NCBI GenBank assembly: GCA_903888395.1
Contig: CAISTO010000076.1
Location: forward strand, 1 to 33,647
Direction: 5' to 3'
DNA length: 33,647 nt
DNA from: an uncultured Bacteroidota bacterium
GTDB lineage: Bacteria > Bacteroidota > Bacteroidia > UKL13-3
The notes below the pieces were generated by a model. It made no database searches. It was not told the DNA's origin and saw only the letters and a program-made list of their open reading frames with translations. Positions 1-33,647 of this stretch are shown one piece after another. A program made the position numbers and the translations under genes. The stretch's first letter is position 1, and each line of letters opens with the position of its first letter.

Positions 1-34
1 AAAACCTGGAAAAGTATGTTGTTGCCGGATTTTT

Positions 35-63
35 AAAAAACCTCACTTTTGTGGGGTTTTTTT
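35..63 (+). terminator. Intrinsic-terminator-like hairpin plus T-run, probably ending an off-window upstream + strand gene
   Basis: Stem cctcac (41-46) / gtgggg (51-56, one G-U pair) with a tttt loop, flanked by an A-run (35-40) and a T-run (57-63). Confidence 0.55.
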
Positions 64-103
64 ATTTTATTTAACTACCATTTTTAACTATTTTTTTTAT
101 TCT

Positions 104-1696
104 ATGTCACAAGATTTTACTTTTAAAAGAAGAACTTTTGGAATTATTAGTCATCCAGATGCTGGTAAAACAACTTTAACAGAAAAGTTTTTACTTTTTG
201 GAGGTGCAATTCAAATTGCAGGTGCTGTAAAAAGTAATAAAGCAACTAGATCTGCAACTTCTGATTTTATGGAAATTGAAAAACAACGTGGTATTTCCGT
301 TGCCTCTTCAGTTATGGGTTTTGATTATAATGGTTACAAAGTTAATATTTTGGATACACCAGGGCATAAAGATTTTGCTGAGGATACTTATAGAACATTA
401 ACTGCAGTTGATAGTGTTATTTTAGTGATTGATTGTGTTAAAGGAGTGGAGGAACAAACTAGAAAATTAATGGAAGTTTGTAGAATGAGAAACACACCAG
501 TAATTGTTTTTATTAATAAAATGGATAGAGAAGGACAAGATCCATTTGATTTACTAGATGAAGTAGAAAAGGAATTAAATATCCATACTCGACCTTTAAC
601 CTGGCCAATTGGTATTGGTTCAAGTTTTAAAGGAGTTTATAATTTATACGATAAAAAACTACAATTATTTTCTCCTGATAAAAGAAAAATAGCTAATGAT
701 ATACATGATATTGAATCCTTAGAATCTATAGAACTTGATAAAATAATTGGTGAGAAAGCTGCTCATAAACTTCGAGATGATGCTGAATTAGTGGAGGGAG
801 TGTATGAACCTTTTAATAGAGAATTATATTTAGATGGTTATTTAGCCCCAGTATTTTTTGGTAGTGCAATTAATAATTTTGGTGTAAAAGAATTATTAGA
901 CACTTTTGTGCAAATTGCTCCAGAACCAAGATCAAGGTATACAGAAACAAGAGAAGTACAACCAGATGAAAAGAAATTTTCAGGTTTTATATTTAAAATA
1001 CACGCTAATTTAGATCCAAATCATAGAGATAGAATTGCATTTTGCAGGATTGTTTCAGGAAAATTTGAAAGAAATAAATTTTATCAGCATACTAGATTAG
1101 ATAAAAAGGTAAGATTTTCTAGTCCTACTAGTTTCATGGCTAATGAAAAAAGTGTAGTAGATGAAGCATATCCTGGAGATGTAGTTGGTTTATATGATAC
1201 AGGTTATTTTAAAATTGGAGATACTTTGACTGAGGGCGAAATGATTAATTTTAAAGGTATTCCTAGTTTTTCTCCAGAAATATTTAAAGAATTAGAAAAT
1301 AAAGATCCTTTAAAAACTAAACAGTTAGAAAAAGGAATTATGCAATTAACTGATGAAGGTGTTGCACAATTATTTGTTCAACAACCTGGAAATATTAAGA
1401 TAATTGGTACAGTAGGTGAGTTACAATTTGATGTTATTCAATTTCGATTATTACATGAATATGGAGCTTCTTGTTCTTTTAGGCCGTTGAATTATGAAAA
1501 AGCAAGTTGGTTTACTTCGAATGATAAAAAAGCTTTAGAAAGATTTACAACTTTAAAACGTCATAATATAGCTTTTGATAAAGAAGGAAGACCTGTTTTT
1601 TTAGCAGATAGTTTATGGTCATTGAAAATTAATCAAGATAATTTCCCCGAATTATCATTCCATTTTACTTCAGAATTTAAAACCGAAAATCAATAA
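104..1696 (+). CDS. prfC: Peptide chain release factor 3 (RF3, translational GTPase)
   Basis: 530-aa ORF with G-domain motifs HPDAGKTT (G1), DTPGH (G3) and NKMD (G4); length and overall pattern are typical of RF3. Confidence 0.95.
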
Positions 1697-2155
1697 TTAT
1701 TTTAGTTTGATATTTTCTTCGTATTGAGAGATATATTTTTCAAGGCTAATTTTATTTATTAATTCTTTAATTAATAAATAAGGAATTTCATTTACTTTTT
1801 TGAATCGAACACAGCCTTTGCCCATGTCTAATTTATGTTTAGCATGTTTTGGATATTCAGCTACAAACCAATCTAATATTTCCGTACTTCCATAAATTCC
1901 TAAATGATGAAGTACGATGAAGTTTTTTTGCGAACCAATATTTATATAAGGTAAAGGTAGTTTTGGGTTACAATGATAACCATTTGGATAGACTGATTTA
2001 GGAACAACATAACCAATCATTCCATAACTCATTACTTCTTCAAAACCATCAGGAATATTATTTTTAATTATATTCCTTAAAGTACTCATTGGAAGTTTTC
2101 TTTCTTCAGGTAATTCAATTAAATACTTTTCAACTGTTTCGGAATTTGATTTCAT
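1697..2155 (-). CDS. DUF1801 (YdhG-like) domain protein
   Basis: 152-aa ORF with a pattern (SYGMIGY ... FIVLHHLGIYG ... KGCVRFKK) typical of DUF1801 proteins. Its stop codon abuts the prfC stop. Confidence 0.65.
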   Translation of the reverse strand: MKSNSETVEKYLIELPEERKLPMSTLRNIIKNNIPDGFEEVMSYGMIGYVVPKSVYPNGYHCNPKLPLPYINIGSQKNFIVLHHLGIYGSTEILDWFVAEYPKHAKHKLDMGKGCVRFKKVNEIPYLLIKELINKISLEKYISQYEENIKLK

Positions 2156-2221
2156 ATTATTTGCAAATTTATTTTAAACCATTAATTTTTAGTAATTATT
2201 TTTTTGCAAAAACATTTCACA

Positions 2222-2229
2222 TACATTTG
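2222..2229 (+). promoter_or_regulatory. Bacteroidota-type -7 promoter box (TACATTTG = TAnnTTTG) upstream of the peroxiredoxin gene
   Basis: Exact match to the TAnnTTTG consensus, 38 nt upstream of ATG 2268. A TTTG at 2203-2206 could be the -33 element, but the spacing is short. Confidence 0.45.
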
Positions 2230-2267
2230 CGGTTCAATAAGTATAAACAATTTAAATTTTAAATAAT

Positions 2268-2912
2268 ATGACAATGTTAGTAGGCCGTAAGGCTCCAGTT
2301 TTTAGTGCAAGTGCCGTTATAAACGGTGGTGATTTTGAAGATAATTTTTCGTTAGAGCAATATGTTGGAAAAAAGCATGTACTGTTTTACTTTTATCCAT
2401 TAGATTTTACCTTTGTTTGTCCAACTGAAATTATTGCTTTTCAAAAAAGAATTGCAGAATTTGAATCACGTAATGTGCAAGTTGTAGGTTGCAGTATTGA
2501 TAGCAAATTTAGCCATTGGGCATGGTTAAATACACCTCAAAATGATGGAGGAATTCAAGGTGTAGAATATCCTTTAGTAGCTGATGTGAATAAAACAATC
2601 GCTCATAATTTTGGTGTTTTGGCTGGTCATTATGACTACAACGAAAACAATAATTTGATTTGGATTGGTAATTTAGGTGAAGATGCAGTTGCTTATCGTG
2701 GATTATTTTTAATCGATAAAGAAGGAATTGTTCGCCACCAAGTGGTAAATGATATGCCATTAGGACGTAATATTGACGAAGCTTTACGTATGATTGATGC
2801 TTTACAATTTTTTGAGGAAAAAGGTGAAGTTTGTCCTGCAAATTGGGAAAAAGGAAAAGATGGTATGAATGCAACTGCTGAAGGTGTGGCAAGTTATTTA
2901 TCGAACCATTAA
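2268..2912 (+). CDS. Typical 2-Cys peroxiredoxin (AhpC/Prx1 family)
   Basis: Peroxidatic Cys motif FTFVCPTE and resolving Cys motif GEVCPANW. About 17 extra residues (GHYDYNENNNLIWIGNLG) precede the conserved YRGLFLID. Confidence 0.92.
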   Translation: MTMLVGRKAPVFSASAVINGGDFEDNFSLEQYVGKKHVLFYFYPLDFTFVCPTEIIAFQKRIAEFESRNVQVVGCSIDSKFSHWAWLNTPQNDGGIQGVEYPLVADVNKTIAHNFGVLAGHYDYNENNNLIWIGNLGEDAVAYRGLFLIDKEGIVRHQVVNDMPLGRNIDEALRMIDALQFFEEKGEVCPANWEKGKDGMNATAEGVASYLSNH

Positions 2913-2960
2913 TTCAAAATTGCAAAGCAATATTGAATGCAAATAAATTTTAAAAATATA

Positions 2961-2993
2961 GGCTGTCTCAAAAAAGGCAGCCTATTTTCGTTT
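2961..2993 (+). terminator. Rho-independent terminator of the peroxiredoxin gene
   Basis: Stem ggctgtc / ggcagcc (6 of 7 bp) with an A-rich loop, followed by tattttcgttt. Confidence 0.7.
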
Positions 2994-3156
2994 GGTAAAT
3001 TGTGCGATAATTTTTTCAAAAAAATCAATAAGATAAGACATGAGGAAATTCCATAGGAATCTCCTTTGCTTGTCAACTAATTTAGTTAATGTTGAAGTAT
3101 TTTCTTTTTTCTTTTTCCATTGCTGAAAAAGAAACAAAAAAGCTAGACAAAATTAT

Positions 3157-3242
3157 GCTTCCACGCGCAAGGCCAAGGCTGGCCCGCTACCGATACATCG
3201 GTATGTTGGGCTAACGCACATCGTTAATGGAATTTAGAAAAT
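3157..3242. other. GC-rich structured island in a 396-bp AT-rich intergenic region (REP-like module or small RNA; function unknown)
   Basis: Two overlapping hairpins. First: gcg-caa-ggcc (3165-3174) / ggcccgc (3181-3187). Second: gccc (3182-3185) ... accga (3189-3193) loop taca tcggt (3198-3202) ... gggc (3208-3211). No ORF. Confidence 0.3.
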
Positions 3243-3308
3243 AGAATTTAGTTTTCGCTAACAAAAGCTATGTTTTCTATGAATCTATGTTTTTATTTTA
3301 AAAGGGGT

Positions 3309-3839
3309 TTATTTATTCAAGAAATTCTTGGCTAATGATTTCAAAATTTTCCCGCCTCTACTTTTGTAAGCAGGTAATGCTCCTTCCATGTGCATTTCAA
3401 TAGAATCATATAATTCGTGGGCTAAATCGGGTTCTTGAATTGTTAAATTATAAAGTACTGTCATAGCAAAAACCCTGATGGCCACAGCTTCTTTTGAGTT
3501 GTTTAACAATTGAAAACAATACTCCATAGTTATTCCTTGAAGTTTTTTAGGAATGTTGGTAAACTGTAACATACGCACCATATTTCGTTTAATGGCATCA
3601 TGAACAGGTTGGTTCAATAACTCAATAACAGTTTTTAAATAAGGTTGAATTAATTGGTCTATATTTTTATCATTAATACTTGGTATAACCCAAGCTGCAC
3701 GTTTAGCCATTTCTAAATCTTTACCAATAATTATTTCAATTAATTCAGCAAAACGTTCTTTGCTATAACCAATATAATTAGCAACTTCAATGTTGGTTTT
3801 TTTACTTCTTTCTTTTTGTAAAATGGTAATTAAGTTCAT
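3309..3839 (-). CDS. Hypothetical all-alpha (HEAT/ARM-like) protein, function unknown
   Basis: 176-aa ORF immediately downstream of mutS on the same strand. Helical-repeat-like composition; no catalytic motif recognised. Confidence 0.5.
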   Translation of the reverse strand: MNLITILQKERSKKTNIEVANYIGYSKERFAELIEIIIGKDLEMAKRAAWVIPSINDKNIDQLIQPYLKTVIELLNQPVHDAIKRNMVRMLQFTNIPKKLQGITMEYCFQLLNNSKEAVAIRVFAMTVLYNLTIQEPDLAHELYDSIEMHMEGALPAYKSRGGKILKSLAKNFLNK

Positions 3840-3862
3840 TTAATAATAATCAAATCAATATT

Positions 3863-3926
3863 CATGCTTCGACAAGCTCAGCAACCGATAATTCAACATC
3901 CATGCTTTGACTTCGCTCGGCAACCG
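3863..3926. repeat. Two direct ~25-nt repeats between the mutS stop and the next gene
   Basis: catgcttcgacaagctcagcaaccg (3863-3887) and catgctttgacttcgctcggcaaccg (3901-3926). They share the core atgcttcg...ctcagca with the elements at 22127-22144 and 22553-22570. Confidence 0.6.
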
Positions 3927-3927
3927 T

Positions 3928-6546
3928 TTACTTTATCATCTGTTTCAATTCGCTTAATTTCATTAAAGCTTCTATAGGAGTTAGTGTGTTGATGTCTATA
4001 CTTTCCAAACTCTTTTTCATGTTTTCTAACTCAGGATTTTCCACTTGAAACATGCTTAACTGAATGGTTGGTGATTTAACTTTTATGTTGGAATTTTTTC
4101 CAATTCCTTCGGTTCTATCTTGCTCTAATTGTTTCAAAATTTCACCTGCTCGGTTAGTTACAGTAATTGGAATTCCAGCCATTTTAGCCACATGAATACC
4201 AAAACTATGTTCACTTCCGCCCAATGCTAATTTGCGTAAAAACAACACTTTTTTATCGGTTTCTTTTACTGCAATATGGTAATTTTTGATGCCATTATCG
4301 GGTTGTTCTAACTCGTTTAACTCGTGGTAATGTGTGGCAAAAAGTGTTTTAGGCTTGTAAGGATGTTTGTTTAAGTATTCTGCAATTGCCCAAGCAATAG
4401 AAACGCCATCGTAAGTAGCAGTTCCGCGACCAATTTCATCTAATAATATCAAACTGTTTTTAGATATATTGTTCAAAATACTGGCAGTTTCGGTCATTTC
4501 TACCATAAAAGTACTTTCGCCTGCACTTAAATTATCGCTTGCACCAACGCGGGTAAATATTTTATCTACCAAACCAATATTGGCTTGGCTTGCTGCCACA
4601 AAACAACCCATTTGTGCCATTAAAACACACAAAGCAGTTTGGCGTAACACCGCAGATTTACCACTCATATTTGGCCCAGTTAAAATAATCATTTGCTGCT
4701 TTTCATTGTCCAAAAAAGTATCGTTGGCAATGTATGCTTCGCCAATTGGCAATTGTTTTTCAATAACCGGATGGCGCAAATCAATTAAGTTTAACTCATG
4801 CGATTCATTTAATATTGGTCTGCAATAATTATTGTTTTCTGCTAATTCGGCAAAAGCAAAAAGGCAATCAATTTTAGCCAAAACAATGGCATCTTGCTGA
4901 ATAGGTAAAACGTAATCTTGCAAAGCAGAAATCAAATCGTTATAAAGCCTTTCTTCTATTACTCCAATTTTATCTTCGGCACCTAAAATTTTCTCCTCGT
5001 AATGTTTTAACTCCTCGGTGATGTATCGCTCCGCATTGGTTAAAGTTTGCTTTCTAATCCACTCAGGCGGCACTTTATCTTTATGCGAATTAGTTACTTC
5101 TATGTAATAACCAAACACGTTATTGAACGAAATTTTTAAACTTGTAATTCCTGTTGCTTGTTGCTCGCGCAATTGCATTTGCAACAAATAATCTTTTCCG
5201 CCAAAAGCAATGGCTCGGAGTTCATCTAATTCTTTGTTTACTCCTGCATTAATTACATTGCCTTTATTGGCAGCGATTGGTGCTTCTGGGTGTAATTCTT
5301 TTTCGATTTTATCAATAGCCCATTGGCAAATATTTATTTGGTCAGCTAGCTTTTGTAGTAATGAATTATTTTGTTGTAAAAATAATTTTTTTAAAGGTTC
5401 TAATTGCTTAAGCGAACGGTTCAATTGTTGCAATTCTCTTGGGCTAATGCGCCTCATGGCTAGTTTAGAAACTATGCGTTCTAAATCGCCAATTTGTTTT
5501 AAAATATCAATCACCTGAACCCTAAAACTTTTTTGTTGCTTGGCAAAATCTACAATATTTAGTCGTTCGTTTATTTGCGTTAAATCTTTTAAAGGCAAAA
5601 CCATCCAACGTTTAAGCAAACGAGCGCCCATGGGCGTAATGGTTTTATCTAAAATATTAATTAATGCAACACCTTTGTCATTGCTACTTTGAATGAGTTC
5701 AAGGTTGCGAATGGTAAATCTATCTAACCAAACATATTTGTCTTCATCTATGCGGCTAATACTTTGAAAATGACCAATTTGTTCGTGATGTGTTTCGGCT
5801 AAATAATGCAAACAAACGCCTGCAGCGGTTATTGCCATTGGCATTTCCTGAATTCCAAATCCTTTTAAATTTTGGGTATTAAAATGATTGAGTAACTTTT
5901 CGTAACTATATTGGTATTGAAAGATCCATTCATCTAATTGATAACTGTAAAGTTTTTCGCCAAATTTTTGTTTAAAAAAGTTAAACTGCTTTTTAGAAAC
6001 CAACACTTCCGAAGGTTTAAAACCTTGCACTAATTTATCAATATATTCCAACGAACCTTGCGAAGCCATAAACTCACCAGTTGATAAATCTAAAAAAGCA
6101 ATTCCAGCTTCTTTTTCATTATCTAAGTGTATGGCGCAAAGGTAATTATTGCTTTTATTGTCAAGTATTTTATCGTTATAACTAACACCTGGAGTTATAA
6201 GTTCGGTTACACCACGTTTTACAATGGTTTTCGTCATTTTTGGATCTTCCAATTGGTCACAAATAGCAACTCTTTGACCGGCACGAACTAGTTTCGGTAA
6301 ATAAGTATCTAAGGAATGATGAGGGAATCCGGCTAACTCTATAAAAGTGGCTTGTCCGTTGGCACGTTTGGTTAAAACAATACCTAAAATTTCAGCAGTT
6401 TTAATGGCATCGGTACCAAAAGTTTCGTAAAAATCGCCCACACGAAACAGCAAAATAGCACCAGGATATTTGGTTTTTATGGTGTTATACTGCCTCATTA
6501 AAGGCGTTTCGTTATCTGGATTATCGGGGTTATGTTTCTTAGCCAT
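3928..6546 (-). CDS. mutS: DNA mismatch repair protein MutS
   Basis: 872-aa ORF with the N-terminal mismatch-binding motifs TPLMRQY and GDFYETF, Walker A GPNMSGKS, and LLDEIGRGTATYDG. Confidence 0.97.
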   Translation of the reverse strand: MAKKHNPDNPDNETPLMRQYNTIKTKYPGAILLFRVGDFYETFGTDAIKTAEILGIVLTKRANGQATFIELAGFPHHSLDTYLPKLVRAGQRVAICDQLEDPKMTKTIVKRGVTELITPGVSYNDKILDNKSNNYLCAIHLDNEKEAGIAFLDLSTGEFMASQGSLEYIDKLVQGFKPSEVLVSKKQFNFFKQKFGEKLYSYQLDEWIFQYQYSYEKLLNHFNTQNLKGFGIQEMPMAITAAGVCLHYLAETHHEQIGHFQSISRIDEDKYVWLDRFTIRNLELIQSSNDKGVALINILDKTITPMGARLLKRWMVLPLKDLTQINERLNIVDFAKQQKSFRVQVIDILKQIGDLERIVSKLAMRRISPRELQQLNRSLKQLEPLKKLFLQQNNSLLQKLADQINICQWAIDKIEKELHPEAPIAANKGNVINAGVNKELDELRAIAFGGKDYLLQMQLREQQATGITSLKISFNNVFGYYIEVTNSHKDKVPPEWIRKQTLTNAERYITEELKHYEEKILGAEDKIGVIEERLYNDLISALQDYVLPIQQDAIVLAKIDCLFAFAELAENNNYCRPILNESHELNLIDLRHPVIEKQLPIGEAYIANDTFLDNEKQQMIILTGPNMSGKSAVLRQTALCVLMAQMGCFVAASQANIGLVDKIFTRVGASDNLSAGESTFMVEMTETASILNNISKNSLILLDEIGRGTATYDGVSIAWAIAEYLNKHPYKPKTLFATHYHELNELEQPDNGIKNYHIAVKETDKKVLFLRKLALGGSEHSFGIHVAKMAGIPITVTNRAGEILKQLEQDRTEGIGKNSNIKVKSPTIQLSMFQVENPELENMKKSLESIDINTLTPIEALMKLSELKQMIK

Positions 6547-6667
6547 TTTTGTTTTCCTATTTTATTGTTCCAATAAAATATTGCTGTGCAAAATAGTTAA
6601 TATGGTTATGAATGTTTAGTGTGTGAATAATTTTTTGTTATTGATTTTATTTCTTTAGTTGATTTTC

Positions 6668-8485
6668 CTACATCACATCAATTCCTAGCTTTTTAACCCT
6701 TGACCAAATAGCTCCTTTAGTGCGGTTAAATTGTTTCGATAAATCTGTCATGCTCATGCCTTTTTGGTATAATCTTTTCAGTAAATCATCTTGCTCCTTG
6801 GCCCAAGGTTGGTAAGCTTCTTTTGGCTTTTTGTTAGTATTATAATCTTCCTGAACGCCATGATAAATTTTTGCATCCTCATCGCTATAATTAATGATTC
6901 TGCGCTGTGCAGGTTTAAAAGTTTTAGCAGGTTCTTTTTTAGGTGTTTTTTCTTCAGTTTTTTTCGCGATAATATCTATTTGTGGAGCAGTTGGAAAATC
7001 TTTTGGCATCAAATCTTGATGAATTTTTAACTTATTTTTAGTTCGAGTAACAGCTACATATAGTAAGTTTATTTCTTCATTTAATTTTGGAATACTTAAC
7101 TCAAATTCTTCCGATAGTTCCTTGTTTTCATTCTTTAGCTTTTCAAGTTTGTCCTCTGTAATAAAATCATTTACTAATTCCACGCTGTCGTACTCCATTC
7201 CTTTGCATCTATGCACCGTTGAGAAAATTATTTCTGCCTTGTGTTTGTCAGCATTATCAACGTGTTTGCTTTTGATGGTTTTTATAATATCATATATTTC
7301 GTTCTCATATTCTTTTACCATTTCAAGCATCATTCCTAGCTGTTTATCTTCTGTTTTTCTAATATAATCTTCTAGTTCATCTATGTCTTTCATGCCTTTT
7401 ATCAAAGCATCTTTTATTTGCATTTTTTTGCCATTAAATAAGTTTAATACATCATATAGCGAAGTGCCATCATCGGCATAAGTATAAGAGTTTATATTTC
7501 CTTCAAAATAAATGTATTTTACTTTGGTGTTTTCAGTAATAAATTCAATGGCATTTAGAATCAATCCTAAGTTAGTTCGGGCAATAATGGCTTTGGTTTT
7601 CCCAATTTTATCAGCGCCTTTTCCCGAAATATTTATTGAAATTGGGGCATTGAAATGGTCTTTCCATTTTAAAATATCAATGGCTAAATTAGCTACATTT
7701 TGACTAAACCTAAAGCTACTTGATAAATTAAATGATTTAAAATCGGCTTGTGCTAAAGAGTTAACAGCATACCTCCATCCATATATTTGCTGATGGGTAT
7801 CGCCAACAATTACTTTGGTAGCTGATTGGTTTAAAAACGTGTGAAGCATGGCTGGTGATGCGTCTTGTCCTTCGTCAAATAATATATAATCGTAAGATAA
7901 ATTTGGATTCAATAATTGAAATTTTTTTAAGTAAAAATCGTGTGTAATTTCAATTTCACCTTTGTCCATTTTAGCCAAAAGTTTGCGTGCTTGCTGAACT
8001 ATTTCATCGTAATATTTGGTAACAAATGCTTTTGCTTTACTTTCAGTAATTAAACTCAAATAGTTTAAATCCTGCACTTTATTTTTATTGCTATTGCAAA
8101 AATAAGCGACCAATTTATTGATGTGATTGGCTACAATATATGAAGCATGTTTTTCGCCTTTCACCTGAATATATAACAAATCAACAATTTCTTGAGTTTT
8201 ATATTCTTGAGGTCTAACGTTATAGTTGCTTCGCAATACAATGTGTTTGTATGCTAACGAATGAGCGGTTTCTACTTGCACATTTTTTAAACCACTTTCA
8301 GCAAACTTTTTTACTGCTTCTAACTTTACCGATTTGTTAAAAGCCAAATATAAAATCCTGCTATTTGCTGGCCTAGCTTTAGCGTATTCTATAATGGTGG
8401 TGGTTTTTCCGGAGCCCGCTACCGCATTAATTTTTATATTTCCAGTGGAATTGATAATGTCTAGTTGCTCTTGCGTTAAATTCAT
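6668..8485 (-). CDS. SF1 (UvrD/FBH1-like) DNA helicase with a C-terminal GcrA/Myb-like helix-turn-helix extension
   Basis: Walker A AGSGKTT, motif II FDEGQD, ITHDFYLKKFQL (FBH1-like), STVHRCKGMEYDSV, LLYVAVTRTK. A Lys/Pro-rich linker is followed by W-x2-E-x3-L-x2-LY-x2-G-x-S ... RTKGAIWSRVKKLGI. Confidence 0.85.
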   Translation of the reverse strand: MNLTQEQLDIINSTGNIKINAVAGSGKTTTIIEYAKARPANSRILYLAFNKSVKLEAVKKFAESGLKNVQVETAHSLAYKHIVLRSNYNVRPQEYKTQEIVDLLYIQVKGEKHASYIVANHINKLVAYFCNSNKNKVQDLNYLSLITESKAKAFVTKYYDEIVQQARKLLAKMDKGEIEITHDFYLKKFQLLNPNLSYDYILFDEGQDASPAMLHTFLNQSATKVIVGDTHQQIYGWRYAVNSLAQADFKSFNLSSSFRFSQNVANLAIDILKWKDHFNAPISINISGKGADKIGKTKAIIARTNLGLILNAIEFITENTKVKYIYFEGNINSYTYADDGTSLYDVLNLFNGKKMQIKDALIKGMKDIDELEDYIRKTEDKQLGMMLEMVKEYENEIYDIIKTIKSKHVDNADKHKAEIIFSTVHRCKGMEYDSVELVNDFITEDKLEKLKNENKELSEEFELSIPKLNEEINLLYVAVTRTKNKLKIHQDLMPKDFPTAPQIDIIAKKTEEKTPKKEPAKTFKPAQRRIINYSDEDAKIYHGVQEDYNTNKKPKEAYQPWAKEQDDLLKRLYQKGMSMTDLSKQFNRTKGAIWSRVKKLGIDVM

Positions 8486-8516
8486 AAAAGGATTGCGAAA
8501 GTAGGAATTATAATTT

Positions 8517-8524
8517 CAAATTTA
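8517..8524 (-). promoter_or_regulatory. Candidate -7 promoter box (TAAATTTG on the minus strand) for the helicase gene
   Basis: Exact TAnnTTTG match 32 nt upstream of start codon 8485; no clear -33 element. Confidence 0.4.
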
Positions 8525-8635
8525 GGAAATTGATTTATAAATTATGAATAAAAAATGAAATTTAGATTATAATTATTTTTGTTAAATGATAACTGATAGC
8601 AGAAAAAATAAAAAAGAATTTTTAAATCTAACAAA

Positions 8636-8686
8636 AACAGCAAATTGTAATTTGCAAACAGTAATTTGTTTGAAAAATTTGCTGTT
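8636..8686 (-). terminator. Nested palindrome; probable terminator of the protease gene, or an operator
   Basis: 11-bp perfect inverted repeat aacagcaaatt (8636-8646) / aatttgctgtt (8676-8686). It encloses gcaaattgtaatttgc (7+2+7 palindrome) and caaaca-gtaatt-tgtttg. Confidence 0.45.
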
Positions 8687-8790
8687 AGGTAAGGAAGAAA
8701 TATTGGTTGTTAATTTAGGTAATTTTTTGTTTGAACACAATTAAATGCATTGAATAACCATAACCTTGTGTTTTTTAAACAAGCTGCTTT

Positions 8791-10386
8791 TTACTTATTA
8801 GTATACTTCAAATTCAAAAAAGTAAATATACTTGAGCATGGTAAAGCAAAAGATAATCCTTCTACACCCTTATCAATAACTTTTAATGTAATTACTCCTA
8901 ATACCAATCCATCTTTGTTAATTAATGGGCCACCACTATTTCCTGGACTAACACTTACATCTGTTTGAATATATGACTTATCGTCTAATAGCCTATTGCC
9001 ACTAACTATTCCTTTACTTACTGTTTGAGATAGTTTTTGATTGGATGGCGTTCCAATGGCATAAACTTCAGCACCAATTTGATTGTTATCTTCACTTTCT
9101 GATAATAAAAAAGGTTTGAATCCATTGCCACTTACTTTTATCAATGCTAAGTCATTGTTGATATCTGTTCTTATTACATCGCCAACAAATGATAGGTTGT
9201 TTGATAAAATAATATTTACTTTTTTACTGTTTTTAACAACATGGTAATTGGTAACAATCATTCCGTTTTCAGAAATAAAAAAACCGCTTCCATGTCCACT
9301 GTTATCGCCTGTTGTAACAGTTACCACTGATGAAGTTAAATCTTTTAAGTTAAGTTTATTTGCTTTAGTAGGTTTTTGAATTGTAATTACCTCTCCAATA
9401 GAAGTTTCTAATAACTCCTCTGTATTTTTTTTTGTATTTTCATAAAGCTCTTTACTGTTTGATAAAAACATTAAGAAACTATTTTCAAAGGAACTTAAAA
9501 GGGAGTTATTTAATCCGATAGATTTATCTAAATTGTAAGATTCAATGACTTCGGTTTTAACTAATTCATTGGTTAACAAATTGGTTAATGTCCATTTGGT
9601 AGTTAGTTTACATTCCACATTTTTTAAAGATAAACCAAAGTCGTTTTTTATATCTATTCCTTTAATTTGTGCTTCAATTTTATAGCCATTATTATTAAAT
9701 TCCTTTGGAACATTAAATCCATAATCTTTCAACGAGTTATTTACAATTACTTCTAATTCTTCTGATTTAACGTTGACAGTATTTTCCCATAAAATATCGG
9801 AATACTCCTTTCCTTGAAAAAAGTTGGTGCCTATTTTTTCTCCAATTTTTATTTTAATATTCACATCTGAGCAACCAATTGGCAATTGATTTTTAAGTTC
9901 GTTTGTTTTAGGAATTTTTACTCCATGCCAAATAATCTTGTTAGCATATAGTTTTTTGTTTGCACCCGAAAGCGCATCGAAAGAAAAGAAAGCCGCGGGT
10001 ATTGCAAATTGCATCAGCATAGCAGTATTTAAACGAGACATTTGCCCGCCATCTGCATTATTTCCAATGCTCGCATAGAATGGAAAAGCCAATATCATAC
10101 TGGCAAAATTTAAAAAAATTTTTGGATTTACTTCTGGATAATAATTTGAAACAACATCTTTATATCCTTCTTTTTTTAAAACAACAGTATGCTTTTTGTT
10201 AGATGCTAGTTTAATAAAACCAGATTCAATGATTTGTTTTTTTTCATCAACAATAACAGAAGTACTATCATCCATATTTAAATTTATTTTAGTGGTGTTG
10301 CCTGAAAAAATAGTAGCACAAGATGAAAGTATAACTAAAATAGAAAATAGTATTGTAATTGATAGATTGATGTTTTTATTTTTCAT
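8791..10386 (-). CDS. Lipoprotein-signal S1C (trypsin/HtrA-like) serine protease without a PDZ domain
   Basis: Signal peptide with lipobox LSSC; PEGA-like segment (HTVVLKKEGYKDV); two hydrophobic segments. C-terminal triad motifs are TNYHVV (His), NDLALIKV (Asp) and GNSGGPL (Ser). Confidence 0.85.
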   Translation of the reverse strand: MKNKNINLSITILFSILVILSSCATIFSGNTTKINLNMDDSTSVIVDEKKQIIESGFIKLASNKKHTVVLKKEGYKDVVSNYYPEVNPKIFLNFASMILAFPFYASIGNNADGGQMSRLNTAMLMQFAIPAAFFSFDALSGANKKLYANKIIWHGVKIPKTNELKNQLPIGCSDVNIKIKIGEKIGTNFFQGKEYSDILWENTVNVKSEELEVIVNNSLKDYGFNVPKEFNNNGYKIEAQIKGIDIKNDFGLSLKNVECKLTTKWTLTNLLTNELVKTEVIESYNLDKSIGLNNSLLSSFENSFLMFLSNSKELYENTKKNTEELLETSIGEVITIQKPTKANKLNLKDLTSSVVTVTTGDNSGHGSGFFISENGMIVTNYHVVKNSKKVNIILSNNLSFVGDVIRTDINNDLALIKVSGNGFKPFLLSESEDNNQIGAEVYAIGTPSNQKLSQTVSKGIVSGNRLLDDKSYIQTDVSVSPGNSGGPLINKDGLVLGVITLKVIDKGVEGLSFALPCSSIFTFLNLKYTNK

Positions 10387-10487
10387 GTATTCGTTTAAAT
10401 TTTAAATATAAAATGAAATCAAAGGTTTTTGAAATATGTTAACTTCTTTACCGATTTGCAATTTTAGTTTATTATTTTGTTTCAAAC

Positions 10488-10517
10488 AAAAAAAGCGACC
10501 CTTTTGAGTCGCTTTAT
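10488..10517 (-). terminator. Rho-independent terminator downstream of pckA (minus strand)
   Basis: Minus strand reads aaagcgac-tcaaaagg-gtcgcttt followed by a T-run (ttttttgtttg). Confidence 0.75.
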
Positions 10518-10527
10518 TTATTGCCGT

Positions 10528-10576
10528 TGTTGGCGACCTCGCCAACATCAAATATTGCAGGTGAGGACACCTGCAA
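10528..10576. repeat. Two GC-rich REP-like hairpins immediately 3' of pckA
   Basis: gttggcga-cc-tcgccaac (10528-10545) and ttgcaggtg-agga-cacctgcaa (10555-10576, 9-bp stem). Confidence 0.55.
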
Positions 10577-10590
10577 TGGCTGCATTTTCC

Positions 10591-12186
10591 TTAGTTAGCT
10601 TGGCTAGCTTTTGGAGCTGCGTCTAATATTTCTTGGCTTACACCGCTGGAGTATTGATCAAAGTTTTTAACAAACATATTTCCCAATTTATTTGCTTGTG
10701 CATCGTAAGCATCTTTATCAGCCCAAGTATTGCGTGGATTTAATATTTCAACGGGTACATTCGGACAAGTAGTTGGCATTTGGTAACCAAACACTGGATG
10801 TTGTTCAAATGTTACATTATTTAACTCACCGTTTAACGCTGCAGTAATCATGGCACGTGTGTATGATAATTTCATACGTGAACCAGTTCCATAAGCTCCA
10901 CCACTCCAACCTGTGTTAATTAACCAAACATTTACATTAGGATTATCTTTTAATTTTTTACCTAATAATTCAGCGTATTTTCCTGGGTGTAAAGGTAAAA
11001 ATGCTTTACCAAAACAAGCGGAGAAAGTAGCCGATGGCTCAGTAACACCAGCTTCTGTACCCGCTACTTTAGCAGTGTAACCACTAATGAAACTATACAT
11101 GGCCTGGCCTACATTTAATTTAGAAATTGGAGGCAATACACCAAAAGCATCTGCTGTTAAAAAGAAAATGTTTTCTGGCGTTTTTCCTACCGAAGGCACA
11201 GCAATATTATCAATTAAATTAATTGGATAAGCAGCACGTGTATTTTCAGTTACTGAAATATTTGTATAATCAACAGTAGAAGTTCCTGGAATAAAACGCG
11301 TGTTTTCAACCAATGAACCAAATCGGATGGCATCAAAAATTTGAGGCTCTTTTTCTTTGGTTAAGTCTACACATTTTGCATAGCAACCACCTTCAAAGTT
11401 AAATACTGAATCTTCAGCCCAACCGTGCTCATCATCACCAATTAACTTACGATCTGGATCAGCACTCAAAGTAGTTTTACCCGTACCCGATAAACCAAAG
11501 AATACAGCAGTATCGCCATTTTTACCAATGTTTGCCGAGCAATGCATTGATAAAGTATTGCGCTCTTGAGGTAATACATAGTTTAACACAGTGAAAATAC
11601 CTTTTTTCATTTCGCCTGTGTAACCGCTACCACCTACTAAAATAATTTTTCTTGAAAAATCAATGATAGAGAAGTTATGTTGACGAGTTCCATCTTCAGC
11701 AGCAATGGCTTTAAAGCTTGGCGCATTTAAAATTAACCATTCTGTTCCAAAATTAGCTAACTCGCTAGCTTCAGGACGAAGGAATAAGTTATTACAAAAT
11801 AAATTATGGTAAGCAGTTTCGTTTACAACAGTTACATTCAATCTGTAACGAGGATCAGCACAAGCATAAGCATGACGCATATATACTTTTTTACCAGCGT
11901 AATGAGCAATTACTTTGTTCATTAATTTTTCAAATTTATCGCTTTCGAAACGATTATTAACATCGCCCCACCAAACTGTGTTTTCAGTTTTAGCATCCAC
12001 CACACAAAATTTGTCTTTAGGCGAACGGCCCGTAAATTCACCGGTATCGGCCATTAAAGCACCAGTGTCTGTTAATAAGCCTTCGCCATTAATAATTGCA
12101 TGGCTAACTAACTCAGCTGGGGTAAGGTTTTGGTGTGCAGATGAAGCGCTTTCCAAAATCCTATTTACGATTGAAATATTTGTCAT
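10591..12186 (-). CDS. pckA: Phosphoenolpyruvate carboxykinase (ATP)
   Basis: 531-aa ORF with the kinase-1a motif FFGLSGTGKTTLS and a full-length ATP-dependent PEPCK pattern. Confidence 0.96.
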   Translation of the reverse strand: MTNISIVNRILESASSAHQNLTPAELVSHAIINGEGLLTDTGALMADTGEFTGRSPKDKFCVVDAKTENTVWWGDVNNRFESDKFEKLMNKVIAHYAGKKVYMRHAYACADPRYRLNVTVVNETAYHNLFCNNLFLRPEASELANFGTEWLILNAPSFKAIAAEDGTRQHNFSIIDFSRKIILVGGSGYTGEMKKGIFTVLNYVLPQERNTLSMHCSANIGKNGDTAVFFGLSGTGKTTLSADPDRKLIGDDEHGWAEDSVFNFEGGCYAKCVDLTKEKEPQIFDAIRFGSLVENTRFIPGTSTVDYTNISVTENTRAAYPINLIDNIAVPSVGKTPENIFFLTADAFGVLPPISKLNVGQAMYSFISGYTAKVAGTEAGVTEPSATFSACFGKAFLPLHPGKYAELLGKKLKDNPNVNVWLINTGWSGGAYGTGSRMKLSYTRAMITAALNGELNNVTFEQHPVFGYQMPTTCPNVPVEILNPRNTWADKDAYDAQANKLGNMFVKNFDQYSSGVSQEILDAAPKASQAN

Positions 12187-12525
12187 AATTCAGGTTTTTA
12201 ATAAATAATTATATGCGAAAGTATTTTTTTATTTGATTTTAAAAAGCACTTTTTATTTTGAAACTGCTTGCAATGATTAAAATCAAAAAAGTATAAATGT
12301 AACTTCAGTTAGTAAATTGATTGAATTGATTAAATTTTCTTAATGTTTTATAAGTAATGAGCGTGATTTTATTGCATTGCAATTTGCTAAAAAAATTAAA
12401 ATCATTTTTAAGTAAATCTGCTTCAATTGAAGTGCTTTTTACATTAAAACGTTTCAACATTTATGGAACCCAAAATTTTAAATAAAATAATTATATTCGC
12501 TCCTTCAAAAATAATTTAAAATTGA

Positions 12526-13299
12526 ATGTTTGATAGAGAAAGACCTAGTTTTGAGGAAAGCAATAATGTAACTGTTCAAAGGTGTTTTTATGCTTATGAA
12601 TTTGCCAAACCTTACATAACTGATAAAGTTACTGCCGATATTGGTTGTGCCGATGGATATGGAACTCAGTTTTTAGCTGATTTTACAAAGTCGACAGTTG
12701 GTGTAGATTACAGTGAAATTACTATTGCAGAAGCAAGAGCGAAACACGCTGGCAAAACAAATTTAACTTTTAAAGCGGGAAAAGTTCCGCCAATCCCTTT
12801 GGAAGATGAAAGTATGGATGTGATTACTGCGTTTCAATTTATTGAACATATTGAGCTTCGTAAAGCTTTTATGGAAGACGTAAAACGTGTGTTAAAGCCA
12901 GGAGGAGTTTTTATTTGTACTACTCCAAATATAAAAATGAGCATTGCGCGAAATCCTTTTCATGTGTTTGAATATACTTTTGATGAAATGCAGAAAGAGG
13001 CTTCAAGTGTTTTTTCGAGTATAGAATTGCAAGGATTGCAAGGCAATGAAATAGTTAATAAATACTACGATGATAATTCAAAATGGGCAAAACGTATTTT
13101 GATGTTTGATCCTTTTGGTTTACACAAATTAGTTCCATCAAATTGGTTGATTGCACCTTATAATTTTTTAACAAGTTTAATGCGTAAAAATTTGAAAGAA
13201 ACCAATAACGATACACTTACTATTACTTCCAAAGATTTCTTTTTAACAAAAGACAATTTGGATATAACTTGGGATATTTATTTAATAGCTCACAAATAA
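12526..13299 (+). CDS. Class I SAM-dependent methyltransferase
   Basis: Motif I DIGCADGYG, acidic motif II VGVDYS and LKPGGVF; substrate unknown. Confidence 0.8.
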   Translation: MFDRERPSFEESNNVTVQRCFYAYEFAKPYITDKVTADIGCADGYGTQFLADFTKSTVGVDYSEITIAEARAKHAGKTNLTFKAGKVPPIPLEDESMDVITAFQFIEHIELRKAFMEDVKRVLKPGGVFICTTPNIKMSIARNPFHVFEYTFDEMQKEASSVFSSIELQGLQGNEIVNKYYDDNSKWAKRILMFDPFGLHKLVPSNWLIAPYNFLTSLMRKNLKETNNDTLTITSKDFFLTKDNLDITWDIYLIAHK

Positions 13300-13316
13300 T
13301 TTTATTTAAAAACAAT

Positions 13317-14189
13317 ATGAAAGGTACAGGATTAGCTTTAATTACACCATTTAAAAAAGATTTTACTATTGATTTTGATGCATTATCAAATTTAATTGAA
13401 CATGTTATTAATGGTGGTGTTGAATATGTAGTTGCGTTAGGAACTACTGGCGAAAGTGTAACTTTAAACAAGGACGAAAAGAAGCAAGTTTATCAATTTA
13501 TTCAACAGCAAGTAAAAGGCCGAGTGCAATGTGTAGCCGGCCTTGGCGGTAATTACACCGCTGAATTAGTTGATTATATCAAAGCTTTTGATTTTACAGG
13601 TTATGAAGCTGTACTTTCTGTAAGTCCGTATTACAACAAACCCAATCAAGAAGGAATTTTTCAGCATTTTATGCAAGTGGCTATTGCCAGTGCAAAGCCA
13701 ATTATTTTATACAATGTTCCCGGACGAACCGGAAGTAACATGACAGCGGATACAACTATACGTTTGGCAAATGCTAATAGTAAATTTATAGCAGTAAAAG
13801 AGGCAAGTGGAAATTCGGAGCAATTCATGGATTTAATTCATCAAGCTCCAGCTGGTTTTTCGGTAATTAGTGGCGATGATAATTTGACGGTTCCTTTTAT
13901 TTCTATGGGAATGACAGGTGTAATTTCTGTTATTGGACAAGCCTATCCTCAAAAGTTTTCAAATATGGTGCGTGCTGCTTTAAATAATGATATTGTTACA
14001 GCTCGTACCTTGCATTTTGAATTATACAATATCATGAAATCTATTTATTTAGATGGAAATCCGGGTGGAATAAAAGCGCTTTTAAATCAAATGGGTATAT
14101 GTGAAAACATTGTTCGTTTGCCTTTGGTTCCAATTAATCACTCAGCCTTCGAAACCATCAAAAAACATTACCATGAAACTAAAGCTTAA
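13317..14189 (+). CDS. dapA: 4-hydroxy-tetrahydrodipicolinate synthase
   Basis: Motifs GTTGES, YNVPGRTG and the Schiff-base Lys context AVKEASG. Start moved to ATG 13317 (MKGTGLALITPF), which removes the overlap with the upstream gene. Confidence 0.93.
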   Translation: MKGTGLALITPFKKDFTIDFDALSNLIEHVINGGVEYVVALGTTGESVTLNKDEKKQVYQFIQQQVKGRVQCVAGLGGNYTAELVDYIKAFDFTGYEAVLSVSPYYNKPNQEGIFQHFMQVAIASAKPIILYNVPGRTGSNMTADTTIRLANANSKFIAVKEASGNSEQFMDLIHQAPAGFSVISGDDNLTVPFISMGMTGVISVIGQAYPQKFSNMVRAALNNDIVTARTLHFELYNIMKSIYLDGNPGGIKALLNQMGICENIVRLPLVPINHSAFETIKKHYHETKA

Positions 14190-14925
14190 TTCGGTTTTAT
14201 TATTGGTGATTTTATGCTTGGTTTTGGCTTGTAATCAAAAACCAAAGGAGCTTAAATTTAGTGATTATGAAATTTCCAAAATAAAATATCCAATTGAAGG
14301 TGACAGTTCGCGTGGCTTCACTTACGAGGCTATTATTCCTGTTTTTGAGGATGGTAGTCAACAATTAATAGATTCAATAAACATTTTTATAGGTCAAACA
14401 TTTTTTGAACATAAAAACAATATAACCGATTTAAAAAAAATAGTTAAAGCAGAATCAGACAGTTTTTACCAAGATTATTTACGCGACTTTTCAGATTTTA
14501 ACGAAGCTGATTTTCCGCTTACCTACAATTATATTTATAAATTTAATGTTGCGTTTCACAATACAAAATATGTAACACTAAAAAACGAAAGTTATGCATA
14601 TACTGGAGGTGCACATGGGAATTATTCAACATTATATTATGTGTTTAGTGCAGAAAATGGTAAGCTTTTGTCAATAAATGATTTGGTAAGTGATACTTTA
14701 AAATTGCAAGAAATTGCAAAGCAACAATTTTATAAACTTAAAAATATTGATGTAAATAAATCAATTAATGATCAAGGATATTGGTTTGAGAAGAAATTAT
14801 TTTCCTTGAATAATAATTTTGGGTTATTAAAAGACACTTTGATATTTACTTATAATCCTTATGAAATAACAAATTATGCAGAAGGACAAACGGAATTAAA
14901 AATTCCAATGAATTTATTAAAATAA
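14173..14925 (+). CDS. DUF3298/DUF4163-type lipoprotein
   Basis: Internal start MKLKLNSVLLLVILCLVLAC (lipobox), plus the characteristic YTGGAHGNY motif. Overlaps the dapA end by 17 nt. Confidence 0.75.
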   Translation: MKLKLNSVLLLVILCLVLACNQKPKELKFSDYEISKIKYPIEGDSSRGFTYEAIIPVFEDGSQQLIDSINIFIGQTFFEHKNNITDLKKIVKAESDSFYQDYLRDFSDFNEADFPLTYNYIYKFNVAFHNTKYVTLKNESYAYTGGAHGNYSTLYYVFSAENGKLLSINDLVSDTLKLQEIAKQQFYKLKNIDVNKSINDQGYWFEKKLFSLNNNFGLLKDTLIFTYNPYEITNYAEGQTELKIPMNLLK

Positions 14926-15071
14926 TCTACTTGTTTTCAAACAGCTAACTAATACGTATTAAAAAAATTAGGTTGGTTTTAATTTGGAAGTTGGATACAA
15001 AGCATAAAAAAAACAAAAATATATCAACTATCTATTTTTAAAATAAAAATAACGTATACTTGTAATATTAT

Positions 15072-15788
15072 ATGAAAAATTTTATATTATTTTTAATTCT
15101 TCAGTTAGTGGTTTTCAGTATGAAAGCTCAAAGTAATTTTGCAGTATACGGTAATGCGGGATTACCCGTAAACAATAATTTTGATAACCCTCCAACACAT
15201 AGTGCATATTTAGACTTTGGATTTAGGTATTATTTACACAAGGGTCTTTCTGTTTCACTAGAGGCAAATACTGCTTTTTTTAAACAAAGTACGGATTTTA
15301 CAAAAGCAAATGCAAACTACTTTACACAAACCAATGGTGTTGGTTTGGTAATAATGAACGAAACAAAAATTAGTTCACGTTCTCATATTGGAATAGGTAT
15401 TGGAGGTTCAAATGGTTTTTTTTCTGGAAGGGCATATGCCCAAAATGAGCCATATTTTTATCAATTAAATCCTGGAGCACCACCTTCAATTAAAGATCCA
15501 GGTTATGGTATAAAGTTTTATCAAGAATTTTTGACTTTTAAAGCCCAAATTTTATACAAACACACTATTAATAAATATTTAGATACTCAAATAGGTTTAA
15601 GTCATCATTTTTCACAGGGATATTTTTTAGATATGCATGCTGGTGATGTAAAAGATAGAAAATATGATGAATATACCGTATTATTTGTAGGATTTGTATT
15701 TAAATTCAAAGAAAGTAAAAACCATGTAAAAGGTTCCTTTGGAGGTTCAAGAACTACTCCATTAAAATTAAGATGTCCTTCATTTTAG
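15072..15788 (+). CDS. Outer-membrane beta-barrel protein (hypothetical)
   Basis: Signal peptide ending MKAQS, alternating aromatic/Gly-rich strands, C-terminal Phe. Confidence 0.6.
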   Translation: MKNFILFLILQLVVFSMKAQSNFAVYGNAGLPVNNNFDNPPTHSAYLDFGFRYYLHKGLSVSLEANTAFFKQSTDFTKANANYFTQTNGVGLVIMNETKISSRSHIGIGIGGSNGFFSGRAYAQNEPYFYQLNPGAPPSIKDPGYGIKFYQEFLTFKAQILYKHTINKYLDTQIGLSHHFSQGYFLDMHAGDVKDRKYDEYTVLFVGFVFKFKESKNHVKGSFGGSRTTPLKLRCPSF

Positions 15789-15878
15789 CAAGTTAAATTT
15801 TTCTGCATAAATATTTTTTCTGAAATCTTTGATTCATTCTGCATCAAAAGAAATAAAAAGTAACACGTTACAAATTCC

Positions 15879-16568
15879 TTAGTATTCAATTTCCAATTCC
15901 AGCAATTGTCTTAATGTAGCTAAATTTGGATTTTGTTCCACCATTTTGTTAAATTTATCTTCTACCGAAAGCGATTTTGTTTCGGGAATTAATGTATTAT
16001 CTACTTCAAAATCTAAGTTTATTTGCGTGTTTTTTAAATTAATTCTAAAAAACTGCAACGCATTTAAACGTTGGTCTTCGCACAAAGTTCTTTCGTGATT
16101 ACTGGCAAAAATTACACTAATTTTATCGTTCTCGTGAATGACTAATTTGCGTTCTTTCATAAAGCTTAAACTTGCTTTATCTAGTTGTGCTATAAATGCA
16201 ATCCATGCATTATTTAAATCGGTTTCGGTATAAGCTTCATTCTGATTTACTACTACATTTTCTATTGAAGTTTCTAAATCATCATTGTTTGAAATATTTG
16301 TTTCCGATTTCAATTTTTCAGCAATTTGCTCTTTCTTTTGTATGAACAAATCATCTGTTTTTTTTCCAAACATTCCACCTGTTTTTGCAATTGTTGGCAA
16401 TGGTGTGGCAACAGGTTTTGGCTCCTGAACAATGCTTGAAATTTCTGAAACTGACGTAATCGAATTTGTGTTGGTAGCTGTATTTACAGGAGTTAACACT
16501 GAATTGGTAGCAGCATTTTTAGTTGATTCTGCTTTTATATCAGTAGCAGAATCAGAAAAATCAACTAT
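15879..16568 (-). CDS. dnaX: DNA polymerase III tau C-terminal portion, in the -1 frame relative to the upstream dnaX ORF
   Basis: The frame is open from the A-run at 16568 through the listed ORF 15879-16499. The C-terminal segment (KFNKMVEQNPNLATLRQLLELEIEY) resembles the Bacteroidota DnaX C-terminus as I recall it. Confidence 0.7.
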   Translation of the reverse strand: MVDFSDSATDIKAESTKNAATNSVLTPVNTATNTNSITSVSEISSIVQEPKPVATPLPTIAKTGGMFGKKTDDLFIQKKEQIAEKLKSETNISNNDDLETSIENVVVNQNEAYTETDLNNAWIAFIAQLDKASLSFMKERKLVIHENDKISVIFASNHERTLCEDQRLNALQFFRINLKNTQINLDFEVDNTLIPETKSLSVEDKFNKMVEQNPNLATLRQLLELEIEY

Positions 16569-16577
16569 TTTTTTTTT
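16524..16577 (-). promoter_or_regulatory. dnaX: Candidate recoding site: A10 slippery run, 0-frame TAG and a downstream 10-bp hairpin
   Basis: Minus strand reads TTA AAA AAA AAA TAG (A-run 16577-16568). Hairpin tgattctgct (16554-16545) / agcagaatca (16533-16524) has an 11-nt loop. Confidence 0.55.
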
Positions 16578-17728
16578 AAGTCAACGTTACTATTTTGTAA
16601 GTTGATATACGATTGAATATGGCTTAATTTCATTAAGCATAATTCTACGTGCAGCCTCGCATTTTTCGATGATTTATAATCAAGCTCGCATTTGTTTAAT
16701 AAATTCAATGCATTTAACATCAGCGCTGTATTACACGATTTGGCTTGCTCCAAAAACTTAACTGAAACACTTTGAGAAACCTCTAAAAGTTTAACAGTAT
16801 CTGGATGTTTGCAAACCATTAAATTACGAATATGTTCGCTGAATCCACCAATGAAATGTAAGGCATCAAAACCATTGTTCAATATATCATCGAACAACAA
16901 AAGTAAACCAGCTAAATCTTCGTTTAACAATAAATTTACTGCTTTAAAATAATAATCGTAATCGAGTATATTTAAGTTATTAATTACATCTTGGTATTTA
17001 ATATTATTTCCGCTAAAACTTACAATTCTATCAAAAATAGAAAGTGCATCGCGCATGGCACCATCTGCTTTTTGGGCTATAATGTGCAAAGCATCATCTT
17101 CAGCAATGATGTTTTCTTTATCGCAAATTTCACGCAATTGTTTTACGGCATCTTCAATTTTTATTCTATGAAAATCAAAAACCTGACAACGAGAAATAAT
17201 GGTTGGTAAAATTTTATGTTTTTCGGTAGTTGCTAAAATAAATTTAGCATAAGGAGGCGGTTCCTCTAAGGTTTTCAAAAATGCGTTAAATGCATTTGCA
17301 CTTAGCATGTGAACCTCATCAATGATGTATATTTTATAAGTTGCTCCTTGTGGCGCATAACGAACTTGATCAACCAAAGCCCTGATATCATCTACAGAGT
17401 TATTGCTGGCGGCATCTAATTCATAAATATTAAATGAGGCGTTGTTATTAAATGCATTGCAACTATCGCAATTGTTACAAGCTTCTAATTCAGGAGTTAG
17501 GTTGGTACAATTTATAGTTTTTGCTAGTAACCTAGCAGACGTAGTTTTACCTACACCACGAGGTCCGCAAAACAAAAAAGCATGTGCTAAATGTTTGTTT
17601 TTGATGGCATTTTTTAACGTTTGTACTACATGACCTTGGCCAATTACGGTATCAAAACTTGCCGGACGATATTTACGGGCCGAAACCACAAAATTTTCCA
17701 TGTCCGCAATTAATTTTATTTTTTCCAT
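16565..17728 (-). CDS. dnaX: DNA polymerase III subunit gamma/tau, N-terminal ATPase ORF (gamma-like 387-aa product in the 0 frame)
   Basis: Walker A CGPRGVGKTT, Zn module C-x8-C-x2-C-x2-C (CTNLTPELEACNNCDSC), Walker B IIDEVHML, sensor SRC. Confidence 0.93.
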   Translation of the reverse strand: MEKIKLIADMENFVVSARKYRPASFDTVIGQGHVVQTLKNAIKNKHLAHAFLFCGPRGVGKTTSARLLAKTINCTNLTPELEACNNCDSCNAFNNNASFNIYELDAASNNSVDDIRALVDQVRYAPQGATYKIYIIDEVHMLSANAFNAFLKTLEEPPPYAKFILATTEKHKILPTIISRCQVFDFHRIKIEDAVKQLREICDKENIIAEDDALHIIAQKADGAMRDALSIFDRIVSFSGNNIKYQDVINNLNILDYDYYFKAVNLLLNEDLAGLLLLFDDILNNGFDALHFIGGFSEHIRNLMVCKHPDTVKLLEVSQSVSVKFLEQAKSCNTALMLNALNLLNKCELDYKSSKNARLHVELCLMKLSHIQSYINLQNSNVDLKKK

Positions 17729-17803
17729 ATAATAAAATTTAACTGCTAATTGTGGATATTATTTTTGATTTAAGCTTCTGGAAACTGGTTTCTGCCTAAA
17801 ATC

Positions 17804-19684
17804 CTAGTTATACATTCTCCAACGAATGCCTAACCTAAAAGTAGTTAAAGCCAATGGATTTCCGGGTGTACTATAAAATCCTTTAGATGCAACCCAATCT
17901 TGGTTCAAATGTTCGTACGATGCAAAAATAACTGCATGGCGTATTTCACCACAAACAAAAACATTGATTAATGGATAATTTCCTATGAGTTTTTTGTCTT
18001 GTAAATAAAACCCTCTTGTAGCGGGATTATATGCTTGCGCATAAAAATCGGTATTGTAAAACACATCAACTCCCAACTGTAAATTCAATGCTTTTTGAAA
18101 CATCATTTGTTGGAAATAATAACGCATAATGGCTCCAACTTCTGGCAATCGAATATAGTTTTCTGAAGCTTTTTGATAAATGATTCTGTTATCAAAATAA
18201 AACTTCCAAAGTTGAAAGGTTTTTTGAACTTCAATTGTATTTACCAGAGCAATATCATTGTTTTGAATTGGCGTAGCTTCTTTTCCAAAATACACCCAAT
18301 TTGCCAAAATATTTTGGTTAAATGTAAACTTAAAATTATGCTTAAACACGCGTGTTTGTAGCGAGCCATGAATGTTTGAAATGTTAATTTTATTGAAATT
18401 ACTGTTATCCCAATTAAATTGAGTGCTGTTAAAGTAAGTAAAAGTAAAATCGGGTGTATATAAATGGTTAAATATACCACCACTCAAGTTAAACCAAGGC
18501 GTTTTATAACCAATATCACCACTTAATTTTATATCGTTTTGATTATAACCTAATGGCGAATAGGCACCATGTGCTTTGAACGAAAAGCCATAATTTTTAT
18601 AAACTTCTCGTTCTATGGTACCCTCAAAAACTACATTGTTATAAGTTCGTTTATTGGTTTGTAAATCAGTATTTAAAAATTGATGCGTAGCAGCAAATTC
18701 CACAAAACGCATTTCATTTTTTCTGTCGGTATTATAAAGTGTGTAGGCAAATTTATTGGTAAAAGTTTGAGAAGTTACGGAATCGTTAAATGCTTTTATT
18801 AAACCATTTGGAAAAATGTTAAGGTTCGAATCGTTGGTAACTCTTAAATAATATACTTCATCTTCGGCTTTTAAAGTATGGCTAAAATGACCATAACTTA
18901 TAAAGTTTTCGGTGGTATCGTCCTTGTTAAATTGTGTAGTTGATTTGCCATAATAAAAATATTGTTTTATATAAAAACTTCTATTTCTAAAACCATTTTC
19001 GGTAGTATTTAAATTTACATTTCCAGTTTTTCTTCCACCTGATAATGATTCAAACGATGAATCTTTACTAAGTCCGCCACTTTCCTCGTTGTAACCTAAG
19101 TTCCAAGTTAAATTGGCTAACAAGGCATATTTTCCTGTTTTGGATTGGTAATAAGTAAAAGCTTGGGTAAAATATTCACTGTTTTTTTGTCGAACAAAAT
19201 TACCCTTAGAAGTTAGCCTAAAATAATCAACGCCAAACATCCAACGTGGCGTAATATTAATGGCTAATTTGGTTTTTAAATAAATCATATCAACACCACC
19301 TTGCGTAAAATTGATGTCTGTAATGGGTTGTTTTGAATTATAATATACTCTTTCCTCAGGTTTATAAAAATAAGCACTCCATGGATTTTGTGTAAATTTA
19401 AAACCCAAACTTTTGTTGTAATCAAAAATTAAAGATTGACCGGCAGAACCAATATTCCCCATATCTTGAAACAAACCATATTTGGAATACATGGGATGAA
19501 ACAATTCATTTTTAGTAATGCTGGTATCTAAAGGCAACCATTTTTCATTTCTGTCTATTTGTTTTTCAGTAATGGTATAAGTAATTATTTTACTTTTAAA
19601 AATATTGGTATCTATTTGTGCACTTGCACTTTGATGCAAGCTAAAACATAAAAGGAGGAGTATAAATTTATAAAATTTTTTCAT
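17804..19684 (-). CDS. Putative porin / large outer-membrane beta-barrel protein
   Basis: 626-aa ORF with a signal peptide ending SASAQ and Tyr/Phe/Asn/Gly-rich alternating strand pattern throughout. Confidence 0.65.
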   Translation of the reverse strand: MKKFYKFILLLLCFSLHQSASAQIDTNIFKSKIITYTITEKQIDRNEKWLPLDTSITKNELFHPMYSKYGLFQDMGNIGSAGQSLIFDYNKSLGFKFTQNPWSAYFYKPEERVYYNSKQPITDINFTQGGVDMIYLKTKLAINITPRWMFGVDYFRLTSKGNFVRQKNSEYFTQAFTYYQSKTGKYALLANLTWNLGYNEESGGLSKDSSFESLSGGRKTGNVNLNTTENGFRNRSFYIKQYFYYGKSTTQFNKDDTTENFISYGHFSHTLKAEDEVYYLRVTNDSNLNIFPNGLIKAFNDSVTSQTFTNKFAYTLYNTDRKNEMRFVEFAATHQFLNTDLQTNKRTYNNVVFEGTIEREVYKNYGFSFKAHGAYSPLGYNQNDIKLSGDIGYKTPWFNLSGGIFNHLYTPDFTFTYFNSTQFNWDNSNFNKINISNIHGSLQTRVFKHNFKFTFNQNILANWVYFGKEATPIQNNDIALVNTIEVQKTFQLWKFYFDNRIIYQKASENYIRLPEVGAIMRYYFQQMMFQKALNLQLGVDVFYNTDFYAQAYNPATRGFYLQDKKLIGNYPLINVFVCGEIRHAVIFASYEHLNQDWVASKGFYSTPGNPLALTTFRLGIRWRMYN

Positions 19685-19810
19685 TCTTTTTTATTATTTT
19701 GGTAAATAAAATTACCTTTTTCAATTTGATTGGCTAGCCAAAATGATACCAATTATTTGAAGTTGCGAATTAACTTTTTTTATTTGGAAATTTCTTTCAC
19801 AAAGTTAAGT

Positions 19811-19818
19811 TACTTTTG
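19811..19818 (+). promoter_or_regulatory. Candidate -7 promoter box (TACTTTTG) for the DEAD-box helicase gene
   Basis: Exact TAnnTTTG match 35 nt upstream of ATG 19853. Confidence 0.45.
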
Positions 19819-19852
19819 CACTACAATTTTTTTAAATTGCAAAGCAACATTT

Positions 19853-21091
19853 ATGAAGTTTGAAGAGTATAATATATCGCCCGAAATAAAGAAAAGTATC
19901 GCAGAATTGGGGTTTAGGCGTCCTACTGATATTCAGTTTAAAGCCATTGGTCCCATTTTAAAAGGTGAAGATGTAATGGCGGTAGCACAAACGGGAACAG
20001 GAAAAACAGCTGCATTTGCCATTCCTATTCTTCATTTATTACAACAAAGAAAAAAGAAAGGTACTTATATTAAATGTTTAGTTTTATTACCAACACGCGA
20101 GTTAGCGGTTCAAATTACTGAGGTTTTTAAAGCCATTTCAAAATATACCGATTTAAAAATAGTTTGTTTAATGGGTGGAGTTGGGCAAGACGATCAAATT
20201 TTTGATTTAACAGTTGGTGCCGATGTGGTGATTGCCACTCCAGGCCGTATGTTCGACTTACAAAGTCAAGGTTATATTGAATTAGATAGATTAGAAATGT
20301 TGGTACTTGATGAGGCTGATAAAATGCTTGATAAAGGATTTAACAAAGACATTCACGATATTATTAAACGCATTCCAAGGGTTCATCAAACATTGTTTTT
20401 TTCGGCTACTTTAAATCGTCAAATAAAAACTTTGGCTTATTCAGTAGTTGCAAATCCAATTAGAATTCAAATTTCACCTAAAAATCCTGTTTCTAAAAAT
20501 GTAAGTCATGCGTTGGCATATGTAGAAATGGACGATAAACGTTTTTTCTTGGAACGCTTAATCAAAGAAGCACCTGAAAGTAAAATATTAGTTTTTGTAA
20601 GAACAAAAGTTCGTGCGGAACGCGTATTTACTGCTATGCAAAGAGTTGGCATTGTAACGCTTACTATGCATGGCGATAAGGAGCAAGAAGATCGATTAGC
20701 GGTAATGAATGATTTTAAATTAGGAAATGTAAAAGTTTTAATTGCTACTGATTTAAGTGCTAGGGGAATTGATATTGAAAATGTAGATTATGTAATTAAC
20801 TACGATTTACCAGATTTGCCTGAAAATTATGTTCACCGAGTTGGAAGAACTGGTAGGGGAGTGAAATCAGGAAAAGCAGTTTCGTTTTGTAGTGAAGAAG
20901 AAAAGAAAATACTAAAAGACATTGAAACATTTTTGGGAAATGAAATTAATTTATTGGAAGTAGATAAAGCAACATACTTGGAAACGCTTGATTTTAGTGA
21001 CGATGGAAATAAAAACTGGAAAGCATTATTAAAAGATAATGCACAATTTACTCAAAAAAAAGAAGTAAAAAAGAAACAGAAAAGGTTTTAG
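19853..21091 (+). CDS. DEAD-box ATP-dependent RNA helicase (RhlE-like)
   Basis: Motifs AQTGTGKT, DEAD (VLDEADKM), SAT and HRVGRTGR, with a Lys-rich C-terminal tail. Start moved to MKFEEYNISPEIKK. Confidence 0.93.
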   Translation: MKFEEYNISPEIKKSIAELGFRRPTDIQFKAIGPILKGEDVMAVAQTGTGKTAAFAIPILHLLQQRKKKGTYIKCLVLLPTRELAVQITEVFKAISKYTDLKIVCLMGGVGQDDQIFDLTVGADVVIATPGRMFDLQSQGYIELDRLEMLVLDEADKMLDKGFNKDIHDIIKRIPRVHQTLFFSATLNRQIKTLAYSVVANPIRIQISPKNPVSKNVSHALAYVEMDDKRFFLERLIKEAPESKILVFVRTKVRAERVFTAMQRVGIVTLTMHGDKEQEDRLAVMNDFKLGNVKVLIATDLSARGIDIENVDYVINYDLPDLPENYVHRVGRTGRGVKSGKAVSFCSEEEKKILKDIETFLGNEINLLEVDKATYLETLDFSDDGNKNWKALLKDNAQFTQKKEVKKKQKRF

Positions 21092-21138
21092 AAAAGTAAA
21101 AGTTTTCTGACAAAAGACTATATAAAGATTGTTTCAGT

Positions 21139-21146
21139 TATGTTTG
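21139..21146 (+). promoter_or_regulatory. Candidate -7 promoter box (TATGTTTG)
   Basis: Exact TAnnTTTG match 49 nt upstream of ATG 21195. Confidence 0.4.
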
Positions 21147-21194
21147 AATTAAACAATATACATGTTTGCAATCAGTTAACATTAATAAAATACA

Positions 21195-22031
21195 ATGAAA
21201 AAAATAATTTTTACAGCATTAATCATTACATCAGGATTCATTTTGTTAGAATCTTTTGGACCAAAAGGTTTAGGTAAAAAAGATGGCACAGAACCTGGTT
21301 ATACAGGCTCTCCTGGAGATTCTTTGAAAAATTGCACAGCTTGTCATGGAGGAAAAGCATACAACGAAATTGGTTGGATAAAATCGAATATTCCTACAAA
21401 TGGATATGTTCCTGGTGCTACATACAGAATAGAAGCAATAGGATATGGAGTTACACATAACAGGTTTGGTTTTTTGATTTCGCCACAGGCAATCAATGGG
21501 AATTTATTAGGAACTTTAGAGTTAATCGATACGGTGAAGACTAAATTAGTTGGTAACAATAAATACATCACTTATACAGCAAAAGGAGTGGATGGTATAG
21601 ATTCATTGGCTTGGTATTTTAATTGGATTGCACCTGCTGCAGGAACTGGCGATGTGGTGTTTTATGGTGGTTTTAATTCAAACCAAGATGGACACAAAGG
21701 GGGCGATATTACCCATCTTTCTACATTAAGGGTGAAAGAAACTGGAACTGCAAGTGTTTATAATTTAAACAATAATTTCAATCAAGTTATTGTTTATCCA
21801 AACCCAGTTACCGATATTTTAAATATCAATTTTGATTTGAATAATTCAACTGTTTCTAAAATAGAAATCCTTGATTTATCGGGAAAACAAGTGGCAGTTA
21901 TTGCAGATGAGAATTTAACAGGAATGGTTTCAAAACAAATCAATACAACTGAATTTAAAAGTGGAATTTACTTTGTAAAAATACAAAGCGAAAACGAAAC
22001 TATTACAAAGAAATTTATTGTAGTACATTAG
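21195..22031 (+). CDS. Secreted protein with a single CxxCH motif and a T9SS C-terminal sorting domain
   Basis: N-terminal signal, GYTGSPGDSLKNCTACHGG (CTACH at 21333-21347), C-terminal YPNPVTDILNINF ... GIYFVKIQ ... KKFIV tail. Confidence 0.75.
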   Translation: MKKIIFTALIITSGFILLESFGPKGLGKKDGTEPGYTGSPGDSLKNCTACHGGKAYNEIGWIKSNIPTNGYVPGATYRIEAIGYGVTHNRFGFLISPQAINGNLLGTLELIDTVKTKLVGNNKYITYTAKGVDGIDSLAWYFNWIAPAAGTGDVVFYGGFNSNQDGHKGGDITHLSTLRVKETGTASVYNLNNNFNQVIVYPNPVTDILNINFDLNNSTVSKIEILDLSGKQVAVIADENLTGMVSKQINTTEFKSGIYFVKIQSENETITKKFIVVH

Positions 22032-22049
22032 TTTTTTGATTTATAAAAG

Positions 22050-22157
22050 GTGCGGGAACGTCATCCTGATTCCGACAAAGCGGAAGAAGGAACTATTCAA
22101 AGTTGCTATTTTTTATTTTTGTAAAGATGCTTCGTTCCTCAGCATGACGTTCCCCAC
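22050..22157. repeat. Palindromic ~105-bp element, copy 1 (upstream of the GIY-YIG gene)
   Basis: Terminal inverted repeats gtgcgggaacgtcatcctga / tcagcatgacgttccccac; internal blocks ggaactattcaa and aaagatgcttcgttcctcagca are shared with copy 2. Confidence 0.75.
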
Positions 22158-22195
22158 TATTGTTTTTTAATTTTTAATTATAATTGTAAATGTAA

Positions 22196-22477
22196 TCATC
22201 GTATGTTTATATAACAACTAATTTAAATAAAACTGTTTTATATACTGGTGTTACTAATAATATCAAAAGACGATTGTACGAACATGAGACTGATTCAAAA
22301 ACAACTAAAAGTACTTTTGCTGGAAAGTTTAACTGTTATAATTTGATTTATTTTGAGGAGTTTTTAGACATCAATCAAGCTATTTACCGAGAGAAAGAAA
22401 TAAAAGGCTGGACGAGAAAAAAGAAAATTGACTTAATCGATTCTATCAATAAAGATTGGATTTTTTTGGAAATTTAA
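22196..22477 (+). pseudogene. GIY-YIG nuclease family protein (UPF0213/YhbQ-like), N-terminally disrupted (ATG-TAA at codons 1-2)
   Basis: The open frame from 22196 encodes SSYVYITTNLNKTVLYTGVTNNIKRRLYEHE ... YREKEIKGW. In-frame ATG 22190 is followed directly by TAA 22193. The first usable start (TTG 22274) lies after the GIY and YIG motifs. Confidence 0.7.
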
Positions 22478-22480
22478 AAT

Positions 22481-22584
22481 GTGTGGAAATGTCATCCTGA
22501 ATGAAGTGAGGGAACTATTCAATGTTTAAAATAATTCCCGCACCCTTTAAAGATGCTTCGTTCCTCAGCATGACGTTCCCGCAC
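22481..22584. repeat. Palindromic ~105-bp element, copy 2 (downstream of the GIY-YIG gene)
   Basis: gtgtggaaatgtcatcctga ... ggaactattcaa ... aaagatgcttcgttcctcagcatgacgttcccgcac, in the same orientation as copy 1. An extra partial arm lies at 22590-22606. Confidence 0.75.
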
Positions 22585-22670
22585 CAAATCTTCAGCATGA
22601 TGCATCTCGATTACAATTCTTTTTTATTATTTTACTTTCAATCTAAGTTTTTCTAAAATATTTAAAACAA

Positions 22671-22678
22671 TATCTTTG
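22671..22678 (+). promoter_or_regulatory. Candidate -7 promoter box (TATCTTTG)
   Basis: Exact TAnnTTTG match 22 nt upstream of ATG 22700. Confidence 0.4.
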
Positions 22679-22699
22679 GTAAATTAATAAGCAACAACT

Positions 22700-24097
22700 A
22701 TGAATACTTCGATACTCCATTCAACTGAACCCAATAATGCTCCTTTAAGTGTTATAGACGATGCTTTTTTTAACCATTTAAGAGCAACGGAATACAGCAG
22801 AATTGATGAAGGTAATCATACTTATTTAGATTATACTGGAGGGAATTTATATGCTAAATCGCAGGTGTTAAAGCACCAAGATTTGCTATTAAATCATGTT
22901 TTTGGAAATCCACATTCTACCAATCCAACATCAAAGCTTGCCACTAATTTAGTAGAAGAAGCAAGGGCAAAAGTGTTGGAATTTTTTAATGCTAAAGATT
23001 ATTATTGTGTGTTTACTGCCAATGCCTCGGCTGCTTTAAAAATATTGGGCGAAAGTTTTCCTTTTAATGAAAAAAGCACTTTCTTATTATTTTCCGATAA
23101 CCATAATTCAGTAAATGGCATCAGGGAGTTTTGTCACAGTAGAAAAGCAAAATCGAAATACATACCTGTTCATTATCAAAACTTAGAAATTGATGAAGAA
23201 GAATTAGTAGCTTCTATTGGTGAGGCAAACCCAGCTGAAAACAATTTACTAGCTTTCCCAGCACAGTCTAATGTTTCGGGTGTTAAACATAATCAAAAAT
23301 GGATTGCTTATGCACAAGAAAAAGGATTTGATGTATTGCTGGATGCCGCCGCATATGTGCCAACTACTCAATTAAATTTATCGCTTGTAAAGCCAAATTT
23401 TGTTTCGGCTTCATTTTATAAAATATTTGGATATCCTACTGGTTTAGGATGTTTGTTAATTAGAAAAGATTCTTTTGCTAAGCTACAAAAACCTTGGTTT
23501 GCGGGCGGAACAGTTTCATTTGTTTCGGTGGTAAATGAAATATATTATTTAGAAAATAACCACGAACGTTTTGAAGACGGAACGATTAATTATTTAGATA
23601 TTCCCGCTATAAAAATGGGTTTAGATTATATTGAATCAATTGGTTTAGAAAGAATTTCGAAACGAGTAAAAGCATTAATTGAAACATTATATAATGAGTT
23701 AATTAAACTAAAACACGACAATGGAACTCCAATTGTGAAAATGTTTGGTCCTGAAAACTTTGATCACAGAGGTGGAAATATTATTATGAATTTCTTTGAT
23801 ATAAATGGTAAAATTTATTCAGGAAATGAGTTTGAAAATTTAACTAATGCCAACATGATTTCTATTCGTTCAGGTTGTTTTTGTAACCCGGGAATTGATG
23901 AAATAAATTACTGCATTACGCACGATGAAGTAGGGAAATATTTTACTAATAAAAAAGACGAAGATTATAAAGCTTTTATTGCTCATTTAAAACAAATACG
24001 AGGCGCAATAAGGGTTTCGGTTGGAATAGCTACCACCACCAAAGATCTAGAAAAGTATATTAATTTGGTAAATTCCCTGAAGAACAAAGCCAAATAA
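22700..24097 (+). CDS. Class V-fold PLP-dependent enzyme resembling the NifS-like domain of molybdenum cofactor sulfurase (no MOSC domain)
   Basis: YLDYTGGNLY, FGNPHS, and the PLP-lysine context SFYKIFGYPTGLGCLLIRK; 465 aa. Confidence 0.75.
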   Translation: MNTSILHSTEPNNAPLSVIDDAFFNHLRATEYSRIDEGNHTYLDYTGGNLYAKSQVLKHQDLLLNHVFGNPHSTNPTSKLATNLVEEARAKVLEFFNAKDYYCVFTANASAALKILGESFPFNEKSTFLLFSDNHNSVNGIREFCHSRKAKSKYIPVHYQNLEIDEEELVASIGEANPAENNLLAFPAQSNVSGVKHNQKWIAYAQEKGFDVLLDAAAYVPTTQLNLSLVKPNFVSASFYKIFGYPTGLGCLLIRKDSFAKLQKPWFAGGTVSFVSVVNEIYYLENNHERFEDGTINYLDIPAIKMGLDYIESIGLERISKRVKALIETLYNELIKLKHDNGTPIVKMFGPENFDHRGGNIIMNFFDINGKIYSGNEFENLTNANMISIRSGCFCNPGIDEINYCITHDEVGKYFTNKKDEDYKAFIAHLKQIRGAIRVSVGIATTTKDLEKYINLVNSLKNKAK

Positions 24098-24103
24098 TTA
24101 ATT

Positions 24104-24173
24104 TTGAATGCTGAGTTTTGAATTTTGAATTGGAATTACTTAATTAAAAATTCAACATTCAAAATCCAACATT
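24104..24173. terminator. Long imperfect hairpin between convergent genes (bidirectional terminator candidate)
   Basis: Left arm ttgaatgctgagttttgaattttgaatt (24104-24131) pairs with aattcaacattcaaaatccaacatt (24149-24173) at about 21 of 25 positions. Confidence 0.55.
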
Positions 24174-24959
24174 TTATTTGCCTTTATTAAAACCTTTCAT
24201 TACACCACGTTCAGAAGTTTGAATAAATTCCAATATTTCATCACGTAATGGCGAAGGTTTAATGGCATCTTCCACCTGAGCTATGCCTTTACTTACATTG
24301 TTATTATGAATAAATATTACTCTATAAGTATCTTGAATTGTATTTACTTCATCTTGCGAATAGCCATTGCGTTTTAGTCCAACAGAATTTACTCCTTCAT
24401 AACTTACAGGATAACGACCTGCAATTACAAATGGTGGAATATCTTTAGTAACCATACTTCCGCCTTCTATCATTACATTTCTGCCTATTTTCACAAACTG
24501 ATGAATGGCCGAAAGTCCACCAATTCTTGCAAAATCAGCAATAGTAACATGGCCTGCCAATTGAACGCCATTGGCTATAATTACATTGTTTCCAACTATA
24601 CAATCGTGGGCCAAATGAACATATGCCATTAACAAACAGTTGCTACCTACTTCAGTTTTAAATTTATCTTTTGTACCTCTATTGATGGTAACACATTCTC
24701 TAATGGTAGTATTGTCGCCAATAATTGCAAAAGTTTCTTCGCCAACAAATTTCAAATCTTGGGGAACAGCACTGATAACAGCACCTGGAAAAATTCTGCA
24801 ATTTTTGCCAATTCGGGCACCGGGATAAATAGTAACATTAGGTCCAATTTCTGTCCCCTCACCAATTTCCACATTATCATAAATTGTGGTAAAAGCGCCA
24901 ACAACTACATTATTGCCTATTTTTGCACGGGTATCTATTTGAGCTAAATTTGATATCAT
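24174..24959 (-). CDS. lpxA: Acyl-ACP--UDP-N-acetylglucosamine O-acyltransferase
   Basis: 261-aa left-handed beta-helix hexapeptide-repeat protein, immediately downstream of lpxC/fabZ. Confidence 0.93.
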   Translation of the reverse strand: MISNLAQIDTRAKIGNNVVVGAFTTIYDNVEIGEGTEIGPNVTIYPGARIGKNCRIFPGAVISAVPQDLKFVGEETFAIIGDNTTIRECVTINRGTKDKFKTEVGSNCLLMAYVHLAHDCIVGNNVIIANGVQLAGHVTIADFARIGGLSAIHQFVKIGRNVMIEGGSMVTKDIPPFVIAGRYPVSYEGVNSVGLKRNGYSQDEVNTIQDTYRVIFIHNNNVSKGIAQVEDAIKPSPLRDEILEFIQTSERGVMKGFNKGK

Positions 24960-25004
24960 TATTAATCTTTTGGCTTCTAACTTTTTTATTAATAAAATTA
25001 AATA

Positions 25005-26390
25005 TTATTTTTTTGCAATTTGAGCCATTAATTCGGCCTCACAAACTAATCTGTCGCCTACAAAAGCTGATGCTTTCATTACACAAATTCCACGTCTTAC
25101 TGGAGCTATTAGGTCTAATCTAAATATTAATGTATCGCCAGGAACTACTTTATCCTTGAATTTGGCATTATCTATTTTCATAAAATAGGTATTGTAGTTT
25201 TCAGGATCGGGAACTTGTGAAAGCACCAAAACTCCGCCAGCTTGAGCCATTGCCTCAATAATTAAAACACCTGGCATAATTGGGTTTTCAGGAAAATGGC
25301 CAGGAAAAAATGGTTCATTGAAAGTTACATTTTTAATAGCTATCAAATGATTTTTACTCATTTCCATTACCTTATCTACAAACAAAAACGGACTGCGGTG
25401 AGGCAACATTTTTGCTATATCCTGTGTGTTATAAACAGGCACTTTGTTAGGATCGTATTTTGGAATATTTACTTGGCTACGTGTTTTTTTAATTAATGCT
25501 TTTATTTTTTTGCCAAAGGCAATATTAGCAGCATGACCAGGACGAGCAGCCATAATTTGCGCTTTAATTGGAACGCCAATCAATGCTAAATCACCAACTA
25601 AATCCAATAATTTATGTCGTGCTGGTTCGTTATGGAAACGTAAATCTACGTTGTTTAAAATACCTTCTTTCTTTACTTCTACTTTTGGCTTGTTAAACAT
25701 TTTAGCCAAATTTTCTAACTCGTCATCTTGAATTATTCTATCAACAATTACAATGGCATTATTCAAATCGCCACCACGAATTAAATTATTATTGTAAAGC
25801 ATTTCTAACTCATGTAAAAAACAAAACGTTCTACATGACGATATTTCTGATTCAAATTCTTTGATGCTAGTAATGGAAGCATGTTGACTACCCAAAACAG
25901 GAGAGTTATAATCAACCATCACCGTTAAACGATAATCGTCTAATGGCATTGCAATCATTTCTACTTGTCTATCTTCTTCGGTGTAATATATATTTGAAGG
26001 CAATGTAAAGTATTCACGTTCCGCATCTTGATCTACAATTCCAGTTTCTTTTAATGCTTTAATAAAATACTGTGAACTTCCATCCATGATTGGCGTTTCG
26101 TCTGCATTGATGTGAATTAAACAATTGTCTATTTCTAAACCAGCTAAAGAAGCCATTACATGTTCTACCGTATTTACTTTACCGCCATTTTGTTCTAAAG
26201 TAGTTCCTCTACTTAAATCGGTAACATTGTCAACATCAGCATCTATAATTGGTTTGTTGGGTAAATCAATTCTTTGAAATTTTATTCCATGATTTTCAGG
26301 TGCGGGGTTAAAAGTCATGGTAACTTCTTGGCCTGTGTGTAAACCAACACCACTTAAACTTACTGCACTCTTTATAGTTGTTTGCTTCAT
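25005..26390 (-). CDS. lpxC: Bifunctional UDP-3-O-acyl-GlcNAc deacetylase / 3-hydroxyacyl-ACP dehydratase (LpxC-FabZ fusion)
   Basis: N-terminal LpxC pattern ([16 protein letters not shown]), C-terminal FabZ pattern ([32 protein letters not shown]). This fusion is typical of Bacteroidota. Confidence 0.95.
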
Positions 26391-26427
26391 TATTACTTAA
26401 TAAAATAGTCGTATTAAAATTAGGTTT

Positions 26428-26435
26428 CAAATATA
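26428..26435 (-). promoter_or_regulatory. Candidate -7 promoter box (TATATTTG on the minus strand) for the lpxC-fabZ/lpxA operon
   Basis: Exact TAnnTTTG match 38 nt upstream of start 26390. Confidence 0.45.
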
Positions 26436-26621
26436 GCATTTTGGCTTGTTTGAAAAAATGTAATTTTTGGTAAATATATTAGTTTTAATTTTAAGGTATA
26501 AAAATTACAACAATATTTTACAATTGAATAAATTTTATTGGTTCATGTAACTTGACAAATTTTATAAAATGCTTATCATTGTTTTCTTAAACAAAACACA
26601 AATTAATAAGTTAAGTATTAT

Positions 26622-27767
26622 ATGAGTAAAAAATCGGAAAGAAGAAGTTTTATTGCCAATCTATCATTAGCATTTTCGGCTGCATTGGTGGCACCTTTTC
26701 ATAGTTTTTCACATTCATTTAAACAATCATTTCAAAATATGAATAACAATATAAATCCTATTTTAGGCATAAAACCTTTGGGTTTTCAATGGGAAACCGC
26801 AGATCCTTTTTTGTTTTGTGTACACCATGAAGATAAATTCCCTAAGGGAAATGAACTGATGGGTCCTGAAAGCAGTAATTTTAAAGGTCGCCACATGGGC
26901 GATGATTTCATTATCAAAGATGGTTTTAGAATGTATCATGGGCAAACTGTTCCTGGTTTTCCTGGTCATCCGCACCGAGGTTTTGAAACCATTACTGTGG
27001 TTAGAAAAGGTTTGGTTGACCATGCTGATTCGCTAGGGGCCGCAGGCCGATATGGCGATGGCGATGTGCAATGGATGACCGCTGGTAAAGGCGTGCAACA
27101 TTCCGAAATGTTTCCTTTAATACATCAAGATGCTGAAAACCCATTGGAGTTGTTCCAAATTTGGTTGAATTTACCCAAAAAAAACAAAATGGTATCACCA
27201 CATTTTAAAATGCTTTGGCGCGAATCTATTCCAAATTATGTTCACAAAGATTCCAACCACAAAACTGCCAAAGTGGAGGTGATTGCTGGTAAAATAAATA
27301 AATATCATGCGCAAAATCCTCCGCCCGATTCGTGGGCAGCAGATGAAAAAAATGAAGTAGCAGTATGGAACATAAAAATGGAAGCGGGTGCTGAATTTGT
27401 ATTGCCAAAGGCAAGTGAAGGAATTAACAGAACTCTTTATTTTTATGAAGGAATATCTGTAACTATAGGTGATGTAATTGTAAATTCTTATAATGCAGTA
27501 ACTGTATTACCGCAATACGATTTAACGATAATAGCAGGGGAAAAGGAAGTAAGTATTTTGGTATTGCAAGGCAAACCAATAGGTGAACATGTAATGCAAT
27601 ACGGCCCGTTTGTAATGAATACCAAAGAAGAAATTAATCAAGCATTTGAAGATTACCACCAAACAAAATTTGGCGGCTGGCCGTGGCCCAAATACGACCA
27701 AGTTCACGACCGTAACAAAAGCCGTTTTGCCAAACATGCTGATGGAAGGTTGGAGGTGAAAGGGTAG
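26622..27767 (+). CDS. Pirin-family cupin with an N-terminal twin-arginine (Tat) signal
   Basis: SERRSFIANLSLAFSAALVAP resembles a Tat signal. Pirin metal-site motifs HPHRGFETIT and QWMTAGKGVQHSE are present. Confidence 0.85.
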   Translation: MSKKSERRSFIANLSLAFSAALVAPFHSFSHSFKQSFQNMNNNINPILGIKPLGFQWETADPFLFCVHHEDKFPKGNELMGPESSNFKGRHMGDDFIIKDGFRMYHGQTVPGFPGHPHRGFETITVVRKGLVDHADSLGAAGRYGDGDVQWMTAGKGVQHSEMFPLIHQDAENPLELFQIWLNLPKKNKMVSPHFKMLWRESIPNYVHKDSNHKTAKVEVIAGKINKYHAQNPPPDSWAADEKNEVAVWNIKMEAGAEFVLPKASEGINRTLYFYEGISVTIGDVIVNSYNAVTVLPQYDLTIIAGEKEVSILVLQGKPIGEHVMQYGPFVMNTKEEINQAFEDYHQTKFGGWPWPKYDQVHDRNKSRFAKHADGRLEVKG

Positions 27768-27773
27768 AGGTTT

Positions 27774-27827
27774 TTGATTTATTGATTTATTGATTTATTG
27801 ATTTATTGATTTATTGATTTATTGATA
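27774..27827. repeat. 8-bp tandem repeat (ttgattta), 6 full copies plus a partial copy
   Basis: Perfect units at 27774-27821 plus ttgata at 27822-27827, starting 7 nt after the pirin stop. Confidence 0.95.
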
Positions 27828-27849
27828 TGTTGGTTAATTCTTAACTATC

Positions 27850-28015
27850 TTTATTGTTAGCGCAGCGCTCTATGGATTCTAAATGAAATGTAGTGTCTCT
27901 GACACGGTTTAGTATAACGAGTTTAGAAACTCTTCCTTCATTTTAAATCCGTAGTCACCTGCCCTAATGCCATTTCACAAGACTACGGATAGTGAGGTCT
28001 CTACCTTGGAAACAA
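27850..28015. other. Structured non-coding element (candidate sRNA or MITE-like module), strand unknown
   Basis: 18-bp helix 27870-27887 / 27937-27954 (two mismatches, one G-U); 8-bp helix ccgtagtc 27949-27956 / gactacgg 27981-27988. Inner hairpins gtgtc-tct-gacac and gagtt-taga-aactc. Locally higher GC; no ORF. Confidence 0.35.
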
Positions 28016-28086
28016 TACCTATTAAATACATTATGCGTTTCGATGGGTTCATCATTCAACATTCAAAACCCAACATTCAACATTTC

Positions 28087-29958
28087 CTAATGCGCAACCA
28101 TTATCTTCTTGCTATGCACCACTGTTTCACCATCTTTAATGACTAGTTGGTAATAGCCATTGTTAAGGTTTAGGGCATTGAAAACAAATCGGTTCAAGCC
28201 AGCTTTGGCCCTTTCGGTGAGCAATAATGTTTCTTTACCTTGCATGTCTATCAATACAAAATTCAATACTTTTTTCTCTTCATTGGTAAAATCTATGTTC
28301 ACATATTCTTTGGCTGGAATAGGGTAAATACTTACATCGTTTAATTGCTCATTGCGAAGCTTTATTATTTCATCATTGCCTAATTTAGCATCCCTGTTTT
28401 TGCTAATGCCTATCCACGTTCTGTTATCGTTATTTACACCAAAACTTCCATTATAAAATACTTTGCCTAAGTCGTTGTACTTGCGCTGAATTCCGCTGTA
28501 ATCGCCCCAACGTTCTAAGGTATCTCCAATTAATAAAATATTACTTTCACCTAATTTCATGATGGCAGGAGTCGATGGATTTAAATTCCTGTCGACATAC
28601 ACCAAACTATTGCCCGGAAAAGTTCGTGGCGAAACATGGCTGCAAGTAATCATGGCGCTATTATCGCCCAAGCCACCACCACAATAAGCAATGCTCGGAT
28701 AACCATAATCCATGGTATCGGAACTAATCATTTGTAACTTGGCATTCAATAAATCTTTACTCCAATAATTGTCAATGGTAATTAAGTAAAATCCTGCTGC
28801 GTTATAGCGTGCATCTACCGAATTTCCCACCATATAAAAAATGCCATTTTCATACATGGCGCTTAAAATACGTGCATCGTTGGTTTGAAGTTTTTTTCCA
28901 TTTGGTTGAAAAGCATTTGGCTGCAAGCCATAATGATTATCGGCTTTTGCTACCCTTAACTTTAATTCCGCTTTCCCCGATTTAATGGTATTGGTAATTT
29001 CATGTACAAACACCGTATCGTTCCAAAGTTGGTCGGGTCTAACAGAAAAAAACTGCATGTTTGGTCCGTATGATTTACTTCCACCTTTAGCCGGACAAAT
29101 ACTCCAAATAGGTTTGTTATTATACTTAATATCGTAATATACTTTTTGATTCAAAGTATCGCCTTTATATCCATTGTCTTTATCCATTTGCCAAATAAAA
29201 CTTTCTATAAATCCATTCTTCCAATAAGTATTGTCTTTAAGCCTGTTTACAGTTAAAAACAATTCGTGATTTGAAATAGAAATAATTGGATAATCGCTCC
29301 AGCTGCTATCGCCAAACAAATTCCCACGAATGGTATAAAAATTCCAGTTCAATGCAGGGTCGTTGGTTTGGCTGAATCCTACAATTATTCTAGTATCTTT
29401 ACTTGTACTTCCTTGCATAAATACCAATATAAACCTGTCGGCCTCAGGGTCGTAAATAACTCTTGGGTCATAAGTTCTGTTTAGGTTGGTGATGCCTTTG
29501 GCAATAGACGACAAGGTGCGCGATGAAAGCACTTTTCCGGTATCGTTTAATATATTCATATTGGTGTTTACCACACTGCAAATAATGCCTGCGTTGCTAA
29601 CCGCAATATCGTTATCGTTGGGTGTTCCTTGCGTAATATTGGCTTTAAATCCTTTTAATTGCACCGGCTGAGGAACAGCAGTTTTATTCAATGTGTTTAC
29701 CGATTTTCCATTATAATTTTGCATGCTTTCAAAATGCTTTGCATCTAGCATTTGCTTATTCATATTATAAGTAGTTGCGGGCAATGGATTTGTAGCTTTT
29801 ATCAGCATCAGTTTTGGATCGTAATCTTCATCCTTGTCGCTCATATTAATTACCGCTGCCAAAGGAGTTTTAGTGGTTAAACTCTTATAACTCGATTGTG
29901 CTTTTATATTTATTTGAAAGGCAATAAAGCCTATCAAAATTGCTGTATTTTTTTTCAT
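28087..29958 (-). CDS. Secreted protein of unknown function with a T9SS C-terminal sorting domain
   Basis: Signal peptide ending IKAQS; C-terminal tail VSIYPIPAKEYVNIDF ... GYYQLVIKDG ... KKIMV. Confidence 0.75.
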   Translation of the reverse strand: MKKNTAILIGFIAFQINIKAQSSYKSLTTKTPLAAVINMSDKDEDYDPKLMLIKATNPLPATTYNMNKQMLDAKHFESMQNYNGKSVNTLNKTAVPQPVQLKGFKANITQGTPNDNDIAVSNAGIICSVVNTNMNILNDTGKVLSSRTLSSIAKGITNLNRTYDPRVIYDPEADRFILVFMQGSTSKDTRIIVGFSQTNDPALNWNFYTIRGNLFGDSSWSDYPIISISNHELFLTVNRLKDNTYWKNGFIESFIWQMDKDNGYKGDTLNQKVYYDIKYNNKPIWSICPAKGGSKSYGPNMQFFSVRPDQLWNDTVFVHEITNTIKSGKAELKLRVAKADNHYGLQPNAFQPNGKKLQTNDARILSAMYENGIFYMVGNSVDARYNAAGFYLITIDNYWSKDLLNAKLQMISSDTMDYGYPSIAYCGGGLGDNSAMITCSHVSPRTFPGNSLVYVDRNLNPSTPAIMKLGESNILLIGDTLERWGDYSGIQRKYNDLGKVFYNGSFGVNNDNRTWIGISKNRDAKLGNDEIIKLRNEQLNDVSIYPIPAKEYVNIDFTNEEKKVLNFVLIDMQGKETLLLTERAKAGLNRFVFNALNLNNGYYQLVIKDGETVVHSKKIMVAH

Positions 29959-29964
29959 TGTTAT

Positions 29965-30369
29965 TTATTTTGCTAGTAATAAAATATAATCAAATTCTTC
30001 TTGTTTTATGCTCATAACCGAAAGCCTACCTTGCCTTACCAATCCTATGTTTTTAAGGTTCTCATCGGCTTTTATTTGTTCTAATGTAACAGGGTGTTTC
30101 AGCTTTTTAAATGGCGCTAAATCTACTACCAACCAGTTTTTATCTTCCGTAGTTGGGTCCTGATAATGCTCTTTTACTACCTTGGCTATTCCCACTATTT
30201 CCTTACCTTCATTGCTATGGTACCAAAGTACTAAATCACCTTTTTGCATTTCACGCAAATTATTTCTTGCTTGATAATTACGCACACCATCCCAAAATGT
30301 TTTTTTATCCAATACAAATTGATCCCAACTGTATTTAAAAGGTTCTGATTTTACTAGCCAATATTTCAT
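29965..30369 (-). CDS. EVE (PUA-like) domain protein
   Basis: 134 aa with MKYWLVKSEP, WDGVRNYQARN and LWYHS, typical of EVE domains. Confidence 0.85.
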   Translation of the reverse strand: MKYWLVKSEPFKYSWDQFVLDKKTFWDGVRNYQARNNLREMQKGDLVLWYHSNEGKEIVGIAKVVKEHYQDPTTEDKNWLVVDLAPFKKLKHPVTLEQIKADENLKNIGLVRQGRLSVMSIKQEEFDYILLLAK

Positions 30370-30416
30370 TTTTTATTTATTAAATACTTGTAATAGGTTA
30401 ATATAATATTTGTTTG

Positions 30417-31862
30417 TTACTTTTGATTTTCAAGAATCGACTTCCAAATTAAATCCATTTCTACATCTTTTCCCGAAATAATTGTTTGGAAGTTAATAAC
30501 AGTTTCAATGTCGGGAATTACTCCCCGGTTTTTATCCTCTATTGGTAAAATATGTTTAAACTGATATTGTGGAATTCGTACAAAGTTTTTGGTATATGGA
30601 AGTTCCATAAATGGAGTATTTACAGCATAACAACCCGATTCTGTTCCTGCAGTTTCTTGTCCTATTAATACTGCTTTTGCTTTATGTTTGGCATAAGCTG
30701 CCACAAAACTAGCAGCACTAAACGAGCCATTGTCAACGATACAAAATATAGCACCATCAAAGTGTTTTTCTTTCTTCAATGATTTTTTATCGTAACCAAA
30801 AGTATAATTATAATTATTGTTATACGTTTTTCTATTTCCGAATAAATCTAACATTTTTCTTGATACATAATACATGGCTTTTTGAGCAAACGGGCTGTTA
30901 TATGTTAAACCTTGTTTGCCTCTGGCAAAACCATAACTAAAAGTATCCTTACTTATATAACTTATTAATTCCGATGCTTGTATTATACTTCCGCCACCAT
31001 TACCACGCAAATCTATAATCAAATATTTAATTTGTTGCTCGGCTATTTGTTCAAAAGCCATGTTATAAAGTTTGGTAGCATTTTGTAATTGAAAGCCCTT
31101 TATTTTTAAAACAGCCGTTTGTGTGTCTCCTTTACAAATTCGAAAACTGGCCAGTTTTTGGTTAAACAAATCATACTTAATTTTAGGCGTTTTTACTTTA
31201 TTTTTTAAAGCTACTTTTGTTTTAATATTAAATGTTTGAGTATCGCCATTTATCGTTATTGTTTTTAAATGATAAACAGAATCTTCGCCAAAAAAGGCCA
31301 TATAATAGGTTTGGAATTGCGAAGCACCATAAAAACTCTTCATACTACTTAAGCCCGCATCGGCATTTTGAATCAAATGAATGCTATCAATAATAGCTAA
31401 TGCATTGTTCCCGTTAATCGATTTTATTTCCGTGCCTTTTACCAAGTTACTGTCGTTCGATTCGTTTTCAGTAACAATAATTTTATTGTTTAAAAATGCT
31501 ACTTTGAATGGAACTGAAAAGTGTTTTCGTTTATTAAATATTTTGAGTGATTTATTACTTGGAATCACCTGCGTATGTCCACATTTTATATTTGCCAAAT
31601 ACTCGCGAAGTATCAATCTGTATTTTACATTTTGTAGGGGAACATTTATTTTTTTTAAAGTATTTTGGTAAATATTTTCCCAATTTTCTTTGCTTGTATA
31701 TTTGTATATTCCAGGATGGTTAAGTAATAAATGTTTGTGTAAATACTTAAAATCTTCGGTCATATCTTCCACATTATAAATGGTATCAGCTTGTTTTTGA
31801 GCTTGTATATTTACCGATAAGGTGAACGAATAAAAAAGAATTATATATTTAAAAATGGTCAT
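30417..31862 (-). CDS. S41 family peptidase (tail-specific-protease-like), secreted
   Basis: Signal peptide ending NIQAQ; S41 core motif LIIDLRGNGGGS and downstream GSFSAASFVA. Confidence 0.82.
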   Translation of the reverse strand: MTIFKYIILFYSFTLSVNIQAQKQADTIYNVEDMTEDFKYLHKHLLLNHPGIYKYTSKENWENIYQNTLKKINVPLQNVKYRLILREYLANIKCGHTQVIPSNKSLKIFNKRKHFSVPFKVAFLNNKIIVTENESNDSNLVKGTEIKSINGNNALAIIDSIHLIQNADAGLSSMKSFYGASQFQTYYMAFFGEDSVYHLKTITINGDTQTFNIKTKVALKNKVKTPKIKYDLFNQKLASFRICKGDTQTAVLKIKGFQLQNATKLYNMAFEQIAEQQIKYLIIDLRGNGGGSIIQASELISYISKDTFSYGFARGKQGLTYNSPFAQKAMYYVSRKMLDLFGNRKTYNNNYNYTFGYDKKSLKKEKHFDGAIFCIVDNGSFSAASFVAAYAKHKAKAVLIGQETAGTESGCYAVNTPFMELPYTKNFVRIPQYQFKHILPIEDKNRGVIPDIETVINFQTIISGKDVEMDLIWKSILENQK

Positions 31863-31955
31863 TAATTGATTGAAAATTTATGTGATGCAAAATACTTAAA
31901 TACATTTTATAAAAAATAGCATAATTGTAATAAAATAAAATTCATAGTTTTGTCC

Positions 31956-32870
31956 ATGCAATCATCCAATCATATTCTAATGATAAGGCCCGTAGCCTTT
32001 ACTTTTAATGTTCAAACTGCTGCTAGCAATTCGTTTCAAAAACAAGCCGAGGCAAATAGTGAAACTCAACATTTAGCATTAATAGAATTTGATTCTTTGG
32101 TAAATAAATTAAAACATGTTGGTGTAAATGTTATCGTTATTAACGATACCATTGAGCCGCATAAACCCGATTCTATTTTCCCTAATAATTGGATTAGTTT
32201 TCACCAAAATGGTGAAATTGCTGTTTACCCTATGCAGGCTCCAAACCGCAGATTAGAAAGGCGTTTTGATATTTTAGATCAACTAGGGGATACCTTTGAA
32301 TTAAATGAAATTCAGGATTTTACTGCTTACGAAAATGAGAATAAGTTTTTGGAAGGAACCGGAAGTATGGTGTTAGATAGGGAAAATAAGATATGTTATG
32401 CATGTCTTTCGCCCCGAACTGATTTGAGTTTATTAGAAAAGTTTTGTACTAAATTTAATTATCAACTTATTCATTTTATTGCCAACGATATTTTGGGAAA
32501 TGCCATTTACCACACCAATGTGGTAATGAGTGTTACCTCTGATTTTATCATTATTTGTAAAGAATGTATTCCTAATAAACTTGAATTAACGGAAATATTG
32601 GCAAGCACTAACAAACAAATTATTGAAATTAGTTTAGCGCAATTGAACCAATTTGCTGGTAATGTTTTGGAGGTTTTAGGAACTGATAATAAAAAATATT
32701 TGGTCATGAGTGAACAAGCATTTAAAGCATATACTCTAGCACAAATAAAAGCTTTTGAAACACATTACACCATTTTACATTCACCACTTTATACTATAGA
32801 AACCAATGGTGGCGGGAGCGCTAGGTGCATGATTGCCGAGGTTTTTTTGAAGTTGAAAGATAAAAAATAG
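31956..32870 (+). CDS. Amidinotransferase-fold guanidino-group-modifying enzyme (arginine deiminase-related / CtlX-like)
   Basis: HILMIRPVAFTFN N-terminus and the C-terminal catalytic-Cys motif GGGSARCMIAE. ATG 31956 is preferred over TTG 31950. Confidence 0.75.
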   Translation: MQSSNHILMIRPVAFTFNVQTAASNSFQKQAEANSETQHLALIEFDSLVNKLKHVGVNVIVINDTIEPHKPDSIFPNNWISFHQNGEIAVYPMQAPNRRLERRFDILDQLGDTFELNEIQDFTAYENENKFLEGTGSMVLDRENKICYACLSPRTDLSLLEKFCTKFNYQLIHFIANDILGNAIYHTNVVMSVTSDFIIICKECIPNKLELTEILASTNKQIIEISLAQLNQFAGNVLEVLGTDNKKYLVMSEQAFKAYTLAQIKAFETHYTILHSPLYTIETNGGGSARCMIAEVFLKLKDKK

Positions 32871-32884
32871 TAGAAATTACTTAC

Positions 32885-32926
32885 ATAAAAAAAGCTGCTT
32901 CACAATGATTGCGAAGCAGCTTTTAA
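32885..32926. terminator. Bidirectional rho-independent terminator between convergent genes
   Basis: 11-bp perfect stem aaagctgcttc (32891-32901) / gaagcagcttt (32913-32923), flanked by an A-run upstream and a T-run downstream. Confidence 0.85.
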
Positions 32927-32948
32927 TATTTTGAAAAGTTGGGTTTAA

Positions 32949-33155
32949 TTAAAAATCTTGTTTAGCAACTCCGTCTTTTATTGCTTGTAATGCAGCTTTT
33001 TCTCCCATGATAGCAGCCATTTTATTGCCTTTTCCATCATTACCTTTTGCAATGTATCCACCTTTAGCTGTTTTAGAAATAACTGCTTCGTGCATTGGTA
33101 CATTTTTTTCTTTTGTTTTTAAGCAATAAGCTTTAACCATTTTTGTAGTATCCAT
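32949..33155 (-). CDS. Small Lys/Ala/Gly-rich hypothetical protein (68 aa)
   Basis: ORF with a good terminator downstream and a -7 box upstream. The KAYCLKTKEK ... AKGNDGKGNKMAAIMG pattern resembles a Cys-depleted short zinc-ribbon family; this is an inference only. Confidence 0.6.
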   Translation of the reverse strand: MDTTKMVKAYCLKTKEKNVPMHEAVISKTAKGGYIAKGNDGKGNKMAAIMGEKAALQAIKDGVAKQDF

Positions 33156-33180
33156 GTTTTTTTTTATATTAATTGTATAG

Positions 33181-33188
33181 CAAATCTA
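33181..33188 (-). promoter_or_regulatory. Candidate -7 promoter box (TAGATTTG on the minus strand) for the 68-aa ORF
   Basis: Exact TAnnTTTG match 26 nt upstream of start 33155. Confidence 0.45.
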
Positions 33189-33647
33189 ATTATTGGAGTC
33201 AAATAAAATAATTTAGATATAGACAGTATTTCCACTAAATTATTTAAATGCTTTAATATGAACCAAAATGTACTAGTAAAGAGTACGTTAGAAATACAGA
33301 AAGAGCATTTATTTATTTGATATAAGATAAAAACAACTAAATTTTATTGTGTTTTATATGTTTTACAGCTACTAATAACGCTATAAATGATTAATAAGTT
33401 CAGAAATATTTGCTTTGAATTATAATATTTCAAAACAAATTGATGGTAATTATTATAATTTTTTACACTTAAATTTATATTGAATTTCCTTCTTTATTTT
33501 AGTCATAAATTAAGTTTTTTACATTATAAATTTAACGTATTTAAAAACTGAGATCTTAGCTATAGAAATTATTTATAAAAATAGTATTCATTATAAATAA
33601 AATGAACCCGATAAATACCGAGTTCATTATTTGAAAAACAATTATTA

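Follow-up and report, generated by a model that had tools for sequence, protein, structure and literature searches.

How does a bacterium obtain the tau subunit of DnaX from a gene in which the reading frame stops at the gamma/tau boundary? The question arises for an uncultured Bacteroidota bacterium, in one contig of which (the window, here meaning the whole stretch of 33,647 nucleotides that was analysed) the tau-specific C-terminal third of dnaX lies in the -1 frame, so that only a gamma-like subunit would be made if the DNA is read literally.

A dnaX gene interrupted at a run of ten adenines

The junction of the gene comprises the following features.

16565..17728, minus strand: 0-frame ORF of dnaX, gamma-like clamp-loader ATPase, domains I-III (ORF list, Pfam, NCBIfam)
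16568..16577, minus strand: A10 run (T10 in the template strand), candidate slippage or shift site at the gamma/tau boundary (sequence)
16565..16567, minus strand: 0-frame TAG stop directly 3' of A10; the gamma-like product ends in ...DLKKK
16561..16563, minus strand: +1-frame TGA stop, two codons past A10 (AAT AGT TGA) (three-frame translation)
15879..16568, minus strand: -1-frame continuation, tau linker and C-terminal domain, 229 codons plus TAA

The minus strand of the window reads GTT GAC TTA AAA AAA AAA TAG TTG ATT at this point. According to the ORF list, the 0-frame ORF (17728..16565) encodes 387 amino acids. Past A10, translation in the -1 frame gives KKK IVDFSDSATDIKAESTKNAATNSVLTPVN... 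and meets no stop for 229 codons, until the TAA at 15881-15879; the listed ORF 16499..15879 falls inside this continuation and the fused product amounts to 616 amino acids. As the +1 frame is closed after two codons by TGA, only the -1 frame leads onward from A10. The original prediction had described just this arrangement, with A10 at 16577-16568, an adjoining TAG at 16567-16565 that ends a 387-aa ORF, and a -1 frame running through the A-run into ORF 15879-16499 to give a 616-aa fusion, and the minus-strand sequence, the ORF list and three-frame translation bear it out. Its lengths of 387 and 616 amino acids are right when counted from the ATG at 17728; however, relatives below 90% identity as well as the family model begin with MENFVV, corresponding to M10 (ATG 17701-17699), and with this conserved start the dnaX products may be of 378 and 607 amino acids instead.

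The A10 at the dnaX junction is the sole run of ten in the window, where dinucleotide-preserving shuffles expect 10.4 +/- 5.6, which indicates that long runs are avoided in this genome; this single run coincides exactly with the gamma/tau junction. Scans of the window against Rfam and for tRNAs gave no matches, and a terminator scan of the window revealed no terminator at the dnaX junction. Two adjacent 531-aa ORFs (8791-10386 and 10591-12186) turned out to be unrelated.

When the fused 616-aa product was compared with the NCBIfam model for Bacteroidota DnaX (NF011531 / PRK14971), a score of 729.2 bits was obtained (curated cut-off 685), and the alignment covers residues 10-614 of 616 and profile positions 1-613 of 614, that is, it runs end to end. 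This match supports the earlier assignment of the gene as dnaX, with a gamma-like 0-frame product and the C-terminal part of tau in the -1 frame. The 0-frame product matches the Pfam domains DNA_pol3_delta2, DNAX_ATPase_lid and DNA_pol3_gamma3, with PF13177 (E 2.5e-44), PF22608 and PF12169 all above their gathering thresholds in the N-terminal part of DnaX, and TIGR02397 (dnaX_nterm) scores 434 bits against the gamma-like product of the window. The fused product aligns collinearly with a continuous-ORF relative of 579 amino acids (P0009). PF28557/DUF8439 occurs in the downstream ORF of relatives and likewise in full-length DnaX proteins. Judged from these sequence comparisons, the gene in the window is probably a functional dnaX of the split type, which, read literally, would yield the gamma-like subunit alone.

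The split is retained in close relatives

The exact 387-aa product of the window is present on 17 contigs. The cluster to which it belongs has 74 members drawn from NCBI, JGI, ENA and Logan, made up of 378- and 387-aa forms and one 84-aa fragment, and in the clusters at 83-99% identity every product has 378-387 amino acids and is split at A10. At the DNA level, every assembly of the window's species has A10 as its consensus. Relatives with a split dnaX (78-99% identity) were fetched, and they carry A10 or A11 with tau in the -1 frame, which is open for 192-231 codons in each, while their stop codons and flanks differ: the 0-frame stop is TAA or TAG and lies 0 to 8 codons past the A-run. The third frame is closed shortly past the run in all of them, as it is in the window. 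The direct adjacency of stop and run, which had been put forward as a general stimulating feature, is thus not upheld in other lineages.

Uninterrupted close relatives without the A-run and stop configuration had been named beforehand as an observation that would speak against recoding. In a database of 5.8 billion proteins no full-length DnaX with more than 81% identity to the window was found, and a continuous-ORF relative at 80% identity (L090) keeps A10 too.

It had been considered that the split is trivial and that the true run is A11; more broadly, it could reflect a mis-called homopolymer, a recent frameshift or pseudogene, or phase variation at the DNA level. Some sequencing chemistries are prone to errors at homopolymers, and one relative on a Logan contig (L173) shows an implausibly long A21. 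Against this stand the same truncated product on dozens of contigs from four data sources, the retention of the split at 78-99% identity with differing stop codons and flanks, the lack of a continuous version of close relatives among the 5.8 billion proteins, and a tau part that is intact and homologous throughout; tau is essential in E. coli. Sequencing error and pseudogene were therefore rejected on the basis of independent assemblies and of conservation in relatives, and we regard artefact or decay as a whole as extremely improbable.

The two ORFs could also be translated separately, into a gamma-like ATPase and a free tau C-terminal protein made by re-initiation at GTG 16499 or nearby, so that no recoding would be required. 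Gene prediction yields two separate genes in each of the split relatives, and the GTG lies 23 codons past the run. However, in none of the split loci does the downstream frame begin at a start codon; it is already open inside the A-run or ahead of it, and in four relatives at 83% identity (L085-L088) about 70 open codons precede the first called start. Separate translation also leaves unexplained that the junction always lies on A9-A13 and that continuous-ORF relatives carry the same run. In E. coli, the C-terminal domains of tau must be covalently tied to the clamp loader, which they link to polymerase and helicase. With a frame open from the run and a run kept in continuous genes, we discarded separate translation of the C-terminal ORF, which appears very unlikely.

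The A-run is conserved across the phylum with tau in three registers

In 62 of 80 species-level Bacteroidota genomes a run of A9-A13, mostly exactly A10, occupies the homologous site of dnaX; the modal length across the phylum is 10 (range 9-13). Of these 62 run-bearing genomes, 48 have the tau part in the 0 frame; in 12 it is reached through the -1 frame, and in the remaining 2 (L049 and L063, each at an A10) through the +1 frame. Both non-tau frames always close within 1-15 codons in the 80-genome set. Metagenome loci at <=65% identity, which served as an independent replicate set, carry a run of A9-A13 at the corresponding position in about 48 of 80 cases among the matches listed. The comparison of related Bacteroidota dnaX genes suggested in the original prediction hence yielded a conserved A-run; the immediate stop and the hairpin downstream of the run are not conserved. 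In some Bacteroidales, the A-run is lost and an in-frame TAG is found instead in a conserved 14-nt context (variant motif CATAGATTGCWAGG); for these bacteria, stop-codon readthrough might be the route to both products.

That tau is found in the 0, -1 or +1 register at a run of A9-A13 points to slippage of RNA polymerase more than to ribosomal frameshifting. Differing frame directions among orthologues at one run serve as a criterion for transcriptional realignment in the dnaX passages of PMC3711429, and 48, 12 and 2 genomes were found here in the 0, -1 and +1 frame, respectively. A conserved run of at least 9-10, rather than a heptamer, fits both the RNA-DNA hybrid of 9-10 bp in bacterial RNA polymerase and the slippage demonstrated by experiment at the A9 of Thermus dnaX (PMC5009743), and the window has such a homopolymer of about hybrid length (9 or more) in its A10. 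As far as sequences can tell, the comparative pattern favours an extra A added in transcription over a -1 shift of the ribosome.

The most likely account, to which we assign a probability of about 0.68, is a split dnaX at which RNA polymerase slips on T10, giving mixed mRNAs and thereby both subunits from one gene. Slippage of the polymerase on the T10 template would generate a mixed mRNA population. Unslipped A10 transcripts and those with A9, A12 or A13 would be translated into gamma-like proteins ending in ...LKKK, ...LKKNS, ...LKKKNS and ...LKKKK, respectively, before the stop codon. Transcripts with A11 (also A8 or A14) would fuse both ORFs, and their ordinary translation would give tau (...LKKK-IVDFSD...), so that a fixed gamma/tau mixture would arise from one gene. 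Slippage may be tuned by a stem-loop formed in the nascent RNA 3 nt upstream of the run. We infer the transcription step as the site of slippage, as we do the product ratio and any role of a hairpin.

Possible ribosomal frameshifting and the hairpin downstream of the run

An unlikely alternative is programmed -1 ribosomal frameshifting on A_AAA_AAA, in which the mRNA is a faithful A10 copy and Lys-tRNA slips back while a slow TAG occupies the A site, helped by a downstream hairpin. In the window the heptamer is in phase with the stop right after it. E. coli dnaX shifts -1 at A_AAA_AAG, a ribosomal mechanism has been suggested for the dnaX of Chlorobium phaeobacteroides, which has only A7, and sliding of ribosomes on poly-A tracts is known (PMC4363877).

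The hairpin that had been predicted downstream of the run, and was thought to stimulate recoding, was located as follows.

16554-16545 / 16533-16524, minus strand: downstream hairpin, perfect 10-bp stem with an 11-nt loop, 13 nt 3' of A10 (inverted-repeat search and folding)

It is real in the window, where it folds with -13.4 kcal/mol (z -4.0) and better than 200 of 200 dinucleotide shuffles, and a rival 14-nt repeat of 86% (16567-16554 / 16533-16520) begins at the TAG itself. As a general stimulator it did not hold up: the hairpin is kept only in the 99% relative (L084), unrelated sequence is found in L081, L083, L085 and L089, and searches in the relatives at 90%, 84% and 83% identity showed it to be absent. 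Two relatives have other, non-homologous structures downstream of the run (L081, z -4.6; L089, z -2.1), of which that of L081, again a hairpin, may be counted in favour of a ribosomal shift. Over 21 split loci, the 70 nt past the run have a median z of about 0, and no conserved stimulator was detected there. The downstream hairpin was therefore rejected as a conserved frameshift stimulator.

In the window the hairpin lies 13 nt past the run; the stem-loop of E. coli dnaX is spaced 6 nt from the shift site. The absence of the hairpin from relatives at 83-90% identity equally speaks against a ribosomal shift. No Shine-Dalgarno-like stimulator is visible, as the 20 nt upstream of the run (AAAATAGTAACGTTGACTT) contain no GGAGG-like element. 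Moreover, the run is held at 9-10 or more throughout the phylum, though a heptamer would suffice for ribosomes, and in L049 and L063, each with an A10, tau is reached only through the +1 frame.

One added A and a -1 ribosomal shift yield an identical main tau sequence (KKK-I), and A_AAA_AAA is slippery for ribosomes as well. The downstream structure, significant in the window and less so in L081 and L089, could assist a ribosomal shift in this lineage.

A predicted stem-loop upstream of the A-run

Folding of the 5' side of the junction predicted one further feature.

16581..16605, minus strand: predicted mRNA stem-loop UCAACUUAC-AAAAUA-GUAA(C)GUUGA, stem arms 16605-16597 / 16590-16581, ending 3 nt 5' of the A-run (folding)

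In the window this stem-loop is weak and AU-rich (-6.5 kcal/mol, z -2.5), with 5 of 200 shuffles equally good. The same hairpin is found, with compensatory changes, in L081 (z -3.5), L083 (z -4.0) and L089 (9 bp, z -4.8), and it is absent from the 83% relatives L085-L088. Predicted stem-loops whose 3' end lies 0-5 nt ahead of the A-run are found repeatedly in the phylum. For 68 loci, the 36 nt 5' of the run have a mean folding energy of -6.9 kcal/mol versus -4.3 kcal/mol in other segments of the same genes (Wilcoxon p 2.7e-7), and 43% of these upstream segments are in the lowest decile of their own controls. As a replicate, 40 metagenome loci among the matches listed gave lower values in 37 of 40 pairs (mean z -1.37 versus -0.13); in the more diverse half of these listed loci the effect is modest (mean z -0.73 versus +0.04), and one family supplies part of the upstream signal. 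Counted directly, 78% of the cells in the paired pattern do pair, compared with 36-58% when the partners are slid. RNAalifold returned no consensus structure for 25 upstream regions of the Flavobacteriales type.

The upstream stem-loop, predicted by folding, is a new lead: formed in the nascent RNA, it could modulate slippage of the polymerase. As reported in the abstract of PMC6321510, -1 frameshifting is attenuated by a hairpin immediately 5' of the shift site, which tells against a ribosomal shift. We tentatively suggest, as a possible rather than a probable extension of polymerase slippage, that Bacteroidota dnaX may carry a conserved cassette in which a nascent-RNA stem-loop 0-5 nt before A10 sets the frequency and the direction of slips, leaving tau free to move among the 0, -1 and +1 registers. 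Such a combination of stem-loop and run has the layout of an intrinsic terminator, but with A's. If this were true, it would be the first example in a housekeeping gene of hairpin-assisted programmed transcriptional slippage.

Comparison with known systems

Genes for DnaX that are split, so that tau depends on recoding at poly-A, have been described (Antonov, Coakley, Atkins, Baranov, Borodovsky 2013; PMC3711429), and the dnaX passages of that article give Flavobacterium johnsoniae, F. psychrophilum, Cytophaga hutchinsonii, Capnocytophaga ochracea, Chlorobium spp. and Coraliomargarita as examples. The authors proposed transcriptional realignment for them, taking Thermus as the model. Like these cases, the gene of the window consists of two neighbouring ORFs that meet at an A10, with the 0-frame stop close behind the run and the tau part at -1, and it comes from the same phylum; it differs in belonging to another, uncultured lineage of Bacteroidota and in the direct succession of A10 and TAG, where the described genes have the stop a few bases later. 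The sequence features of the class are present in the window, namely poly-A at the junction (A7-A10 in the class), a near 0-frame stop, tau in -1, and conserved position and direction. The split dnaX of the window is thus of a type already described in related bacteria in 2013 and is not new in kind. This also applies to the inverted polarity relative to E. coli that the original prediction had stressed: the layout holds, but 17 genes of 12 genera with it appear in the same passages of PMC3711429. An upstream stem-loop, or phylum-wide retention of the run in continuous-ORF genes, is not reported in those passages.

In Thermus thermophilus, transcriptional slippage at A9 of dnaX was experimentally shown to make gamma (Larsen et al. 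2000, as cited in passages of PMC5009743 and PMC3711429). Common to both genes are poly-A at the gamma/tau boundary, near stops in the non-tau frames and, as proposed for the window, two subunits from heterogeneous mRNAs, and the 48 of 80 Bacteroidota genomes with tau in the 0 frame have exactly the Thermus-type layout. In Thermus, however, unslipped mRNA encodes tau and slipped mRNA gamma; in the window this is reversed, and tau needs +1, -2 or +4 A's.

With E. coli dnaX, which uses a -1 ribosomal shift at A_AAA_AAG, the window has in common the gene, the domain III/tau boundary, a slippery site rich in lysine codons and, as predicted for the window, two subunits from one gene, whereas the shift in E. 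coli leads to the short gamma. The E. coli gene carries three signals, a heptamer with a final G, a Shine-Dalgarno-like element 5' of it and a stem-loop shortly 3' of it, none of which is present or conserved in the window. An A_AAA_AAG heptamer was not found in the window, where the run is followed by T (A_AAA_AAA TAG). We discarded an E. coli-like cassette, because heptamer and Shine-Dalgarno-like element are missing and the hairpin, 13 nt away, is not close.

A stem-loop of the nascent RNA stimulates transcriptional slippage in the Roseiflexus IS630 transposase gene (Penno et al. 2015, as cited in a passage of PMC5009743). There, too, an intrinsic-terminator-like stem-loop lies directly 5' of the slippage motif, and an analogue is predicted in the window and in Bacteroidota dnaX. 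Features of its own are a T5C5 motif, no slippage without the hairpin, a GC-rich and directly adjacent stem, and a product one base short. In contrast, A10 should slip alone, and the stem predicted in the window is weak and separated by a 3-nt spacer; tau of the window needs the gain of one base or the loss of two, whereas the Roseiflexus hairpin promotes the loss of one.

In the insect endosymbionts Buchnera and Blochmannia, infidelity of the polymerase rescues frameshifted genes at poly-A tracts (cited in a passage of PMC5009743). As in the window, an ORF is broken at a long A-run and a functional product would be recovered from slipped transcripts. The endosymbiont cases, however, are scattered, lineage-specific by-products of genome decay, and the dnaX run occupies one fixed, meaningful and phylum-conserved position.

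Implications for annotation and for the biology of dnaX

The gene of the window and many of its relatives, which gene callers annotate as two genes, stand in the databases as a 'gamma/tau' protein of 378 aa next to a DUF8439 ORF that looks unrelated, with the consequence that the essential tau subunit is missing on paper in the genomes of these lineages. Recognising the A-run junction corrects this annotation. If polymerase slippage operates as proposed, one homopolymer would encode the choice between tau and gamma, and the change of one base beside it could swap the default subunit. The phylum-wide data offer a testable system for the tuning of RNA polymerase slippage, with the upstream stem-loop as a candidate regulator.

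Layout and identity of the dnaX locus

Three-frame translation of the minus strand agreed with the layout read earlier from the sequence alone, namely an A10 run, an adjoining TAG, an open -1 frame and a 616-aa fusion.

Features of the dnaX junction in the window
17728..16565, minus: 0-frame dnaX ORF, 387 aa, ending GAC TTA AAA AAA AAA TAG
16605-16581, minus: predicted stem-loop UCAACUUAC-AAAAUA-GUAA(C)GUUGA, -6.5 kcal/mol, z -2.5, ending 3 nt before the run
16577-16568, minus: A10 run
16567-16565, minus: 0-frame TAG stop, directly after A10
16554-16545 / 16533-16524, minus: perfect 10-bp inverted repeat, more stable than each of 200 dinucleotide shuffles (z -4.0)
to TAA at 15881-15879, minus: -1-frame continuation, 229 codons, including the listed ORF 16499..15879

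The -1 frame reads across the run as KKK-IVDFSDSATDIK... and is open throughout, whereas the 0 frame ends at the TAG and the third (+1) frame meets a stop two codons past the run. This is the only A10 in the window, compared to 10.4 ± 5.6 in dinucleotide-preserving shuffles, and it falls at an ORF junction. Therefore, this genome (32% G+C) strongly avoids long runs of A or T, the dnaX junction excepted.

The original prediction of a gamma-like ORF followed by a tau C-terminal region was borne out. A domain search assigned the clamp-loader ATPase, lid and domain III families to the N-terminal ORF, and the joined protein matched NCBIfam NF011531, the Bacteroidota-type DnaX gamma/tau model (curated cut-off 685 bits), with 729 bits, residues 10-614 aligning to profile positions 1-613 of 614. 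The joined protein is also collinear, from the start to the last residue, with the continuous 579-aa relative P0009 and, judged from this alignment, the downstream ORF is the tau-specific linker and C-terminal domain. This domain carries the database tag PF28557/DUF8439 in full-length DnaX and also where the downstream ORF of a split relative is called on its own. As MENFVV is the start in the NF011531 model and in most relatives, the real start may be M10 (17701), in which case the products would have 378 and 607 aa. The 9-residue N-terminal extension MEKIKLIAD (17701-17728) occurs only in relatives that are at least 90% identical. Public records of this species (MEI7979508.1, MBJ7428690.1 and MCF8428961.1) present a 378-aa 'DNA polymerase III subunit gamma/tau' from M10; the names shown carry no slippage note and the downstream part of tau is annotated as an ORF of its own.

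Conservation of the split arrangement

A homopolymer error (true A11) had been named as the trivial alternative. However, the identical 387-aa product occurs on 17 contigs, and NCBI, JGI, ENA and Logan assemblies contribute the 74 members of its 90%-identity cluster; those listed are 378 or 387 aa long, plus one 84-aa fragment. Products of 378-387 aa also make up the clusters that follow at 90%, 83-84% and 78% identity, and the best matches of a search of 5.8 billion proteins include no full-length version that exceeds 81% identity.

Junctions in the DNA of relatives
L081-L083: CTA-A10-TAA
L089: TTA-A10-TAG
L085-L088: A10, then a stop five codons later
L091, L092: A11, then ATA GTG TAA

In all of these loci the -1 frame is open for 192-231 codons. 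That the same run and frame relation persist amid differing stops and flanks indicates that selection maintains the split arrangement, and we reject a sequencing error or a dead gene. The Logan contig of L173, a relative with 78% identity, has about 21 A's at the junction (1379-1399) and a 0-frame product ending ...EKKKKKKKLIT; the long run may be genuine or may stem from assembly.

The run and the register of tau across Bacteroidota

When 80 Bacteroidota dnaX loci, from one genome per species, were scanned, a run of A9-A13, in most cases A10, was present at codons 345-392 in 62; about 48 of 80 loci from an independent set of metagenomes had the run at the homologous site. Tau lies in the 0 frame, as a continuous ORF, in 48 of the 62, with both other frames stopping 1-15 codons from the run. 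These 48 loci and L090 (2632-2641, A10), the closest continuous relative (80% identical), have retained A9-A11 at the boundary of gamma and tau. In 12 loci, like in the window, tau is in the -1 frame, with a 0-frame stop 1-6 codons on, and in the remaining two it is in the +1 frame behind A10 (L049, Paludibacter MAG, 4098-4107; L063, Bacteroidaceae, 4096-4105). Tau in these two would require one A lost or two gained, and in both, 1 nt separates the run from a strong predicted stem-loop upstream. Retention of the run while the frame varies argues that the run is the conserved element and that the register of tau drifts relative to it. In L041 (Bacteroidales MAG, 4060-4180) the rest of tau lies in the +1 frame and no A-run is close by, which could reflect another shift site or an assembly error.

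Three gut or rumen Bacteroidales MAGs carry a dnaX without an A-run (L050, 2788-2790; L060, 4099-4101; L065, 4102-4104). An in-frame TAG occurs at codon 366-367, after which the tau C-terminal part resumes without a change of frame (...P*IARSPQ...). Within the otherwise variable linker the 14 nt CATAGATTGCWAGG do not vary, and neighbouring ORFs look ordinary. This looks like a third way to gamma and tau, putative programmed stop-codon readthrough, of which no report was found in the literature searched.

Slippage or ribosomal frameshifting

Slippage of RNA polymerase is probably the main route to tau in the window (probability about two in three). Transcripts with A11 (also A8 or A14) would give tau by ordinary translation, and those with A10, A9, A12 or A13 gamma-like proteins. 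Slippage is favoured because the run is held at 9-10 or more, rather than at a heptamer, which fits the 9-10 bp hybrid in bacterial RNA polymerase, and because tau in any of three registers is expected of transcriptional slippage, the criterion used by Antonov et al. (2013; PMC3711429) for transcriptional realignment. For the A9 run of Thermus dnaX, transcriptional slippage was shown experimentally (PMC3711429; PMC5009743).

A ribosomal -1 shift on A_AAA_AAA would yield the same main product and may contribute, and the strong 10-bp downstream hairpin of the original prediction does exist. However, this hairpin lies 13 nt from the run and recurs only in L084 (99% identical), with unrelated sequence in its place in the relatives of 90%, 84% and 83% identity; the 70 nt past the run are on average without structure in 21 split loci, and the window has neither a Shine-Dalgarno-like element nor an A_AAA_AAG heptamer. 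The hairpin is not supported as a conserved recoding stimulator, and a ribosomal shift is unlikely to be the main route to tau. An imperfect 14-nt repeat (86%; 16520-16567), in which the TAG and the next 11 nt pair with 16533-16520, competes with the perfect hairpin.

A predicted stem-loop upstream of the run

The upstream stem has a compensatory pair, UUGC/GCAA in the 90% relatives versus UUAC/GUAA in the window, and is re-registered as a 9-bp stem, UCAAUCUGC/GCAGGUUGA, in the 84% relative L089 (z -3.5 and -4.0 in the 90% relatives, -4.8 in L089); it is absent from the 83% relatives L085-L088. Over 68 non-redundant loci, the 36 nt immediately 5' of the run had a mean of -6.9 versus -4.3 kcal/mol in 20 control windows within the same gene (Wilcoxon p 2.7e-7), the site ranked in the bottom tenth of its control windows in 43% of loci, and the last paired base was usually 0-4 nt from the run. 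In a hand-compiled replicate of 40 metagenome loci, a window lying 150 nt upstream was less stable than the site in 37, with a mean dinucleotide-shuffle z of -1.37 at the site versus -0.13, half of the second batch being one family; the more diverse first batch gave a modest effect (-0.73 versus +0.04). Among 25 Flavobacteriales-type sequences, RNAalifold alone did not find a consensus; in the named structure 78% of cells pair, compared to 36-58% with partners slid, and seven cells differ in both partners, with 2 of 500 shuffles giving that many or more.

In position the stem-loop resembles the one directly behind the slippage motif of Roseiflexus IS630, which is described as the stimulator there (PMC5009743); here it is a candidate that may act on slippage, in either direction. 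That hairpin and run form a real, previously undescribed regulatory design is a tentative and rather doubtful proposal.

Relation to known split dnaX genes

The 17 genes described by Antonov et al. (2013; PMC3711429) come from 12 genera, among which are Flavobacterium, Cytophaga, Capnocytophaga and Chlorobium, and nine have A10. Atkins et al. (2016) return to split dnaX in their review. An experimental test of its recoding was not found in the literature searched. The window adds a new lineage to this known type. What may be new is how widely continuous-ORF genes conserve the run, together with the variants that have tau in the +1 register and the stem-loop upstream, points that rest on related loci and not on the window alone. 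The 48 continuous loci share the layout of Thermus thermophilus dnaX, which suggests that gamma may be produced by slippage in most of the phylum Bacteroidota.
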